IMG/VR virus record: IMGVR_UViG_2541047905_000018 | Length of the DNA stretch: 36,344 nucleotides | DNA from: a virus | Taxonomy: Duplodnaviria > Heunggongvirae > Uroviricota > Caudoviricetes | Strand: one strand, 5' to 3' | In this document: positions 1 to 36,344 of the stretch, piece by piece | Layout of the letters: each line of letters opens with the position of its first letter | How positions within the stretch are numbered: position 1 is the stretch's first letter | Made by a program: the position numbers and the translations under genes | The notes under the pieces: generated by a model | What the model was told of the DNA's origin: nothing | Database searches by the model: none | Seen by the model: the letters and a program-made list of their open reading frames with translations, nothing else

Positions 1-221
1 ACCCGCAAACCACACTTCCCTTTAAAACGCGTAACATACATTGCCTGCGTTTAACTTTCTTTGAACTCTTGCAGAAAAATGAGAATTCGTGAGTACGATC
101 ACTCAAAATCGCCTGGCAAAAATAAAATCACCCTATAGATGCACAAAAAACGGGCAAAACTACCTGGTTCGCAAAACTGCGTCTAAAGTTAAACCGGGAC
201 CTCGCGAGCAAGGGTGAGACG

Positions 222-290
222 ATGGCGCTTTACACAATTGGTGAAGTGGCGTTGCTTTGTGATATTAATCCTGTCACGTTACGCGCGTGA
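222..290 (+). pseudogene. mlrA: 5' end (22 codons) of host MerR-type regulator gene, mlrA/yehV-like, truncated by prophage insertion; junction at about 288-290
   Basis: ATG at 222 encodes MALYTIGEVALLCDINPVTLRA then TGA; this matches the N-terminus of E. coli MlrA as I recall it (next residues WQRRYG), and sequence diverges exactly after CGCGCGTG. Identity to mlrA is from memory. Confidence 0.5.
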
Positions 291-406
291 CGCAACATTT
301 TTAAAAATCGACGAAGATCGTCCAGGAGCGCCATTTTTCAAGGGTTGGACAGATGATTCGTTTTCGATGTCGACGAACTTCGACGGATTTCGCCGATAAA
401 AAGTGT

Positions 407-435
407 CCCATACATGCCCCATAGATGCCCCATAG
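407..435. repeat. Three direct CCCATA(G) repeats at about 11-bp spacing, including a perfect tandem ATGCCCCATAG x2 (414..435)
   Basis: Read directly: CCCATAcatgCCCCATAGatgCCCCATAGg, about 120-145 bp inside the prophage junction. Confidence 0.6.
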
Positions 436-448
436 GCAATATTACCAA

Positions 449-477
449 TTGACACTGGTTATCCACACAGCTAAAAA
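449..477 (+). promoter_or_regulatory. Candidate sigma70 promoter for the dinI-like gene (-35 TTGACA 449..454, 17-bp spacer, -10 TAAAAA 472..477)
   Basis: Consensus -35 hexamer with 17-bp spacing to an A/T-rich -10-like hexamer; predicted start falls in the LexA box. Confidence 0.45.
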
Positions 478-483
478 TAACAC

Positions 484-499
484 CTGTACATAACTACAG
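484..499 (+). promoter_or_regulatory. LexA (SOS) box, CTGT-N8-ACAG
   Basis: CTGTACATAACTACAG lies between the putative -10 and the AGGAGGG Shine-Dalgarno of the dinI-like gene. Confidence 0.6.
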
Positions 500-514
500 T
501 TACAGGAGGGGGTT

Positions 515-763
515 ATGCGTGTTGAGATCTGTATCGCTAAAGAAAAAATCAGCAAAATGCCGAAAGGTTCTGTTCCTGCTCTGCAGCAAGAAATGCTGCG
601 CCGCATAGGTAAGCGATATGACGATGCAGATGTGATCGTTAAATCTGCCAGCAATGATGGACTCACCATTTTAAGAGCCGTCGATAAAGAATCAGCACTG
701 GAGTTCGTACAGGAAACACTACAGGAAGTCTGGCAAACCGCGGACGACTGGTTTATGCAATAA
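515..763 (+). CDS. DinI-family protein (prophage-encoded DinI homologue)
   Basis: 82 aa, [10 protein letters not shown]...[10 protein letters not shown] resembles E. coli DinI (MRIEVTIAK...WESADDWFVSE, recalled); strong SD; LexA box upstream. Confidence 0.8.
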
Positions 764-854
764 CGGGATCATAATCACTGTAATGACCTGTTTTGTATGA
801 CATTCTTAAAAGGCATAACAACGAGCTTGTCGTTTCAAGCGACTTCTTCTGGTT

Positions 855-881
855 GGGGAGCCTGAGTGCTCCCCTTTTTTT
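855..881 (+). terminator. Rho-independent terminator after dinI-like gene
   Basis: GGGGAGC-ctgagt-GCTCCCC followed by T7. Confidence 0.7.
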
Positions 882-1177
882 CAGCTAAAAATCAGCATAC
901 AGCCATACAATCCCGCACAGGCCACCACCGGCACCACAAAATCCATCAGACTGGCCACATTCCACACACGCGGATCAAAACCGCCCCACCACGGCATGTT
1001 CTGTCTGTGACCATCACCAAAACGCTTAATCCAGCGATATTCTGCCTGGGTATGTTCTCGGGCAATAAAGAACGTACAACCCGCTATCGCTCCGTAAACC
1101 CAGTCACCGGTAATGCACCCGACCAGCCCCTGCACGGCTACTGCACAAATTGCATGAAGTATCGGCGTGATATCCAT
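881..1177 (-). CDS. Small hydrophobic (membrane) protein of unknown function, attR-proximal moron candidate
   Basis: 98-aa ORF with hydrophobic segments (ILHAICAVAVQGLVGCI..., VVPVVACAGLYGCMLIF); no family recognised. Confidence 0.5.
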   Translation of the reverse strand: MDITPILHAICAVAVQGLVGCITGDWVYGAIAGCTFFIAREHTQAEYRWIKRFGDGHRQNMPWWGGFDPRVWNVASLMDFVVPVVACAGLYGCMLIFS

Positions 1178-1186
1178 CTGCTCCCC

Positions 1187-1465
1187 TTAAAACCACTCCC
1201 TGAGCGGGCGCTCTGGTGTAACCACCCACTCACGGAACACGGATTCATCAAAGCCATCGTCAAGAAGACGAATATTAACAAAGTACCCTTCGTCTCGCGT
1301 GTATTCAGGCTCCCCGTCAGCAGAAACACCTGACTCACTGAACGTAAAACCAATCTCATCAACCAGAATGGCATTCTGCAGCTCTTCGTCCTCTTCCCAG
1401 TTAAGTTTCCTGAGAAATGCCCTGAAATCTGCTTTATCACTGAAACGCAACGTGAAATCTCTCAC
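1187..1465 (-). CDS. Hypothetical acidic protein downstream of side tail fibre
   Basis: 92-aa ORF whose start overlaps the stf stop by 4 nt (coupled); not similar to lambda Tfa. Confidence 0.5.
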   Translation of the reverse strand: MRDFTLRFSDKADFRAFLRKLNWEEDEELQNAILVDEIGFTFSESGVSADGEPEYTRDEGYFVNIRLLDDGFDESVFREWVVTPERPLREWF

Positions 1466-3525
1466 TCCACAACCTCCCCAAGCTGCGCATCTGTTAGCTC
1501 TTTATGCCAGAGACGAAAATTCCTCACATGCCCAAATAAATGGCGTAATCCTGCTGTAGTTTGTCCACCAATGCGAATGGTTGCTGTACTCCGGATATAT
1601 TCCCATGTGGTTTTTGTTTCGCTGGATATACGCCCGTTACTTACTGCACATGTAGACTGATCTGACTTTACACGCATCCCCATAACCATTTTTTTCAACG
1701 ATGCGTTTTCGTTAACACGCCTATTTGATCCACCAATATCGCAATAAGGAAATCCGTCTGGCCCATCTGCCGAAGATCCGAAGCCAAGAATAATAGCCGC
1801 TCCGGTTTGATGACCGCCGGTATCAAAAACACGTGGCGCTGCATTTGGCGTTTTATACCAGTTCTTATGTACCTCACAAAGAACCGTAAAAGGAAGATTA
1901 TAAAGATTATTCTTAATCGGAACTGTAACCATATCGCTTGCGCGCGTCGCCGCCGTCGTTCCTGATATAATAAAAGATGATACACACGAACCATCCTCAA
2001 CCTGAGGGGTGGCCAGATAAATATAGTCACCAGATTCAACGACACCACCTTTTTTTGGTGCGTATTGTATTGCAGAGGTTATGTAAGTTTCTTTACTTGC
2101 TTGAATCGTTGCCTCTACAAAAATCCAGCCCGTAGCTTCATCTTTGTTAACTCGTGCGGTGAGCCTGTCGGCAGCTACACCGGTGATTTCAACCAATAAA
2201 GACCGCGTATTAACAATGGCATATCCAAGATTAGATGAAGCGCTGCCATCGAAGGCTTCAAACCTGATCCTTAACAGGAGTTCCAAATCCGTTTTAAATC
2301 TGCACGATGTCGTCACACACTTATTATCGCCTGATACATCGACAGCCCCCGAGGTTGAAACTACTGCCATATTAAGGGTTGTACTTTGCCCAATTAATGA
2401 TTCATTACAAACAAACTTTCCATAAGTAAAACCAAAACTATCAGTTCCAACCTCAGCGACATTCATATTTGCAGATTTACCCCAAGAAGCTGGAGTTGCT
2501 GAATTCAACATGTAGTTGGTTCGCTGACCTTCAATCAATAAACCTTCTTTTTCAAATCGTGGCTCATTAATTTCCGCCGTTTTCAGTTCGCCAGATTTGT
2601 TGATATATGTTGCCGTTGATGCGCGACTGAAATTAACCTGTTTATCACTGGCAACCTGAACCACATTATCACCAATCTTCACTTTTTTATAACCCGGAGA
2701 ATAGCCCGTAATCATATCCAGCGAATCATTAAAGGGTATCCACACATCCGGCAGCGGCTGTAAAACATATCTGTACGGCTCTGCTGTCTGGTTTGCGTAT
2801 TCTCTGGCAGCATCTTCACTTGCTTTTGCTGCCGTCTGGCTTGCTGCCGATGCTTTCGCCGAGTTCGCCGCCGCTGTTTCGCTCACCTTTGCGTTGGCTT
2901 CACTGTCTTTGGCATTCGTCTCACTGGTTTTCGCTGCCGTCTGGCTGGATTTTGCGTTTTTTTCGCTGGCCTTTGTGGCTGTCTCGCTATTTTTCGCGCT
3001 GGTTTCTGATTTTTTGGCTGCTGTCGCGGAGTTTGCCGATGCAGTCTGCGAGGCCGCTGCCGCCTGTGCGCTGTTAGCTGCATTCGTTTCTGAGGTTTTC
3101 GCCGCATTCTTCGATGAGGCTGCTGCCGTTTCGGATTTCTTTGCCGCCGCTGCACTCTGTGATGACGCTCCGGCATGACGTGCCACTTCATTCACCATCA
3201 GCTCAAAACGGCGCAGTGCCTCCGGACGAACATCATCCTCCGTCATGGCGCCGAGAAAATCATTCAGCGTACCTGGTCTGGAACCTTCATAGACGGTAAT
3301 GGTCCCGGCATGTGAAGGCGGAAAACCTTCAACCAGCAGGGTGACGCTGTACTGGCCATACTCAACATCCATGCTGTAACGCCCGGCTTCATCCGGATTT
3401 TCAGAGGCCACCGTGTTCACCACCACCGTGCTGCTGGTCCGTCTGGCCTTCAGCACAATGGTGCAGTTCTGTACTGGTTTTCCTGTGCCATCTTTCAGCA
3501 CACCTGAGATTTTTACTGCTGCCAT
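1462..3525 (-). CDS. stf: Side tail fibre protein (lambda Stf-like N-terminus, Ala/Ser/Thr-rich repeat shaft, divergent C-terminal domain)
   Basis: N-terminus MAAVKISGVLKDGTGKPVQNCTI... matches lambda Stf as recalled; ATG at 3525 preferred over GTG at 3531; C-terminus ends with a LamG/ConA-lectin-like motif (inference). Confidence 0.88.
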   Translation of the reverse strand: MAAVKISGVLKDGTGKPVQNCTIVLKARRTSSTVVVNTVASENPDEAGRYSMDVEYGQYSVTLLVEGFPPSHAGTITVYEGSRPGTLNDFLGAMTEDDVRPEALRRFELMVNEVARHAGASSQSAAAAKKSETAAASSKNAAKTSETNAANSAQAAAASQTASANSATAAKKSETSAKNSETATKASEKNAKSSQTAAKTSETNAKDSEANAKVSETAAANSAKASAASQTAAKASEDAAREYANQTAEPYRYVLQPLPDVWIPFNDSLDMITGYSPGYKKVKIGDNVVQVASDKQVNFSRASTATYINKSGELKTAEINEPRFEKEGLLIEGQRTNYMLNSATPASWGKSANMNVAEVGTDSFGFTYGKFVCNESLIGQSTTLNMAVVSTSGAVDVSGDNKCVTTSCRFKTDLELLLRIRFEAFDGSASSNLGYAIVNTRSLLVEITGVAADRLTARVNKDEATGWIFVEATIQASKETYITSAIQYAPKKGGVVESGDYIYLATPQVEDGSCVSSFIISGTTAATRASDMVTVPIKNNLYNLPFTVLCEVHKNWYKTPNAAPRVFDTGGHQTGAAIILGFGSSADGPDGFPYCDIGGSNRRVNENASLKKMVMGMRVKSDQSTCAVSNGRISSETKTTWEYIRSTATIRIGGQTTAGLRHLFGHVRNFRLWHKELTDAQLGEVVE
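2829..3159. repeat. Internal degenerate coding repeats in stf (KTSETNA/AAKKSET units)
   Basis: Repetitive nucleotide and peptide units visible in sequence and translation. Confidence 0.6.
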
Positions 3526-3536
3526 ATCCACTCCAT

Positions 3537-3562
3537 AAAAAAGCCCGCCTGAACCGGCGGGC
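3537..3562 (-). terminator. Rho-independent terminator between lom and stf (minus strand)
   Basis: On the minus strand GCCCGCC-ggttca-GGCGGGC followed by U6. Confidence 0.6.
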
Positions 3563-3589
3563 TGTCATAACACTGTGTTACCTGGCTAA

Positions 3590-4189
3590 TCAGAACTTAT
3601 AACCGACACCCACGATGAAACTGTTGGTACGCCAGTCACCGCTGCCGGAGCCTTCATAAGCGACATCAATGGCCACGGATTCGGTCGGGTTAAACTGCAC
3701 GCCAGCTCCCCACGCCAGAGACGTGTTGCTGTGGCGACCGTCATCACTTCCGGTCAGCACATCGTGCTTTTTCCCCTTGTTGTCAGTTACGCGGAGATAA
3801 TCCCCGGAGAAAGTCGACACACGGCTGTAAGCCACACCCACCATCGCATACGCGCTGAACCATTCATTCACGCGTACAGACGGCCCCGCCATCACGCTGA
3901 ACCAGCGGTTACGCACGGAATCTTCATGCCAGCGGGTATCGCTGTAGTGCGTTTTTTGCTCATCCTCAGCATTGGCATAACTGAAGGACGTAATCAGCCC
4001 CAGCGCGTCCGTAAACTCATAACGGTATTTCACGTTAATCCCGTTCAGATTATCGCTGCCGGGAGCGTTCGTACGGGCATGAAGATACCCCGCGCTCAGT
4101 GTGGACTGATGTTCAGACGCCCATGCAGGCGCACCGGATACGGACAGACAGATGGCTGCGGACAAAATGGCTGCACATAATTTACGCAT
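3590..4189 (-). CDS. lom: Outer membrane protein Lom (Ail/PagC/Lom family)
   Basis: 199 aa, near-identical to lambda Lom as recalled (MRKL.AAILSAAICL...GVGYKF). Confidence 0.93.
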   Translation of the reverse strand: MRKLCAAILSAAICLSVSGAPAWASEHQSTLSAGYLHARTNAPGSDNLNGINVKYRYEFTDALGLITSFSYANAEDEQKTHYSDTRWHEDSVRNRWFSVMAGPSVRVNEWFSAYAMVGVAYSRVSTFSGDYLRVTDNKGKKHDVLTGSDDGRHSNTSLAWGAGVQFNPTESVAIDVAYEGSGSGDWRTNSFIVGVGYKF

Positions 4190-4213
4190 AATTACCTCTC
4201 GCTTTTCTGCAAT

Positions 4214-4237
4214 AAAAAAGGCGCCATTTCTGGCGCC
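4214..4237 (-). terminator. Rho-independent terminator between J and lom (minus strand)
   Basis: GGCGCC-agaaat-GGCGCC followed by U6 on the minus strand. Confidence 0.55.
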
Positions 4238-4256
4238 CGTATATGGGTTATAAAAT

Positions 4257-7200
4257 TCAGCTAATCGTGATGCCTGCAGTGGCTTTCTTCATCACAACAA
4301 CCAGCAAATCGCTGATACTTGCTGTGGGATACCAGCCATTTACCCACCATGCTGATACAGAAAACTCCAGCGTCATGTCGCCGCGACCAGCAGGCATATT
4401 AATAACACCACTGTAAACCAGCGTATTATCCAGCGCGGTACGGTTATAAATTTCAGCACCGTTTTTCTTCACTATCAGGCGGCATGACGAATAAGTATCG
4501 CTGTTCTCCTGCTCATGTCTGGCACCGCTGAAAGCCACCGCCGGAATAACAATCTGCCGGTTAAACGGCTGATCGTCATAAACCCTGACGGTAATGGTTC
4601 CTGATGGCCAACGCTTCGGTGCACGGGAGTCACGAGGGAAAGCCTTACCCACTGTTTTAACGAGATCGCCTTCAATCTGGTTTGCAGACAGTTTCCCTCT
4701 GATGACACAGTTCTCGTTAATGGTGACATTATTGAGCGTGCCGGTATTCGCCGTGATGGCTCCACTGATATCCGCATTGCGGGCTGTCAGCCTGCCATCC
4801 GGCGTCAGGGAAAACGTCGGAGGATTGCCGGATGACGTGATGCTCACCGCAAACAGTCGCTTCAGGAACACGTCGTTCATGAACAGCTGATTCCCCTGCG
4901 CCACAAATAACGGCGTGGTGTTACCGTTCTCCGGGGTAATCATCGCAATGCGATCGGCCTGCAGCAGAATGTTACTCAGCGTCTGACCATCAACATCCTC
5001 AATCCCCGCGCCAATCCCGGCCACATAGGGAATACCGTTTTTTGTTTTCTGCACCTTCAGCATATACATGGCATTCAGCTCATTGCGCGTGTCTGACTGA
5101 ACCCGCTGGATTTGCTGTATGGTCACGGCCTGGTCACCCAGCTTTTTATCCGTGGTCGAGGTAATTTCACTCCCTTTTTTATCCACGTACTGGCGGACCT
5201 GTGCTATCTGTCGGGCGTTTTCTGACTGCCCCTGGCTGACAGTCTGTGAGATTTCACTGCTCACCCGGTCCACTTTCTGGCTCACCTGCGCGATGGCCAG
5301 TGTCTGGTCCTCATTCTTTTTCGCAACCAGCTGCGTGAGGCTGTTTTCCGCCTTCCCGATTTTCCGGGTCACTTCTGCGATATCCGTGTCCATCCGCTGA
5401 CGGATATCTTCTTCCAGTTGCGTGACCTCCGTACGCAGCGCTGAAGCATCAATGCGCTCTTTCAGTGCCTGACCCAGAAGCGTCTCATCTATCAGCCCCC
5501 GGAAAATTTCCAGATACCCTTCACCATCATTGCTGGGCTGCCCGCTGGCTTCCACAAAAGCAGATTTTCCCACCAGGTTGACGCTTCGCACGTAAAACCA
5601 GAAATCCGTCCCCGGCTTAATCCGGCTCCCCTGGACAGTCCACTGACTGCCGGTCCCCAGATAACGGGCAGATTTTTCCACCTGTGCTGTGTTCGTGATG
5701 CGTTTTTCTGAGAACCAGAATTCAAACTGTACCGTCGGGTCATACACCGCAAGACGCGGGACCGCCGTTATCTGAAAATACCCCGGCGTCAGCTCAATGG
5801 TGGCGGGTTTTGCAGGTGCGTTAATCCGGAACGATACCGACGCCGGATCGCCCTGCTGTCCCCGGGCATTTACCGCCCGGACCGTCAGCGTGTAACGCCC
5901 CAGCGGCAGGCCGCTGAAACGGTGCTCCGTGTCTGCGGTGATGGCGGTGGTCACCAGTCTGGCATCCGTTCCCTTACCACTGGTCAGGCGCAGACTGAAG
6001 CGCACGCCCTTCACCACCTTCGGCGTGTCCCAGCGCGCCAGCACCTGATATTCCCCGCTGTCTGCGGTGACTTCGGCGGTCAGGTGCTGCACCGCTGGCG
6101 GCGTGACACCATTCACCGTGCCGCTCTGGTCGCCGTCAAAGTGCGCCCCGTTATCCACGATGGCCTCTTTTGCCGGTACATGCTGCACGGCGGTGATGGC
6201 ATACGTACCGTCGTCATTCTCACGGATATTCACACAGCGGAACAGGCGCTGGCGCAGCGTCGGCAGCTTCAGCCCCCACACGCTGTATTCAGCAACACCG
6301 TCAGGAACACGGCTCACTTTTACCTTCACGCCGTCGGTGACGGACTGAACCTCCACGCTGACCGGATTGCCACTTCCGTCAACCAGGCTTATCAGCGTGG
6401 TACCGGAGGATGGCAGCGTGATTTCACGGTCGAGCGTCAGTGTCCGCGTCTGGCTGTTCACCGCCAGCACGCGCCCGCCGGTGCTGATACCCGCATAGTC
6501 ATCATCACAGATTTCAATAACATCGCCCGGTACATGGCGAAGCCCTTCTGCGCCCACGCTGAAGTCCACGGTCTGCGTTTCCAGCAGCTCCGTTTTAATC
6601 AGCCACAGCCCGGCGCGGTGTGCCTGCCCCCGGCTGGTACAGCCAAAGGCATCCATCTTCGTGACGTTACGACCGTAACGGGCAATGGCCTGCGTATCTT
6701 CAACAAGCTCTGTCGCCGTCTCCCAGCCGTTATCCGGGTCAATCCAGTTCACCTCAACGGCATTATGGCGGTCCTTCAGGGCGCTGAAGCTGTAGCGGAA
6801 CGGCGCGCCATCATCCGGCATCACCACATTACTGCGGTTATAGGTCCACACCTTATCTGATGGCCGGTCCTGCACGAACGTCAGCGTCTGCCCGTTCCAT
6901 ACCGGCATACAGCGCATCGCCGAGCAGAAATCACTGAGCACATCCCACGCCTTGCGCTGTGTGGTCAGGTACGCATTACAGGTGATGCGCGGCTCCGTGC
7001 CGCCAAAGCCGTCCGGCACTGACTGGTCGCAGTACTGGCCGATGACATACAGCGCCCATTTGTCCACATCCGCCGCACCAAGACGTTTCCCCATGCCGTA
7101 GCGTGGATGGGTCAGCATATCCCACAGACACCAGGCCATGTTATTGCTGTATGCTGGCTTAAACGTTCCGTCCCAGATACCGCTGTATTGCCGAGTCTGC

Positions 7201-7952
7201 GGGTTATAGTTCGACGGCACCTGCAGAATGCGCCCGCGCAGATGATAATTACGGCTCACCTGCTGGCTGCCGAACTGCTCCGAATCCACCTGTACGCCGA
7301 CCAGTGCCGTGTTCGGGTAGCACTGTTTCACATCGATGATTTCGGTGTATGACGACCAGAGCGTTTTGTTCTGCAGCTGGTCTGTGGTGCTGTCCGGCGT
7401 CATCCTGCGCATCCGGATATTGAACGGACGCGGCGGCAGGTCACCCACCACCACCGATGCCAGATACTGTGAGGTGGTTTTGCCTTTAATGGTGATGTCT
7501 TTTTCCGTCACCCAGCCACCATTACGCTGTATCTGAACCAGCAGGCGGACTTCCGACGGATTCCGGTCCCCCTTTGAGGTGGTTTCCACCAGTGCCTGCA
7601 CACCGAAGGTAAAGCGCAGACGGTCGATGTTTGCCGACGTGATGGTCCGGGTAATCGGCGTGTCGTACTTCACTTCCGTACCCAGCACCGTCTCGGAGCC
7701 GGAGGATTCAAATCCCTCCGGCGGTGTCTGCTCCTGCTCACCGGCCCGGAACACCACCGTGACGCCGGATATATTGGTATTCCCCTCACTGTCCAGCACC
7801 GGCGTACTGTTCAGCAGCACGCTTTTTAATCCATCCACCGGACCTTCAACCGGCCCTTCGCTGATGGCATCAATCACACTCAGCAGCTGCGTGGACTTCA
7901 GGTTGTCCTTCGCTTCGCGCGGGGTATGCCCCTTACTGCTGCCTTTACCCAT
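4257..7952 (-). CDS. J: Host specificity / central tail fibre protein J
   Basis: 1231 aa; N-terminal two thirds near-identical to lambda J from memory ([21 protein letters not shown]...), C-terminal receptor-binding part divergent. Confidence 0.95.
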
Positions 7953-8012
7953 TCGTCATGCTCCATAAACGATAAAACCGCCCGGAGGCGGTTTCACATA
8001 AAACATTTTGCA

Positions 8013-8684
8013 TCAGCGACCAATCACCACAACCTGACCACCATCCCCTTCGTCTGCCGTGCTGATCTCCTGAGAAACCACGCGTGACCCCACGCGCATT
8101 TCACCGTACAGAACCGGCAGAACATTGCCCTGGGCAACCATGTTATCCAGTGAAGAAAAATAGGTGTTCTGTTTGCCGTTATCCGTTGTCTGTGTGCGGG
8201 GAGTTCTGGCTTTCGGTGCCAGCATCTGCGCCACACCACCGAGCACCATACTGGCACCGAGAGAAAACAGGATGCCGGTCATACCACCGGCCCCAATGGC
8301 TGCCCCCCATGCTGCAAGGGTGGCTCCGGCAGTAAAGAATGATCCGGCAATGGCGGCTGCTCCCAGGACAATCTGGAATACACCACCTGACTTGGCCCCG
8401 GCGACTCTGGGAACAATATGAATCACAGCGCCGTCAGGCAGAGCCTCATGTAACTGCGCCGTTAATCCGGACGTGCTGACATCCTGCCCGGCAATACGCA
8501 CCTGATACCAGCCGTCGCTCAGTTTCTGACGAAACGCCGGGAGCTGTGTGGCCAGCGCCCGGATGGCTTCGGCCCCCGTTTTCACACGAAGGTCGATGCG
8601 GCGGCCAAATCGTTGCAAATCCCCGTAAAGGCAGATGCGTGCCATGCCCGGTGACGCCAGAGGGAGTGTGTGCGTCGCTGCCAT
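8013..8684 (-). CDS. I: Tail assembly protein I
   Basis: 223 aa, near-identical to lambda gpI as recalled. Confidence 0.93.
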   Translation of the reverse strand: MAATHTLPLASPGMARICLYGDLQRFGRRIDLRVKTGAEAIRALATQLPAFRQKLSDGWYQVRIAGQDVSTSGLTAQLHEALPDGAVIHIVPRVAGAKSGGVFQIVLGAAAIAGSFFTAGATLAAWGAAIGAGGMTGILFSLGASMVLGGVAQMLAPKARTPRTQTTDNGKQNTYFSSLDNMVAQGNVLPVLYGEMRVGSRVVSQEISTADEGDGGQVVVIGR

Positions 8685-9325
8685 TTGTCGGTATACCTCT
8701 CTCGTTTGCTCAGTTGTTCAGGAATATGGTGCAGCAGCTCGCCATCACCACAGTAAATGGCGGCATGATTCGGCACCGATGAACCAAAACAGCACAGCAG
8801 CACATCGCCCGGTTGTGCTGATGACAACGGCACCTGATACAGCCCTGTGGCCTCCAGATTATCCAGATAGAGATTCTGACCGTGACGCCACCAGTCATCC
8901 TCGCGATGAAAATCCGGCATCTCAATCCCCGCCAGATGATAAGCATCCCGGAACAGCGTGTAACAGTCCGTCACCCCGTGCTCAAAGCGCCGCCCGGTGA
9001 GATGCGGCACACAGCGGAACTTATGAATCGTCCCCCGGCAGACCAGCCACCACGGCAAATCACTCTGCACCTGCAGCCGCCGGTCGGCCTCACTCAGCCA
9101 GGGCGGACCACCGGGGTGGCTGTGGACCAGCGCCACAATCTCACCCTGCATTTCTGCCTGCAGCCAGTCTTCCGGCGACATACGGAAATACGCCTCCGGC
9201 TCACCGGAGATATTCACGCAGGGAAAATATCTTTCCCCCTCCGGCGTTCTCACTACGAAGCCGCACGACTCCGCTGGCGCACATCGCCGGGCGTGCGCCA
9301 GAATCGCTGATTCTGTCTCTGTCAT
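8582..9325 (-). CDS. K: Tail assembly protein K (JAB/MPN plus NlpC/P60-like)
   Basis: Lambda gpK-like (HSHPGG motif); start taken at MTETES (9325); the 3' end overlaps I by about 100 nt, so the true C-terminus is uncertain. Confidence 0.85.
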   Translation of the reverse strand: MTETESAILAHARRCAPAESCGFVVRTPEGERYFPCVNISGEPEAYFRMSPEDWLQAEMQGEIVALVHSHPGGPPWLSEADRRLQVQSDLPWWLVCRGTIHKFRCVPHLTGRRFEHGVTDCYTLFRDAYHLAGIEMPDFHREDDWWRHGQNLYLDNLEATGLYQVPLSSAQPGDVLLCCFGSSVPNHAAIYCGDGELLHHIPEQLSKRERYTDKWQRRTHSLWRHRAWHASAFTGICNDLAAASTFV

Positions 9326-9329
9326 GGGA

Positions 9330-10028
9330 TTACTGCGAAAGTTTGTTAATAGAAAGGAAGCCGCCAAAGTTGCCGACATTATTGCGAAACTTACAACCAC
9401 TCAGGCATTTGCTGCATTTATCCTTCGTGATATCGGACGTCGGCTGGTCATATTCATCCGCGACCGCCGGACCGTGATAACCGCACTCATCACCGCGATA
9501 GGTCCAGGTGCAGGTGTTGGCCAGCATGGTACGTCCCGGAAAAACAGCACCATCCGTTTCCGTCGGCGTGGACAGTACAAAAGAGGCACTCACCGCGCTC
9601 AGTTCGCTGCACTGCTCGATGCGCCAGCGGCTGATCACCTCCTGCTCCGGATCGGCGTCACTGTTTCCGTTGACGAAGTTCACCGCATCCAGAAAACGGG
9701 CGTAAACCTTACGCCGGACCACCGTTCCGCCGACCAGACTCTGCAGATCTTCCGCCATCCCGGTGACCATGCCGTACAGGTTAGAAACCGTCAGCGTGGG
9801 GCGCGTACTGGTGCCTTTGCCATTCAGTTCGAAACCACTCCCCTGAATGGGATATGCCTGATACTGTCGCCCCTGCCAGGTGACCGGCTCACCTTTTTCG
9901 TTCTGCTCATTACAGAAAAAATAACGTTCTCCACCAACCTCTGTCAGATCGATTTCCCAGAGCACCACGCTGGCAGACTGCTCCGCACGGGTGCATTCAT
10001 TCAGTGTTTCCTGTCGGATATCCTGCAT
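9330..10028 (-). CDS. L: Minor tail protein L
   Basis: 232 aa, near-identical to lambda gpL as recalled. Confidence 0.93.
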   Translation of the reverse strand: MQDIRQETLNECTRAEQSASVVLWEIDLTEVGGERYFFCNEQNEKGEPVTWQGRQYQAYPIQGSGFELNGKGTSTRPTLTVSNLYGMVTGMAEDLQSLVGGTVVRRKVYARFLDAVNFVNGNSDADPEQEVISRWRIEQCSELSAVSASFVLSTPTETDGAVFPGRTMLANTCTWTYRGDECGYHGPAVADEYDQPTSDITKDKCSKCLSGCKFRNNVGNFGGFLSINKLSQ

Positions 10029-10369
10029 CAGTTCACCACCTGCTCAATCGTACAGCTGAAATCACTGTACCGGGCGTTATCCGTGACGCTCCACTCCCGA
10101 CACACCACCCTCACCGTCCGGTTATGTTTCGGCGGTCGCCACAAAAAGGCACGGTAACCACCATGCCAGGATAAAAATTCATCCAGCCAGCGCCGGGTTG
10201 ACTCATCCGTCACCCGGAACACCGCCTGAAACGTCTTCAGTTGAGGATTCAGTCCTGTGGGGCGGCGCTGTTCATAACCGTCACCAAACCGAACCCTCAC
10301 CACCGACGGTTTCTCACTCACCTGCATCCCTTCACGCGGGACCAGATGCAGCGTTTTTATCTCAGCCAC
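10028..10369 (-). CDS. M: Minor tail protein M
   Basis: 113 aa, lambda gpM family (VRFGDGY...EQVVN). Confidence 0.88.
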   Translation of the reverse strand: MAEIKTLHLVPREGMQVSEKPSVVRVRFGDGYEQRRPTGLNPQLKTFQAVFRVTDESTRRWLDEFLSWHGGYRAFLWRPPKHNRTVRVVCREWSVTDNARYSDFSCTIEQVVN

Positions 10370-13300
10370 TCAGCATTCCTCCGTCACGTCGCATGGACAG
10401 CATCACCGCCTGCACCCGCTGGTCAATCAGCTGCACAAGACTGCCTGCCGCCTCCGGCCCTATCTGTCCGTTAGCCCCGTCATTCTGAATGGCGATGTGG
10501 TAGACCGGGGAATACACCAGACCGGCGCTGCCGTTCATACTGCCCACCGCGCGTACGCCCAGCGAGCCATCCGCCGCCCGGGTCAGGGGCATAATGGCTT
10601 CAGGTCCGGCTTCCCCCATCAGCCCGGCCCCTTTTGCAAACGCAAAGTACGTGGGCGTGTCCACAATGCTGTTGCTGTACGCACTCAGATTTGCCGATGT
10701 GTAAACACCACCTTTTGCGTTTGCCACTGCCCCCGAAATCCATCCGCCGACCGTACCAAGCCACCCTCCGGCACCGGAGAGTGATTTCAGTCCGTTAACA
10801 ATGGCTGCATTCATCAGAATTTTTGAAACTTCCCGGAGAACTGAACTCCCCCAGTTCCTCCAGTCCACAACATTCCCGGCCAGTGCATCGGAAATATTTG
10901 ATACCAGCCCGTCCATCGTGGAAACGACAGCATCTGCCGCCTGCGAAGCATAATCGGTGGCACTGTCTGCCCAGTTCGTCAGCCCCTCTTTGAGCCCGGC
11001 ATTCCAGTTACTGCGTAAAGCATCAGCCTTTGCATAATAATCCTGCTGATCGCTGAGACGCTCTTCCAGATATTTTTTATTCAGCTCTTTCTCCTGTTTC
11101 CACAGGGCTTCTTCAATTTCTCCGGCCTGATACTGTCTCAGTAGCTCGTTATTTTTCTGCTCAAACTCCTGCCGGATGCTCCACATTTCCTGAAGTCGTT
11201 CACGCATCCGTGAGCCTTCACCATATCCCAGTAACTGAGCCTCATTTGATGCTCTGACACTGGCATTACTGTCCGCCAGACTGCTCTCATACGCAGCAAG
11301 CTGCTCACGAATCTTTTTCTGGTCGATAAGTGCTGCATTCTGCAAAAGCGTTTTTTTCTGCGCTTCTGACAGGGTTGATAATTCGCCCTGACTGACCTGA
11401 TATTTCATCTTAGCCAGTTCAGTATTCTGCCCTGCCAGTGCTATCTGTTCTTTTTGCTGTTTAATCAGCCGTTTATAAATATCCTCTGTTTTTTCCGCTT
11501 CGGTCTTTTTATGCGCTTTGGGTTTATTTGCCTGGTTATTTCGCCATGCATCCAGTGAGTTATTTATATAATTCAGTCTTGCTGTCTGATACGCCTCTCC
11601 CACAAAGCCGAGATCATCCGCAGCATAACCCAGGCGGGCACGCTCACGAGCTTCCCCCTTCAGGCGGGACAGAGCCAGTTCGCGCTCGCTGTTATTCAGT
11701 GCGGTCTGCTGTTTATCATCCAGGGTTGCCTGTGGTAGCCGTAACGGTACATTCACCAGCCCCTGTCGCTGCTGAAGTAATTCATTACCGAGCCCGAGAA
11801 GGCGATTAAACTCGGTATGCTGCCCATTCATGATCAACAGGGACTGATACGCTTTGTTTTGTTCCGCTGCCTGTTGACGGATCAACGCCACCCGTCGCTC
11901 CTCCAGCCCGGCAAGCACATCCTGAATGGATTGCGCTTTGCCCTGCATTTGAGTGAGGCGAGACTGTTCAACTGCCAGTTGATTTGTTGCTTCTGCAAGC
12001 CCTTCTGTGACAGTTTTTACCGACGTCATGTGGTTAATCATAAAACCGTTATCGGTTGTCCAGCCCGGGTTTGCCAGCACATACTGATAGCCAGCAATTT
12101 TTTCCTGTAAGGATTTAATCTTACTTTTCTGCTCGTCAATTAACCTGTTTTGCTCCTTCAGTGCCTGTCGCGTCTTTTCCTCATTATCTGACGCTTCAGG
12201 AAGCGACATTGCCGACGTTTTCTGGCGAATTTCGTCGATTGTTGCGGCATACTGGCGTGCAGATTCTCTGGCCTGCTCCTGATTCTGATACATCGTGTAC
12301 CAGGCCGCAGCCCCCAGCATGACGAGTCCCGGCACACCACCAACCAGCCCCAGCGCGCCACTTAATAAACGACTCCCCACTGACGTAACATTATTCAGCG
12401 TTGTCTGTGCCGCTGTTCTGGCCGCAATATTACGGGTAAGTGACACCTGGGCAGCTGTCAGCTTCGCTTCTGCTGCGGCCTGCCTTTCGGTACCGCGAGC
12501 AGCAACAACCGCCTGTTGCGCACGATAAACCGCCGCACGCGCCCTGGCGGTTGCTATCTGTGTCCCCCGAAGTTGCACTTCAGCAAGAGCCACTTCGTTT
12601 CTGGCTGCAGTAATTAATCCGGCAGTTGCAGATCCAGCAGACGACGCCATATTGCCAAAATATCGGGCTACCCCGACGGCAACCAGAGCACCGGCAGCGG
12701 TTGCCACGGTGTCAATATTGCCTGCAATACCATTCAGCACACCGGAGAGCGTCTTCGTCACTCCGCTTGCCTCGTTCGCACCACCAACCCAGGCCATAAA
12801 GGCGTTTTCAACTTTGGTTGCAGAGGATGAAACCGTATCAGGCATTGCCGCATATTCATCACGTAATGCCCCAAGCTGACTAATCAGTGCAGGAACAACC
12901 TTATCGGCGGTCAACTTTCCGTTATCCGCCATGGCCTTCAGATCCTTACGGGCAACTCCCATTCCCGCAGCCAGAGCACGAATAACACGATCGCCGTTCT
13001 CATTCACCGAGTTAAACTCTTCACCGCGCAGCACTCCCTGCGCCAGAGCCTGACTGAACTGCGTGATCACCGAACTGGCTTCTGCTGTACTGGCACCGGA
13101 TAATTTCAGGCCCGTGGAGATCGCCTCGGTGACTTTCAGTACCTCCTCAGAACTGTAACCATACTCCCGCATGGAAGCTGCAGAGCGGGCAAAAAGGCTG
13201 GCGTTATCAGAAAAAGCCGTCCCCGTTCTCTGGCTGATCGCCATTAATTCACGCTGTGATGACTGAAAATCATCACTGGACTGTGAGGCCTGCTTCAGAC

Positions 13301-13595
13301 GGGCATTTACTGAATTCCACTCATCGGCGAGAGAAATAAGATGACCGGTAGCAAAAGCCCCGGCAAATGCCCCCGCCATGTTCAGTGCCGAAGATTTAGC
13401 TGTATTTATCTGATCCGTCACTTCTGCCAGTGCACGCCGCATTTCACGGGATGCAGCAGCGGACTGTCGGCCTCCGTTCTGCATGGTACGGTAGTAATCC
13501 TGCCCCATACGCGAAGCCCGGGAGATCTCTGACTGGAATGACCGGGAATTTGCCGAGATTTTAATAATCAGTTCACGTAATGTCGCCACACTCAT
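10362..13595 (-). CDS. Tail length tape measure protein (gpH analogue)
   Basis: 1077 aa, coiled-coil rich, position between G/T and M; C-terminus resembles lambda H (NDGTNGQIGP...RDGG). Confidence 0.88.
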   Translation of the reverse strand: MSVATLRELIIKISANSRSFQSEISRASRMGQDYYRTMQNGGRQSAAASREMRRALAEVTDQINTAKSSALNMAGAFAGAFATGHLISLADEWNSVNARLKQASQSSDDFQSSQRELMAISQRTGTAFSDNASLFARSAASMREYGYSSEEVLKVTEAISTGLKLSGASTAEASSVITQFSQALAQGVLRGEEFNSVNENGDRVIRALAAGMGVARKDLKAMADNGKLTADKVVPALISQLGALRDEYAAMPDTVSSSATKVENAFMAWVGGANEASGVTKTLSGVLNGIAGNIDTVATAAGALVAVGVARYFGNMASSAGSATAGLITAARNEVALAEVQLRGTQIATARARAAVYRAQQAVVAARGTERQAAAEAKLTAAQVSLTRNIAARTAAQTTLNNVTSVGSRLLSGALGLVGGVPGLVMLGAAAWYTMYQNQEQARESARQYAATIDEIRQKTSAMSLPEASDNEEKTRQALKEQNRLIDEQKSKIKSLQEKIAGYQYVLANPGWTTDNGFMINHMTSVKTVTEGLAEATNQLAVEQSRLTQMQGKAQSIQDVLAGLEERRVALIRQQAAEQNKAYQSLLIMNGQHTEFNRLLGLGNELLQQRQGLVNVPLRLPQATLDDKQQTALNNSERELALSRLKGEARERARLGYAADDLGFVGEAYQTARLNYINNSLDAWRNNQANKPKAHKKTEAEKTEDIYKRLIKQQKEQIALAGQNTELAKMKYQVSQGELSTLSEAQKKTLLQNAALIDQKKIREQLAAYESSLADSNASVRASNEAQLLGYGEGSRMRERLQEMWSIRQEFEQKNNELLRQYQAGEIEEALWKQEKELNKKYLEERLSDQQDYYAKADALRSNWNAGLKEGLTNWADSATDYASQAADAVVSTMDGLVSNISDALAGNVVDWRNWGSSVLREVSKILMNAAIVNGLKSLSGAGGWLGTVGGWISGAVANAKGGVYTSANLSAYSNSIVDTPTYFAFAKGAGLMGEAGPEAIMPLTRAADGSLGVRAVGSMNGSAGLVYSPVYHIAIQNDGANGQIGPEAAGSLVQLIDQRVQAVMLSMRRDGGMLSG

Positions 13596-13635
13596 TCTCC
13601 GGACGAAAAAAAACCGCCGAAGCGGTTATGTTGAC

Positions 13636-14324
13636 TCACTGAGACACTATTAAAAGCGCGTTTTCCAGTCCGGCAAATGGATCTGAGACGCCTTCTGTCT
13701 GCTCCTGCTCCCACTGAAGAAGCGCATCATTCAGTGGCACTTTGACCCCCTGCGCACCGTAAACAGCTGAAACAATCTGGGCAGCCCGGATATCAGCCCG
13801 CTCGTCACCCAGCGGGCTGAACCTGTCAAATTCTGCCCACATCATGATTTCTGATGCGGACATTTCCCGGCGTAACTCTGACAATGTGCGCCCCATCCTG
13901 AGCGCCAGCATCATCAGAAAACGCATCCCCGGAAGCGCTACTTTTTTTTAACCTCGCCGGCATCACTGATCAGTTCCAGAGACTGCCGAAGAAGCCGCGC
14001 ATGCACCGGGCCATACACGGCAATCACCTGTTCACGATCATCCTCTGAAAATACGGGTTGCAGTCCGGTATCACACAGAACATCAATGAACAGTTCAACA
14101 TCTGCCTCCAGATTTCGGCGGGCGCGCTCCGCAACGGATAACGGTGTCTCATCATCTTTTGCTTTAACGATCTCCTGCCAGCGCAACCAGGCTTCTGCAG
14201 AAGGTTCCCGTAACACAACCGTTGCTCCCTCCCATTCAGGCACATCAACGGTTTTATGGCGAAACCCCGACATCGTTGCCAGTGCCAGATTACGGATATT
14301 TTTAGTCATCACATCCATCCTCAT
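13636..14324 (-). CDS. Tail assembly chaperone G-T fusion made by programmed -1 ribosomal frameshift
   Basis: The -1 frame after the slippery heptamer continues ...KKVALPGMRFLMMLALR... to a stop at 13636 (the T ORF in the track). Confidence 0.75.
13938..14324 (-). CDS. Tail assembly chaperone G
   Basis: 128 aa ending GEVKKK* on an A AAA AAG slippery site, directly upstream of the tape measure gene. Confidence 0.85.
   Translation of the reverse strand: MRMDVMTKNIRNLALATMSGFRHKTVDVPEWEGATVVLREPSAEAWLRWQEIVKAKDDETPLSVAERARRNLEADVELFIDVLCDTGLQPVFSEDDREQVIAVYGPVHARLLRQSLELISDAGEVKKK
13941..13947 (-). promoter_or_regulatory. -1 frameshift slippery heptamer A AAA AAG
   Basis: mRNA reads GAG GUU AAA AAA AAG UAG at the G stop; the T frame opens in -1. 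Confidence 0.75.
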
Positions 14325-15028
14325 TAACTGACGGTTACAGTGCAGGAAGTAGAGGTCACTTTGTTAACCGGGCTTGCTGAATCAGAAATCTCGCAGGTAT
14401 ATGCACCCGCATCACCGGATACTGCCGATGCCTTACTGAACGTTGCCGCCGTCTGTCCGGAAACAGGAGAACCACCTTTCTTCCAGACATAAGAATAAGG
14501 CGGCATACCACCCGCAGCCTCAACCGCCATTTCAAGTTTCGCTCCGGAAGCAACCCGCAGCGTGCTTTTTAAATTGGCCTTCACTTTCAGCGGCTCTGTC
14601 GTCAGCACAGGTTTACCTTTCAGACGCAGGGAAAACGTTGCAGCCACAACACCATTGGTTCCTGCAGACCAGGTATGCTGACGCACCTCTGCCATAAAGG
14701 TAAATCCGTTGCCTGACGGAAAAATAACTTTAAAGCCATACGTGGTGTCATTGTCATAGGCACTGCGCAACGCGTTCTGGGCAGCATTCAGATAAAAGTT
14801 GCCTGACATGGAAATCTCTGAAGCAGCCCCAAGGCCGTTAATATTTTCCTGCTCAACAGAACACAGCGTGGTGACATCAATATCCTGCTTTTGTCCTGCG
14901 GTAAACTGCACCTCTTTGATTGTACAGCTCAGGCCAAGATAGCTGGCAGAATCCAGGGTTTCTGCTGTTACCGGTGCAGACGAAATCATAATTTTCGTCA
15001 GTTGCGAACGCTCAAAATTAGAGGACAT
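14324..15028 (-). CDS. Major tail protein (gpV analogue) with C-terminal Ig-like domain
   Basis: Start MSSNFERSQ with AGGAG SD; C-terminal Thr/Ser/Val-rich Ig-like region; the longer track ORF begins upstream of the SD. Confidence 0.85.
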   Translation of the reverse strand: MSSNFERSQLTKIMISSAPVTAETLDSASYLGLSCTIKEVQFTAGQKQDIDVTTLCSVEQENINGLGAASEISMSGNFYLNAAQNALRSAYDNDTTYGFKVIFPSGNGFTFMAEVRQHTWSAGTNGVVAATFSLRLKGKPVLTTEPLKVKANLKSTLRVASGAKLEMAVEAAGGMPPYSYVWKKGGSPVSGQTAATFSKASAVSGDAGAYTCEISDSASPVNKVTSTSCTVTVS

Positions 15029-15044
15029 ACTCGTCTCCTGAAAA

Positions 15045-15067
15045 TAAAAAAACCCGCCAGCGGCGGG
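15045..15067 (-). terminator. Intrinsic terminator-like hairpin plus U-tract immediately upstream of the major tail gene
   Basis: CCCGCC-gct-GGCGGG followed by U8 on the minus strand, then the SD of the major tail gene. Confidence 0.5.
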
Positions 15068-15087
15068 TGGGTAAATCATTAACGACC

Positions 15088-15432
15088 TCAGGCTATTACC
15101 TGAAATTCAAGCGTGGCTCTGCTCAGACGGGAGTCAGGATCATACCCCTGCGTTTTAGAAATAACGGAGGGTGCCAGTTTTCTTACCGCATCAAGCGCCT
15201 GCTCACGAATATTATCTGCGTCATCAGGTACTGTCGCCCAGACATCGATCTGCACGGTAATTCTGGATTCAGCCTGCCCATCAAGCACATCAGATGCCGT
15301 GTCAGACACCACAGAAAACACCAGCCACGGCGGAGATACCGCAGGCTTTCCCTCCGTCAGCGGGACCACATAAGGATAAACCTGTCCTCCGGCCAGCTGA
15401 GACAACAGGGAATACAGTGTGCCCTCCCTCAT
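15088..15432 (-). CDS. Tail terminator protein (gpU analogue, DUF3168-like)
   Basis: 114 aa directly upstream of the major tail gene; family by position and recalled pattern. Confidence 0.6.
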   Translation of the reverse strand: MREGTLYSLLSQLAGGQVYPYVVPLTEGKPAVSPPWLVFSVVSDTASDVLDGQAESRITVQIDVWATVPDDADNIREQALDAVRKLAPSVISKTQGYDPDSRLSRATLEFQVIA

Positions 15433-15878
15433 TTACTTAAGACCTCATCAATAGCCTGATTCATTCGCTGTATGGCAACCTGCGCCGCCAGCTCCTCTGT
15501 CGTATCGAAAGCCGGACGAATGAATGGATGCGCGGGCATGTTTATCGTTCCCAGCTCCACAAAGCGCCAGTAAAATGCATTTCGGGGATCGCTGGCTTTC
15601 ATGCTGTTATCACTGTTTCCGGTTCGCAGGTTCCGTCCGCGAATGTGGACACCCGAGATAATTTCCCCCCGACGCTTTGAACGCTGAGTGAGAACAACCA
15701 CATTTTTCTTCAGTTTCCCGGTTCGCTCCGGCGCACGTTCAACAACTGCATCCCGCATAACTTCAGCACCGGCACGGGTGGCATCGCGCAGAACCTTATT
15801 GTTTTCTGCCCTGCTGAGCGCCTCCAAATCCCGTGCAATATCCGCCAGGCCGGAAAAATCAAGACTGAAATCCATCAC
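15429..15878 (-). CDS. Tail completion/neck protein, HK97 gp10 family
   Basis: 149 aa with an HPFIRPA motif typical of the family as recalled. Confidence 0.65.
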   Translation of the reverse strand: MMDFSLDFSGLADIARDLEALSRAENNKVLRDATRAGAEVMRDAVVERAPERTGKLKKNVVVLTQRSKRRGEIISGVHIRGRNLRTGNSDNSMKASDPRNAFYWRFVELGTINMPAHPFIRPAFDTTEELAAQVAIQRMNQAIDEVLSK

Positions 15879-16213
15879 ACATTTCCCTTCAGGCTGCAGA
15901 GCATTTCAAGCCGGGTAGCGCGTGCATCCGGTATTGGTGGACCTTCTATACCCAGAATCGCGCCTTTGAATGCACCGGTCAGCACTTTCAGACGTGAAGT
16001 CGCTGTCACATCGCGCCGGAATCTCATCCAGACTCTGACCGTAGCCTGAGCGGTTTCTGCTCCGCCTGAGATTATCTCCCTCCCGCTGATACCCTTAACT
16101 TCTGCCCATACGGTAGCTCCCTCCGTCACCGTCTCCACCGGATGCCCTGACGGAGAGCGGGCGGTGGTGACATTCAGAATAATTACGCGATCACGTAATC
16201 TGCCCGCCTGCAT
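15875..16213 (-). CDS. Head closure (head-tail joining) protein
   Basis: 112 aa, MQAGRLRDRV...VWAEV...RFRRDV pattern typical of head closure proteins. Confidence 0.65.
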   Translation of the reverse strand: MQAGRLRDRVIILNVTTARSPSGHPVETVTEGATVWAEVKGISGREIISGGAETAQATVRVWMRFRRDVTATSRLKVLTGAFKGAILGIEGPPIPDARATRLEMLCSLKGNV

Positions 16214-16221
16214 GTCTCCTC

Positions 16222-16539
16222 CTACAAAGGAATAAAACGATAAGGCTCCAGAAGAGAAGAAAAACCAAACGGGACTGGTGCCTTGCTGACATCTGAGGAA
16301 TTTTCCCGGTTTTCGTACCAGTGCCCGACCAGCAACATGAGCGCCAGCAAAACATCATCAGCTATAAGCACCCCTTCAGGATCACCTTCCGGCACCGTCT
16401 CCTCATAAAGCTTACGGTTGATAAAATTTTCTGCCTTGCGGCAGGCAGCCCGGAAATACAGCATCAGTAACTCATCATCAGTTGCATCATCTGTATCAAT
16501 ACGGCACTGCGCCCTGAGTTTTTCCACTATTGCTGCCAT
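16222..16539 (-). CDS. Head-tail connector (gp6-like)
   Basis: Start taken at MAAIVEKLRAQCRID (16539); the longer ORF-track start overlaps the capsid-gene terminator. Confidence 0.65.
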   Translation of the reverse strand: MAAIVEKLRAQCRIDTDDATDDELLMLYFRAACRKAENFINRKLYEETVPEGDPEGVLIADDVLLALMLLVGHWYENRENSSDVSKAPVPFGFSSLLEPYRFIPL

Positions 16540-16570
16540 CAGAAACTCCTGCCCGCAACACTGTGCGGGC

Positions 16571-16594
16571 ATAAAAAAACCGCGTCGGCGCGGT
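16571..16594 (-). terminator. Rho-independent terminator after the major capsid gene
   Basis: ACCGCG-ccga-CGCGGU followed by U7 on the minus strand. Confidence 0.65.
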
Positions 16595-16615
16595 CTGTAA
16601 CTGAACAACGAGTGG

Positions 16616-17833
16616 TTATTTGCCAGTGAGCGCCTTGATGGCTGCCACATCTTCCAGCACACAGTCAAAACGATGGAAAGCCAGAAATGCCACCTGATCA
16701 AACTCAGCATAACGCTCAACCAGACGTTTCAGTTCCATATAAGTAACGCGGCGAATGATAAAGCGGTTGAAATCCCCCAGGAAAATGAATTTTTTTCCGG
16801 TACCAATCCCGTCAATAGCCTGATCAATAACATAAGGGATCCCCAGCACAGTAGCCGGCGTACCGCCTGCAATATCCGGCAGCCATAACGGGCGTTTCTG
16901 TCCATCCTCCATCTCTTCAATAGTCTGCAATGTGGCATCATTGAATGCCCAGCGGTATTTCGGCCCACCACGATATGCCGGATCAATGGCATGTTTCAGG
17001 GCATTCATTTCTTTCCAGGTGAAAGCGGCAGAGGCTGCAGTCTGGATGGTTCCCGTCACCGACGCTGCCAGCCCTTTTGGCTGTAACGGTGATCCCGTTC
17101 CGGTCCCCTGAACCAGATATTTTGCCTCTCCACGACCAATACGCTGGGCAATACGGTTTGCCAGATAAGATTCAATATCCACCCCACTGTCCTGGAGCAG
17201 CTCATTGGACACACGAATTATTTTTGATGACAGCTTTTTAGCCCCCAGAATAGCGGTCCCGAACGTCACATCCTGTTCCGTTGCGGCTGTATTTTCCGCC
17301 AGCAGTTCGCCCTCTTCAGTCGTGCCATCAGACGTTGACCAGGTGATATCCTGCCCGGTTGATGTGGTCAGAAGTTGCGCCACACTGGCAATCCCGCCAT
17401 AAGCCTTCATGGTGTCAATGATTTTGTTACGCATCTGCGTGGGCACCGTATATCCGCCCTGAGAATCCGTTGTTACACTCTGAGCCCGCAGTTCACGCAT
17501 CAGATTACGCTCTTCAGCATTCAGTTCTGCAAATCCGGCACGCAGAAAACGGTTAAATGCCGCAGCGCGCTTCTCTTCCACCGCCTTTTTCCCGTTCTCC
17601 GCCTCATTATTCTGGCGCTCTTCCGGCCCGGACTCATCCACATATGCCTGATCCTGACGGCGCAACTCTTCTTCACGGGCGATTTGCTCATCCAGCGCAT
17701 CCAGCTCAGCTTTCGCCCTGTTCCACTCTGCCCGTTGCTCATCAGTCCATGCGTTATCACCAATTTTTTCATGCAGTGCACGCATATCCTTTGCAATGGT
17801 GTTTCGTTTTTGCTTCATCTCATGAAGTTTCAT
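16616..17833 (-). CDS. HK97-fold major capsid protein with N-terminal delta (scaffold) domain
   Basis: 405 aa; coiled-coil N-terminal ~100 aa then capsid domain; follows the prohead protease. Confidence 0.9.
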   Translation of the reverse strand: MKLHEMKQKRNTIAKDMRALHEKIGDNAWTDEQRAEWNRAKAELDALDEQIAREEELRRQDQAYVDESGPEERQNNEAENGKKAVEEKRAAAFNRFLRAGFAELNAEERNLMRELRAQSVTTDSQGGYTVPTQMRNKIIDTMKAYGGIASVAQLLTTSTGQDITWSTSDGTTEEGELLAENTAATEQDVTFGTAILGAKKLSSKIIRVSNELLQDSGVDIESYLANRIAQRIGRGEAKYLVQGTGTGSPLQPKGLAASVTGTIQTAASAAFTWKEMNALKHAIDPAYRGGPKYRWAFNDATLQTIEEMEDGQKRPLWLPDIAGGTPATVLGIPYVIDQAIDGIGTGKKFIFLGDFNRFIIRRVTYMELKRLVERYAEFDQVAFLAFHRFDCVLEDVAAIKALTGK

Positions 17834-17847
17834 CGTCAGTAGTATCC

Positions 17848-18447
17848 TTATGCATTAAGAAGGGTCAAAAGACGCTCACGCGCCATTCGTTCGTTAACAG
17901 CTTTCTTCAGCGCACCACTCGCCCGCGCTTCCTGCCAGGCTTTCATTGAGCGGACACCAGAGTCTGCGTCCTGATAGGCCGGATATGTCACCGGGCTGAC
18001 GTCATACAGACGAGAAATGCGCGTGATTTCCCGGATAACAATCCCCTCGTCGTCTTCATACCAGCTCTCTCCGTCACGGGCGACACGAAACGCGAACGAG
18101 GACTGATTAATGTCACCACGCAACATTGGAGACAGCACCAGGTCACAAATAGTCGGAGTATCCGGTGCAACAATGTCATAACGTAAACCGCGTTCATCCA
18201 CCGACAATGACAACGTGCCGGCAGAACTTCGTCCGAGAATGAAATTAGGATCATGATTAAACAAGCCACGTACATCATCATTCAGTACATCATCAAAAGC
18301 CCCCGGCTTGATGATTTCACGAAATCCCCACAGAGGTTCTGAACGACTGTTAAATACCGAGCCATAGCCCAGAATGTGGGTCGGGGCATTATCATATTGT
18401 TCCGCCCGCACCTCCCCGCTGTAACAGCGCGTTTCACGGTCATTCAT
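17848..18447 (-). CDS. Prohead maturation protease (HK97 family)
   Basis: 199 aa between portal and capsid genes. Confidence 0.85.
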   Translation of the reverse strand: MNDRETRCYSGEVRAEQYDNAPTHILGYGSVFNSRSEPLWGFREIIKPGAFDDVLNDDVRGLFNHDPNFILGRSSAGTLSLSVDERGLRYDIVAPDTPTICDLVLSPMLRGDINQSSFAFRVARDGESWYEDDEGIVIREITRISRLYDVSPVTYPAYQDADSGVRSMKAWQEARASGALKKAVNERMARERLLTLLNA

Positions 18448-19666
18448 CGTTCTTTTCCTCTTTGCCTTTCGTATCTTTAAAGTTATTCAACGGATTTGCT
18501 GCATTTACGCTGACCAGCATTTCATCCAGACCGTCAACCGGGTTCATATCCTCAAATGCCCTGGCTTCATTCCGGCTCATCCAGCCATCTGTAATGGCAA
18601 AGTGATAGAACTGCGCACGCTCCTGTGGGGTCCCACGGAGCAACCCCGTGAGGTTGAAGCGAACGTAATACCCGGCAGCCCGTTCTGTACGGGTAAACAG
18701 GCGACGGTTAAGCTCCTGCTCCCAGTTCGCAACCCAGGGCATCATCGTGTAGCGAACAAACTGAATCGCCTGCTGCGTAATATTCGAAAATGTGGCTTTT
18801 TCCAGGTCATTAATCATGTGCGCCGGGACATTAAAAATCCCGGCAATCATCGACCGGTTCAGCTTGGTCATATCAATGATCTGAGCATCCACCGGAGAAA
18901 CTGTCAGAGCGCGGTAATCCAGTTGCGCAGGCAGCAACATGGTTTTATTTTCCTGGCTGCGAAGCGCTGTCACCGCCCGCTGCCACATATTCTTGAGCCT
19001 GCTCCAACTCTGTTCGTTCAGTTCATTTTTCACAGAAATAATCCCGGCAGGACGGGCATTACCGTTAAAAAAAGCACTGGTATACTGCTGACCACTCATT
19101 CCCATACCAATGGTTTCAGCATGCTGCATGATCGGACTCAGTCCCATTTTCTGATTGTTTCCCAGCGCCCTGATATGGATCATGTCGTCCGGACTTACCG
19201 CAAATGCACCCTCTTCGTTATACACACCGTAGGTATGACGCCCTCCGGTGTTAAGTAACGTGGTTTCCCATGGCATACAGCATTCAAGACTGGTAACCTC
19301 GCCACGACGATTACGTTTCACCCACGTATAACCATTGCCCCACCCCAGCACATGACGCTGCTTCAGTTCCCGCCACTTATAGCTGGTCTGCCAGGCATTC
19401 GGTTCATCATGAACGAGCCAGAACAACGGGTGATCGCGTGCCGGCTGAACATGCTCATTCGTTTTTCGCATCACATGCAGGGGCATCTGAGCCACACTGG
19501 ATGAAATAACATAAATACAGGCATAGACAGCAGCCAGCCTCATGGACGTTTCCGGACTGACATACACATCCCGGGCAAAAATATTATCCGTCTCAGCGGC
19601 CTCTCCGGTTACCGGAACCGAGGGATTTTCCAGAGGCTCACTGCGAAACAGAGCATCAAGAAGCAT
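18440..19666 (-). CDS. Portal protein (HK97 family)
   Basis: 408 aa, position after terminase. Confidence 0.88.
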   Translation of the reverse strand: MLLDALFRSEPLENPSVPVTGEAAETDNIFARDVYVSPETSMRLAAVYACIYVISSSVAQMPLHVMRKTNEHVQPARDHPLFWLVHDEPNAWQTSYKWRELKQRHVLGWGNGYTWVKRNRRGEVTSLECCMPWETTLLNTGGRHTYGVYNEEGAFAVSPDDMIHIRALGNNQKMGLSPIMQHAETIGMGMSGQQYTSAFFNGNARPAGIISVKNELNEQSWSRLKNMWQRAVTALRSQENKTMLLPAQLDYRALTVSPVDAQIIDMTKLNRSMIAGIFNVPAHMINDLEKATFSNITQQAIQFVRYTMMPWVANWEQELNRRLFTRTERAAGYYVRFNLTGLLRGTPQERAQFYHFAITDGWMSRNEARAFEDMNPVDGLDEMLVSVNAANPLNNFKDTKGKEEKNDE

Positions 19667-19796
19667 GTTTTCTCCTCATGGACACCACCAGTGCATAAAG
19701 CAGCAACAAACAGCCAGACAGCATCAGAGACGCTGGCAGACCTGCATACAGATAAACGCCAGCAGTGAGCAGACCGAAACCGATCAGCCCGGTCAT
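19656..19796 (-). CDS. Small hydrophobic ORF (46 aa) between terminase and portal genes
   Basis: MTGLIGFGLLTAGVYLYAGLPASLMLSGCLLLLYALVVSMRRKHAS; below the ORF-track cut-off; weak SD. Confidence 0.25.
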   Translation of the reverse strand: MTGLIGFGLLTAGVYLYAGLPASLMLSGCLLLLYALVVSMRRKHAS

Positions 19797-19813
19797 ATCA
19801 GTAATAAGCTGTT

Positions 19814-21571
19814 TCACAGAATTAACAGGTCCTCATCAGGATCAAGCGTGGACAGAAAGTCATTCACGCCCCCGCCATTTACCAGAAAGCGGCTCATGGC
19901 TGTAAAAAGCGCAACAGGGCCGTCGATTTTGGCTTCCGGCGTGGATTTATTCGGGAAGATGTTGTCGTTTTTGTCCGGTTTTACAGTAACGTTAGACATC
20001 ATCCAGTTCATGACCGGATGATTGCTGTGATGGAAACGCCCGGCATAAACCAGTGATTCCGTTTCCTTCATGGCCTCTGACAGATTGCGGACCGTCTGCG
20101 GAACCTCCACCAGCGGTATCCCTTCTTCAGCCAGTGCCAGGCTGAACTGCATTGCGCTCCACGGGTCAAATCCCAGTTCCCTGAGGTTTTCACCGCCAAT
20201 CCATTCCAGTAAGTCACTTTTTATCTGAGCATGATCGATAACATCACCATCCGTCAGGATGAGCTTATCCATCTCCGCCCACTTCCGGTAAAGTTCTGCC
20301 TGCTGCCGCGAGCATCGCTCCAGCCGTCCTTCCGGAAGCCAGAATTTAAAATCAGCATGAACATGTCCGTTATCGGTTCGCCAGAGTTTTGCCGCCGCAC
20401 AGATATCAATCTTATGAGCAAGGTCTACGCCGACCCACATGGGATATGTTTTCAGCTCATGTTGTGGAGCAATGTATTCGCACTTCTCCCACTTAATCAT
20501 ATCCATCCAGGCAGATTCGGCAGTGACCCACACATTCATGTGTTTGGTAAAAAAATTCACCCGCGCAGAGACCTGCTCCTTCGCTTTTTTCGCCAGACGA
20601 CGCAGATCATCCCAGCGTTTACAGATGCCCAGGCCAGGATTCGCTTTCTGCCAGACCGTTTCATCAAACGGATCATCTCCCTCATCAAGCGTGTAAATGA
20701 TCGCAAAGTAAGAGTCGTCTTTTACAGCGCCCTCCACGTCGCTGTTATAGCCTCGCAATACCTTGATGGCGTAATCACGCTGCTCGTAACAAATCCCTTC
20801 CTTGTTAAAGCCAGCCGTGGTGATACCAAATAACAGGGACTGCAGACGGGCACCGGTTGCCGTTTCCAGAACGTCCCACACGTCGCGGGTTTTATGTGCA
20901 TGCAGCTCATCAATAATGGCGCAGTGGATGTTCAGACCGTCCAGGTTGTTTGCATCCGAGGAAAGCGGTTCAAATTTTGATGCGCTCTGCTCCTGGTAAA
21001 TCGCCAGCTTGTTGAAATCAAACAACCGCCCGAGTGTCGACCGGGCTTTTCTGACCATATTTTTGGCGTCTTCAAACACGATTCTGGCCTGGTCACGCGT
21101 GGTTGCGGCTGAATACACCTCAGCTCCGCCTTCACTATCTGCCCCCGTCATATACAGGCCGATACCCGATGACAGTGTTGATTTTGCGTTTTTACGGGCG
21201 ACTTCGTTGTACGCCGTCCGGAACCGGCGCACCATCACCGGACGTCCGCTGCCATCGCTGCGCATGACAACTTCCCCGGTTTCTTCATTGACCAGCGGAA
21301 TGACAAAACCAAAAATATTAATGAGGATAAATACATGCCAGTCCATCAACTCAATGGGCTGGCCTGCCAGTGCCCCTTTTACATGAGGCACAAATTTGTA
21401 GAAATTCAGGATGTGCTGCGCACGGGGTTCACTGAAATAAATCCCCCGCTTTTCGCCGTACTTCAGATCATCAAGAAAACGCTGGCAGGCCAGGCGGACA
21501 AATTCGCCAGCAACAATTTCTCCTGCAACAACACGTTCGGCGTAGCGGATCCCGTCAGCCACTTTTGCCAT
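19814..21571 (-). CDS. Terminase large subunit
   Basis: 585 aa; ATPase and nuclease regions; follows small subunit with ATGA overlap. Confidence 0.9.
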   Translation of the reverse strand: MAKVADGIRYAERVVAGEIVAGEFVRLACQRFLDDLKYGEKRGIYFSEPRAQHILNFYKFVPHVKGALAGQPIELMDWHVFILINIFGFVIPLVNEETGEVVMRSDGSGRPVMVRRFRTAYNEVARKNAKSTLSSGIGLYMTGADSEGGAEVYSAATTRDQARIVFEDAKNMVRKARSTLGRLFDFNKLAIYQEQSASKFEPLSSDANNLDGLNIHCAIIDELHAHKTRDVWDVLETATGARLQSLLFGITTAGFNKEGICYEQRDYAIKVLRGYNSDVEGAVKDDSYFAIIYTLDEGDDPFDETVWQKANPGLGICKRWDDLRRLAKKAKEQVSARVNFFTKHMNVWVTAESAWMDMIKWEKCEYIAPQHELKTYPMWVGVDLAHKIDICAAAKLWRTDNGHVHADFKFWLPEGRLERCSRQQAELYRKWAEMDKLILTDGDVIDHAQIKSDLLEWIGGENLRELGFDPWSAMQFSLALAEEGIPLVEVPQTVRNLSEAMKETESLVYAGRFHHSNHPVMNWMMSNVTVKPDKNDNIFPNKSTPEAKIDGPVALFTAMSRFLVNGGGVNDFLSTLDPDEDLLIL

Positions 21572-22053
21572 CAGTCTCTCGCTTTTAAAAGCTCTGCCAG
21601 CGGATCAACATTATCCGGTCCGGCGGTATTTACTTTTGCCCGGCTTGCCGGTGACATACCAAATTCTGCAAGCATCGCCCGGATCCGCTTCCAGGCATCC
21701 GCTTTCATCGCAGCAGCTGGGTGTGCCTTAATCAGCACATCACCGTTCTGCGTTTCCGAGCGGTAGGTGTACCCCTCAACATCGAGTGTTTCGCAGTGAT
21801 GCCGGTATTCGGTATAGGCTTCCACCAGTAGCTCAAGCGCACGCGCATCAAGCTGAGAAATGATCCCTTCCGCATTCAGCTCTTCCGCCATTCGCCTGAA
21901 CCAGTACTTCCCCTGCGCCCCTAAATGTTGCGGAATTTTAGGGAGACCTTTTTCATCCTTTTTAGCGGTTTTTTTGAGGTCTTTAACTGGCCGCTTTGAG
22001 GGGTTGCCTCGTATCAAATGCAGGCGTGGCGGGGTTTTCGGGGGTCCAGACAT
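21571..22053 (-). CDS. Terminase small subunit (P27 family)
   Basis: 160 aa, basic N-terminus MSGPPKTPPRLHLIRGNPSKRP. Confidence 0.85.
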   Translation of the reverse strand: MSGPPKTPPRLHLIRGNPSKRPVKDLKKTAKKDEKGLPKIPQHLGAQGKYWFRRMAEELNAEGIISQLDARALELLVEAYTEYRHHCETLDVEGYTYRSETQNGDVLIKAHPAAAMKADAWKRIRAMLAEFGMSPASRAKVNTAGPDNVDPLAELLKARD

Positions 22054-22099
22054 AATCGGTTTTACCTATCAATCATTTAATCACATTCCAAAAAAAAGT

Positions 22100-22200
22100 T
22101 TTCGAACCTGCGGCGATGCGAGGAAAGGTCAGGCGGCGGTACTGAGCAGCCTGGGTTGCAGAGATTTGATCCCCCCCCTCCCCCTTGAAGATGGCGGCAA
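22100..22200. other. Candidate cos/packaging-site region upstream of terminase small subunit
   Basis: Non-coding GC-rich stretch with AGGTCAGGCGGCGG and a CCCCCCCCTCCCCC run, between the HNH/cassette and TerS; exact cos ends not identifiable. Confidence 0.25.
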
Positions 22201-22282
22201 AAAGCAGATACTGGCCACCCATCAGGATGCTCAGCATGGTGTATTCAGTTAATCTCAATAAATAAAAGATGGAGTCTAAGAA

Positions 22283-22798
22283 ATGGATAAAACCAGAAAA
22301 TATGACAGAGCCTTACAACTTGAAATCCTCAATGCCCTTATAGATTGCGCGCCTAACTCTTTAAACAAGGCACAGGAGCGAGACCTCATTGAGAAGTTTG
22401 ACAGTTACGATCACTTTGTGGCGTGCATGTTATACCTTGAAATGCATGGTCTCGTTTCCACCCCCTTCATACGCAGTGACACCATGGCTGGCGTTGAGTT
22501 TATCTTCTGTGCCCCTAACTGCTACATTACAGAAAAAGGAATTGATTTTCTTCTCGATGATGGCGGCTTAAGTGCGATCCTTAAAGTTCAGACCTTTCGG
22601 TTACACAGTGACACGATTGTTGCCCTTGAGGATATAATCCGTGTCGCAAATATATCTGAAGATCAGAAGAAGGGATTGATTTCAAAACTCCGAGAGCTTC
22701 CGGGAGACGCCATAAAACATTTGACCCTACAGTTACTGACTCAGGGGGTTCTGAATCTGCCGAACGCACTTCGACTAATTCAAACAACCCTCCAGTAG
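22283..22798 (+). CDS. Hypothetical protein A1 (171 aa), partner of B1; paralogue of A2 at 33611..34114
   Basis: GGAG SD 8 nt upstream; conserved with A2 (MDK..., ITEKGIDFLLDDGGL, LRELPGDAIKHLT). Confidence 0.7.
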   Translation: MDKTRKYDRALQLEILNALIDCAPNSLNKAQERDLIEKFDSYDHFVACMLYLEMHGLVSTPFIRSDTMAGVEFIFCAPNCYITEKGIDFLLDDGGLSAILKVQTFRLHSDTIVALEDIIRVANISEDQKKGLISKLRELPGDAIKHLTLQLLTQGVLNLPNALRLIQTTLQ

Positions 22799-22937
22799 GG
22801 CTAAACTCATCTGAGGGGCGAATTAACTCAAATTTGCCCCATCCCAGTTTTTCACTTAAAACAACCCAAAATCCCTCCCGGGTATCTGCATGAATATAGA
22901 AACTATTTTTATGCATTACAGCAGTGAATATTATCAT
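22581..22937 (-). CDS. Hypothetical protein B1 (about 118 aa), partner of A1; paralogue of B2 at 33478..33771
   Basis: Start MIIFTAVMHKN at 22937 overlaps the HNH stop (ATGA); the N-terminal 46 codons lie outside A1 and are conserved with B2. Confidence 0.65.
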   Translation of the reverse strand: MIIFTAVMHKNSFYIHADTREGFWVVLSEKLGWGKFELIRPSDEFSPTGGLFELVEVRSADSEPPESVTVGSNVLWRLPEALGVLKSIPSSDLQIYLRHGLYPQGQQSCHCVTERSEL

Positions 22938-23284
22938 CGAATACGTTCCCTTGCTGTCTTCTCTCTGTGGCATTCCCTGCATAACGACTCAAGATTGGAG
23001 TCATCATCGGTGCCGCCATGAGCTTTTGGAATCATGTGGTCTACAGTCCTGGCCTCAACGGCTCGTCCATTGCGCAGACAGTTCTTACACAGATGGTTAT
23101 CACGCTTCAGTATACGCGCACGTATAACATCCCATTTCGAGCCATAGCCACGCTGGTGGCGACTCAGTCCGCGTTGATGCTGTACCCATCCTTCACCACG
23201 ATGTTTATCGCAGTAACCAGAACTGTCTGTGGTTGTACCTGCGCATCCACGCTTACGGCAGGCACGTGGGATTCGTGATGGCAT
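22934..23284 (-). CDS. HNH endonuclease (terminase-associated)
   Basis: 116 aa with Cys-rich N-terminus and DHMIPKAHGGTDDDSNLESLCRECHREK HNH motif. Confidence 0.85.
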   Translation of the reverse strand: MPSRIPRACRKRGCAGTTTDSSGYCDKHRGEGWVQHQRGLSRHQRGYGSKWDVIRARILKRDNHLCKNCLRNGRAVEARTVDHMIPKAHGGTDDDSNLESLCRECHREKTARERIR

Positions 23285-23326
23285 AAATACCTCATACCCT
23301 GCGAAATGTTTACCACGATAAAAAGG

Positions 23327-23806
23327 CTACTTAATGCACTGAGTGCGGATATACTCCTGTGCCCCTTCCAGTTGCATCTGCATCGTCATCAGCCGCTCTC
23401 TGAGGGTGAAATAATCCCGTTCAGCGGTGTCTGCCAGTCGGGGGCTGGTTGCATTATCCACGCCGGAGGCGGTGGTGGCTTCACGCACTGACTGACAGAC
23501 TGCTTTGATGTGCAACCGACGACGACCAGCGGCAACGTCAGCGCGAAGAGTTTCATTTTCAGCCTTCGCATCAGCTAACTCCTTCAGGTATTTTGCATCG
23601 AGTGCAGCAACATCACGCTGGCGTATCTGCATGTCAGTAATGATTGCGGTCGCCTGGTTGAGTTTTTCCATCACATTATCGCGTTGCGCTTTGTAGGTAA
23701 TGGCATTATCACGGTAATGATTGACCGCCCACGACAGGCAGACGATGATGCAGATAACCAGAGCATAAATAATCGCGGCGACTCTGCTCACTGATCTATC
23801 CCCCAA
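23327..23806 (-). CDS. Rz: i-spanin Rz
   Basis: 159 aa, lambda Rz-like as recalled, N-terminal TM segment. Confidence 0.9.
23389..23571 (-). CDS. Rz1: o-spanin Rz1 (lipoprotein embedded in Rz in +1 frame)
   Basis: 60 aa with lipobox LVVVGC and proline-rich tract, near-identical to lambda Rz1 as recalled. Confidence 0.88.
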
Positions 23807-24321
23807 CAGGCTAATGCGCTTTCCTGGTCACGACGAATAACCTGTCCATAGCAGTTATTTGAACGAATACGGCAGTCTCTGCCACCGTCCTTAATCCACC
23901 AGCGAATCGCCTCGCATGCGCCCTTACGATCACCGGCATTCAGCCGCTTATAAAACGTCGACGGAAAACACTTACCGGGGCCAATGTTATAGGGACAGAA
24001 TGACGCGATACCCGCTTTTTGTGGTTCGGTCATTGGTACTTTAATATTGCGCTCTACCCATGCCAGCGCCTTATCACGTTCAATAGCGTTAACCTGGTCG
24101 CATTTTTCCTTCGACAGTTTCATACCGGGAAAAACGGGTTTTCCATCCACCATCGTGGCACCCCGACAGATGGTCCAGATGCCGGAACCATCGCGGTATG
24201 CCGTTGTGTGGTTACCTTCTTTTTCATCCAGAAACTGGTCGAGAATGTCAGGCGCAGGCGCACCTGCGGCAATCAGCGCCAGAACGGCAGCCGACAGGCC
24301 GTATCTGATTTTTGCGTTCAT
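23788..24321 (-). CDS. Endolysin, GH24 lysozyme with N-terminal SAR-like signal-anchor
   Basis: 177 aa; weakly hydrophobic Ala/Gly-rich N-terminus; E-x8-D-x5-T catalytic spacing ([16 protein letters not shown]). Confidence 0.85.
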
Positions 24322-24371
24322 GGATATTTATCAGGATTTATCGGTTCCGAATACCTGGATATGTTAAGTCT

Positions 24372-24716
24372 TCAGCCCAGCGGTGGAGTCTTCAGAGAAC
24401 CAGTAATTCTTCCCGGTAGCTTTCCTTTGTAGGTTATCCACACATTCTGCGCCTCTAAAATTACGGGGCGCTTTTCCGGCGACTGCTCACCCCCTTCACA
24501 TAACCCGGCAGCAACATCCAGGAAGACCTGTCTGATGCTCCTTCTGGCTGCTGCCTCATAAAACTCCAGCGCGGCACCTTCAACACGGTCCAGCGAGATG
24601 TCCAGGTCAAAAATTTCACCGTCAAAGCGTTTTTTGTCCCGTAACGCTAAAGTTACCGTAACTTTATTCTCAAAATTGCGGATCCCTTTCACAATCAGTT
24701 CATAGTTTTGAGTCAT
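24372..24716 (-). CDS. Hypothetical protein (114 aa) inserted between pinholin and endolysin genes
   Basis: ATG 4 nt after the holin stop with good SD; no family recognised. Confidence 0.6.
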   Translation of the reverse strand: MTQNYELIVKGIRNFENKVTVTLALRDKKRFDGEIFDLDISLDRVEGAALEFYEAAARRSIRQVFLDVAAGLCEGGEQSPEKRPVILEAQNVWITYKGKLPGRITGSLKTPPLG

Positions 24717-24720
24717 TGAA

Positions 24721-24936
24721 TTACTCTCCCCGTGCAGCCTTACGCTTGTCTTCTCTGATTTTGAAGTACAGATTTGTCAGATAAGTCAGGAAGCCCAGAA
24801 CCAGACTCCCCAGTACACCAATCGCAGCCCACTGTGACGGACTGACCTGATCAAGCCACTGTAAAAACCAGTAGCCAGCACTGCCTGCGGAGGTGCCGTA
24901 GGCAATGCCCGTTGAAATTTTGTCCATGGATTTCAT
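24721..24936 (-). CDS. Pinholin (phage 21 S-like class II holin) with dual-start motif MKSM
   Basis: 71 aa, near-identical to phage 21 S as recalled; GGAGGTGA SD; two Met codons three codons apart. Confidence 0.88.
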
Positions 24937-25073
24937 AGCCTCACCTCCGCAGCGAACGGATGGCGTAGTTATAAGGGGAGCGAAAAAGAAAGAATGCGCG
25001 ATTGCGCAATATGGTAACGTCAGGGTATTATCCACTGGCTGAATAGATCACTTCACGTTTTTTGTTCCTTGCC

Positions 25074-25101
25074 GCCCGTATCCATATGCGGGCTTTTTTT
25101 T
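25074..25101 (+). terminator. Rho-independent terminator on plus strand
   Basis: GCCCGTAT-ccat-ATGCGGGC followed by T8. Confidence 0.55.
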
Positions 25102-25107
25102 GCATGT

Positions 25108-25137
25108 AAAAAGGCCCCAACACATGTGCGTGGGGCC
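25108..25137 (-). terminator. Rho-independent terminator on minus strand, downstream of the tRNA cluster
   Basis: GGCCCCA-11 nt-TGGGGCC followed by U5 on the minus strand. Confidence 0.5.
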
Positions 25138-25377
25138 TGAGAGTATACATGGTTTCAGTCAACTGCATGGTGCCGGGTGCCTCCCGGTGAATTCAGTACC
25201 AGCACCTGAATCCGCGATTATCCCATATACCTACTCGCTGATTGCCCATCCGCACAGGGGGATTCACCATGCCAGTTTCTTTTAACAAACTCCCCGCAAA
25301 ACAGACAACTGTCAACCGTCTGAATTGTGAGACATTTAAAAAAAAGGCCCGCAAAAGCGAGCCGGGAAAAATAAGTC

Positions 25378-25454
25378 TGGCGCGTTGTACTGGATTCGAA
25401 CCAGTGACCGATTGCTTAGAAGGCAATTGCTCTGTCCGGTTGAGCTAACAACGC
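25378..25454 (-). tRNA. tRNA-Arg (anticodon UCU)
   Basis: Hand-folded cloverleaf: acceptor GCGTTGT/ACAACGC, anticodon loop CUUCUAA, T-loop TTCGAAT, encoded CCA. Confidence 0.8.
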
Positions 25455-25467
25455 AGGGTACAGATAA

Positions 25468-25544
25468 TGGACCGCCATCGAGGACTCGAACCCCGCGCAA
25501 CCAGCTTCGAAGGCTGGTGCTCTATCCTGATGAGCTAATGGCGG
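25468..25544 (-). tRNA. tRNA-Arg (anticodon UCG)
   Basis: Hand-folded cloverleaf: anticodon loop CUUCGAA, T-loop TTCGAGT, encoded CCA; acceptor starts with C1-G72. Confidence 0.75.
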
Positions 25545-25551
25545 TATGTGA

Positions 25552-25627
25552 TGGTGGCCCTTGCTGGATTTGAACCAGCGACCTGGCGATTATGAGTCGC
25601 TCGCTCTCACCACTGAGCTAAAGGGCC
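25552..25627 (-). tRNA. tRNA with CAU anticodon (Met, or Ile2 if lysidine-modified)
   Basis: Hand-folded cloverleaf: acceptor GGCCCTT/AAGGGCC, anticodon loop CUCAUAA, T-loop TTCAAAT, encoded CCA. Confidence 0.8.
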
Positions 25628-25667
25628 GGGAGCCGCATAATAACGACGCGTAATTAATTCTTCAATA

Positions 25668-25946
25668 TCATCCGTTCTGGCTGACTAAATCCTGTACTTC
25701 CCGAACCGTCTGCTCAAAACGTTCAGTCTCCAGCTCAACGCCAATTGCACGACGCCCGAGCGCCAGTGCCGCTTTCACTGTCGAACCCGACCCCATGAAA
25801 AAATCTGCAATCAGGTCACCCGGACGACTGCTAGCGCTGATTATCTGCTGCAGCATTTCTGCCGGTTTTTCGCACGGATGTTTCCCGGGATAGAACTGCA
25901 CCGGTTTATGCGTCCAGACATCGGTATACGGCACCTGCGCCGTCAC
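25668..25946 (-). pseudogene. 3' remnant of an N6/N4 DNA methyltransferase gene (C-terminal ~90 aa only)
   Basis: Translation ...GKHPCEKPAEMLQQIISASSRPGDLIADFFMGSGSTVKAALALGRRAIGVE carries the HPxxKP and FxGSGxT motifs; the N-terminal catalytic region is absent and the frame opens inside the upstream terminator. Confidence 0.6.
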
Positions 25947-26004
25947 GCCAAAATACCGCCGCAGTCGGCATTCACAACCACCAGCGCATTTAACGTTCAG
26001 CCAT

Positions 26005-26027
26005 AAAAAAACCCGCTCGCGGCGGGT
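26005..26027 (-). terminator. Rho-independent terminator about 70 nt downstream of Q (candidate tR')
   Basis: ACCCGC-cgcga-GCGGGU followed by U7 on the minus strand. Confidence 0.6.
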
Positions 26028-26097
26028 TTAAGCTGTGTGGCGAAGTAACCACTCTTAACATACTGACATACTTTTTGCGGACCGCACTAATCATTTT

Positions 26098-26478
26098 TTA
26101 CTTTTTTAGCAGCCAGTCGTCCATCTCCAGTCTTACCCCCAGCACAGACAAACATCCGTCAATAAACCCTTCGGCTATCTGCATCTCAATTCGTATTGCT
26201 TTTTCGCTTTTCTTTCTCGTCCTGGCTATCTGTCTTTTTGATATTCGCAACAAATAATGAGCAATGAGAAGCGAATACTCCTCAGGTTTTTTCTGCTTCA
26301 GACGAGCAAGACAGTTTTCAATGATAAGTCCGTCATCATCGCAGCAGGCCGGACGTGGTTTAGTGGCAGATGGTAAAAGTCCTTTGAATCCGGCAGCGAT
26401 CGGAGAATAGTCCACCCCGGTGTTACCACTTGCAGCCCATGCCCCCCAGCGTTCAAGAACCATCTGAATATCACGCAT
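26098..26478 (-). CDS. Late-gene antiterminator Q (QuuD/phage 82 type)
   Basis: Start MRDIQMVLERWGAWAA resembles E. coli QuuD as recalled; Cys cluster PACCDDDGLIIENC. Confidence 0.8.
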   Translation of the reverse strand: MRDIQMVLERWGAWAASGNTGVDYSPIAAGFKGLLPSATKPRPACCDDDGLIIENCLARLKQKKPEEYSLLIAHYLLRISKRQIARTRKKSEKAIRIEMQIAEGFIDGCLSVLGVRLEMDDWLLKK

Positions 26479-26495
26479 CAACTTTCTCCACAAAA

Positions 26496-27491
26496 TCAGG
26501 CCAGCACGCCAATTGCCAGCGCACGATCGATAAAACGAAATATCAGCTCCAGCTGGGAGCCATACTTCTCTTCAAATGCCACGGTATCCGCATGCAGCTC
26601 GTCGTGATGCTTTCTGCACAAAGGCAACACAAAGAGGTCATGCGCTTTTGTACCCATTCCCCCCTGACCGTGGCCTATCAGGTGGTGGGGATCATCAGCT
26701 GGCTTTCCACAACATGCACACGGCTGTGTCTTAACCCAGCGCGTGTACTTTTCATTAACCCAGCGGCGACGTTTTGGGCGTAACATAAAAGACTCCGGCG
26801 ACTCCGGATCCACTTTCAGCGCCAGCACCTTTTTCGCTTTATCCTGGATAATGCTGGTGGCAGGAACCGAAGGAACAAGGTCACTCTCCCGGGTGACAGA
26901 CGGCACAACAGGCTTCGGTAATCTCAGTGCCTTACGGGCTGCACTTTCCGGTAAGGCATCCGCCAGGTCATTACGAATCAGCCACCAGCACAGTTCCGGC
27001 ATTGTCACAACGTGACTGTCATCAAAACCGAGATCACGGCGCACAACAGATAACACCCAGCGGGCACAGTTATCCGTTGCCATTGATTCCAGCCGTTCCG
27101 TGAACTGATCGCGCAACTGGTTATCGCAGTGCCAGCACAGACGGATTGCGCCCGGAGCGTGCCGCATTGTGGTCATGTTCTCGCTGTGCCAGTCGGAATG
27201 AGGCCACTGGCAGCCTTTTTCACGAAGTAACCAGCTTTCAAGACATTCCACGCCACCAGCACGACGGATCACTGCCTCATTGCGGAACACGGCCCGAACG
27301 GCAGGATCATCCGCCAGCGGTTGTGATGCCGCCGGAACGGCACCACTGGCGAAAGATGAATAACGCTCCGGCTCAGGCTCCAGCAGGACACGCCCCTGCA
27401 TAAACAGGGGCATCAGCTCTGAACCTGGCCTGAACAATACGATCCCCATACGCGGGGCAATTTCAGGGGTCAGTAGTGCTCTCACAGTCAC
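26496..27491 (-). CDS. DUF968-like nin-region protein with C-terminal HNH-like Cys/His motif
   Basis: 331 aa; C-terminus CACCGKPADDPHHLIGHGQGGMGTKAHDLFVLPLCRKHHDELH. Confidence 0.55.
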   Translation of the reverse strand: MTVRALLTPEIAPRMGIVLFRPGSELMPLFMQGRVLLEPEPERYSSFASGAVPAASQPLADDPAVRAVFRNEAVIRRAGGVECLESWLLREKGCQWPHSDWHSENMTTMRHAPGAIRLCWHCDNQLRDQFTERLESMATDNCARWVLSVVRRDLGFDDSHVVTMPELCWWLIRNDLADALPESAARKALRLPKPVVPSVTRESDLVPSVPATSIIQDKAKKVLALKVDPESPESFMLRPKRRRWVNEKYTRWVKTQPCACCGKPADDPHHLIGHGQGGMGTKAHDLFVLPLCRKHHDELHADTVAFEEKYGSQLELIFRFIDRALAIGVLA

Positions 27492-27492
27492 C

Positions 27493-28335
27493 TCAATGAA
27501 CGGTATCGAGCAGCTTTAACAGCTCAGGAAATCGGGATTCGAAGAAATGCGGCTGCGTCTCGCGCGGATTTGCAGGACTGGTGATGTTCTTGCCGAACAT
27601 GCAGCCTTTCGCCGTCAGCGACCAGAATTTTTTGATGTTGTTAATCGCGGTACGGCTGTATCGTTCGCGTTGTTCAACGATCCCCAGCTTCACCATCTGG
27701 TGATATGCCTGATTAGCCGTCAGGCGGATACCATACTGTTTCAGCAGTGCACTCAGCGACAGCGTGGGGCGACTTGAGCCATCAGGCGCGTCAGCAGGAG
27801 CATCAATGGCATAGCGCGGTGCCAGATTCGGTAAGCCAACAGCCTCCTGAAGCTTCTGACAGGCTCCAAGCACTGATGAGTTAGACAGGTTTAATTCCCG
27901 GCGCATAAAGTCCAGCAGGATCACGCCAGCCTGCATCTTGTCAGCAGCCTGCCCGGATAATTTTTCCGGTGTGCTGGTTACCATATCGAAAGTACGGATC
28001 ACCTTCAGATGGAATGACGGGCTGATCCACATTGCATAGGCATACACCAGTTCATTGCAGACATACGTTCCTCCATTCCGCCCTTCTATTTTACTTACTG
28101 GTTTACTACCCAAATTTTGGGTAGTTTCATTGAATGAACCGACACCCAAATTTTGGGTATCGATCAATTCCTGAACCAGCTCAGTAATCTGTTGGCTGGA
28201 AAGAAACTTTCCCGGCTCCTTAGTTCTGGCATTTGCACCAGATGCAACAGCAGCCCGATGCAGATCGTTCAGGCTGTAACGCCCATAAGCATCACGACGA
28301 ACTTCAATACCATCAATGACCATCAGATTATTCAT
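27493..28335 (-). CDS. KilA-N domain protein
   Basis: Start MNNLMVIDGIEVRRDAYGRYSLNDLH with GAGGAG SD; N-terminal KilA-N-like pattern; C-terminal domain unassigned. Confidence 0.6.
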   Translation of the reverse strand: MNNLMVIDGIEVRRDAYGRYSLNDLHRAAVASGANARTKEPGKFLSSQQITELVQELIDTQNLGVGSFNETTQNLGSKPVSKIEGRNGGTYVCNELVYAYAMWISPSFHLKVIRTFDMVTSTPEKLSGQAADKMQAGVILLDFMRRELNLSNSSVLGACQKLQEAVGLPNLAPRYAIDAPADAPDGSSRPTLSLSALLKQYGIRLTANQAYHQMVKLGIVEQRERYSRTAINNIKKFWSLTAKGCMFGKNITSPANPRETQPHFFESRFPELLKLLDTVH

Positions 28336-28354
28336 ACTTCGTTTCTCCTCTTGA

Positions 28355-28744
28355 TCAGGCGGCTGCACCCGCCGTTTTCTCGTACTTACTGATAGTGATC
28401 TCGACCTTCCCTTCCGGGATAACCGGTCCCCACTCCACCAGCATTCTTTTCACCTGGCTGTCGTCTTCCCACACACCCGCGTGGGTCAGGGCGTCAAACA
28501 GCGCCTTGTTATAGTTGTCCAGATCGCGGATCCGGTTATCCGGAGGAAACAACACGATCTCCACTGAAGCAGGTGCCGACGTTGGTTTCGGCAGACGACG
28601 TAACTGCTCAACTATTGCTGTGCACGCCGCACTCTGGAATTTTCGCCCCGCCGCGCTTATCAGGCTCTTACCAGCAAATGCCCCTTTGTTGGGGTGTCGC
28701 CAGTAGGTGTTCACGCTGGGTGGAAAAGGCAGAATCAGCTTCAT
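28355..28744 (-). CDS. rusA: Holliday junction resolvase RusA
   Basis: 129 aa with LPFPPSVNTYWRH and RIRDLDNYNKALFDALTHAGVWEDDSQV, resembling E. coli RusA as recalled. Confidence 0.85.
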   Translation of the reverse strand: MKLILPFPPSVNTYWRHPNKGAFAGKSLISAAGRKFQSAACTAIVEQLRRLPKPTSAPASVEIVLFPPDNRIRDLDNYNKALFDALTHAGVWEDDSQVKRMLVEWGPVIPEGKVEITISKYEKTAGAAA

Positions 28745-29067
28745 ACTTTCAGCCCCCTCTCATGTAACCAGTGGGCTGCACGCAGCCTGGCGTTTTCCTC
28801 ACCAGCAAGCAGTGCGCGGATAATCCCGGCCACCTCGCTGTCGTCGTCCTTCACCGCGGTATGAAGCGTGATGCCCCGGGCCACGCCACGCTTTATCGTG
28901 ATGACGCCTTTTTTCTCCAGTGCGCGAAGATGCTCCACCGCTGCATTCACTGAACGGTATCCCAGCATGGTAGCCACCTCCTGATTGGTTGGCGGGAAGC
29001 CACGTTCTTTCTGGTAAGAAATCAGCATATCCAGCACCTGCTGCTGGCATTGAGTTAACGTCGTCAT
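28741..29067 (-). CDS. LexA N-terminal DNA-binding-domain homologue lacking the S24 peptidase domain
   Basis: MTTLTQCQQQVLDMLISYQKERGFPPTNQEVATMLGYRSVNAAVEHLRALEKKGVI aligns closely with the LexA winged-helix domain as recalled; protein ends after about 108 aa. Confidence 0.7.
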   Translation of the reverse strand: MTTLTQCQQQVLDMLISYQKERGFPPTNQEVATMLGYRSVNAAVEHLRALEKKGVITIKRGVARGITLHTAVKDDDSEVAGIIRALLAGEENARLRAAHWLHERGLKV

Positions 29068-29555
29068 TAAGCCCCCACGTAATTCCCTGACAGATACCAC
29101 TCTTCACCCGATACAGCGCGCTTGCTGCTTTTCCGTAAACACCGCTCACGACGCGCAAGAAAATTGTTTCGCTCTTGCTGGGAGTGGCTTTCACGGAATG
29201 CCGCCATCCACACCGTTGCAGCACGACGGTATAAGCCCCTGGACTCCAGTTCTTCAGCCTGACGGGTCAGGCACAAAATCACCCAGGGGTCGTTAGTGCC
29301 GACATAGAAATTGCTCACAGGTATGGTTTCAAGAACAGGTTGCAGTTTCTCCTCCTGCGATATCTCAGCCTGGTGTGGGAAATGTCTGCGTGTTTTCCCT
29401 TCACAACGGTGAGCCACACGCCCACTCTGACGTAACTTGCTTGCTGACTGCAGTACGCGCTGCCGTGAGTAACCTGCAAAAGCATCCGCAATGTCTCCGG
29501 AAGTACAGCCCGGATGGGCTTCAATGAATTTCTGAACTTCATTCAAAAGACTCAT
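29067..29555 (-). CDS. PerC-like transcriptional regulator (putative)
   Basis: 162 aa; central AEELESRGLYRRAATVWMAAF resembles the PerC/Pch signature as recalled; stop overlaps the start of the LexA-DBD gene. Confidence 0.45.
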   Translation of the reverse strand: MSLLNEVQKFIEAHPGCTSGDIADAFAGYSRQRVLQSASKLRQSGRVAHRCEGKTRRHFPHQAEISQEEKLQPVLETIPVSNFYVGTNDPWVILCLTRQAEELESRGLYRRAATVWMAAFRESHSQQERNNFLARRERCLRKSSKRAVSGEEWYLSGNYVGA

Positions 29556-29557
29556 GA

Positions 29558-30499
29558 TCACCCCCTGAATCCTTCCGGGATCTGGCTGTAGTCCACGTTG
29601 TCGTAACTGGCTTTGAAGTACGGGTCCTCACGTTTTTCTGTGTGCGTGCTGACGGACGGCGATAAGCGCAGGGAAAGCTCATCCCATTTTTCCCGCAACT
29701 TCGACGGGCTGAGCACGTTACGGCACCAGAACGGATCACGGCTGACGCGGCTGTACATCTCGCAGATTTGTTTGTGAGTACGACCATCCTGCACACACAT
29801 CAGGCGAATTTCGTTTGCCCATGCTGTCCAGTTCGGTTCTTTGGGACGAACCACCTCGCCGTCACATTCGGCGGCCTGCTCGTACAGGGCGATGATTTTT
29901 TTCCAGAGCCACTGTGCGCAGGTCAAATCATCCTGCGTTCCCCACTGGCGCTTTTTAGGGCTGAATACAACCGCATCAGGATGGCGAGTTAAAAAATCCT
30001 GTTCAGCCGTCTGCGTGTCCGGTTGCAAAGCGTCCGGACGAGAAGGTTTTTTATCTGACGGATCATGTTTTGATTTTACTGACGGATCCCCGCCAGATTC
30101 TGACGGGTGAAAACACGCTTTTTTGCCAGATTTCGACGCATCAAATTTTGACGGGTCAGATTTTGATGCGTCAGATTTTGACGGGTCAGAATCTGACAGT
30201 TGAGAAAATGCCGCAGCCTGAAGCTTCGCAACGTTAAGCTGATAAACATTCGACGCATTGCGGTTACCCTGGCGACGCGCCTTACGCGTTAACCAGCCTT
30301 CTGCTTCCAGCCGTGCGATAGCCGTTCTGACGGTACTCATCCCCGCGCCAATCTGGCGGGCAATGGTTTCAATTGATGGCCAGCACACACCCTCGTCATT
30401 ACTGAAATCAGCCAGACGGGCCATAATTGCCACACTGGATAATTTCATGCCTGACGCTGCGCAACCATCCCATACATAGCCGGTTAATTTGGTGCTCAC
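29558..30499 (-). CDS. Replication initiator (lambda O-like N-terminal HTH) containing origin iterons
   Basis: 313 aa with N-terminal helix-turn-helix; central SD(P/A)SKSD repeat encoded by tandem iterons. Confidence 0.7.
   Translation of the reverse strand: MSTKLTGYVWDGCAASGMKLSSVAIMARLADFSNDEGVCWPSIETIARQIGAGMSTVRTAIARLEAEGWLTRKARRQGNRNASNVYQLNVAKLQAAAFSQLSDSDPSKSDASKSDPSKFDASKSGKKACFHPSESGGDPSVKSKHDPSDKKPSRPDALQPDTQTAEQDFLTRHPDAVVFSPKKRQWGTQDDLTCAQWLWKKIIALYEQAAECDGEVVRPKEPNWTAWANEIRLMCVQDGRTHKQICEMYSRVSRDPFWCRNVLSPSKLREKWDELSLRLSPSVSTHTEKREDPYFKASYDNVDYSQIPEGFRG
30066..30203. repeat. Origin-type iteron array: about seven tandem 15-18 bp repeats (GATTTTGACGGGTCA consensus)
   Basis: Three near-perfect tandem copies at 30144..30188 flanked by degenerate copies, inside the O-like gene. 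Confidence 0.7.
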
Positions 30500-31353
30500 T
30501 TACGCACCTCCTTATGCTTTTCGTTCAGTTCCGAGTCCACCAGCCCGGCAACGAATACACCATCGTTGATGTAGTCGTAGAGCGATGAAGCCAGCGGAGA
30601 CTGAACTGAAACCAGCATCGGATAAAGTTGTTCTAACCAAACGCGGTGAATTTCAGCCATGTAGAGGTAAACAACGTGGGCATTGTGCGCGACACATGAA
30701 GTATCAACCTTTCCGATCAGCGCCTGTTCCATCTGGTTAAAGGCATTGATGTATGCCTCTTTGAACTGGGCAGCACGTTTACCCGTGAAACCCATAGCAA
30801 GAAACGCAAAGCCATCGCGGGTTATTTGATAGCAAGGTAGTTTGCGAGTACCGCCGTTGGGCTGGCGTACCAAAATTGATGTCTCCGCAAAATTGCGGGC
30901 ACAAAACTCTGGAGAACAATCCAAAATGCGAATCTTTTTCAGAACATCGTCATGACGTTTAGAGAAGAAGTCAGCAACAGCCAAAGAAGATGTAACAGCC
31001 TGACCATCAACGATGGCAATTTCAGGTTGAGAGAGGGTTGGGAGAGTAGTCATAGTGACAGCCCCGGTAGTCAGTTTTTTAGAAAACTCACCACATGGGA
31101 CGCCAATCACAGAGGTGGTGAGACGTACAGGGTTGGCGTTACCGGAGACTACCGAACCCGGCCCGACCGAAGTCGGCCCTGTACGCCCCACCATAATTTG
31201 GGCGTAGCAATGCTCATGACACGAAAAAACCGCATGAGCGCGGTTATGCTCAGTAATCAATTTCAGGACGCCAATCCCGGCAACGGATTTTGCCGCTGCC
31301 AGAACAATATAACGCCCAGAATTATCAGAATCAATCATTACTGGTTTGCTCAT
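30496..31353 (-). CDS. Rha-family phage regulatory protein with about 100-aa N-terminal extension (start uncertain)
   Basis: Rha-like region begins at internal Met (31053, MTTLPTLSQPEIAIVDGQAVTSSLAVADFFSKRHDDVLKKI); the ORF is open upstream to ATG 31353. Confidence 0.55.
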   Translation of the reverse strand: MSKPVMIDSDNSGRYIVLAAAKSVAGIGVLKLITEHNRAHAVFSCHEHCYAQIMVGRTGPTSVGPGSVVSGNANPVRLTTSVIGVPCGEFSKKLTTGAVTMTTLPTLSQPEIAIVDGQAVTSSLAVADFFSKRHDDVLKKIRILDCSPEFCARNFAETSILVRQPNGGTRKLPCYQITRDGFAFLAMGFTGKRAAQFKEAYINAFNQMEQALIGKVDTSCVAHNAHVVYLYMAEIHRVWLEQLYPMLVSVQSPLASSLYDYINDGVFVAGLVDSELNEKHKEVRK

Positions 31354-31522
31354 GATCGTCCCTTATCTCCCTGAACTTTTGCCTGAAATGCTCAAGCGGG
31401 CTGAAGCATTCATGTTCATAGCCTTCACGGAGGTAGATAACCCGTTGTGTTTCCGGCTCCCAACGAATGACTCTGACGGGCACTCCGTAGTGATCTTTGA
31501 ACCAGCGGTTAACTTGTCGCAA
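31331..31522 (-). CDS. DUF4222-like small protein (putative, TTG start)
   Basis: 63 aa from TTG with AGGAG SD: [40 protein letters not shown]...; family from memory. Confidence 0.4.
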
Positions 31523-31701
31523 AGGACTGTCTCCTTCTGCCGGTTGAAATCCCCCACAGCCCACTCTGCAAAGCAGTGGGTTACAATTTCCCTGTCACCT
31601 GGTACATTCACTGCATAGCAATACTCCACCTTCGCTTTTCCACCCGGTACAGGAAGCGCAATCAGTTGCGAGCGACGGTAGTGTGTTGTTAAACTGTTCA
31701 T
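31363..31701 (-). CDS. Hypothetical ORF coupled to the YdaT-like gene (conflicts with the DUF4222-like call)
   Basis: ATG overlaps the upstream stop (ATGA); C-terminal half is low-complexity and overlaps the DUF4222-like frame by about 160 nt. Confidence 0.3.
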
Positions 31702-32339
31702 GCGTTAGTTTCTCCACAACCAGAAGCAATCGACGCCACGACGCCCGGAGCTGCACACTCGCGGGCGTTACTCTTTTCCGGCGCACAAAAAACACGAAAT
31801 AACAGTGTTAAATGCTCCTGCCACTTCGCCATTACTTGGTAGCTGTTCTCTTCGATTTGCTCACGCTCAGCTTGGTCAATAACTCCATCAGCAGTTGCCT
31901 TGCGTAAGTACTGGGAATGCTTGCCAATCCATTCTATTGACTCCATCAGCCGCTGATTAATGTCACCATTGTCAATGTCATCAATGACCACCAGCGGCAC
32001 AAACACCCCATTACTACGACGGGCTATTGCATCCGTTACATGCCTGGTACCACTGGCATCCTGTAAAACCATGGCCCACTCAAGTGGAAAAATTTGATCC
32101 CCACCGCTACGCAGTCTGTTATGCAATTGATCTTTTGCTGGGGTGATATCATCAGATTTATACAAACCAAGAATTTCTGCTGCTTCCTCATAGCCATGAG
32201 GTAAATCAGCAATCGTTCTTCGTATTGCTGCCACCAGCCATGCTGGTTGCTTATCAACTTTCCATTCAGGTTCTTTACCCACGTTTAAGCCCTCATATCT
32301 GTGGTTTCTGTAAATCGATTTATCCATTAGATTTTTCAT
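31698..32339 (-). CDS. cII-position protein, YdaT-like (putative)
   Basis: 213 aa immediately downstream of a YdaS/Cro-type gene; start taken at ATG 32339 (MKNLMDK). Confidence 0.4.
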
Positions 32340-32520
32340 AAAGCTCAGGTTTAAATGGCAACCGTCCGCAAGTTCTATATGCAGCCTCTGCTGCACGTCC
32401 TTTTGGAATTAACTGGCCAGGACGGTTTCGCCACTGATAAACGGCTTCAGTTGTTATGCCGAAAAAAGCAGCAACTTTCTCAATGCTGCCGAAGTAGCTT
32501 TCGATATCGTCAGTCGTCAT
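32320..32520 (-). CDS. cro: Cro-like repressor (YdaS/Cro HTH family)
   Basis: 66 aa, divergent from cI; AAFFGITTEAVYQWRNR helix-turn-helix. Confidence 0.75.
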   Translation of the reverse strand: MTTDDIESYFGSIEKVAAFFGITTEAVYQWRNRPGQLIPKGRAAEAAYRTCGRLPFKPELYEKSNG

Positions 32521-32617
32521 ATGCCCTCCAAACTAAGTTTTATTAGATGTTAATTATCAATCTATCTTAGGTCAATAAAAACTAAGATTACTTAGTAATT
32601 AAAGAAATGGTGCTCCT
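32521..32617. promoter_or_regulatory. Right operator/divergent promoter region (PR/PRM) between cro and cI
   Basis: Perfect palindrome ACTAAGATTACTTAGT (32581..32596), CTTAG-N11-CTAAG and CTAAG-N5-TTAG in a 97-bp AT-rich intergenic region. Confidence 0.65.
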
Positions 32618-33244
32618 ATGGAAACGGTTGGTCAGCGTATAAAAGCTCTGAGAAGAGTTACCAGAACGTCCCAGAAAGAATTGGGTAAATTTTGTGGAGT
32701 AAGTGACGTTGCTGTGGGGTACTGGGAGAAAGACATCAATGTCCCTGGTGGGGAAGCACTTTCAAAATTAGCGAAGTTCTTCAATACGTCAATAGATTAC
32801 ATTCTTTATGGTGCGGAGTTTGAAGGCAAACTCGTCACAAACATGCGCAGAGTTCCTGTAATCTCGTGGGTTCAGGCTGGGCAGTTTACTGAGTGCAGGA
32901 CAGCAGAAGTGTTTAGTGAAGTAGACAAGTGGGTAGATACATCATTAAAGATTGGTGATAACTCATTTGCATTGGAGGTTAAAGGCGACTCCATGACTAA
33001 CCCTAACGGCCTCCCAACAATACCAGAAGGCGCAACAGTGATTGTAGATCCTGATGCAGAACCCCGGCATGGAAAAATAGTCATCGCTAGACTTGATGGA
33101 ACAAACGAAGCCACAGTAAAAAAATTAGTTATCGATGGCCCTCAAAAGTTTTTAGTGCCATTAAATCCCCGGTACCCCAACATCCCGATCAATGGTAATT
33201 GCCTCATCATTGGTGTAGTCAAAGGAGTTCAATACGAACTCTAG
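32618..33244 (+). CDS. cI: CI-type prophage repressor (N-terminal XRE HTH plus C-terminal LexA-like S24 peptidase)
   Basis: 208 aa; HTH near N-terminus; C-terminal GDSM...K autocleavage-type domain (VKGDSMTNPNG...ATVKKL). Confidence 0.88.
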   Translation: METVGQRIKALRRVTRTSQKELGKFCGVSDVAVGYWEKDINVPGGEALSKLAKFFNTSIDYILYGAEFEGKLVTNMRRVPVISWVQAGQFTECRTAEVFSEVDKWVDTSLKIGDNSFALEVKGDSMTNPNGLPTIPEGATVIVDPDAEPRHGKIVIARLDGTNEATVKKLVIDGPQKFLVPLNPRYPNIPINGNCLIIGVVKGVQYEL

Positions 33245-33262
33245 CCCCCCTTTTCTCTAACC

Positions 33263-33325
33263 AAAACACCGAACTAAGAAAAGTTTGGTGTTTTCTCTTG
33301 CCATCAAAACTAAGTTAAGTTAGAT
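33263..33325. promoter_or_regulatory. Hairpin plus further CTAAG operator-like half-sites downstream of cI (candidate left operator or cI terminator)
   Basis: AAAACACC-16 nt-GGTGTTTT hairpin with AACTAAG in the loop, then AAACTAAGTTAAGTTAG. Confidence 0.4.
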
Positions 33326-33477
33326 TTTATATCAAAGATAACGAACAGGCAGGACGCCCACGAAGTAGCCGCCCGGGGCATATGAAGTCCAGGATGATTC
33401 GTTAGCAACAAAAAAGCGCCCTACAGGACGCTTAGCTCTTTAACAATCTTGGTATCCCCGTAACAAAAGAGGGTTCT

Positions 33478-33771
33478 ATGGTCATATTCTGTGCTTACGT
33501 TCATCCTAATGGATTTTTTATCAGCACCAACCAACAAGACGAATTCTGGATTCTACTTAGTAAGCAGGTCGGATGGGGACGATTCTGTCTAATCCGACCA
33601 GAATCAGAATTTACAGAGAATGGAGGGCTTTTTGAATTACGTGAAATACGTCCGGCAGATGGTCAAGCCCCTGACCAAGTAATCGAATCGTCAGCTGTTT
33701 TATGGCGTCGGCAGGAAGCGTTCGAAGCTGAGAGAGTAATTTCTTCTTATCTTCAGTCGTGGCAGAAGTAG
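33478..33771 (+). CDS. Hypothetical protein B2 (97 aa), paralogue of B1, co-directional with cI
   Basis: AGAGGG SD; about 44% identity to B1 over the conserved core (FW..LS...GWG.F.LIRP..EF...GGLFEL). Confidence 0.65.
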   Translation: MVIFCAYVHPNGFFISTNQQDEFWILLSKQVGWGRFCLIRPESEFTENGGLFELREIRPADGQAPDQVIESSAVLWRRQEAFEAERVISSYLQSWQK

Positions 33772-34114
33772 AACTATTGATGATACGTTCAAGTTCACAG
33801 AGAGTCTCATCATGCAATCTTATTGTCATAATCCCAAGAATAGCTTTAAGACCTCCATCATCACGAATGAAATCAATTCCATCTTTAGTAATTCTTAATT
33901 CAGGAATATTTATATTTATGCCATCCAAGTAATAATCAAGAGCATTCTTAATCAAGCCATGTTCTTCGAGATAAATTAAGTTCGAAATTAGGACATTATC
34001 ATCTCCAAATGCGTCACGAACAGACTGCAACGCATCATCAGAAATTTCATAAGGATGAGCATCATACAGTATTTGTAACAACTGCCTTTGTGCACTTCTA
34101 TCAAATTTGTCCAT
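33611..34114 (-). CDS. Hypothetical protein A2 (167 aa), paralogue of A1, convergent with B2
   Basis: Conserved with A1 (ITKDGIDFIRDDGGLKAIL, LRTLPADAIKQLT); 3' end overlaps B2 by about 160 bp on the opposite strand. Confidence 0.7.
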   Translation of the reverse strand: MDKFDRSAQRQLLQILYDAHPYEISDDALQSVRDAFGDDNVLISNLIYLEEHGLIKNALDYYLDGININIPELRITKDGIDFIRDDGGLKAILGIMTIRLHDETLCELERIINSSTSATTEDKKKLLSQLRTLPADAIKQLTIRLLGQGLDHLPDVFHVIQKALHSL

Positions 34115-34394
34115 CTTAAATAATCACCATGTTATTGGGGGTATCAAGATTAACCGAATCCTTGTTGTTGGGGAATAACCAGGTCCACCTCGCCTGATGT
34201 GGCTAAAAGCAGGCACATAACAGCTAAGTATTTTCAACCAGAGAGAATCCTTAGCGTTGTGGTGAATGCGGCTCAGCGCACGCGGGTTAAGGTTGAGGCT
34301 GACAGTCGACCTTCTGTGGATACCCACCCGCCTGGTGTGCAACCTTCGCCAGGCACCGGGAGGCACCCGGCACCACAACAGCCACTGCTTTGGC

Positions 34395-34438
34395 GGTACC
34401 AGTTTGTACACTTGCTTCCGGCTGGTACCGCTCTTTTT
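34395..34438 (+). terminator. Hairpin plus T-tract (plus-strand terminator; T-tract doubles as a boxA-like CGCTCTTTTTAC)
   Basis: GGTACCAG-19 nt-CTGGTACC followed by GCTCTTTTTAC. Confidence 0.45.
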
Positions 34439-34575
34439 ACAAAACAGAGAAGAGCATCACCGGACGACGGGCTCATAACCCAATCCATCCGGGCGGCTGC
34501 CACCGCAGGTGTTCTTCTCTGTTTTGTGGAGAAACCAACCGACCTTGCAGGGTCGATATGATGAGGAGCAGCAAA

Positions 34576-34938
34576 ATGGCTAGCGAACGCAGTACTGATG
34601 TGCAGGCATTTATCGGGGAGCTGGACGGCGGCGTATTTGAAACCAAAATCGGCGCAGTTCTCAGTGAAGTCGCTTCCGGTGTGATGAACACGAAAACCAA
34701 AGGTAAGGTCTCGCTCAACCTGGAAATCGAACCGTTTGATGAGAACCGTGTGAAAATCAAACACAAACTCTCATATGTTCGCCCGACTAACCGCGGGAAA
34801 ATTTCTGAAGAAGACACCACCGAAACGCCGATGTATGTCAATCGCGGTGGTCGCCTGACTATTCTGCAGGAAGACCAGGGACAATTACTGACTCTTGCCG
34901 GTGAGCCTGACGGAAAACTCCGCGCAGCAGGTCATTAA
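34576..34938 (+). CDS. YfdP-like early-left protein (120 aa)
   Basis: ATG with GAGGAG SD 7 nt upstream; length and synteny match K-12 CPS-53 yfdP as recalled. Confidence 0.55.
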   Translation: MASERSTDVQAFIGELDGGVFETKIGAVLSEVASGVMNTKTKGKVSLNLEIEPFDENRVKIKHKLSYVRPTNRGKISEEDTTETPMYVNRGGRLTILQEDQGQLLTLAGEPDGKLRAAGH

Positions 34939-35003
34939 TATCGTTCTTAATTAACTGATTATTTATCTCATCACTGAATATCTTAATATAGTGAGGACTT
35001 ATT

Positions 35004-35828
35004 ATGTCTCAGAACTTAGACGCAACCGCAATTAATCAAATCCATGCCCTTATTTCTGCTCAGGGTGTTAATGAAATTATCAGTAAGATTGGTGCCGATG
35101 CTGTGGCATTGCCTGAGAATTTCCGCATTCATGATCTGGAAAAATTTAATTTAAATCGCTTCCGTTTCCGTGGTGCGCTTTCCACTGCCAGCATCGATGA
35201 CTTTACCCGTTATTCTAAAGATCTTGCAGATGAAGGCACCCGCTGCTTTATCGATGCCGATAATATGCGAGCCATCAGTGTGCTTAACCTGGGTACTATT
35301 GATGAACCAGGTCACGCAGATAACACCGCCACTCTCAAACTGAAAAAGACAGCACCGTTCTCTGCCCTGCTGTCTGTTAATGGCGAGCGTAACTCCCAGA
35401 AGTCACTGGCAGAATGGATTGAAGACTGGGCCGACTATCTTGTGGGCTTTGATGCTAATGGTGACGCTATTAAGGCAACAAAAGCGGCTGCGGCAGTCCG
35501 TAAAATCACGATTGAAGCAAACCAGACCGCTGATTTTGAAGATAATGACTTCAGCGGCAAACGCTCTTTGATGGAGTCTGTCGAAGCGAAAACCAAAGAC
35601 ATTATGCCAGTAGCATTTGAGTTTAAATGCGTTCCGTTTGAAGGCCTGAAAGAACGTCCGTTTAAATTACGCCTCAGCATTATCACTGGTGATCGCCCTG
35701 TACTGGTTCTGCGCATTATTCAGCTGGAAGCAGTGCAGGAAGAAATGGCTAACGAATTTCGTGATCTGCTTGTTGAAAAATTCAAAGACAGCAAAGTAGA
35801 AACCTTTATTGGTACTTTCACCGCCTGA
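35004..35828 (+). CDS. YfdQ-like protein (DUF2303, 274 aa)
   Basis: 274-aa ORF; length and synteny with the following yfdR-like gene; family from memory. Confidence 0.6.
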
Positions 35829-35956
35829 TTTCATTACTGCAAATGCCCCTGCGGGGGCATTTATGGAAACGTAATTAACTCAATAATCGCCGGATGGTGC
35901 GGGATTCCTTTTACCCGAATTCAGCGCGGTGCAGCGCATATAAAGTGGAGAACGAA

Positions 35957-36045
35957 ATGTCATTTATTAAAACTTTTTCCGGGAAGCATTTTTATTATGA
36001 CAAGATAAATAAAGACGACATCGTGATTAACGATATGAACCGCCC
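35957..36045 (+). pseudogene. 5' fragment of a yfdR-like HD-domain gene, disrupted by IS insertion after codon 29 (coordinates approximate)
   Basis: MSFIKTFSGKHFYYDKINKDDIVIND then the IS terminus TGAACCGCCCCGGG. Confidence 0.5.
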
Positions 36046-36344
36046 CGGGAATCCTGGAGACTAAACTTCCTGAGAAAGAGGTAAACAGGATGACTAAAAA
36101 TACTCGTTTTTCCCCCGAAGTCCGTCAACGGGCAGTCCGTATGGTTCTGGAAAGTCAGAGCGAATATGACTCACAATGGGCGACAATTTGTTCCATTGCT
36201 CCAAAGATTGGCTGTACGCCGGAGACTCTGCGTGTCTGGGTTCGCCAGCATGAGCGGGATACCGGGGGCGGTGATGGAGGGCTCACCACCGCTGAACGTC
36301 AGCGTCTGAAAGAGCTGGAACGTGAAAATCGTGAACTGCGCCGC
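36046..36344 (+). mobile_element. IS3-family insertion sequence (IS629/IS1203-like), left end, continues past window
   Basis: Terminal TGAACCGCCCCGGGAATCC followed 44 nt later by the OrfA start. Confidence 0.65.
36090..36344 (+). CDS. IS3-family transposase OrfA (partial, 85 codons to window end)
   Basis: [61 protein letters not shown]...; HTH and leucine-zipper region typical of IS3 OrfA. Confidence 0.8.

Follow-up and report, generated by a model that had tools for sequence, protein, structure and literature searches.

Genes A and B, which lie on opposite strands and overlap tail to tail, are both genuine protein-coding genes under selection, and about 40 of the codons in their overlap are read on both strands and selected in both frames. 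We studied this pair in a tailed-phage record from IMG/VR (IMGVR_UViG_2541047905_000018; "the window" hereafter means this whole stretch of 36,344 nt), which carries two diverged copies of it. The most informative features of the cassette are an overlap that is conserved across bacterial classes, synonymous sites of A that are frozen solely within the overlap with B and solely in loci that have B, and a rule of orientation, by which B is mostly co-directional with the lytic operon while A opposes that operon or follows cI or Mnt-like repressor genes.

In copy 1, A1 (22283..22798, + strand) encodes a 171-aa protein with a winged-helix domain and a helical C-terminal domain, and it is the sole + strand gene within the late operon, which runs on the - strand. 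Its partner B1, on the - strand, encodes a small, beta-rich protein. From its first ATG the B1 ORF spans 22581..22982 (133 aa); the likely start is the ATG at 22937 (22581..22937, 118 aa, beginning MIIF), because this codon overlaps the stop codon of the HNH endonuclease gene (22934..23284, - strand) as ATGA and aligns with residue 1 of B2. Residues 1-46 of B1 lie outside A1 and residues 47-118 inside it, so that the two ORFs share a dual-coding segment of 218 nt (22581..22798, both strands), as an earlier note made from the sequence alone had reported. According to a per-codon profile of third-position identity, the constrained stretch comprises A residues ~128-167, which correspond to B residues ~50-90. 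The next late gene 3' of B1 encodes the terminase small subunit (TerS; 21571..22053, - strand), and a promoter scan found no convincing promoter for A1. Breakpoints from blastn place the whole cassette within an insertion of 821 nt (22184..23004) that stands in place of 89 nt of phage phi467 and takes in sequence upstream of A1 as well as the final ~23 codons of HNH. The GC content of this insert is 0.42-0.46, compared with 0.51-0.55 in its flanks, and 10 related phages match the flanks of the cassette only and not the insert.

The earlier note had placed copy 2 (33478..34114) beside cI, with the same convergent overlap. The pair is indeed located near cI, with an overlap of 161 nt in the same phase; what the description missed is that B2 appears to follow a likely cI terminator and a predicted PL-like promoter. 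Downstream from the gene for the cI-type (LexA/S24) repressor (32618..33244, + strand) is a predicted terminator hairpin on the same strand (33263..33294; a 13-bp stem, then a U-rich tail; inverted repeat I2; fold z-score -3.5) that would likely part cI from B2. A promoter scan then predicts a PL-like promoter (33298..33329, + strand; TTGCCA-17-TAGATT) that overlaps an operator-like ACTAAG-N5-TTAG and resembles, at 81% identity, a 31-nt element lying between cI and cro (repeats D1/D2). The operator-like motif occurs five times against 1.0 expected, always within the cI/cro intergenic region or the interval between cI and B2 (32532-33323). B2 itself (33478..33771, + strand; 97 aa; match to the B HMM at E 1.2e-31), the paralogue of B1, has an AGAGGG ribosome-binding site and appears to be the first ORF after this predicted, operator-bearing promoter 3' of the cI terminator. 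Given the hairpin after cI and the PL-like promoter with its operator-like site before B2, we dropped the idea that B2 is a rexAB-like passenger of the cI transcript.

A2 (33611..34114, - strand; 167 aa; WP_000357060.1), the paralogue of A1, is the only - strand gene from cI to the early-left genes, and shares 33611..33771 with B2 as a segment coding on both strands. Among the two A copies, it is only for A2 that both a promoter and a terminator of its own are predicted: a promoter-like site just upstream (34120..34147, - strand; TTGATA-16-GATTAT) and, past the start of B2, a hairpin plus T-run resembling an intrinsic terminator (33414..33433, - strand), which forms in the fold with a whole-segment z-score of only -0.69. 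With a terminator at that position, the A2 transcript would be antisense to the whole of B2, including its ribosome-binding site.

Both partners are conserved between the copies, as had been proposed: A1 and A2 are 39% identical (E 4e-35) and B1 and B2 48% (E 4e-32), and in both pairs codon position 1 of B lies opposite codon position 1 of A. The description "duplicated" fared less well. There are two paralogous pairs; they do not result from local duplication, and their distributions are separate, with cassette 1 in 28 and cassette 2 in 77 of 5,426 complete E. coli genomes. The copies are two diverged paralogous cassettes that were acquired independently, and it is for this reason that the word misleads. 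PhiR49_2 appears in a single place in the A1 protein search, and A2 is indexed in 7,759 blocks of an assembly collection. Related phages do without the cassette, matching its flanks alone. As in a moron, related phages either have or lack the cassette while its flanks are conserved, and its GC content is atypical, which bears out the proposal that each copy is an accessory element inserted at a site that varies among prophages.

We surveyed 86 A loci from Gamma-, Beta-, and Alphaproteobacteria. The overlapping pair, convergent and in phase, occurs in at least 51 of them, and B is unrecognizable in about a third, which suggests that A can work without B. By eye, a few loci scored as lacking B (L074, L085) have very divergent B-like ORFs. 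A profile search of 1.84 billion protein representatives recovered B only as a stand-alone protein of 53-211 aa, with no fused forms, and in only 90 clusters at 50% identity.

Several independent signals establish that both frames code. When the A frame was recoded synonymously, the antisense frame stayed open in 0.03% of trials for A1 (70 codons) and in 1.9% for A2 (51 codons); thus, the open antisense frame in both copies is far beyond chance. Across the 86 loci, the antisense ORF that crosses the stop codon of A has a median length of 107 aa in the observed phase versus 34-36 aa in the other two. In the portion of B that A does not cover, median dN/dS is about 0.19, and between the window and one related locus (L010) this B-only region shows dN 0.12 and dS 2.1. 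Within A, third-position identity in B-bearing loci is 0.565 in the overlap versus 0.313 outside (p=4.6e-11), whereas the corresponding values for B-less loci are 0.285 and 0.308. Synonymous divergence follows the same pattern: pS is 0.12 in the overlap versus 0.83 outside between the window and another locus (L009), and the group means are 0.53 versus 0.81 with B and 0.78 versus 0.81 without. Further, an HMM built from the non-overlapping part of B alone finds B in 18 loci, each time in frame with the A boundary. The pair therefore has the properties of a genuine antisense overlapping pair, namely, position 1 opposite position 1, two open frames under purifying selection, and less synonymous change in each gene within the overlap, and the earlier claim that B is a real protein holds.

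It is on these data that the view of B as something other than a functional protein, with the antisense ORF a by-product of selection on A or of an RNA or terminator element, has to be judged. Such a view could appeal to annotation, since no B coding sequence is present for either copy in the RefSeq and phage records examined, and to a conserved C-terminal motif of B (VLWR..EA) that lies opposite a conserved motif of A. However, 46 N-terminal codons of B lie outside A, where purifying selection is evident while dS is saturated. Neither the in-frame recovery of B from its N-terminal part, nor extra constraint on A confined to B-bearing loci, nor a frame open far more often than recoded controls allow fits a by-product, and B has start-stop coupling or a Shine-Dalgarno sequence. 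AlphaFold2 moreover folds residues 1-70 of B1 confidently (pLDDT >84) in a five-stranded model. We consider this view extremely improbable and already contradicted by the sequence evidence.

That neither protein falls in a characterized family was confirmed. A1 and A2 match only phrog_3983, a family of unknown function (A1, E 1e-56, with residues 5-171 aligned to positions 2-164 of the 165-position profile; A2, E 2.6e-59), B has no PHROG match, and none of the four proteins has a significant match in Pfam, NCBIfam, or PADLOC. The Pfam model YjcQ (PF09639) scores 12.5 bits (E 0.18), short of its gathering threshold of 23.3, and the defence models of PADLOC-DB v2 gave nothing for A1, B1, or B2 and a chance-level CARF match for A2 (E 0.013). 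The earlier proposal of a defence, exclusion, or toxin-antitoxin-like system gains no support from these searches, which turned up no known defence or toxin domain. The winged-helix core suggested earlier for A was recovered: the fold is a winged helix-turn-helix (wHTH) of H-H-H-beta-beta wing topology, like that of solved YjcQ/MarR/PadR-like proteins, joined to a four-helix C-terminal domain, and on this model A is probably DNA-binding. The C-terminal domain was also considered as a relative of the "B domain" of Protein A; matches were significant only against multi-repeat constructs and the single domain gave E about 0.5, so we treat the likeness as helical-bundle resemblance. No enzymatic or known effector domain, and no HEPN or nuclease signature, was detected in A by Pfam, PADLOC, or fold. 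A profile search of the PDB gave no match for B. At the protein level, the dual-coding segment corresponds to the two C-terminal helices of A and, in B, to its last strand and helix. A literature search found no paper describing the pair.

The genes adjoining the cassette differ widely, and no conserved third gene, nor an alternative partner in B-less loci, was found among these heterogeneous neighbors. On its upstream side, B1 follows HNH with the ATGA overlap and precedes TerS, and B2 follows the predicted PL. In Salmonella, B lies between Q and holin genes; in Proteus, between the tape-measure and tail M genes; and in Betaproteobacteria, it follows Cro/YdaS with an 8-nt overlap. CII, tape-measure, Dam, or KilA-N genes are upstream of B at other loci. 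On the A side, three lineages have Arc/Mnt-like RHH genes, and a further three have cI/XRE repressor genes. In Acinetobacter, B has no adjacent co-directional lytic gene and would there need a promoter of its own.

From these arrangements we tentatively favor a reading in which A/B is a portable prophage module that acts as a reciprocal lysogeny/lytic switch, with B turning A off in lytic growth. In the lysogen, A would be expressed from a promoter of its own that opposes a silent lytic operon, or else would ride on a cI- or Mnt-type repressor transcript; B would be expressed only upon firing of the lytic operon around it (for B2, from PL; for B1, whose start would be coupled to HNH, from the late operon). 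B would be transcribed head-on across A, whose own transcript would be antisense to B, so that the two expression states should exclude each other. The B protein may also neutralize A, sparing the phage's own lytic growth from the lysogen-phase activity of A, which would most likely be exclusion or repression of incoming phages. The ~40 codons read on both strands would tie the two genes together physically.

The absence from A of an enzymatic or recognized effector domain makes a solely regulatory role just as good a fit. A could tune prophage or host genes in lysogeny and B inactivate it in the lytic phase, giving a repressor/anti-repressor module with no part in defence, as in transcription factor-small protein modules or Mnt/Ant-type secondary immunity. 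The fold of A resembles the MarR, PadR, and YjcQ regulators, in six lineages an Arc/Mnt-like or cI gene immediately precedes A, no defence family in PADLOC is matched, and transcription factor-small protein modules are known to control prophage fate (PMC10432266). Against this, the cassette sits at many unrelated sites (cos-proximal, between Q and holin, inside tail operons, at PL, and at PR), which is typical of self-contained accessory genes and not of core regulators, and phages related to those that carry it dispense with it. Further, the known transcription factor-small protein modules are not convergent and overlapping, and we rejected them as a match to A/B because of this difference in architecture. 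We regard a module of this kind as rather unlikely, though to be taken seriously.

Toxin-antitoxin or addiction function, in which one partner is toxic and the other neutralizes it, with the convergent 3' overlap adding antisense control as in type I systems, seems to us improbable. It would account for a tightly linked, mobile two-gene cassette whose 3' ends overlap convergently, for a wHTH partner that resembles DNA-binding antitoxins, and for two diverged, possibly non-cross-reacting copies in one prophage. However, Pfam, NCBIfam, and PADLOC return no toxin or antitoxin family; B is a beta-rich protein of ~100 aa and not a short hydrophobic peptide; the would-be antisense RNA encodes a conserved 170-aa protein; the genes do not form a co-directional operon as in type II systems; and A is often found without B.

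Whichever of these functions applies, A/B is a well-supported long antisense overlap with a signature of double selection and a built-in control in the A homologues that lack B, and it bears on the long dispute over the function of antisense ORFs in bacteria. B is a hidden protein family, missing from the RefSeq and phage records examined because the longer of the two overlapping genes is the one called, yet the cassette is common. The orientation rule suggests a means by which prophages may express a function during lysogeny and shut it down once induced, and if A does exclude other phages, the switch we favor would be a new anti-phage system with built-in self-immunity. A bolder and rather doubtful extension is that A/B represents a new, widespread family of two-state phage modules whose shared codons may encode mutual recognition surfaces. 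If so, effector and off-switch would be fused at the DNA level such that recombination cannot separate or mismatch the pair. The antisense overlap would then rank as a long and ancient one, plainly under selection, that occurs in both cellular and phage genomes, and B would be a hidden protein family.

Among known systems, sieB-esc-sas of P22 and lambda comprises a lysogen-expressed exclusion gene in the PL region, whose own exclusion is escaped via an inhibitor protein and an antisense RNA made in lytic growth. SieB resides in the membrane, Esc is produced in frame from within sieB, and sas encodes no protein, whereas A/B encodes two different proteins on opposite strands. The type I toxin-antitoxin pairs txpA/RatA and bsrG/SR4, often carried on prophages, have a convergent 3' overlap of ~100-200 nt; their antitoxin is a non-coding RNA and their toxin a small hydrophobic peptide. 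Neither component is present in A/B, both transcripts of which encode conserved soluble proteins under purifying selection, nor does A/B have the co-directional operon and recognizable toxin fold of type II systems.

In the lysis-lysogeny region of Pseudomonas phage Fc02, olg1/olg2 and gene 10 overlap on opposite strands. The lysogen co-transcribes one set with the repressor, gene 10 belongs to the lytic operon, where it comes after the cro-like ner, and superinfection exclusion was obtained from either side (Ramirez-Sanchez et al. 2023, PMC9936078). A cro-like gene followed by a small gene antisense to a lysogenic gene is also the betaproteobacterial layout of A/B. In contrast to A/B, Olg1 is a 7.9-kDa protein, Gp10 was in the insoluble fraction, and the Fc02 paper shows no evolutionary evidence of double constraint (PMC9936078). 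We consider the two analogous only; Fc02 was not among our phage matches, from a collection that may lack it. Similarly, STMMW_20121 of Salmonella ST64B, an antisense lysogen-expressed moron (PMC7067206), was set aside as an A homologue, as no Salmonella phage record matched A/B. Antisense protein-coding ORFs missed by annotation are described in E. coli O157 and P. aeruginosa (PMC9927249, PMC8850804); as outlined in those reports they are embedded and evolutionarily novel, whereas A and B are independent genes that overlap only in part, tail to tail, with conservation reaching from the Gamma- to the Alphaproteobacteria and a clear mark of selection on each frame.

The closest parallel is Tha/Ith of S. 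aureus prophages, a defence in which an accessory gene expressed in the lysogen is accompanied by a small gene that overlaps part of it in antisense (Rostol et al. 2024, PMC11087260). There, experiments demonstrated that the Ith product switches Tha off when the prophage goes lytic, and antisense transcription makes the two states mutually exclusive (PMC11087260). A/B likewise has a small gene overlapping a larger one in antisense (218 and 161 nt; at least 51 loci), and gene context suggests the same lysogen-on/lytic-off timing. The two systems are related neither in sequence nor in fold: Tha belongs to the HEPN RNases, whereas A combines a winged helix with a helical bundle and has no HEPN match in Pfam or PADLOC. 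Further, ith is driven by a constitutive promoter of its own within the cI operon, whereas B is in most cases carried along by lytic operons, and the A/B overlap is 150-220 nt long, doubly constrained, and conserved across Proteobacteria. A/B would carry the Tha/Ith principle beyond staphylococcal phages into Proteobacteria, where unrelated proteins would serve it.

The open reading frames of the window bear out the coordinates previously assigned to the four genes. In copy 1 of the cassette, A1 (22283..22798, + strand, 171 aa) faces B1 (22581..22937, - strand, 118 aa) with a tail-to-tail overlap of 218 nt; in copy 2, A2 (33611..34114, - strand, 167 aa) faces B2 (33478..33771, + strand, 97 aa; ribosome-binding site AGAGGG) with an overlap of 161 nt. 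The B1 frame is open from 22982 to 22581, and we took the ATG at 22937 as its start because this codon forms ATGA with the overlapping TGA of the HNH endonuclease gene upstream and aligns with Met1 of B2. Both partners are related between copies: against an earlier estimate of about 40-45%, protein alignment gives 39% identity for A (E 4e-35) and 48% for B (E 4e-32). Codon position 1 of B lies opposite codon position 1 of A in both copies, so the wobble position of each gene faces the second position of the other.

A and B are both real genes, and their overlap is ancient. The key test of selection is third-codon-position identity of A, which in loci with B rises from 0.313 outside the overlap to 0.565 inside it (Mann-Whitney p=4.6e-11), whereas in loci without B the values are 0.308 and 0.285 (not significant). 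Likewise, mean synonymous divergence (pS) of A is 0.81 outside vs 0.53 inside for loci with B, and 0.81 vs 0.78 for those without; between the window and Dryocola (L009) it drops from 0.83 to 0.12. The constrained stretch comprises A residues ~128-167, equivalent to B residues ~50-90, and the B tail past residue ~90 is free of constraint. We compared 86 A loci: 80 came from scanning a single genome for each species, and six phage loci were added. In the B phase, the antisense ORFs that span the A stop reach a median of 107 aa, against 34-36 aa in the remaining two phases, and when A was recoded synonymously the antisense frame stayed open in 0.03% (A1) and 1.9% (A2) of trials. Since part of our first B profile falls within A, a second was made from the B N-terminus outside A alone; it matched 18 loci, each match joining the A boundary without a gap and in frame. 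The earlier note had held B to be a real protein conserved in this N-terminal part, and a median dN/dS of 0.19 in the B-only region (19 pairs with unsaturated dS; dN 0.12 and dS 2.1 for the window vs locus L010) sustains that view. Open frames, recoding, dN/dS, third positions, and pS therefore reject B as an antisense artefact, and we consider it extremely improbable that B is not functional.

The AF2 model of A (mean pLDDT 80) contains the suspected winged-helix core, at residues 9-91, and a four-helix C-terminal domain (residues 109-170), joined by a low-confidence linker. This linker carries DDGGLSAIL (A1 residues 92-100, window ~22556-22582), which is nearly invariant across the whole family yet is the sole low-confidence part of the model (pLDDT <50), behavior that would be typical of a segment ordered only upon partner binding. 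In the model of B, a weakly predicted helix comes after five beta strands (pLDDT 72 overall, >84 for residues 1-70), and searches of PDB and BFVD structures returned no significant neighbor. The shared DNA codes for the last two helices of A and for the last strand, linker, and helix of B.

A has 194 database relatives, all ~165-175 aa and all labeled "hypothetical". B is rarely called as a gene (17 proteins in one collection), and in the RefSeq and phage records examined A alone is annotated; a B profile search of 1.84 billion representatives found 90 clusters, all small stand-alone proteins. The 80 scanned A loci come from Gamma-, Beta-, and Alphaproteobacteria and one Longimicrobiales MAG. 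An iterated B profile detected B in 51 of the 86 loci, every one convergent with and overlapping A, and left about a third of loci without a recognizable B. Two loci scored as lacking B, the Longimicrobiales MAG (L085, 3001-3652) and L074 (3001-3664), each have a convergent overlapping ORF with very divergent B-like motifs, judged by eye (e.g., LFEIAELRPADGP); thus, the pair may be more widespread and divergent than the HMM count, reaching beyond Proteobacteria. Klebsiella phage ST405-OXA48phi1.3 (L005, 2501-3416) has an unannotated A homolog with a different C-terminus and no B, and a convergent gene of 131 aa downstream of it appears HEPN-like on visual inspection. In Halomonas phage vB_HboP_4908 (L007, 1763-2311), the record calls a - strand ORF over the whole A homolog instead of A, probably a strand mis-call.

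B shares the direction of a lytic unit and mostly lies shortly behind its upstream gene: an ORF ends ≤400 nt upstream in 49 of 54 cases, with a gap of ≤50 nt in about half and several overlaps of 1-8 nt. That gene is antiterminator Q in Salmonella prophages (holin after B), the tape-measure protein in Proteus (tail protein M after B) and Xenorhabdus, a Cro/YdaS-type HTH in three betaproteobacterial loci (Castellaniella, Pusillimonas, Paracandidimonas; cII downstream), CII in Pseudomonas, Dam methylase in L034, and KilA-N in L010; in the Acinetobacter loci no lytic gene adjoins B. The co-directional upstream neighbor of A, where present, is a lysogeny-type regulator, either an Arc/Mnt-like RHH protein (Edwardsiella phage GF-2, with a 4-nt overlap, Providencia, and Pelagibacterium) or a cI/XRE repressor (two Acinetobacter lineages and Accumulibacter). 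With such neighbors on its two sides, the cassette is located at, or makes, a junction where the lysogeny-side unit of A converges on the lytic-side unit of B.

The window prophage is HK97/lambda-type, and its copy 1 matches E. coli phage PhiR49_2 at 99.8% identity. In related phages such as phi467, HNH is followed directly by the terminase small subunit gene (TerS), and a GC-poor segment, window 22184..23004, stands in place of 89 nt of phi467, with a junction within the 3' end of HNH. Copy 1 thus constitutes a moron, inserted into the late (- strand) operon between HNH and TerS. B1 is co-directional with this operon and start-stop coupled to HNH, and A1 is its only + strand gene, for which a promoter scan found no promoter. 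The last ~23 HNH codons fall inside the variable segment (22934-23004), with phi467 homology resuming at 23005, so the cassette seems to travel with the HNH 3' end. Elsewhere in the window, three tRNA genes (Arg-tct, Arg-tcg, Met-cat; 25378-25627, -) separate the Q region from the lysis genes, as a cluster also present in PhiR49_2, and an Rfam match to sRNA STnc100 (25102-25301, -; 133 bits) lies just downstream of them, ahead of the lysis genes.

For copy 2, the promoter, operator, and terminator are all assigned by prediction. A 13-bp hairpin with a U-rich tail follows cI (33263-33294, fold z -3.5), and next to it a 31-nt element (33299-33329) shares 81% identity with another that lies between cI and cro. 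This element contains the operator-like motif ACTAAG-N5-TTAG, whose five occurrences (1.0 expected) all fall in the cI/cro intergenic region and the cI-B2 interval, and it is overlapped by a predicted promoter, TTGCCA-17-TAGATT. Given the hairpin, element, and promoter, we dropped B2 as a rexAB-like cI passenger. By position and direction the element is a predicted PL/OL, so B2 would be the first gene of a cI-repressed early-left operon, ahead of YfdP and YfdQ-type genes toward int, and A2 the lone antisense gene there. On the strand of A2, a predicted terminator-like hairpin (33433-33414) is placed past the start of B2; a transcript of A2 would then cover B2 in antisense over its entire length and across its ribosome-binding site. 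Direct repeats CCWTGTTRTTGGGG upstream of A2, before the early-left genes (34129-34142, 34160-34173, 34249-34262), might serve as binding sites for a protein such as A2 itself. In Escherichia phage vB_EcoM-689R6 (L106, 1793-2405), the same cI-YfdP slot (window 33478-34114) holds another, apparently unrelated convergent pair, a 68-aa + strand and a 144-aa - strand gene with a 29-nt tail-to-tail overlap, neither with a Pfam match; the slot may favor cassettes of sense/antisense layout. The early-right region has adjoining matches to two Rfam families, both above the gathering score: C4 antisense RNA (31111-31198, -; 82 bits) and the Hfq-binding RNA isrK (31223-31299, -; 69 bits).

Our preferred but tentative reading, somewhat short of probable, is a switch between lysogeny and lytic growth in which B antagonizes A. 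A would be produced in the lysogen, and B upon firing of PL, PR, or the late promoter; the two states should be mutually exclusive, since transcription would run head-on and the transcripts would be fully complementary, and B protein would probably also neutralize A. With the fold of a DNA-binding protein and lacking an enzymatic domain, A could act on incoming phages, by repression or exclusion, or modulate genes of the phage or host. Against this reading stand A1 without a found promoter, the third or so of A loci without recognizable B, and the Acinetobacter B without an adjoining lytic gene. A purely regulatory repressor/anti-repressor pair is a less likely account, and a toxin-antitoxin-like module is more doubtful still. 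The earlier observation of the pair is borne out and strengthened, and an undescribed accessory system with a putative function is a reasonable reading of it.

A literature search found no description of the A/B pair. Part of its logic is held in common with P22 sieB/esc/sas and with type I TA loci with 3' overlaps; unlike A/B, these rely on non-coding antisense RNA. An analogous case is P. aeruginosa phage Fc02, in which genes overlap on both strands of the switch region with exclusion activity from both sides (PMC9936078); Fc02 is absent among phage matches to A or B in phage protein searches. Among experimentally tested precedents, Tha/Ith of S. aureus prophages comes closest; its antisense layout is required to balance immunity and autoimmunity (PMC11087260). 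A/B shares that architecture and, we infer, its logic, but lies outside the Tha/Ith family because it has no HEPN domain and no sequence or fold relation. Prophage accessory genes with an off-switch that overlaps them in antisense are already known; new here are the unrelated, uncharacterized proteins and a dual-coding overlap that is unusually long, old, and clearly selected.

Follow-up and report, generated by a model that had tools for sequence, protein, structure and literature searches.

The gene between the holin and endolysin genes of the window (the whole 36,344-nt stretch of Caudoviricetes DNA analysed here) encodes an unambiguous member of the DUF1327/YdfR family. YdfR is dispensable in lysis cassettes of this type and recombines independently of the lysis genes. 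We hold the identity of the gene and its status as a passenger with high confidence. The reading that we favour, while giving it slightly less than an even chance, is that YdfR is an optional late-operon passenger whose N-terminal domain (N-domain) has cytoplasmic targets, RNase E and RNA, and does not act on the envelope. For the RNase E/RNA mechanism in the allele of the window, our confidence is modest.

Identity and distribution of the gene

The preliminary description of this ORF recognised no family. The search of Pfam, however, gave a clear match to PF07041 (DUF1327), with a score of 145.5 bits (E 5.8e-43; gathering score 25) and with residues 1–112 aligned to positions 1–92 of the 93-position profile. 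The protein also matches two PHROG families, phrog_406 (E 1.2e-66) and phrog_2091, both of unknown function; no NCBIfam model was found for it. At the DNA level, the 345 nt of ydfR are 100% identical to the E. coli ZH063 gene for WP_000193282.1, which carries the RefSeq name 'YdfR family protein' and is annotated in the same order as in the window (holin, YdfR, lysozyme, lysis protein). The typical synteny of the family, in which a class II S21-type holin, the gene and a lysozyme follow each other in a lambdoid prophage, is present in the window. Given the Pfam score, the dN/dS of the N-domain (see below) and the reading frame retained in hundreds of homologous loci, the ORF is more than a chance occurrence.

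Existing annotation of RefSeq entries, of E. coli K-12 and of many Stx phages already covers the gene, its family and its position between holin and endolysin. The arrangement had been described as a departure from the usual adjacency of pinholin and SAR endolysin genes, but it is widespread: a 1.8-kb block of holin, YdfR, lysozyme and Rz occurs with at least 80% query coverage in 2185 of 5426 complete E. coli genomes, and YdfR-like DNA is present in 4349 of them (~80%), with up to 10 copies each. Among phage records, YdfR was found in 101 and this type of holin in 438. When 1.84 billion representative proteins were scanned exhaustively with HMMER, only 64 DUF1327 clusters were returned. P0161, a protein of 3128 residues returned by the exhaustive search, was rejected as a homologue, as it is a G2F-repeat protein with a spurious repeat match. 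In a scan of one genome per prokaryotic species, the gene was confined to Escherichia and Shigella, apart from two contigs of metagenome-assembled genomes. These two matches, assigned to Veillonella and Bacillota (79% and 71%), were not taken as real spread; they are flanked by an E. coli-type holin and lysozyme and are likely to be mis-binned E. coli contigs.

The best-studied relative is YdfR of E. coli K-12 (b1555, P76160), which is encoded in the Qin cryptic prophage. The gene order there (essQ, a 4-nt gap, ydfR, rrrQ, rzpQ/rzoQ) is that of the window. The two genes differ at their 3' ends: the K-12 protein has 103 residues and a tail (...KVESYLQHQYSFKIENPANKHERPHHKYL) unrelated to that of the 114-residue window protein, which consists of module B (see below) and ends in KTPPLG, and the K-12 ydfR stop codon overlaps the rrrQ start (ATGA), whereas 50 nt separate the two genes in the window. 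ORF47 of BP-4795, gp55 of mEp460 and the corresponding genes of Stx2 phage 86 and phage Evi occupy the same slot 4 nt past the holin stop, with the same endolysin lineage downstream, and many Stx1a and Stx2c phages have a holin–YdfR–endolysin arrangement like that of the window. The N-domains of these Stx and lambdoid phage proteins are 56–99% identical to that of the window. Their 3' sides vary, and the gene either runs straight into the endolysin, is extended to coiled-coil forms of 169–287 residues, or encodes a 72-residue form accompanied by a convergent gene.

Gene anatomy and genomic context

The coordinates of ydfR and its neighbours are collected in Table 1. ydfR is listed as a single ORF on the minus strand, a strand that the preliminary description had left unstated, with an ATG start (24716-24714), 114 codons and a TGA stop (24374-24372). 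On that strand, the holin gene runs into ydfR as GCACGGGGAGAG-TAA-TTCA-ATG, and the upstream junction reads ...GCACGGGGAGAGTAA-TTCA-ATGACT. The last codons of the holin gene contain the Shine-Dalgarno (SD)-like GGGGAGAG (24731-24724), which is followed by the holin stop (TAA, 24723-24721), the spacer (TTCA, 24720-24717) and the ydfR ATG. The 4-nt spacing is kept in 105 of the 106 loci with an S21-type holin upstream, and an SD-coupled start of its own is retained by ydfR in essentially every locus. At the other end, the A/T-rich leader CCTGATAAATATCC (24322-24340, minus strand) lies immediately before the endolysin ATG and is a conserved feature of loci with ydfR. No recognisable SD sequence for the endolysin was found in this leader in the window.

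Table 1. Positions of ydfR, of neighbouring features and of convergent phrog_25324 genes. Positions refer to the window unless a locus is named.
Feature	Position	Strand	Basis
YdfR-family (DUF1327) CDS	24372..24716	-	ORF list, PF07041, phrog_406/phrog_2091
Conserved N-domain, residues 1-74	24495..24716	-	AF2, alignments, dN/dS
Variable basic tail, residues 75-114	24375..24494	-	AF2, alignments, DNA alignment
Holin/ydfR junction	24717..24731	-	SD-like GGGGAGAG + TAA + 4-nt spacer
S21-type class II holin (pinholin type), 71 aa	24721..24936	-	PF04971 E 1.4e-35
ydfR-endolysin spacer, 50 nt	24322..24371	-	between ydfR TGA and endolysin ATG 24321-24319
Endolysin (phage lysozyme), 177 aa	23788..24321	-	PF00959 E 1.9e-24
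Rz spanin ORF	23327..23806	-	PF03245 E 3.6e-49
Rz1, embedded in Rz ORF	23389..23571	-	PF06085 E 6.6e-20
Q antiterminator	26098..26493	-	PF06530 E 1.6e-52
phrog_25324	L004 2744-3040	-	
phrog_25324	L015 696-1001	-	
phrog_25324	L107 2501-2797	+	
phrog_25324	L108/L109 2498-2797	+	
phrog_25324	also L096-L106, L125-L127		

Several points of the preliminary description are borne out by these data. The ORF is real and has the length, the SD sequence and the distances of 4 nt from the holin stop and 50 nt from the endolysin that had been given for it. The protein is soluble and has no transmembrane or SAR segment, the highest Kyte-Doolittle mean over 19 residues being 0.69. Its neighbours are indeed of the pinholin and SAR endolysin types: the holin matches PF04971 (Bacteriophage P21 holin S), begins with the MKSM dual start and is named 'class II holin family protein' in RefSeq, and the endolysin matches PF00959 and has an Ala/Gly-rich, SAR-like N-terminus, with Rz and Rz1 following. 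The endolysin of the window is 94% identical to K-12 RrrQ, but only 34% identical to RrrD of DLP12. Co-expression with the lysis genes, also proposed earlier, agrees with the absence of a promoter or terminator belonging to ydfR in the late cassette. Since no promoter-like or terminator-like site was found within or flanking the ORF on its strand, ydfR is part of the late transcript that depends on Q, with the Q gene and the terminator-like hairpin behind it upstream and the terminase genes downstream. A moron with autonomous expression was considered and rejected: ydfR has no promoter or terminator of its own and its base composition is not atypical, the GC content across the ORF (0.41-0.54) being in the range of the neighbouring genes. 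The Rfam search found nothing inside the ORF.

Upstream of the cassette, the same strand carries Q, the terminator-like hairpin downstream of the Q gene (26029-26009), a methylase fragment, three tRNA genes and an STnc100 sRNA. The fragment is a 92-residue ORF (25668-25946, minus strand) whose match to the N6_N4 DNA methylase profile is limited to the final third (137-220 of 221). It is a 3' remnant, because the homologous ZH063 prophage has a full methyltransferase gene of 1050 nt at this place. The tRNA genes (25378-25627, minus strand) have the anticodons CAT, TCG (Arg) and TCT (Arg); the first is assigned to Met by ARAGORN and annotated as tRNA-Ile in the ZH063 homologue. Stx-type lambdoid phages have a similar arrangement of tRNA genes upstream of the cassette. 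The STnc100 match (Rfam, 133 bits, full length; 25102-25301, minus strand) sits in the leader of the late transcript, with the tRNA cluster on one side and the holin gene on the other. In the early region, C4 antisense RNA (82 bits) and the Hfq-binding sRNA isrK (69 bits) have neighbouring Rfam matches at 31111-31299 on the minus strand, which suggest a P1/P7-type element for antisense immunity or antirepressor control. On the opposite strand, between Rz and the HNH/terminase genes, an ORF of 171 residues (22283-22798, plus strand) without a Pfam match is moron-like cargo of the late region; the ZH063 gene at this position is annotated 'YfbU family protein'.

Protein architecture and selection

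Alignments show that an N-terminal unit of ~73 residues is common to the whole family and is followed by interchangeable C-termini. In the AF2 model of the window protein, the N-domain consists of a three-stranded antiparallel β-meander (residues 5-14, 18-27 and 34-43) packed against one long helix (residues 50-73), with pLDDT values of ~77-92 over residues 1-70. A search with the family profile against the sequences of solved structures returned nothing below E 0.1. M1, E6, E54 and A57 are invariant in both of our alignments (A1 and A2), and Y5, L7, V9, N14, K18, E46, G47, L50 and Y53 are at least 90% conserved. The best-conserved segments are Y5, E6, L7, V9, K10 and G11, and E46-G47-x-x-L50-E51-x-Y53-E54-A55 at the start of the helix; the corresponding family motifs, Y-E-L-x-V-K-G and E-G-x-x-L-E-x-Y-E-A, are both present in the window protein. 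Pairwise dN/dS values for the N-domain are 0.22-0.43 between divergent alleles, up to synonymous saturation (dS to ~2). Values this low at such deep divergence indicate purifying selection on the YdfR protein.

The tail is of a different character. It is basic (pI 9.8 for residues 75-114), whereas the N-domain is acidic (pI 5.1), and its pLDDT is below 50. In the window it is made up of an CEGGEQSPEKRP linker, a segment that we call module B (...VILEAQNVWITYKGKLPGRITGSLKTPP) and two junction-specific residues, LG. Module B (...EKRPVILEAQNVWITYKGKLPGRITGSLKTPP) always ends at the sequence KTPP, beyond which the loci diverge: some continue with LG, KW or ESQP and then a stop codon, and others run on into forms of 183-287 residues with a coiled-coil-like module. 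In the window protein, this low-confidence tail is a remnant whose end marks a deletion or cargo junction. One further protein, P0145 (112 residues), has a coiled-coil module C followed by module B (EKRPIILEAQRVWITYKGKLPGRITGSLKTPPKW) and lacks the DUF1327 N-domain; therefore, the tail modules shuffle independently of the N-domain. We also considered that module B might be a hidden overlapping nucleic-acid element and rejected this, as synonymous variation is not reduced there (14.5 synonymous changes over 26 sites in module B, compared with 17 over 53 in the N-domain).

Relationship to the lysis genes

Cassettes without ydfR are informative. In DLP12, essD and rrrD overlap. In 933W, a functional phage, the S stop codon is followed by 4 nt and the R ATG, and the endolysin uses an SD sequence in the 3' end of the holin gene. 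Because the R ATG of 933W is 4 nt past the S stop, YdfR sits in the SD-coupled slot that is held by R in that phage. Insertion of ydfR leaves the endolysin behind a leader devoid of an SD sequence, and it is plausible that this shifts the holin:endolysin ratio indirectly. Cassettes of this type do not require ydfR, which argues that it is not part of the lysis machinery, and the window protein has no match to a lysis-category PHROG or Pfam family and no fold match to a lysis family.

The alleles of YdfR and of the holin also vary separately. In 85 loci, the N-domain shares at least 96% identity with that of the window; the holins of these loci nevertheless form discrete groups of 100, 87 and 77% identity. 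Conversely, N-domains that are only 60% identical to that of the window follow holins 75-100% identical to the window holin. Distant homologues are found outside lysis cassettes: between the tail genes I and J (P0170, L108/L109), between M and L (P0176), and after Rz, ahead of the terminase region (L107). Their location in tail operons and after Rz, often beside a convergent small gene, argues for a mobile passenger of the late operon.

Variable site and convergent genes behind ydfR

Measured from start codon to start codon, ydfR and the endolysin gene are at least 13 different distances apart across 111 loci, between 307 and 1259 nt, and 395 nt apart in the window. The interval between the two genes (window 24322-24371; L003, L006, L007) holds unrelated convergent ORFs or extensions of YdfR to as many as 287 residues. 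In a DNA alignment, the long-form locus L007 has ~520 nt of extra sequence at the KTPP point, consisting of a C-terminal module and a convergent ORF; the window passes almost straight from the KTPP point to the conserved endolysin leader. As the extra DNA of the L007 type is missing from it, the window shows a variable cargo site in its short, 'empty' form. No convergent partner gene is present in the window.

A search with the ~98-residue convergent ORF of phage Evi (phrog_25324) alone found 14 viral and 3 metagenomic loci. In 17 of the 18 phrog_25324 loci, L015 included, a short DUF1327 gene (~72 codons) lies 22-36 nt away in convergent orientation. The pair is found at three genome positions: between holin and endolysin (S|R), after Rz, and at the tail junctions I|J and M|L. 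The phrog_25324 proteins are ~61% identical where the neighbouring DUF1327 genes are only ~30-45% identical. These data suggest that phrog_25324 and DUF1327 form a mobile two-gene module; the convergent arrangement may reflect a functional pairing or mark a mere insertion hotspot. At L127, between the tail genes M and L, the neighbour of phrog_25324 is an ORF of ~94 residues (2311-2595, minus strand) with a β-rich N-terminal part and a C-terminal helix. It has no Pfam match and no detectable similarity to DUF1327, and may be a very divergent analogue.

Other convergent ORFs flank other YdfR alleles, namely an L006-type ORF in 20 and phrog_2572 in 4 of 110 loci, and also an L014-type ORF. The partner families could not be unified by BLAST, a partner profile found no relative in the PDB, and none of the convergent partners has a Pfam match above threshold. 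PADLOC gave no family match for the window protein or for the long forms P0018, P0135 and P0142. Its sole match was a weak one (16.8 bits) of the phrog_25324 protein of L015 to PDC-M39B.

Functional data for K-12 YdfR

The only functional data are for the K-12 homologue, from which the same activity may be expected, by homology, in the window allele. A fragment comprising residues 1-72 of K-12 YdfR was isolated three times in a two-hybrid screen and gave the stronger signals with RNase E constructs; signals were also obtained with full-length YdfR and Rne(1-597) (Göpel et al., RNA Biol 2026, PMC13232886). FLAG-tagged Rne(1-598) co-elutes with Strep-YdfR, and not with the PtsN control (PMC13232886). 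The partner is the N-terminal catalytic half of RNase E, the same half that is contacted by RapZ (PMC13232886). Nucleic acid that resists DNase is present in large amounts in the YdfR eluate, and YdfR co-purifies with RNA (PMC13232886). Overproduction of YdfR in K-12 is not toxic, causes no growth defect and changes few transcripts, and ydfR is essentially silent (almost no reads) under standard growth (PMC13232886). The RNase E-interacting fragment corresponds to the conserved N-domain, over which the window and K-12 proteins share 81% identity.

Discussion

The observations on ydfR can be accommodated in the following scheme. ydfR is an optional passenger of the lambdoid prophages of Escherichia, carried in their Q-dependent late operon. 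As it takes the SD-coupled slot behind the S21-type holin, it is made in the cytoplasm alongside the lysis proteins. Its functional unit would be the 73-residue acidic β3-α N-domain. Judging by homology to the K-12 protein, the most likely target of this domain is host RNase E, bound at its catalytic N-terminal half, with weaker binding of RNase G. YdfR would also associate with RNA, and the combination of an acidic fold with a basic disordered tail is compatible with an adaptor that binds both protein and RNA. Its action would then concern RNA metabolism late in infection, for example that of the long late transcript, and not the holin–endolysin–spanin machinery; any consequence for phage RNA is one that we infer. 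Small proteins that contact RNase E and redirect RNA decay are known from phages (phiKZ Dip/gp37, T7 gp0.7, T4 Srd) and from the host (RapZ); their likeness to YdfR is a functional analogy only.

T4 RIII and P1 LydB are small cytoplasmic proteins encoded, or acting, with the holin. These soluble regulators of the antiholin type provide the analogy for a different idea, namely that YdfR controls lysis timing from the cytoplasm by binding the charged C-terminus of the pinholin, or the SAR endolysin before its release, and so delays or sharpens triggering; no homology between them and YdfR was detected. We consider such a role unlikely. What speaks for it is the context of the gene: the strict slot 4 nt past the stop codon of an S21-type holin, the same endolysin lineage downstream (91-100% identity), co-translation of YdfR from an SD sequence within the holin gene, and the displacement of the endolysin from that SD sequence to the leader that lacks one, which should alter the holin:endolysin ratio. 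There is also a phenotype, in that the Keio deletion of ydfR is among the hits of an envelope-leakiness screen (Paradis-Bleau 2014). A polar effect would be a simple alternative explanation, the lysozyme gene rrrQ being directly downstream. Against regulation of lysis we count the phages and prophage cassettes of this type that are functional without ydfR; the free reassortment of holin and YdfR, in which the same holins are found with YdfR alleles that share only 56-60% identity; the homologues in tail operons and after Rz; the lack of sequence or fold similarity to known antiholins; and the K-12 overproduction experiments, which revealed neither a growth nor a lysis phenotype. The preliminary description had left the choice between a lysis regulator and a cargo gene. 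Cargo fits the data better, and the regulator is weakened by the cassettes without ydfR, the reassortment of alleles, the homologues in tail operons and the properties of the K-12 homologue, which interacts with RNase E and RNA without being toxic when overproduced. Homology comes close to an established function unrelated to lysis: binding to RNase E is an interaction, and not yet an established function.

There are two further explanations. One sees YdfR as the late half of a mobile two-gene module, which neutralises or regulates a partner expressed from the opposite strand in the lysogen, so that the copy in the window would be an orphan. The tight and recurrent linkage of phrog_25324 to a short DUF1327 gene at three positions, the stronger conservation of the partner, the presence of other convergent ORFs (phrog_2572, L006-type, L014-type) beside other YdfR alleles, and the fact that the window allele stops exactly where long forms or partner genes begin elsewhere all suit this proposal. 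It is nevertheless doubtful, because the partner is missing from ~70 of 110 sampled loci, from K-12 and from the window; because the partner families are not detectably related, so that the site may be an insertion hotspot; because the partners have neither a significant PADLOC match nor a Pfam match above threshold; and because the partner at L127 adjoins an ORF without detectable similarity to DUF1327. The other explanation, which we regard as very improbable, is that YdfR is a selfish or neutral filler without function, kept by linkage in a recombination-prone junction and affecting nothing but endolysin expression. The narrow host range of the family and its few clusters, the highly plastic C-terminus with its many truncated, frameshifted and fused forms, dN/dS values of ~1 in some close pairs (1.14 for L002 compared with L003) and the few transcriptome changes on overproduction would be expected of a filler. 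A filler would not be expected, however, to keep an intact N-domain with a confident fold and low dN/dS across deep divergence, to persist in 80% of E. coli genomes in up to 10 copies, to preserve its own SD-coupled start in essentially every locus, or to have a reproducible protein partner in K-12.

Returning to the RNase E-directed passenger, a more specific form of it can be envisaged, which we think improbable as it stands. The N-domain would be a late-phase effector that docks on the catalytic half of host RNase E, or on RNA bound to it, and protects or re-routes the ~25-kb late transcript; it may first have travelled as part of a mobile two-gene module, and would silence the convergent partner expressed in the lysogen (phrog_25324 and others) at the switch from lysogeny to lysis. 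If this were true, ydfR, a gene of the E. coli y-ome with a prevalence of 80%, would represent a new class of temperate-phage factors for RNA decay or self-immunity.

To the existing annotation of the gene, the present analysis adds that ydfR is dispensable and moves apart from the lysis genes, that the 73-residue N-domain is the conserved unit and recurs in tail operons, and that the gene is repeatedly paired with convergent small genes. YdfR is present in ~80% of E. coli genomes and is made at the moment of prophage lysis. Should the reported RNase E interaction extend to the phage-encoded alleles, temperate phages would have in YdfR a widespread means of modulating RNA decay in the host.

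Follow-up and report, generated by a model that had tools for sequence, protein, structure and literature searches.

Mini-LexA, a LexA DNA-binding domain with a conserved helical tail in enterobacterial prophages: a possible RecA-insensitive binder of SOS-box-like sites

What use could a prophage make of the DNA-binding head of LexA once the domain responsible for autocleavage has been left out? The question is raised by a small gene, referred to here as mini-LexA, in a window of 36,344 nucleotides (IMG/VR virus record IMGVR_UViG_2541047905_000018), the window being the whole stretch of DNA that was analyzed. The original prediction described a 108-residue protein that could occupy LexA boxes and escape RecA-stimulated removal, or else form heterodimers with host LexA. 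The gene overlaps a neighbor on either side:

28741..29067, minus strand, mini-LexA gene, 108 amino acids plus stop; PHROG 362; "LexA family protein/transcriptional regulator" in RefSeq
29067..29561, minus strand, PerC/YfdN-like regulator, the upstream operon neighbor (Pfam PerC, E 8.9e-10; phrog_1324)
28355..28744, minus strand, RusA Holliday-junction resolvase, the downstream operon neighbor (Pfam RusA, E 7.4e-15)
29065..29069, minus strand, TAATG junction of the PerC-like stop and the mini-LexA start, a 1-nt overlap read from the sequence
28741..28744, minus strand, ATGA junction of the rusA start and the mini-LexA stop, a 4-nt overlap read from the sequence

The predicted frame was recovered at exactly these positions on the minus strand, both in the list of open reading frames and in the sequence, with its ATG at 29067..29065, 108 codons, and a TGA stop at 28743..28741. 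A longer form initiated at a GTG and reaching 29100 is possible, whereas the homologues begin at the MTTL/MTKL position. In an E. coli locus that is 98.8% identical, RefSeq WP_000210176.1 is annotated at the same position. The proposed coupling to the upstream PerC-like gene has a real basis in the 1-nt TAATG overlap, an arrangement typical of translational coupling; at this junction, a run of GGGGG is found 6-10 nt upstream. The ATGA overlap with rusA is also seen in phage loci of Cronobacter, Salmonella, and E. coli.

The first two thirds of the protein are a LexA head, and the remainder is a module of its own:

28864..29067, minus strand, LexA-type winged helix-turn-helix, codons 1-68 (helices 6-22, 28-35, and 40-52; wing strands 56-58 and 66-68)
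28744..28863, minus strand, linker (69-74) and helical hairpin (75-88 and 93-103), codons 69-108, according to the secondary structure of the AF2 model

The Pfam model LexA_DNA_bind is matched from end to end (model positions 1-65 of 65, E 2.9e-19), and the alignment with residues 1-68 of E. coli LexA is gapless, with 51% identity, so that LexA numbering is directly applicable to mini-LexA. In the Pfam search the protein, which ends at residue 108, gave no match to the S24 peptidase domain (PF00717). The lexA equivalog of NCBIfam, TIGR00498, is matched only over profile positions 1-91 and with 67.4 bits, below the cut-off of 110.95. These searches bear out the original assignment of a LexA DNA-binding domain without the autocleavage domain; the domain call itself is already public in the RefSeq annotation. 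The profile phrog_362 ("transcriptional repressor", 106 positions) takes in residues 1-108 on positions 1-106 of 106 (E 7e-58) and is also matched by a 130-aa type from Klebsiella. Two other identities were considered and rejected. With the PADLOC defense-system models only a marginal match at the level of the winged helix-turn-helix was obtained (CARF3, E 3.6e-4, 18 bits), and none for the neighboring genes, which argues against membership of a known anti-phage defense system. PsrA and PsrB, regulators from EHEC prophages, are of the AraC type and unrelated.

The description of the protein as a LexA that stops before its S24 domain is correct in that this domain is absent, but a simple truncation does not account for residues 69-108, which form a conserved hairpin under purifying selection. 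In the AF2 model the tail has a pLDDT of 83-85, and the linker of residues 69-74 is of low confidence and flexible. The tail is retained at 40-60% identity in Salmonella, Citrobacter, Cronobacter, Atlantibacter, Kosakonia, Enterobacter, Klebsiella, and Raoultella, and it is conserved down to 40% identity across at least nine genera. Within it, A97 is invariant and L101 near-invariant across the family. Residues 69-108 are thus a conserved extra module and not a ragged end, and a role as a dimerization or stabilizing module is proposed for them. The first tail helix aligns with the hinge and the Ala84-Gly85 region of LexA (LLAGEE versus VAAGEP), and this alignment suggests descent from a lexA gene that was cut just past the cleavage site. 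In the E. coli type, A88-G89 aligns with A84-G85 of LexA and lies inside a predicted helix. Since the pair is not conserved in the family, where AN, TD, ER, NG, AE, ND, DD, and NN take its place in other members, the "AG" of the tail was rejected as a cleavage site or pseudo-substrate.

Whether such a protein could read an SOS box depends on the helix that faces the DNA:

28912..28953, minus strand, recognition helix SVNAAVEHLRALEK, codons 39-52, placed by alignment; S39, N41, A42, and E45 as in LexA, E44 changed to V

In the LexA-DNA crystal structure, as described in a review (PMC11442139), the main contacts with CTGT are made by S39, N41, A42, and E45; an older, NMR-based list, found in PMC3091678 and PMC13416735, adds E44. 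All four of the main contact residues are retained in the window protein, and only E44 has been changed, to valine. The alignment check proposed with the original prediction therefore returned a LexA-like helix. Among 101 tail-bearing family members, which diverge to about 40% identity, S39 and N41 are present in 100% and A42 in 98%, and position 45 is Glu or Asp in 87%. The wing residues R64-G65-I66 are invariant across the family. As aligned, the DNA-reading residues are among the best-conserved positions of mini-LexA. The hosts of the family are taken to share the SOS box CTGT-N8-ACAG. Because the core reading residues have been conserved despite divergence to 40% identity, a LexA-like half-site common to all hosts can be argued for, and it is plausible that the target of mini-LexA is the same as the host SOS box.

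The specificity or affinity is nevertheless probably not simply that of LexA, because two residues have been lost systematically and because of the helix of the Klebsiella type. None of the 101 tail-bearing members has Glu at position 44, where V, A, L, N, or T stands instead, whereas E44 is kept in eight of the nine full-length LexAs from the same searches. R28 is lost family-wide and conserved in the genuine LexAs retrieved. The Klebsiella-type helix has L44-L45, a pair that would be hard to reconcile with reading of CTGT. Positions 40 and 43-46 differ among the subfamilies (VE, AE, ND, TD, FE, LL, and LT).

As a separate observation, the Scandinavium locus L040 appears to be an exception, keeping both E44 and R28. 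The scan of genome contigs for the family alignment, made with an N-terminal pattern, mainly returned genuine host lexA and yielded about five useful loci.

The time at which mini-LexA would be made can be judged from its place in the prophage:

26098..30499, minus strand, nin block with an O-like HTH_36 replication gene, PerC, mini-LexA, RusA, KilA-N, DUF968, and the Q antiterminator, as assigned by Pfam
32547..32575, minus strand, PR-like promoter upstream of cro, from a sigma-70 consensus scan
32618..33244, plus strand, the prophage's own cleavable CI-type repressor, separate from mini-LexA (Peptidase_S24, E 1.6e-27; HTH_3, E 3.5e-9)

The window is a lambdoid prophage in which Pfam also recognizes Cro, CII-like, and Rha/Ash genes, and iterons are found in the O-like replication gene. 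Loci of E. coli, Shigella, Cronobacter, and Salmonella have the same gene order, with a replication gene, PerC, optional methyltransferases, mini-LexA, RusA, an antirepressor-like gene, DUF968, and Q in succession. The location between the replication genes and Q was found in the window and in E. coli, SfIV, a Stx2k phage, Cronobacter, Salmonella, Enterobacter, and Klebsiella. A 4-kb block at approximately 26400-30450 is common to 60-84 of the 84 carrier loci at a nucleotide identity of at least 85%, and this block, which carries the E. coli-type gene, is nearly free of non-coding DNA. The consensus scan placed no sigma-70-like site on the minus strand between 29100 and 31300, and the PR-like site was the only one found upstream of the mini-LexA operon. 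With this PR-like site as the only one found upstream of a tightly packed operon, mini-LexA would therefore be a delayed-early product, made after inactivation of CI or on infection and absent from the resting lysogen.

Candidate operators are present in the same prophage, at the opposite end of the window:

453..501, plus strand, tandem SOS boxes CACTGGTTATCCACACAGCT (453-472) and ACCTGTACATAACTACAGTT (482-501), a candidate in-cis target, from a pattern search and a position weight matrix (PWM)
515..763, plus strand, dinI-like gene behind the tandem boxes (Pfam DinI, E 6.7e-17)

The box that had been predicted at 484..499 upstream of the dinI-like gene is an exact CTGT-N8-ACAG and turned out to be the second of two. 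The first overlies a perfect TTGACA -35 element at 449-454, and the second lies downstream of it. Their scores of 15.7 and 17.0 fall inside the range of known E. coli boxes, on an approximate matrix built from 22 E. coli boxes (the training boxes score 12.9-27.7). By this matrix they are the only SOS boxes in the window, 28 kb from mini-LexA. No SOS box was found within 2.9 kb of the gene in 80 E. coli-type IMG/VR loci; boxes occur in the immunity region, and likewise after Q, in about a quarter of these loci each. In SfIV, a strong box lies between the decayed rusA and the KilA-N gene, approximately 440 bp downstream of mini-LexA.

A closer association with SOS boxes is found in a sister subfamily of 130-135 aa, also of PHROG 362. 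Its members lie in cassettes comprising an SOS box, a first gene, orfX (phrog_1813), mini-LexA, orf67 (phrog_1212), RusA in some cases, and DUF968. The first gene encodes DinI in Klebsiella and Raoultella and a RecA paralogue of 361-369 aa in K. michiganensis and one metagenome contig; it is absent from the Enterobacter cassette. A strong box (PWM score 20.8-27.7) stands 40-150 bp upstream of the first gene in all five distinct contexts of the long subfamily. Neither orfX nor orf67 has a homologue in the window. Judged by gene neighborhood, the recurrence of DinI, RecA, and SOS boxes beside the gene links the mini-LexA family to SOS biology. The association in cis is not general, because the 80 E. 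coli-type loci have no box nearby.

The reading preferred here, which is tentative and falls somewhat short of being probable, is that mini-LexA is a RecA-insensitive binder of SOS-box-like sites, by which the phage would impose a brake or reset on SOS-controlled transcription in lytic development. Synthesis would start from PR once CI has been inactivated, or upon infection; because of the delayed-early position of the operon, CI and LexA would already have been lost to SOS induction by then. The hairpin would provide the dimerization or stability that LexA draws from its C-terminal domain, and the dimer would read CTGT-type half-sites through the helix bearing S39, N41, A42, and E45 together with the RGI wing. 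SOS-box-like operators could then be occupied at a time when host LexA has already been destroyed. Such operators may lie in the host SOS regulon, at the tandem boxes before the dinI-like gene of the prophage, or in LexA-controlled genes of elements resident in the same cell. RecA* should be unable to remove mini-LexA, because the domain with the catalytic Ser/Lys is absent, and the protein is also expected to be spared by ClpXP, because its C-terminus is not the ...VAA degron exposed on cleaved LexA.

A wider form of this proposal is more doubtful. Mini-LexAs would be RecA-proof substitute SOS repressors, widespread in E. coli and many other Enterobacteriaceae, with which lambdoid phages re-silence the SOS regulon while host LexA is being destroyed. 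LexA-controlled toxins, the antirepressors of competitor prophages, and the dinI of the phage itself would be among the silenced genes; prophages of Klebsiella, Raoultella, and Enterobacter would combine mini-LexA with phage DinI or phage RecA in SOS-box-driven feedback cassettes. Overall, this would amount to a phage-borne module by which the SOS response is rewired in its timing and its shut-off.

The SOS response, once induced, leads to prophage induction, release of Shiga toxin, mutagenesis, and antibiotic tolerance. The carriers of mini-LexA include Stx2c and Stx2k converting phages as well as Shigella serotype-converting phages. If every induced cell produces this uncleavable LexA look-alike, the duration and the strength of SOS gene expression could change. 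Should the proposal hold, mini-LexA could decide the winner among co-resident prophages after DNA damage and could alter the output of stx phages. As a natural minimal SOS-box repressor, it would also be of use to synthetic biology.

Compared with host LexA (E. coli; TIGR00498, PDB 1jhh/3jso), mini-LexA lacks the S24/dimerization domain, Ser119/Lys156, and the conserved Ala-Gly; E44 and R28 are replaced, and a helical hairpin has been added. Its gene belongs to a delayed-early operon of a phage, and the E. coli type is not autoregulated by boxes of its own. A nearer likeness is the N-terminal cleavage fragment of LexA (1-84), which is likewise a DNA-binding domain without the C-terminal domain and keeps weak, cooperative operator binding. 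Engineered LexA(1-87) fusions with zippers or other dimerization modules, as used in bacterial two-hybrid systems, are efficient non-cleavable repressors of SOS boxes. They share with mini-LexA the design of a LexA DNA-binding domain plus a small helical module; the fusions are artificial, whereas the module of mini-LexA is natural and its dimerizing role is a proposal. The LexA fragment itself is unstable, because cleavage exposes a signal for ClpX (Neher et al. 2003, as cited in PMC11442139). Mini-LexA, by contrast, ends in ...RGLKV and has the conserved hairpin, so that it should be stable and may dimerize. Other modulators of the SOS response are known from mobile elements, namely GIL01 gp7, DinI, the plasmid protein PsiB, and AriS of a Listeria phage (PMC4551915, PMC9043618, and PMC9926225). 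The outcome proposed for mini-LexA is the same, a damped or reshaped SOS response; these proteins act on RecA or LexA protein, whereas mini-LexA would occupy DNA sites.

A full-text literature search found no published study of the enterobacterial mini-LexA family, and only gp6 of GIL01, a Bacillus tectivirus, surfaced. The binding site of this "truncated LexA homologue" is a palindrome that differs from the LexA box, and the protein is an activator of the late promoter (PMC6182141). Like mini-LexA, gp6 consists of a LexA DNA-binding domain that is encoded by a phage and lacks the catalytic domain, and its expression falls early in lytic development. No other experimentally studied protein of this architecture was found, so that one precedent already exists for the general idea of a truncated LexA encoded by a phage. 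New here are the recognition that the tail is conserved, the pattern seen across the family at the DNA-reading positions, the finding of strong purifying selection and of high prevalence, and the cassettes of SOS box, DinI or RecA, and mini-LexA in the sister subfamily. The differences from gp6 are considerable. The tectiviral protein has 66 aa, no tail, and a different recognition helix (K38), and BLASTP returned no alignment between it and the window protein at E <= 100, which points to an independent capture from a Gram-positive LexA. Late control also differs, since gp6 activates the GIL01 late promoter and the window phage has a Q antiterminator.

By analogy with gp6, mini-LexA may be a delayed-early phage regulator that uses the LexA fold on an operator of its own and turns a phage or host promoter unrelated to SOS boxes on or off. 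This is considered rather unlikely, although it has several points on its side. The site bound by gp6, GaCACAn nTGTGaC, is not the host LexA box; in mini-LexA, E44 and R28 have been lost family-wide and positions 40 and 43-46 vary between subfamilies, although the hosts are taken to share one SOS box; and proteins of 65-150 aa consisting of a LexA DNA-binding domain alone are common in unrelated phages (BFVD). The absence of detectable similarity, however, makes gp6 an analogy and not a relative. The (near-)invariance of S39, N41, and A42 and the 87% of Glu or Asp at position 45 are unlike a recognition helix that is diversifying. A conserved non-SOS palindrome beside the gene was not found in any subfamily (window, Klebsiella, and Enterobacter loci). 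Nor does the gene have a promoter region of its own to autoregulate, and the 4-kb block that holds the E. coli type leaves nearly no non-coding DNA. If an operator of its own were used instead, a new regulatory step would be added to one of the commonest prophage modules of E. coli.

Improbable, too, is a function as a DNA-binding helper protein in phage recombination or replication, and not as a transcription factor, for instance with the translationally coupled RusA or with the DUF968/HNH protein. The neighborhood would fit such a function: in E. coli, Salmonella, and Cronobacter RusA adjoins with the ATGA overlap, in Enterobacter it comes after one intervening gene, the long subfamily adjoins RecA paralogues, and DUF968 is always one to three genes downstream of mini-LexA. 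The partnership is not obligatory, however, as the Klebsiella and Raoultella cassettes have no RusA, and SfIV, a viable phage, has an intact mini-LexA next to a rusA pseudogene. Gene order in the nin region is conserved for many unrelated functions, and the residues conserved in mini-LexA are those of sequence-specific contacts of the repressor type.

The heterodimers with host LexA suggested in the original prediction, whether dominant-negative or stabilizing, have no structural basis and are very unlikely. The dimer interface of LexA lies in the C-terminal domain, through which LexA dimerizes and which mini-LexA lacks; nothing in folded LexA corresponds to the tail, and mini-LexA would be expressed while LexA is being destroyed. 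What speaks for mixed dimers is the shared DNA-binding domain only, together with the wing-mediated contacts between LexA DNA-binding domains on DNA that are mentioned in PMC8565304.

The preferred reading as a binder of SOS-box-like sites also draws on population data, which show a working gene. Mini-LexA was found in 2233 of 5426 complete E. coli genomes (41%), with up to four copies per genome, and almost all E. coli copies are at least 95% identical in nucleotides. Thousands of E. coli entries match the protein with 94-100% identity. Fifty phage records also carry the gene, among them those of Shigella phage SfIV, mEp460, and Stx2c and Stx2k converting phages. That it might be a decaying, functionless remnant of a captured lexA gene, as its end soon after the region aligned with the LexA cleavage site could suggest, is barely conceivable in view of its intact alleles, its low pN/pS, the conservation of its tail, and its number of carriers, and the pseudogene reading was rejected as excluded by the selection data. 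Intact alleles were found in all 81 copies (80 IMG/VR loci and the window), for which pooled pN/pS is 0.054, with 0.01 in the winged helix and 0.12 in the tail; the mini-LexA gene is functional and under strong purifying selection.

Several prophage carriers of the long mini-LexA subfamily (130-135 aa, a sister group of the 108-aa LexA-DNA-binding-domain protein of the window) have cassettes with a consensus SOS box at their head. They are found in the following comparison loci:

L003-L005 (Klebsiella), about 5385-7624: cassette beginning with DinI
L175/L176 (Raoultella): cassette beginning with DinI
L172/L173 (K. michiganensis), 2536-5654: cassette beginning with a RecA paralogue
L174 (metagenome contig), 340-3455: cassette beginning with a RecA paralogue
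L008 (Enterobacter), 4560-6998: cassette lacking this first gene

The gene order is DinI or the RecA paralogue, a conserved orfX of 77-85 aa (phrog_1813), the 130-135-aa mini-LexA, a 67-aa ORF (phrog_1212), and DUF968. Three components of the SOS system are brought together in one phage module.

SOS boxes also occur elsewhere in carrier phages, their strength being scored on an approximate matrix of 22 E. coli boxes. The dinI-like gene of the window has two boxes in tandem (449-501, start-to-start spacing 29 bp), the first of which (453-472) overlies a perfect TTGACA -35 element. Phage phiSTEC1575-Stx2k (L011) has the same tandem layout 5' of its own DinI-like gene, with boxes at 45311 and 45339. 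Strong boxes were located in two further contexts:

SfIV (Shigella phage, L010), 32198-32756: rusA pseudogene and SOS box region
E. coli ECSC054 (L002), about 4096-4115: strong SOS box CACTGTTTATTTTTACAGTA
mEp460 (L001), 609-628: strong SOS box CACTGTTTATTTTTACAGTA

The rusA of SfIV is a pseudogene owing to a premature stop, and is followed by a strong box, TACTGTATTTATGAACAGTA, at 32639. As this box lies about 100 bp upstream of gp44, a KilA-N-domain gene, it suggests that gp44 is an antirepressor-like gene under LexA control. The CACTGTTTATTTTTACAGTA box and the 5' end of a DNA methyltransferase gene overlap; this gene has the Q antiterminator on one side and the lysis genes on the other. 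Such a box is present 3.5-5 kb downstream of mini-LexA in about one quarter of 80 carrier loci.

Other proteins share the LexA head. In the representative library, several proteins of 140-350 aa (P0129, P0130, P0146, P0150-P0153, and others) contain two LexA DNA-binding stretches in tandem, and may be single-chain "pseudo-dimers" of the head. If so, they would represent another route to dispensing with the C-terminal domain. A tblastn-derived translation from Scandinavium lactucae (L040, 6001-6300) looks like a mini-LexA tail and comes from a candidate ORF of family length. It keeps both R28 and E44 (PPNRQELA ... SPNAAEDH), unlike all other family members, in which the two residues are lost together; this pattern hints that they might form a functional pair in LexA.

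Repeats and candidate accessory ORFs were also recorded in the window:

30135-30197: inverted repeats resembling iterons (GTCAGATTTTGAC plus variants), within the O-like HTH_36 replication gene
28108-28122 and 28144-28158: 15-bp palindrome ACCCAAATTTTGGGT, within the KilA-N gene
33611-34114, minus strand: 167-aa ORF adjoining the immunity region
33478-33771, plus strand: ORF overlapping the former, also adjoining the immunity region

The iteron-like repeats are probably the phage origin. The two palindrome copies are identical and 36 bp apart (chance expectation, 0.22), and sit in the only part of the otherwise conserved nin block to differ among carrier loci. They could constitute a protein-binding site or recombination seam. 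The 167-aa ORF had no match in Pfam or PADLOC; the flank of the immunity region is the usual site of prophage accessory or exclusion genes. Related prophages place cargo immediately 3' of Q:

L009 (Salmonella), 8373-9098: pertussis-toxin-S1-like ADP-ribosyltransferase
L006 (Cronobacter), 8566-9112: ParD/ParE-like pair

Follow-up and report, generated by a model that had tools for sequence, protein, structure and literature searches.

The exclusion genes rexA and rexB of phage lambda are co-directional with the cI repressor gene and co-transcribed with it in the lysogen, and RexB is a membrane protein. The DNA analyzed here, a stretch of 36,344 nt (IMG/VR record IMGVR_UViG_2541047905_000018; hereafter the window), is an E. 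coli lambdoid prophage with HK97-type head and packaging genes, and its early-left region is CPS-53-like (yfdP, yfdQ and downstream genes). Next to its cI gene lies a pair of convergent, overlapping genes, A2 and B2, in what a preliminary description of this DNA called a rexAB-like slot. The pair raises the question of what such cargo does for a prophage: whether both overlapping reading frames are genes, in which state of the prophage each would be expressed, and whether the pair works as rexAB does or in another way.

A terminator-like hairpin and a putative promoter separate A2/B2 from cI

B2 (33478-33771, + strand) encodes 97 aa, of which the part up to ~33747 (aa 90) is constrained, and a Shine-Dalgarno-like AGAGGG lies 5 nt upstream of its start. 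A2 (33611-34114, − strand) encodes 167 aa and corresponds to the PGAP hypothetical protein WP_000357060 and to PHROG 3983. The two genes converge and overlap antiparallel at their 3' ends over 161 nt (33611-33771, both strands); the coordinates, the convergence and the ~160-bp overlap given in the preliminary description were exact. B2 is co-directional with the gene for the cI-type (LexA-family) repressor (32618-33244, + strand) and starts 233 nt past its stop codon, beyond a hairpin and CTAAG sites, again as described before (~230 bp). cro is found at 32320-32520 (− strand), and operators of the pattern ACTAAG-N4-CTTAGT occupy the interval between cro and cI (32532-32596).

We observed that the hairpin after cI (33263-33294, + strand) is terminator-like, with a 13-bp stem (−15.6 kcal/mol, z −4.1). 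CTAAG-containing operator-like sites lie at 33273-33288 and 33309-33324, and a PL-like sigma-70 promoter candidate lies at 33298-33326 (+ strand; TTGCCA, 17 nt, TAGATT). The operator-like sequence ACTAAGTTAAGTTAGA (33309-33324), which matches the operator at 32532-32547 in 13/16 positions, overlaps this candidate. The candidate promoter sits in backbone common to phages with other cargo, and would drive B2 together with the yfdP/Q/R operon. With the hairpin and the operator-overlapped promoter candidate between cI and B2, B2 most likely opens an early-left operon under repressor control and would thus be an early lytic gene; A2 then becomes the candidate for a lysogen-expressed gene. The earlier expectation that B2, like rexAB, is expressed in the lysogen is not supported by this order of elements, as far as it can be read from the DNA. 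The rexAB-like slot itself was borne out in that a duplicated two-gene cargo lies next to cI, and not in its transcriptional sense, since cI and B2 have a terminator hairpin and a promoter-like site between them.

On the minus strand, a canonical intrinsic terminator with a GC stem and U6 (33433-33414) lies in conserved backbone, 45 nt beyond the B2 start codon. It would stop the A2 transcript after full antisense coverage of B2, and would shield cI from antisense transcription. Upstream of A2, a sigma-70-like promoter candidate (34147-34120, − strand; TTGATA, 16 nt, GATTAT) matches the consensus at 9/12 positions; we infer a promoter here from a weak consensus match only. The −35 of this candidate lies in conserved backbone. 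Only 5 nt separate the end of its −10 from the ATG, and the A2 mRNA could therefore have little or no leader.

A 446-nt backbone spacer without annotation (34131-34576, + strand) separates the cargo slot from yfdP. Its + strand folds better than shuffled sequence (z −5.3, vs −2.4 on the − strand). The spacer contains a 25-nt inverted repeat (34439-34463 / 34503-34527), has no Rfam match, and might serve the early-left operon as a leader or as a put-like RNA for antitermination.

A second, diverged copy lies in the late operon

The second A/B copy announced in the preliminary description was found in the late operon of the same prophage. A1 (22283-22798, + strand; 171 aa) is a paralogue of A2, opposes the late operon and has a GGAG Shine-Dalgarno. 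B1 (22581-22937, − strand; 118 aa) is a paralogue of B2 and overlaps A1 by 218 nt. An HNH endonuclease gene (22934-23284, − strand) is directly upstream of B1 and the small terminase gene (21571-22053, − strand) is downstream of the cassette, which gives the order HNH, B1, antisense A1, TerS, TerL. The start codon of B1 and the stop codon of HNH overlap as ATGA, indicating translational coupling inside the late operon.

Identity by BLASTP is 39% between A1 and A2 (E 4e-35) and 48% between B1 and B2 (E 4e-32); both likenesses are far beyond chance. Between the copies, nucleotide identity is 45% in the part that is A only, 55% in the part that is B only, and 70% in the overlap. We did not find a sigma-70-like promoter for A1. 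The earlier statement that A runs from its own apparent promoter in both copies thus finds a weak match for A2 (9/12) and none for A1. PGAP calls a hypothetical ORF of 54 aa between the small terminase gene and A1 (22073-22237, − strand, placed by position in the related locus L106); this ORF falls in a 230-nt region in which the A1 promoter, and perhaps cos, would also be expected.

A search of the whole window with Rfam placed no RNA family in or beside the cassette. Elsewhere in the window, gathering-score matches to C4 antisense RNA (31111-31198) and isrK (31223-31299; together 31111-31299, − strand) lie inside an ORF of 285 aa (30496-31353), a P1/P7-type c4-icd-ant immunity element in a lambdoid prophage. 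An STnc100 sRNA match (25102-25301) is accompanied by three tRNA genes (25381-25627) in the segment 25102-25627 (− strand). Within the replication O-like gene (29558-30499, − strand) we observed tandem iteron-like repeats with a period of 15 nt (30127-30201; about five units, CAGATTTTGACGGGT-like), which are probably the origin.

Both reading frames are under selection in the overlap

Long antiparallel protein-coding overlaps in bacteria are rare and often doubted, and in this case the annotation adds to the doubt: B2 is not annotated by PGAP, B is missing from both RefSeq records examined, and called B proteins form only ~50 clusters. A, for its part, has a PGAP annotation, as a hypothetical protein. 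B might be a non-gene that appears conserved because A, or an RNA element in the 3' region of A, is under selection.

We gathered ~100 related loci via A, of which 43-44 non-redundant loci entered an analysis of variability, defined as the mean pairwise difference by codon position. A B homologue with a ribosome-binding site and an ATG was present opposite A in ~80 of the ~100 loci; across related loci B starts 118-166 nt beyond the A stop codon and reaches 152-218 nt into A. The first 44 codons of B lie outside A. Their variability was 0.40-0.54 at position 1, 0.27-0.48 at position 2 and 0.61-0.70 at position 3, a normal coding signature.

The wobble position of A was near-saturated in aa 1-121 (variability 0.57-0.71, roughly 0.67) and fell to 0.23-0.44 in aa 122-167, exactly opposite aa 45-90 of B. 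In the phase of this overlap, position 1 of B faces position 1 of A, position 2 of B faces position 3 of A, and position 3 of B faces position 2 of A. Because the wobble base of A is the second codon base of B, the drop is what selection on B predicts. As a control, 13 A homologues without B kept a wobble variability of 0.71-0.76 over the same region. We also shuffled the last 50 codons of A synonymously: the B frame, open to aa 90 in 43/43 loci, stayed open in only ~2% of the reshuffles. Past residue ~90, B tails differ in length and sequence and are unconstrained.

The zone from 33611 to ~33747 (~135 nt) is under purifying selection in both frames, and both A and B are genuine genes under selection, overlap included. 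The coding pattern of the 44 codons outside A, the conserved ribosome-binding site and ATG, and an open frame that the A protein sequence does not explain all speak against B as a by-product. The B-less control set points the same way, as does a confident predicted fold of B that uses residues from both the overlap and the non-overlapping part. We consider it most improbable that B is not a gene.

The A/B cassette behaves as mobile cargo

Comparison with phage vB_EcoM-689R6 delimits an exchangeable cargo module at 33450-34130 (approximate breakpoints). The backbone common with 689R6 takes in the terminator after cI, the PL-like promoter with its operator, and the terminator on the minus strand. 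In that phage (locus L002) the slot after cI holds a gene for 68 aa (2743-2949, + strand; phrog_1744) and a gene for 144 aa (2921-3355, − strand; phrog_5286). This pair is convergent with a 29-nt overlap; we considered it as a distant relative of A/B and rejected it, as the comparison found it to be unrelated. In general, the slot after cI may be a site for convergent pairs in which a small sense ORF faces a counter-oriented gene. Among complete E. coli genomes, flank-only matches occurred in 1,565/5,426 and the cassette itself in 76.

The family spans gamma- and beta-proteobacteria. A/B slots elsewhere lie after cI, between Q and the lysis genes, at HNH/terminase genes and at tape-measure/tail genes, and in Paraburkholderia the pair comes directly after cro. 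Co-directionality of B with cI, as first described, therefore holds for the copy beside cI, and elsewhere B follows cro, Q/lysis, HNH/terminase or tail genes. The more general observation, that B runs with the surrounding operon and A against it, extended from the two copies in the window to the family: both flanks were co-directional with B in 36/43 non-redundant loci. B starts within 25 nt of the stop codon of a co-directional ORF in 15/42 loci, four of which have start/stop overlaps, including ATGA. A terminator in the direction of A lies just past the B start in 13/43 related loci. Upstream of A, family-wide inspection by eye gave no convincing −35/−10 of a conserved promoter; the HNH/terminase subgroup has conserved blocks there.

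The Edwardsiella phage GF-2 offers a different setting (locus L110, 2232-3013, gp21-gp20). There an Arc/Mnt-like regulator gene lies upstream of the A homologue, gp20, in the same orientation and with a 4-nt overlap, opposite an arc-ant operon. This association with an Arc/Mnt-like regulator places A among lysogeny-type genes and hints that it is expressed along with genes for the maintenance of lysogeny.

We observed that A and B are not lost symmetrically. A occurs without a recognisable B in distant lineages, and in the Kluyvera loci L004/L036, and likewise in locus L042, A is intact and B is lost or disrupted. The Gilliamella locus L108 keeps B, and a fragment of A of 103 aa is all that is detectable beside it; no B was seen without at least a remnant of A. 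The occurrence of A without B in distant lineages suggests that B is an add-on to A and not obligatory, a relationship that fits an antidote better than a toxin. Overall, the A/B cassette behaves as mobile cargo, with a modular distribution that hops among classic cargo hotspots.

A and B are predicted to be small soluble proteins

A belongs to PHROG 3983 (function unknown), matched by A2 with E 2.6e-59 and by A1 with E 1e-56 over 164/165 profile positions. An exhaustive profile search returned 1,136 A clusters at 50% identity; no domain fusions were found among these relatives, all of which stand alone at ~160-170 aa. In the predicted structure of A (AlphaFold, pLDDT 79.8), an N-terminal winged helix is followed by a linker, GIDF-x2-DDGGL, that is highly conserved, and then by four helices. 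With a pI of 4.4 and a net charge of −9, the winged-helix domain is strongly acidic, and no basic residues occur in its conserved 'recognition' helix, ANLxYLxEHGLI. Both properties suggest that A is more likely to bind protein than DNA.

B is acidic and soluble, with a length of about 95-118 aa. Its model (AF2, pLDDT 84.6) has five beta strands and a C-terminal helix, with the last strand and the helix encoded within the overlap, and had no structural match. The AF2 folds of both A and B are soluble, and no membrane segment was found in A1, A2, B1 or B2 (maximum Kyte-Doolittle value in a 19-residue window ≤1.39). The same four proteins gave nothing above the cut-offs of Pfam, NCBIfam and PADLOC; the best Pfam matches below cut-off were YjcQ (E 0.18) and MtxA_C (E 0.097). 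A profile search of PDB sequences returned nothing, and accession and keyword searches of the literature found no paper on A or B. Small, soluble and without an enzymatic domain, A and B fit the description of binders.

A/B resembles known defence and antidote pairs in layout

In Pseudomonas phage JBD26, the defence gene tab lies on the opposite strand, with its own promoter, in the late operon at the packaging genes (PMC10884400). The anti-Tab gene is in sense orientation and has a 1-bp overlap with the upstream terminase gene; the two genes converge with a 47-nt 3' overlap, their proteins bind each other, and loss of atab alone kills the phage and was not obtainable (PMC10884400). Tab and anti-Tab, 83 aa each, occur only in close JBD26 relatives and always between TerS and TerL (PMC10884400). 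A/B has the same elements: a counter-oriented gene in the place of the defence gene, a sense gene coupled to an upstream late gene in the place of the antidote, and a convergent 3' overlap. However, hhalign gave probabilities of 0.1-0.3% for all four pairings of A/B with JBD26 gp31/gp30, and the PHROGs differ. A/B also differs in size (167 and ~100 aa), in the length of the overlap (150-220 nt), in its range over gamma- and beta-proteobacteria and in its many slots. The position between TerS and TerL is not shared either, as copy 1 is flanked by HNH and TerS, and copy 2 sits beside cI.

A further example comes from coliphage phi80, where the defence gene tai interrupts the Q-dependent late operon in opposite orientation, an arrangement termed a 'non-contiguous operon', mostly upstream of the packaging module (PMC11364771). 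Tai is made in the lysogen, and over-expression of Q lowers its level (PMC11364771). ati lies in the late operon and Ati binds its cognate Tai; deletion of ati severely cut the titre, and the plaques that arose had transposase insertions in tai (PMC11364771). Tai is also found in PICIs and P4-like satellites (PMC11364771). Copy 1 likewise places an opposite-orientation gene in a lytic operon upstream of the packaging module. The hhalign probability of A/B against phi80 Orf63/Orf64 was 0.1-0.2%, and the geometry differs: tai, for a protein of 204 aa, and ati, for one of 76 aa, diverge and overlap by 20 nt at their 5' ends, whereas A and B are convergent with a long 3' overlap.

Two more systems were compared by description only. 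In TERi of Listeria phage phi10403S, the minus strand of the early lytic module carries terI, which overlaps anti-terI2, a gene of the other strand (10.1101/2025.02.27.640495). terI is constitutively transcribed in the lysogen, the antidote binds TerI, silencing by antisense RNA was seen, and the slot takes alternative non-homologous cargo behind a conserved promoter (10.1101/2025.02.27.640495). A slot for alternative cargo behind a conserved promoter was also seen here, in the comparison of the window with 689R6. TERi differs from A/B in its Gram-positive host, in TerI, which is 65 aa long and fully embedded, in its two antidotes (anti-TerI1 and anti-TerI2) and in its known target, TerS. Beside its repressor, the Pseudomonas Mu-like phage Fc02 has antisense-overlapping protein genes (olg1/olg2/gene 10), with expression of one in the lysogen and of another in the lytic operon; they act in superinfection exclusion, and both products exclude phages (PMC9936078). 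The antisense overlap beside a repressor is common to Fc02 and A/B; the Fc02 genes are without a demonstrated antidote role. We also considered GiPD474 (PMC12724215) as a related system and rejected it because it has an ATPase domain.

Tab/anti-Tab, Tai/Ati and TERi were each established experimentally in the same architecture, which lends support by analogy to a defence and antidote reading of A/B. The shared architecture, together with the lack of homology to the families tested, suggests that A/B lies outside Tab/anti-Tab and Tai/Ati and is yet built alike.

A proposed model of A as a lysogenic defence protein and B as its lytic antidote

Drawing on these analogies, we propose that A/B may be a new, widespread family that combines a prophage defence gene with its self-antidote in a non-contiguous operon; we give this proposal about an even chance. 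The assignment of roles, in which A would be a lysogen-expressed anti-phage protein and B its cognate antidote in the lytic cycle, seems to us evenly poised between right and wrong. We infer the lysogenic expression of A, its anti-phage activity and target, and the binding of A by B.

In the lysogen, transcription from cI would stop at the hairpin, and the operator-overlapped promoter would be repressed. A2 would be transcribed from its own promoter (candidate 34147-34120) to 33414, covering B2 in antisense, and A might then block a superinfecting phage by binding a phage or host protein. Upon induction, the PL-like promoter in copy 2 and the Q-dependent late transcript in copy 1 would express B, which would be made only when its own prophage goes lytic. 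B would neutralise its cognate A, probably by direct binding, and the phage would thereby avoid self-inhibition.

The orientation of the genes adds a possible second layer. To reach yfdP/Q/R in copy 2 or the terminase genes in copy 1, lytic transcripts must cross A in antisense, as the preliminary description had pointed out from orientation. Because the genes converge, share 150-220 nt and the A transcript would run across the whole of B, lytic read-through should lower A. This could occur by transcriptional collision and antisense pairing, and would leave two mutually exclusive states; the two-state switch proposed earlier thus draws support from the anatomy of the locus.

The backbone terminator on the minus strand, which would end transcription out of the slot, counts in favor of a non-contiguous operon. 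The weak promoter match of A2 and the absence of one for A1 count against the defence and antidote reading, as do the lack of homology to Tab, anti-Tab, Tai and Ati, the lack of a PADLOC match, and the occurrence of A without a recognisable B in distant lineages.

Alternative functions for the pair

In a regulatory pair, the winged-helix protein A could act as a DNA-binding second repressor or roadblock that controls the transcription of phage or host in the lysogen, with B as an induced anti-repressor after the logic of Mnt/Arc/Ant or Tum/CI. MarR/wHTH transcription factors have the fold predicted for A in common with it, but A lacks their basic recognition helix or wing and gave no significant Pfam HTH match. 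The acidity of the domain and its recognition helix free of basic residues count against DNA binding, and no conserved operator was found. The cassette also moves between slots and phage types that are unrelated, and one prophage carries it twice, as would be expected of cargo and not of core circuitry. We regard a regulatory function as unlikely. Alternatively, B could be a small toxic or host-modifying protein of the lytic cycle, with A made in the lysogen to guard against leaky B, or the reverse. Two small-protein genes on mobile elements are in keeping with such a toxin-antitoxin or host-takeover role, and the antisense overlap recalls type I systems. However, the genes are convergent and match no toxin or antitoxin family in Pfam, NCBIfam or PADLOC, whereas type II systems have a co-directional bicistronic operon and recognisable domains. 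B is acidic, soluble and without a membrane segment, and A often occurs without B, whereas B was never seen without at least a remnant of A. A role of this kind appears quite unlikely.

The position of the cassette right after cI, in a slot whose content differs from phage to phage, is what an exclusion operon like rexAB, co-expressed with cI in the lysogen, would show, and rexA and rexB resemble A/B in being accessory cargo that adjoins the repressor gene. Unlike them, A and B are convergent, with A2 on the opposite strand, and are cut off from cI by the terminator hairpin and the operator-overlapped promoter in front of B2. A and B are also unrelated in sequence to RexA and RexB (Pfam, NCBIfam, PADLOC) and are soluble, with no membrane protein among them, and the same cassette is found in late and early-right operons elsewhere. 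We consider a rexAB-like operon very unlikely.

Implications for prophage immunity

Whatever its function, the A/B pair provides a clean example, backed by evolutionary evidence, of two proteins encoded antiparallel over a long overlap. B, a conserved gene, is missed by the annotation pipelines checked. For mining further modules of this type, the layout provides a genomic signature, in which a cargo gene runs against its operon and a small ORF in the sense of the operon overlaps the 3' end of that gene.

A broader proposal is that A/B founds a large unrecognised family of defence and counter-defence modules in Proteobacteria prophages, with >1,100 A clusters at 50% identity. In this proposal annotation would systematically miss the antidote, since the antisense strand of the defence gene encodes about half of it. 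The dual-coding overlap would be functional, and defence and antidote would be inherited, exchanged and diversified as one unit. One prophage could stack two orthogonal copies, one wired into an early and one into a late operon. A would act through a new, non-enzymatic binding of protein, on a phage target unlike those of Tab, Tai and TerI. With all of these parts taken jointly, we put the proposal forward as tentative and on balance doubtful.

The kind of system is already known. To our knowledge, the class of defence genes with self-antidotes has so far consisted of a handful of narrow, unrelated examples. What distinguishes A/B is its long dual-coding convergent overlap, the breadth of the family, a B gene that goes unannotated, and two diverged copies, in an early and a late operon, in one prophage. 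If the proposed function is true, A/B would add a widespread Gram-negative family to prophage immunity based on defence genes and self-antidotes in non-contiguous operons.

Follow-up and report, generated by a model that had tools for sequence, protein, structure and literature searches.

sRNA-17 is a 193-nt RNA of E. coli K1 strain RS218, and its 5' and 3' ends were mapped in RS218 by RACE together with Northern analysis (Sun et al. 2020, PMC7719688). Copies with a different interior were listed by the same authors as 'degenerative sRNA-17', and yfdP was found to rise in the sRNA-17 deletion mutant (PMC7719688). The STnc100/PasD RNAs are usually placed in the late region, downstream of Q and tRNAs or stx (preprint 10.64898/2026.05.13.724894); that preprint makes no mention of sRNA-17 or yfdP. 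For antitermination in the early-left operon, the systems to compare are the nut site of lambda (boxA/boxB) and the put RNA of HK022.

The window analysed here is a stretch of 36,344 nt from a virus of the class Caudoviricetes, and the locus under study is the gap at 34115-34575, upstream of yfdP. A first-pass annotation had described this gap as GC-rich and structured and had placed it where N and nutL would be expected. The GC content was 0.49-0.55 over 34000-34799 against 0.36-0.44 in upstream windows (33000-34199) and 0.43-0.48 downstream. The predicted fold of 34225-34580 reached -154.5 kcal/mol, compared to -118.2 +/- 5.4 for 100 dinucleotide shuffles (z = -6.79), and none of the 100 shuffles was as good. 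The several stable hairpins claimed earlier were also found, with the arms GGTACCAG (34395-34402) and CTGGTACC (34422-34429) paired and a CCGGG-AGGCA-CCCGG hairpin at 34356-34370. As for the position, the gap does lie in the early-left leader; it is however not adjacent to pL, since it starts about 800 nt downstream of this promoter. In agreement with the earlier description, no N-like arginine-rich ORF was observed downstream of pL on the plus strand.

The gap is best read, with a probability of roughly 0.6, as the untranslated distal portion of the early-left leader transcribed from pL in a lambdoid prophage of the SfV/e14/mEp460 type. The gap would be composed of RNA modules, namely a small RNA with an insulating terminator and a structured 5' UTR of yfdP, and would hold no nut or put site. 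The features of the region are as follows.

33298-33326, plus strand: pL promoter, TTGCCA-17-TAGATT, from a promoter scan
33307-33330, plus strand: operator copy AAACTAAGTTAAGTTAG.. overlapping pL, from repeat comparison
33335-33409, plus strand: conserved RNA motif in the 5' leader of the pL transcript, from position and covariation
33415-33446, plus strand: hairpin AGCGCCC-TACA-GGACGCT (33415-33432), then the rrn-type boxA AGCTCTTTAACAA (33434-33446), from consensus match
34120-34147, minus strand: promoter-like TTGATA-16-GATTAT, from a consensus scan, predicted to serve the minus-strand moron ORF 33611-34114
34185-34254, plus strand: conserved block upstream of the small RNA, with hairpin CCACC...GTGG (34185-34202), then AAAAGCAGGC, then hairpin CTAAG...CTTAG (34224-34254)
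34255-34437, plus strand: putative small-RNA unit of 183 nt, sRNA-17 homolog, with a multi-hairpin domain followed by a terminator
34354-34375, plus strand: 22-nt core CACCGGGAGGCACCCGGCACCA, identical to part of the late-operon STnc100 copy (25189-25168, minus strand)
34392-34438, plus strand: intrinsic terminator of the small RNA, with stem GGCGGTACCAG (34392-34402) / CTGGTACCGC (34422-34431), then TCTTTTT
34438-34528, plus strand: three-way-junction RNA 'domain C' with helices P1, P2 and P3, from covariation
34528-34578, plus strand: translation-initiation region of yfdP, read from sequence
25102-25301, minus strand: full STnc100 copy, 133 bits, from Rfam at gathering threshold and ARAGORN

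The predicted small RNA and its flanks

The first ~70 nt of the gap (34115-34185) appear to belong to the promoter region of the minus-strand moron, because its promoter-like site is situated there. The 34120-34147 stretch is absent from SfV and e14, both of which are without the moron. The moron ORF matches phrog_3983, a family of unknown function. The block at 34185-34254, in turn, is common to SfV, K-12 e14, Cronobacter phiES15 and minimal leaders such as L099. A scan for sigma-70-like promoters on the plus strand of this block, just upstream of 34255, gave none. GAGAAT (34243-34248) was considered as part of a possible own promoter; it has no -35 element and is not kept in ST64B. The small RNA may either possess its own promoter or be cut from a longer transcript.

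sRNA-17 was placed by means of its published primers on mEp460, in lieu of the RS218 genome. The RACE, Northern and full-length primers all map on mEp460 in the yfdP sense and span 194 nt, running from CGTTGTGGTG to GCTCTTTT, and the 3' RACE end falls in the terminator U-tract. Structures and module boundaries are from the present analysis, while the RNA ends are those published for the homolog. Like sRNA-17, the window copy lies upstream of yfdP, on the same strand, in a prophage of the mEp460/SfV type. Identity covers 16 nt of the 5' end and 67 nt of the 3' end, and the likeness includes the 9-bp closing helix, formed by GUUGUGGUG (34256-34264) and CACCACAAC (34371-34379), the linker, the terminator and the U-tract. 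In contrast, the ~110-nt interior is another module, which is STnc100-like in the window copy (type A1 versus type A2 in sRNA-17); similarity to the 193-nt RNA does not extend over its full length, and the internal RACE and Northern primers have no match in the window. Control by ArcA and trans effects are reported for the RS218 form of sRNA-17 only. Among relatives, at least four interior types share the one closing helix.

The covariance search proposed earlier for the gap gave a single family. An Rfam search at permissive E-value over 33900-34800 returned only STnc100 (RF02076), with 36.0 bits and E = 4.9e-6 (901-nt search), which is below the gathering score of 47 bits. STnc100 also matched at the equivalent site of phiES15 (40.6 bits) and ST64B (35.1 bits). 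The cmscan alignment of the gap copy covers model positions 1-206. Like STnc100/PasD, the gap copy has a closing helix with GGUGAAU, a first hairpin and a 3' terminator, and its terminal CCGGGAGGCACCCGG hairpin likewise directly adjoins the closing helix. The genomic place is different, as the gap copy is located in the early-left leader between the cI-side moron and yfdP and not at the usual late position. Such a position is occupied in the same window by the full STnc100 copy, which directly follows three tRNA genes and is a paralog of the gap core. The 22-nt core shared by the two was identified by self-BLAST and alignment. Many other phages are homologous only from the core rightwards, starting at 34363 or 34371.

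The intrinsic terminator was found to be well kept across relatives, both in stem and in U-run. A GC-rich stem stands directly before T5-T7 in 58 of 61 distinct variants, and at least seven different stem sequences fill this position. Taken together, the sequence comparison supports 34255-34437 as an sRNA-17 homolog and a sub-threshold relative of STnc100, and the earlier suggestion of a small regulatory RNA thus gained a homolog with mapped ends. The stretch would encode an RNA of about 183 nt of the sRNA-17/STnc100 kind, in which a multi-hairpin domain closed by 9 bp ends at its own intrinsic terminator. By this comparison sRNA-17 is now tied to the STnc100/PasD group, a link drawn in no paper that we found, and the RNAs of this group are shown to exchange interiors between conserved ends.

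In the lysogen, the terminator would end the small RNA and shield yfdP...xis-int from read-through. Upon induction, pL transcription may be made processive by the 33335-33409 motif and/or boxA with Nus factors, so that the terminator would be read through. The read-through RNA is predicted to form the 34438-34528 junction and a hairpin at 34540-34555 as the 5' UTR of yfdP.

A three-way junction upstream of yfdP

The region 34438-34528 is a previously undescribed three-way junction with strong covariation. It is composed of a long stem P1 (34438-34458 with ~34508-34527), an anticodon-arm-like hairpin P2 (34460-34492) and a variable hairpin P3 (34493-34506). Over 28 distinct sequences, 98.2% of the cells were paired and 9 of 33 pairs were changed on both sides. 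The covariation score was reached by none of 500 shuffles, and slid controls were only 37-50% paired. P2 carries GGG-CUCAUAA-CCC at 34469-34481, that is, the three G-C pairs and the CUCAUAA loop of an initiator-tRNA anticodon arm, and the 14 nt of CGGGCTCATAACCC (34468-34481) are identical to K-12 metZ tRNA-fMet. The 3' side of the CUCAU loop varies in relatives (AA, UA or UC). A scan with the pattern of the P1 flanks, independent of the loop, gave mostly chance matches but gained CUCAUUC loop variants.

The likeness to tRNA is extended by a sister form found after tRNA genes in Klebsiella phages, which has the same topology, is tRNA-sized (71 nt) and ends in NCCA. Domain C differs from tRNA in having neither a D arm nor a T-loop, and the window copy possesses a closing stem of ~20 bp and no CCA. 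ARAGORN called three tRNAs in the window, all of them in the late operon, and left domain C uncalled; it also called no tRNA in the Klebsiella-type version in standard, mitochondrial or relaxed mode. The permissive Rfam search gave no match for domain C. The long P1 stem is a likely processing site, and cleavage there would release a tRNA-like core with an initiator-tRNA-like anticodon arm.

A wider proposal can be built on these observations, which we put forward as speculation that is probably not correct as a whole. According to it, 34438-34528 belongs to an undescribed family of phage tRNA-like RNAs, three-way junctions that display an initiator-tRNA-like anticodon arm. In late tRNA clusters they would be free, tRNA-sized and NCCA-ended, and early-left leaders would carry them within a long processing stem. 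The proposed target in trans is a factor recognising the anticodon arm of tRNA-fMet/Met: MetRS, the ribosomal P site, or an anticodon nuclease such as a VapC-type toxin, for which the RNA would serve as decoy or inhibitor. The same proposal takes the 33335-33409 motif as a second, sequence-unrelated class of put-like RNA antiterminators. If true, the junction could reveal a new phage route to the tRNA or translation-initiation machinery.

Domain C could instead have no function of its own, being a tRNA-Met-like pseudogene in decay or a scar of recombination that travels with tRNA clusters. The 14-nt identity with the tRNA-fMet anticodon arm is consistent with this, as are the position of the sister form right after tRNA genes with its NCCA end, the T-arm-like piece GGTTCGATTCC carried by the neighbouring variant L014 and the degenerate copy of domain C in K-12 e14. 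Decay is nevertheless improbable, since the three-helix topology is maintained by compensatory changes in Escherichia, Salmonella, Citrobacter, Enterobacter, Kosakonia, Mixta, Erwinia and others, variation falls in P1 and P3 and spares the CUCAU loop with its flanks, and the place of the domain between terminator and first gene is fixed.

The start region of yfdP was considered along with the junction. It possesses a conserved GGAGAA (34528-34533), the hairpin CGACC-TTGCAG-GGTCG (34540-34555), the SD sequence GAGGAG (34563-34568) and an ATG at 34576, with further in-frame ATGs at 34558 and 34561. The stem of this hairpin varies (CGACC/GGTCG, GGCGG/CCGCC, GCCC/GGGC) while its loop stays T(T/G)GCAG. 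Domain C and this hairpin might act only in cis, as an operator of translation or stability of the first early-left gene, for example by pairing of CUCAU with AUGAG at the start codon. Two observations are in line with such an operator: domain C invariably precedes the first ORF of early-left leaders by ~110 nt, and AUGAG occurs at or near the start codon of several variants. The late-operon form next to tRNAs has no such downstream partner, however, the AUGAG cases represent homologous N-termini and are hence not independent, and no covariation of the pairing was seen; a role in cis alone is accordingly given a low probability. Pairing between the UAUGA loop of the leader motif and the CUCAU loop was also judged by eye and rejected, as the variants change without compensation. 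The higher yfdP level after deletion of sRNA-17 is ambiguous: judged from the primer arms the terminator was retained, and the cat cassette of that mutant probably reads towards yfdP. K-12 CPS-53 was considered as a proxy for transcript data and set aside, since only the last ~30 nt before yfdP and yfdP itself are shared; the informative K-12 relative turned out to be e14.

Coding potential and the 'YmfH' annotation

The gap 34115-34575 is a non-coding, strongly folded RNA region with no conserved ORF, as the first-pass annotation had supposed. None of the gap ORFs gave a Pfam match. The 34370-34533 stretch was compared in 77 distinct variants, whose lengths (167, 168, 169, 170, 171, 186, 190, 193 and 194) differ by numbers that are not multiples of three. 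No single frame is open in all 77 variants, and six of them have no open frame on either strand. Two gap ORFs match PHROG families of unknown function; these families are built from gene calls.

Of 5426 complete E. coli genomes, 2780 carry the stretch. Its routine annotation is a hypothetical protein, and in K-12 e14 the homologous stretch is annotated as the protein "YmfH". K-12 'ymfH' is positioned directly upstream of xisE-intE, and the YmfT iModulon lists all of them together, a co-regulation that favours the leader reading. The gap might be thought to encode one or more small proteins, either in the sense 'YmfH' frame or in the minus-strand ORF 34764-34273 (phrog_3651). The two PHROG matches, the hypothetical proteins or YmfH annotated here in RefSeq and phage records, and the phenotype of ymfH clones in a retron screen, where they were seen as a retron-toxin trigger, speak for a product. 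Against it, the PHROG matches go back to gene calls, the YmfH-frame ORF has 70 aa in the window versus 103 aa in K-12, and K-12 carries a 1-nt deletion in the stretch. The minus-strand ORF overlaps yfdP antisense, and the conservation is explained by base-pair covariation; along with the indels described above, these points make a protein very improbable. Reading 'ymfH' as RNA changes the interpretation of its overexpression and knockout phenotypes, the retron-toxin trigger being one example.

Candidate antitermination signals near pL

The candidates for antitermination signals adjoin pL and are not situated in the gap. The operator repeat overlapping pL is common to the cI-cro intergenic region, where it is positioned at 32530 and 32579. 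The spacing between the -10 element and the leader motif at 33335-33409 is near-constant, ~20-30 nt, in at least eight different pL/operator types. RNAalifold predicted a closing stem and a 5-bp stem with three pair types; in the window copy, the covarying stem is interrupted by a C.A mismatch. Model R1 found one copy of the motif per prophage, K-12 e14 included, and none in HK022. An Rfam search of 33250-33620 at permissive E-value gave no match for the motif.

The leader motif is put-like in logic, a structured RNA of ~65 nt right after pL, and like HK022 its phage is without a recognisable N. It differs from put in showing no sequence or covariance-model match, as comparison with HK022 putL by BLAST and model R1 gave nothing beyond short words, and in having no copy after pR. 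A putR-like second copy was searched in the window for the leader motif and the gap modules, and only the 22-nt STnc100 core recurred. The motif is taken as a candidate cis-acting, put-like element, its position being that expected of a put RNA. If active, it might account for transcription through a long untranslated leader and its terminators in lambdoid phages of the SfV/ST64B/e14 type, which are without N.

The second candidate, AGCTCTTTAACAA, agrees with 12 of 13 positions of the rrn boxA consensus, and a hairpin stands in front of it, an order also known from rrn leaders. It is the only match to TGCTCTTTAACAA in the window with up to 2 mismatches allowed (1 mismatch), although shuffles give a mean of 0.81 matches at that setting, which leaves the count by itself non-significant. 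Some relatives carry the boxA module but many lack it, and this absence, along with the lack of an N protein in the window, sets it apart from lambda nutL.

The boxA-like string noted earlier in the gap, CGCTCTTTTTAC (34429-34440), reads instead as the U-tract of the small-RNA terminator, because its letters vary while the T-run and the stem are kept. SfV has CCGTCCTTTTTAC and others GCCGCATTTTTTTAC at this site, the boxA letters reading CCGTCC, GCCGCA or CCGCCC among relatives. A site in the gap, nut-like (boxA/boxB) or put-like, by which RNA polymerase would be modified for the early-left operon is thus highly unlikely: CGCTCTTT does match the start of boxA, the region is structured and an RNA-only mechanism would be attractive in a window with no N-like protein, but the mapped 3' end of the homologous RNA falls at the boxA-like string, the site lies ~1.1 kb from pL and downstream of both the rrn-type boxA and the pL-tracking motif, and the gap has none of the properties of put, with no similarity to HK022 putL, the wrong position and nothing of the kind in Rfam.

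The terminator hairpin has a long loop of about 13-19 nt, and termination may be less efficient for this reason.

Layout of the prophage and nature of the gap upstream of yfdP

The window is a lambdoid prophage of the SfV / mEp460 / e14 / CPS-53 kind. The features of its immunity and early-left regions are as follows.

Features between cro and yfdP
32520-32320, minus strand: cro
32618-33244, plus strand: cI of the LexA type (HTH and peptidase S24)
33298-33326, plus strand: promoter-like TTGCCA-17-TAGATT, taken to be pL
33335-33409, plus strand: leader motif
33611-34114, minus strand: moron ORF, matching phrog_3983 of unknown function
34147-34120, minus strand: promoter-like site of the moron
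34255-34437, plus strand: homolog of the small RNA sRNA-17
34438-34528, plus strand: tRNA-like three-way junction

The operator word AAACTAAG(N5)TTAG is present in two copies between cI and cro (32530 and 32579), and a third copy (33307-33330) overlaps pL. Downstream of pL, the minus-strand moron is followed by the gap 34115-34575, yfdP (ATG 34576) and yfdQ (DUF2303), and in relatives the early-left operon continues to xis and int. By this gene order and the position of pL, the gap is the distal part of an untranslated early-left leader of about 1.2 kb and is not pL-adjacent. In the early-right region, isrK (68.6 bits) adjoins a C4 antisense RNA (82.3 bits) at 31111-31299 on the minus strand, and the same pair is found in mEp460.

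The gap is a real non-coding region. The first-pass annotation had described it as GC-rich, structured and lacking a convincing ORF, and all three points were confirmed. GC content is 0.49-0.55 over 34000-34799 against 0.36-0.44 in upstream windows (33000-34199), and 34225-34580 has a folding energy of -154.5 kcal/mol, with z = -6.79 relative to shuffles (-118.2 +/- 5.4). The ORFs in the gap have no Pfam match; two of them match PHROG families of unknown function, PHROGs themselves being derived from gene calls. The terminator-plus-junction stretch varies in length by steps that are not multiples of three, and each frame of both strands is closed in at least one of the 77 distinct variants. 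The extent of the gap had been drawn too wide at one end, as 34115-34185, with the promoter-like site on the minus strand, belongs to the moron. No N-like arginine-rich ORF was found downstream of pL, in agreement with the first-pass annotation. Its suggestion of an RNA element held in part: the gap is not a nut or put site, and is made up of a variant of a known small RNA, the terminator of this RNA and a tRNA-like RNA motif.

A variant of sRNA-17 and its terminator

sRNA-17 is a 193-nt RNA of a mEp460-type prophage in E. coli K1 RS218, characterized by 5' and 3' RACE and Northern analysis (PMC7719688). Every primer of that study has an exact match on phage mEp460. Relative to the strand that reads in the yfdP sense, the 5'-RACE primers and Northern probe run antisense and the 3'-RACE primers run sense; the full-length primers delimit 194 nt (CGTTGTGGTG...GCTCTTTT). 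The window homolog is 183 nt long, with the first 16 nt and the last 67 nt identical; the interiors differ, that of the window being STnc100-like. We infer that the window variant is expressed as a discrete RNA. Among related loci, a 9-bp helix GUUGUGGUG/CACCACAAC encloses at least four unrelated interiors of 59, 107, 125 and 136 nt; a minimal 59-nt version of the small-RNA domain was seen in the related locus L014.

A search of Rfam at a permissive threshold gave one meaningful match in the gap, STnc100 (RF02076) at 34238-34440, with 36 bits (E = 4.9e-6) and thus below the gathering score of 47. Cronobacter phiES15 (40.6 bits) and Salmonella ST64B (35.1 bits) likewise have sub-threshold STnc100 matches at the corresponding position. 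A full copy (133 bits) is situated at 25301-25102 in the late operon, directly after three tRNA genes, and shares an identical 22-nt core, CACCGGGAGGCACCCGGCACCA, with the gap copy. It belongs to the following array, which sits upstream of the lysis genes.

25102-25627, minus strand: tRNA-Met(CAT), tRNA-Arg(TCG), tRNA-Arg(TCT), terminator-like hairpin, STnc100

Sun et al. 2020 reported no Rfam homolog of sRNA-17 (PMC7719688), and a preprint placing PasD and STnc100 downstream of Q mentions neither sRNA-17 nor yfdP (10.64898/2026.05.13.724894). The link between sRNA-17, STnc100 and PasD, based on the sub-threshold score and the shared architecture, appears to be new.

The hairpins and the CGCTCTTTTTAC string of the first-pass annotation are present, but the reading of this string as a boxA-like element fails: it is the U-run of an intrinsic terminator. 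In the window, TCTTTTT comes directly behind the hairpin GGCGGTACCAG/CTGGTACCGC, and a GC-rich stem lies directly 5' of a T5-T7 run in 58 of 61 distinct variants. The stems are diverse (GGCGGCATC/GATGCCGC, CTGGCGG/CCGCCAG, GTCGGCGTC/GACGCCGAC and TGCCCATC/GGTGGGCA), and the boxA-like letters vary as well, being CCGTCC in SfV and GCCGCA or CCGCCC in others. The U-run holds the RACE 3' end of sRNA-17. The loop of the terminator is long (about 13-19 nt), hence its efficiency is uncertain. In the sRNA-17 deletion mutant, the primer arms of which read as leaving the terminator in place, yfdP was up 95-fold. Judging from the pKD3 design, the cassette in this deletion probably reads towards yfdP, and the rise of yfdP is ambiguous.

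The tRNA-like junction and the e14 counterpart of the gap

RNAalifold prediction on 28 distinct early-left sequences distinguished three helices in the junction.

P1: long stem of about 20 bp
P2: arm with terminal GGG-CUCAUAA-CCC
P3: hairpin variable in sequence and length

In these sequences 98.2% of cells are paired, and changes on both sides were found in 9 of 33 pairs (for example G-C 16 / C-G 12 and C-G 18 / A-U 8). The observed score was reached by none of 500 shuffles, and slid partners pair only in 37-50%. In K-12 tRNA-fMet, the anticodon arm has the same sequence as CGGGCTCATAACCC of the junction. As the first retrieval pattern fixed the loop, the search was repeated with the P1 flanks only and with BLAST-found relatives. 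CUCAU proved constant and the next two bases vary between AA, UA (ST64B) and UC (others), so mimicry of the initiator anticodon loop is not strict. A conserved 21-mer pattern detected 120 loci in viral contigs and 23 in genome contigs, spanning Escherichia, Shigella, Citrobacter, Enterobacter, Kosakonia, Leclercia, Mixta, Erwinia, Pantoea and others.

Klebsiella phages carry, directly behind the final tRNA gene of the late operon, a sequence that matches part of the junction at about 82%.

L006 1506-1580, with L005, L256 and 12 other loci: late-operon form, Klebsiella/Raoultella phages, directly after tRNA genes

This form has the same topology in about 71 nt and begins 6-7 nt after a genuine tRNA; its closing stem, GGCCUG/CAGGCC, is 6-7 bp long and runs into ACCA or GCCA. 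Its G1-C, G2-C and C3-G pairs are like those of tRNA-Met, and ARAGORN calls no tRNA in it in any mode. The junction motif has no Rfam match and no description in the literature searched. It is a well-supported tRNA-like RNA motif, apparently undescribed. A piece resembling a tRNA 3' half (GGTTCGATTCCAG...) was seen in L014 at about 2810-2870 (oriented; -300 to -240 relative to the junction motif), after a first terminator copy, hence tRNA-derived pieces recur in such leaders.

The junction is followed by a conserved GGAGAA, a hairpin with variable stem and constant loop T(T/G)GCAG, the Shine-Dalgarno sequence and the start codon of yfdP. The CUCAU loop could pair with a complementary AUGAG that lies close to or at the start of the first early-left gene (34558-34578 and several variants); no covariation of this pairing was seen and the cases are not independent.

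The cryptic K-12 prophage e14 (L265) has the same layout, with repressor ymfK, leader motif, ymfJ, opposite-strand moron ymfI, "ymfH" and xisE-intE.

L265 370-681: ymfH (b1142), homolog of the gap, directly upstream of xisE-intE

The identity is 86% over 97% of the ymfH length. In e14 the small-RNA domain and terminator are intact and the junction, with GGG-UUAAUAA-CCC, is degenerate. The window does not conserve the YmfH frame, which has 70 aa there against 103 aa in K-12, where this stretch has a 1-nt deletion, and the ymfH gene call is regarded as spurious. The YmfT iModulon groups ymfH with xisE and intE, compatible with read-through upon derepression. In a genome-wide screen, the prophage genes reported to trigger the retron-Sen2 toxin included ymfH when overexpressed (bioRxiv 10.1101/2020.06.22.160242), an effect that merits follow-up if the clone acts via RNA. 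The gap sequence was found in 2780 of 5426 complete E. coli genomes, with at least 80% of the gap covered in 1828.

Candidate antitermination signals next to pL

The leader motif, of about 65 nt, lies directly after pL and has the form GAACAGGCAGGACGCCCACGAAGUAGCCGCC-stem-GGCAUAUGAAKW-stem-GAUGAUUCG. It keeps a near-constant distance of about 20-30 nt from the -10 in at least eight promoter/operator types, and prophages with different immunity carry it (SfV, ST64B, e14, and Yersinia, Pectobacterium and Klebsiella phages). Each position of the inner 5-bp stem is occupied by three pair types (CCUGG/CCAGG, CCGGU/ACCGG and CCCCA/UGGGG) and the closing stem covaries too; in the copy of the window, the covarying stem contains a C.A mismatch. 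A covariance model of the motif found a single copy in each prophage, K-12 e14 among them, which lies after pL in every case, and none in HK022, mEp460 and phiES15. The motif is matched by no Rfam family and has no similarity to putL as identified in the HK022 record. We consider it a candidate RNA antiterminator.

Thirty bases past the motif, at about nt 100 of the pL transcript, a hairpin precedes AGCTCTTTAACAA (33434-33446), a string that agrees at 12 of 13 positions with what we take to be the rrn boxA consensus. It is the sole rrn-boxA match in the window with two mismatches allowed, a count not significant alone because shuffles average 0.81 such matches. The hairpin and boxA module (33415-33446) is present in some relatives only. 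Read on the minus strand, the hairpin with its T-run resembles a terminator of the moron. A transcript whose leader is long, untranslated and structured and contains a terminator typically needs to be shielded from Rho and from termination, so the leader motif and boxA would be natural candidates for this role, and the antitermination signals are probably located next to pL.

In the lysogen, the terminator would insulate yfdP through int, and upon induction it would be read through, the read-through being supplied by the leader motif, boxA or both. P1 may act as a processing site, and the tRNA-like core may have a function of its own.

A candidate 97-aa ORF (33478-33771, plus strand) with a good Shine-Dalgarno sequence, AAGAGGG, begins directly 3' of boxA. 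It shares 160 nt with the annotated moron of the minus strand and has no match in Pfam or PHROGs.
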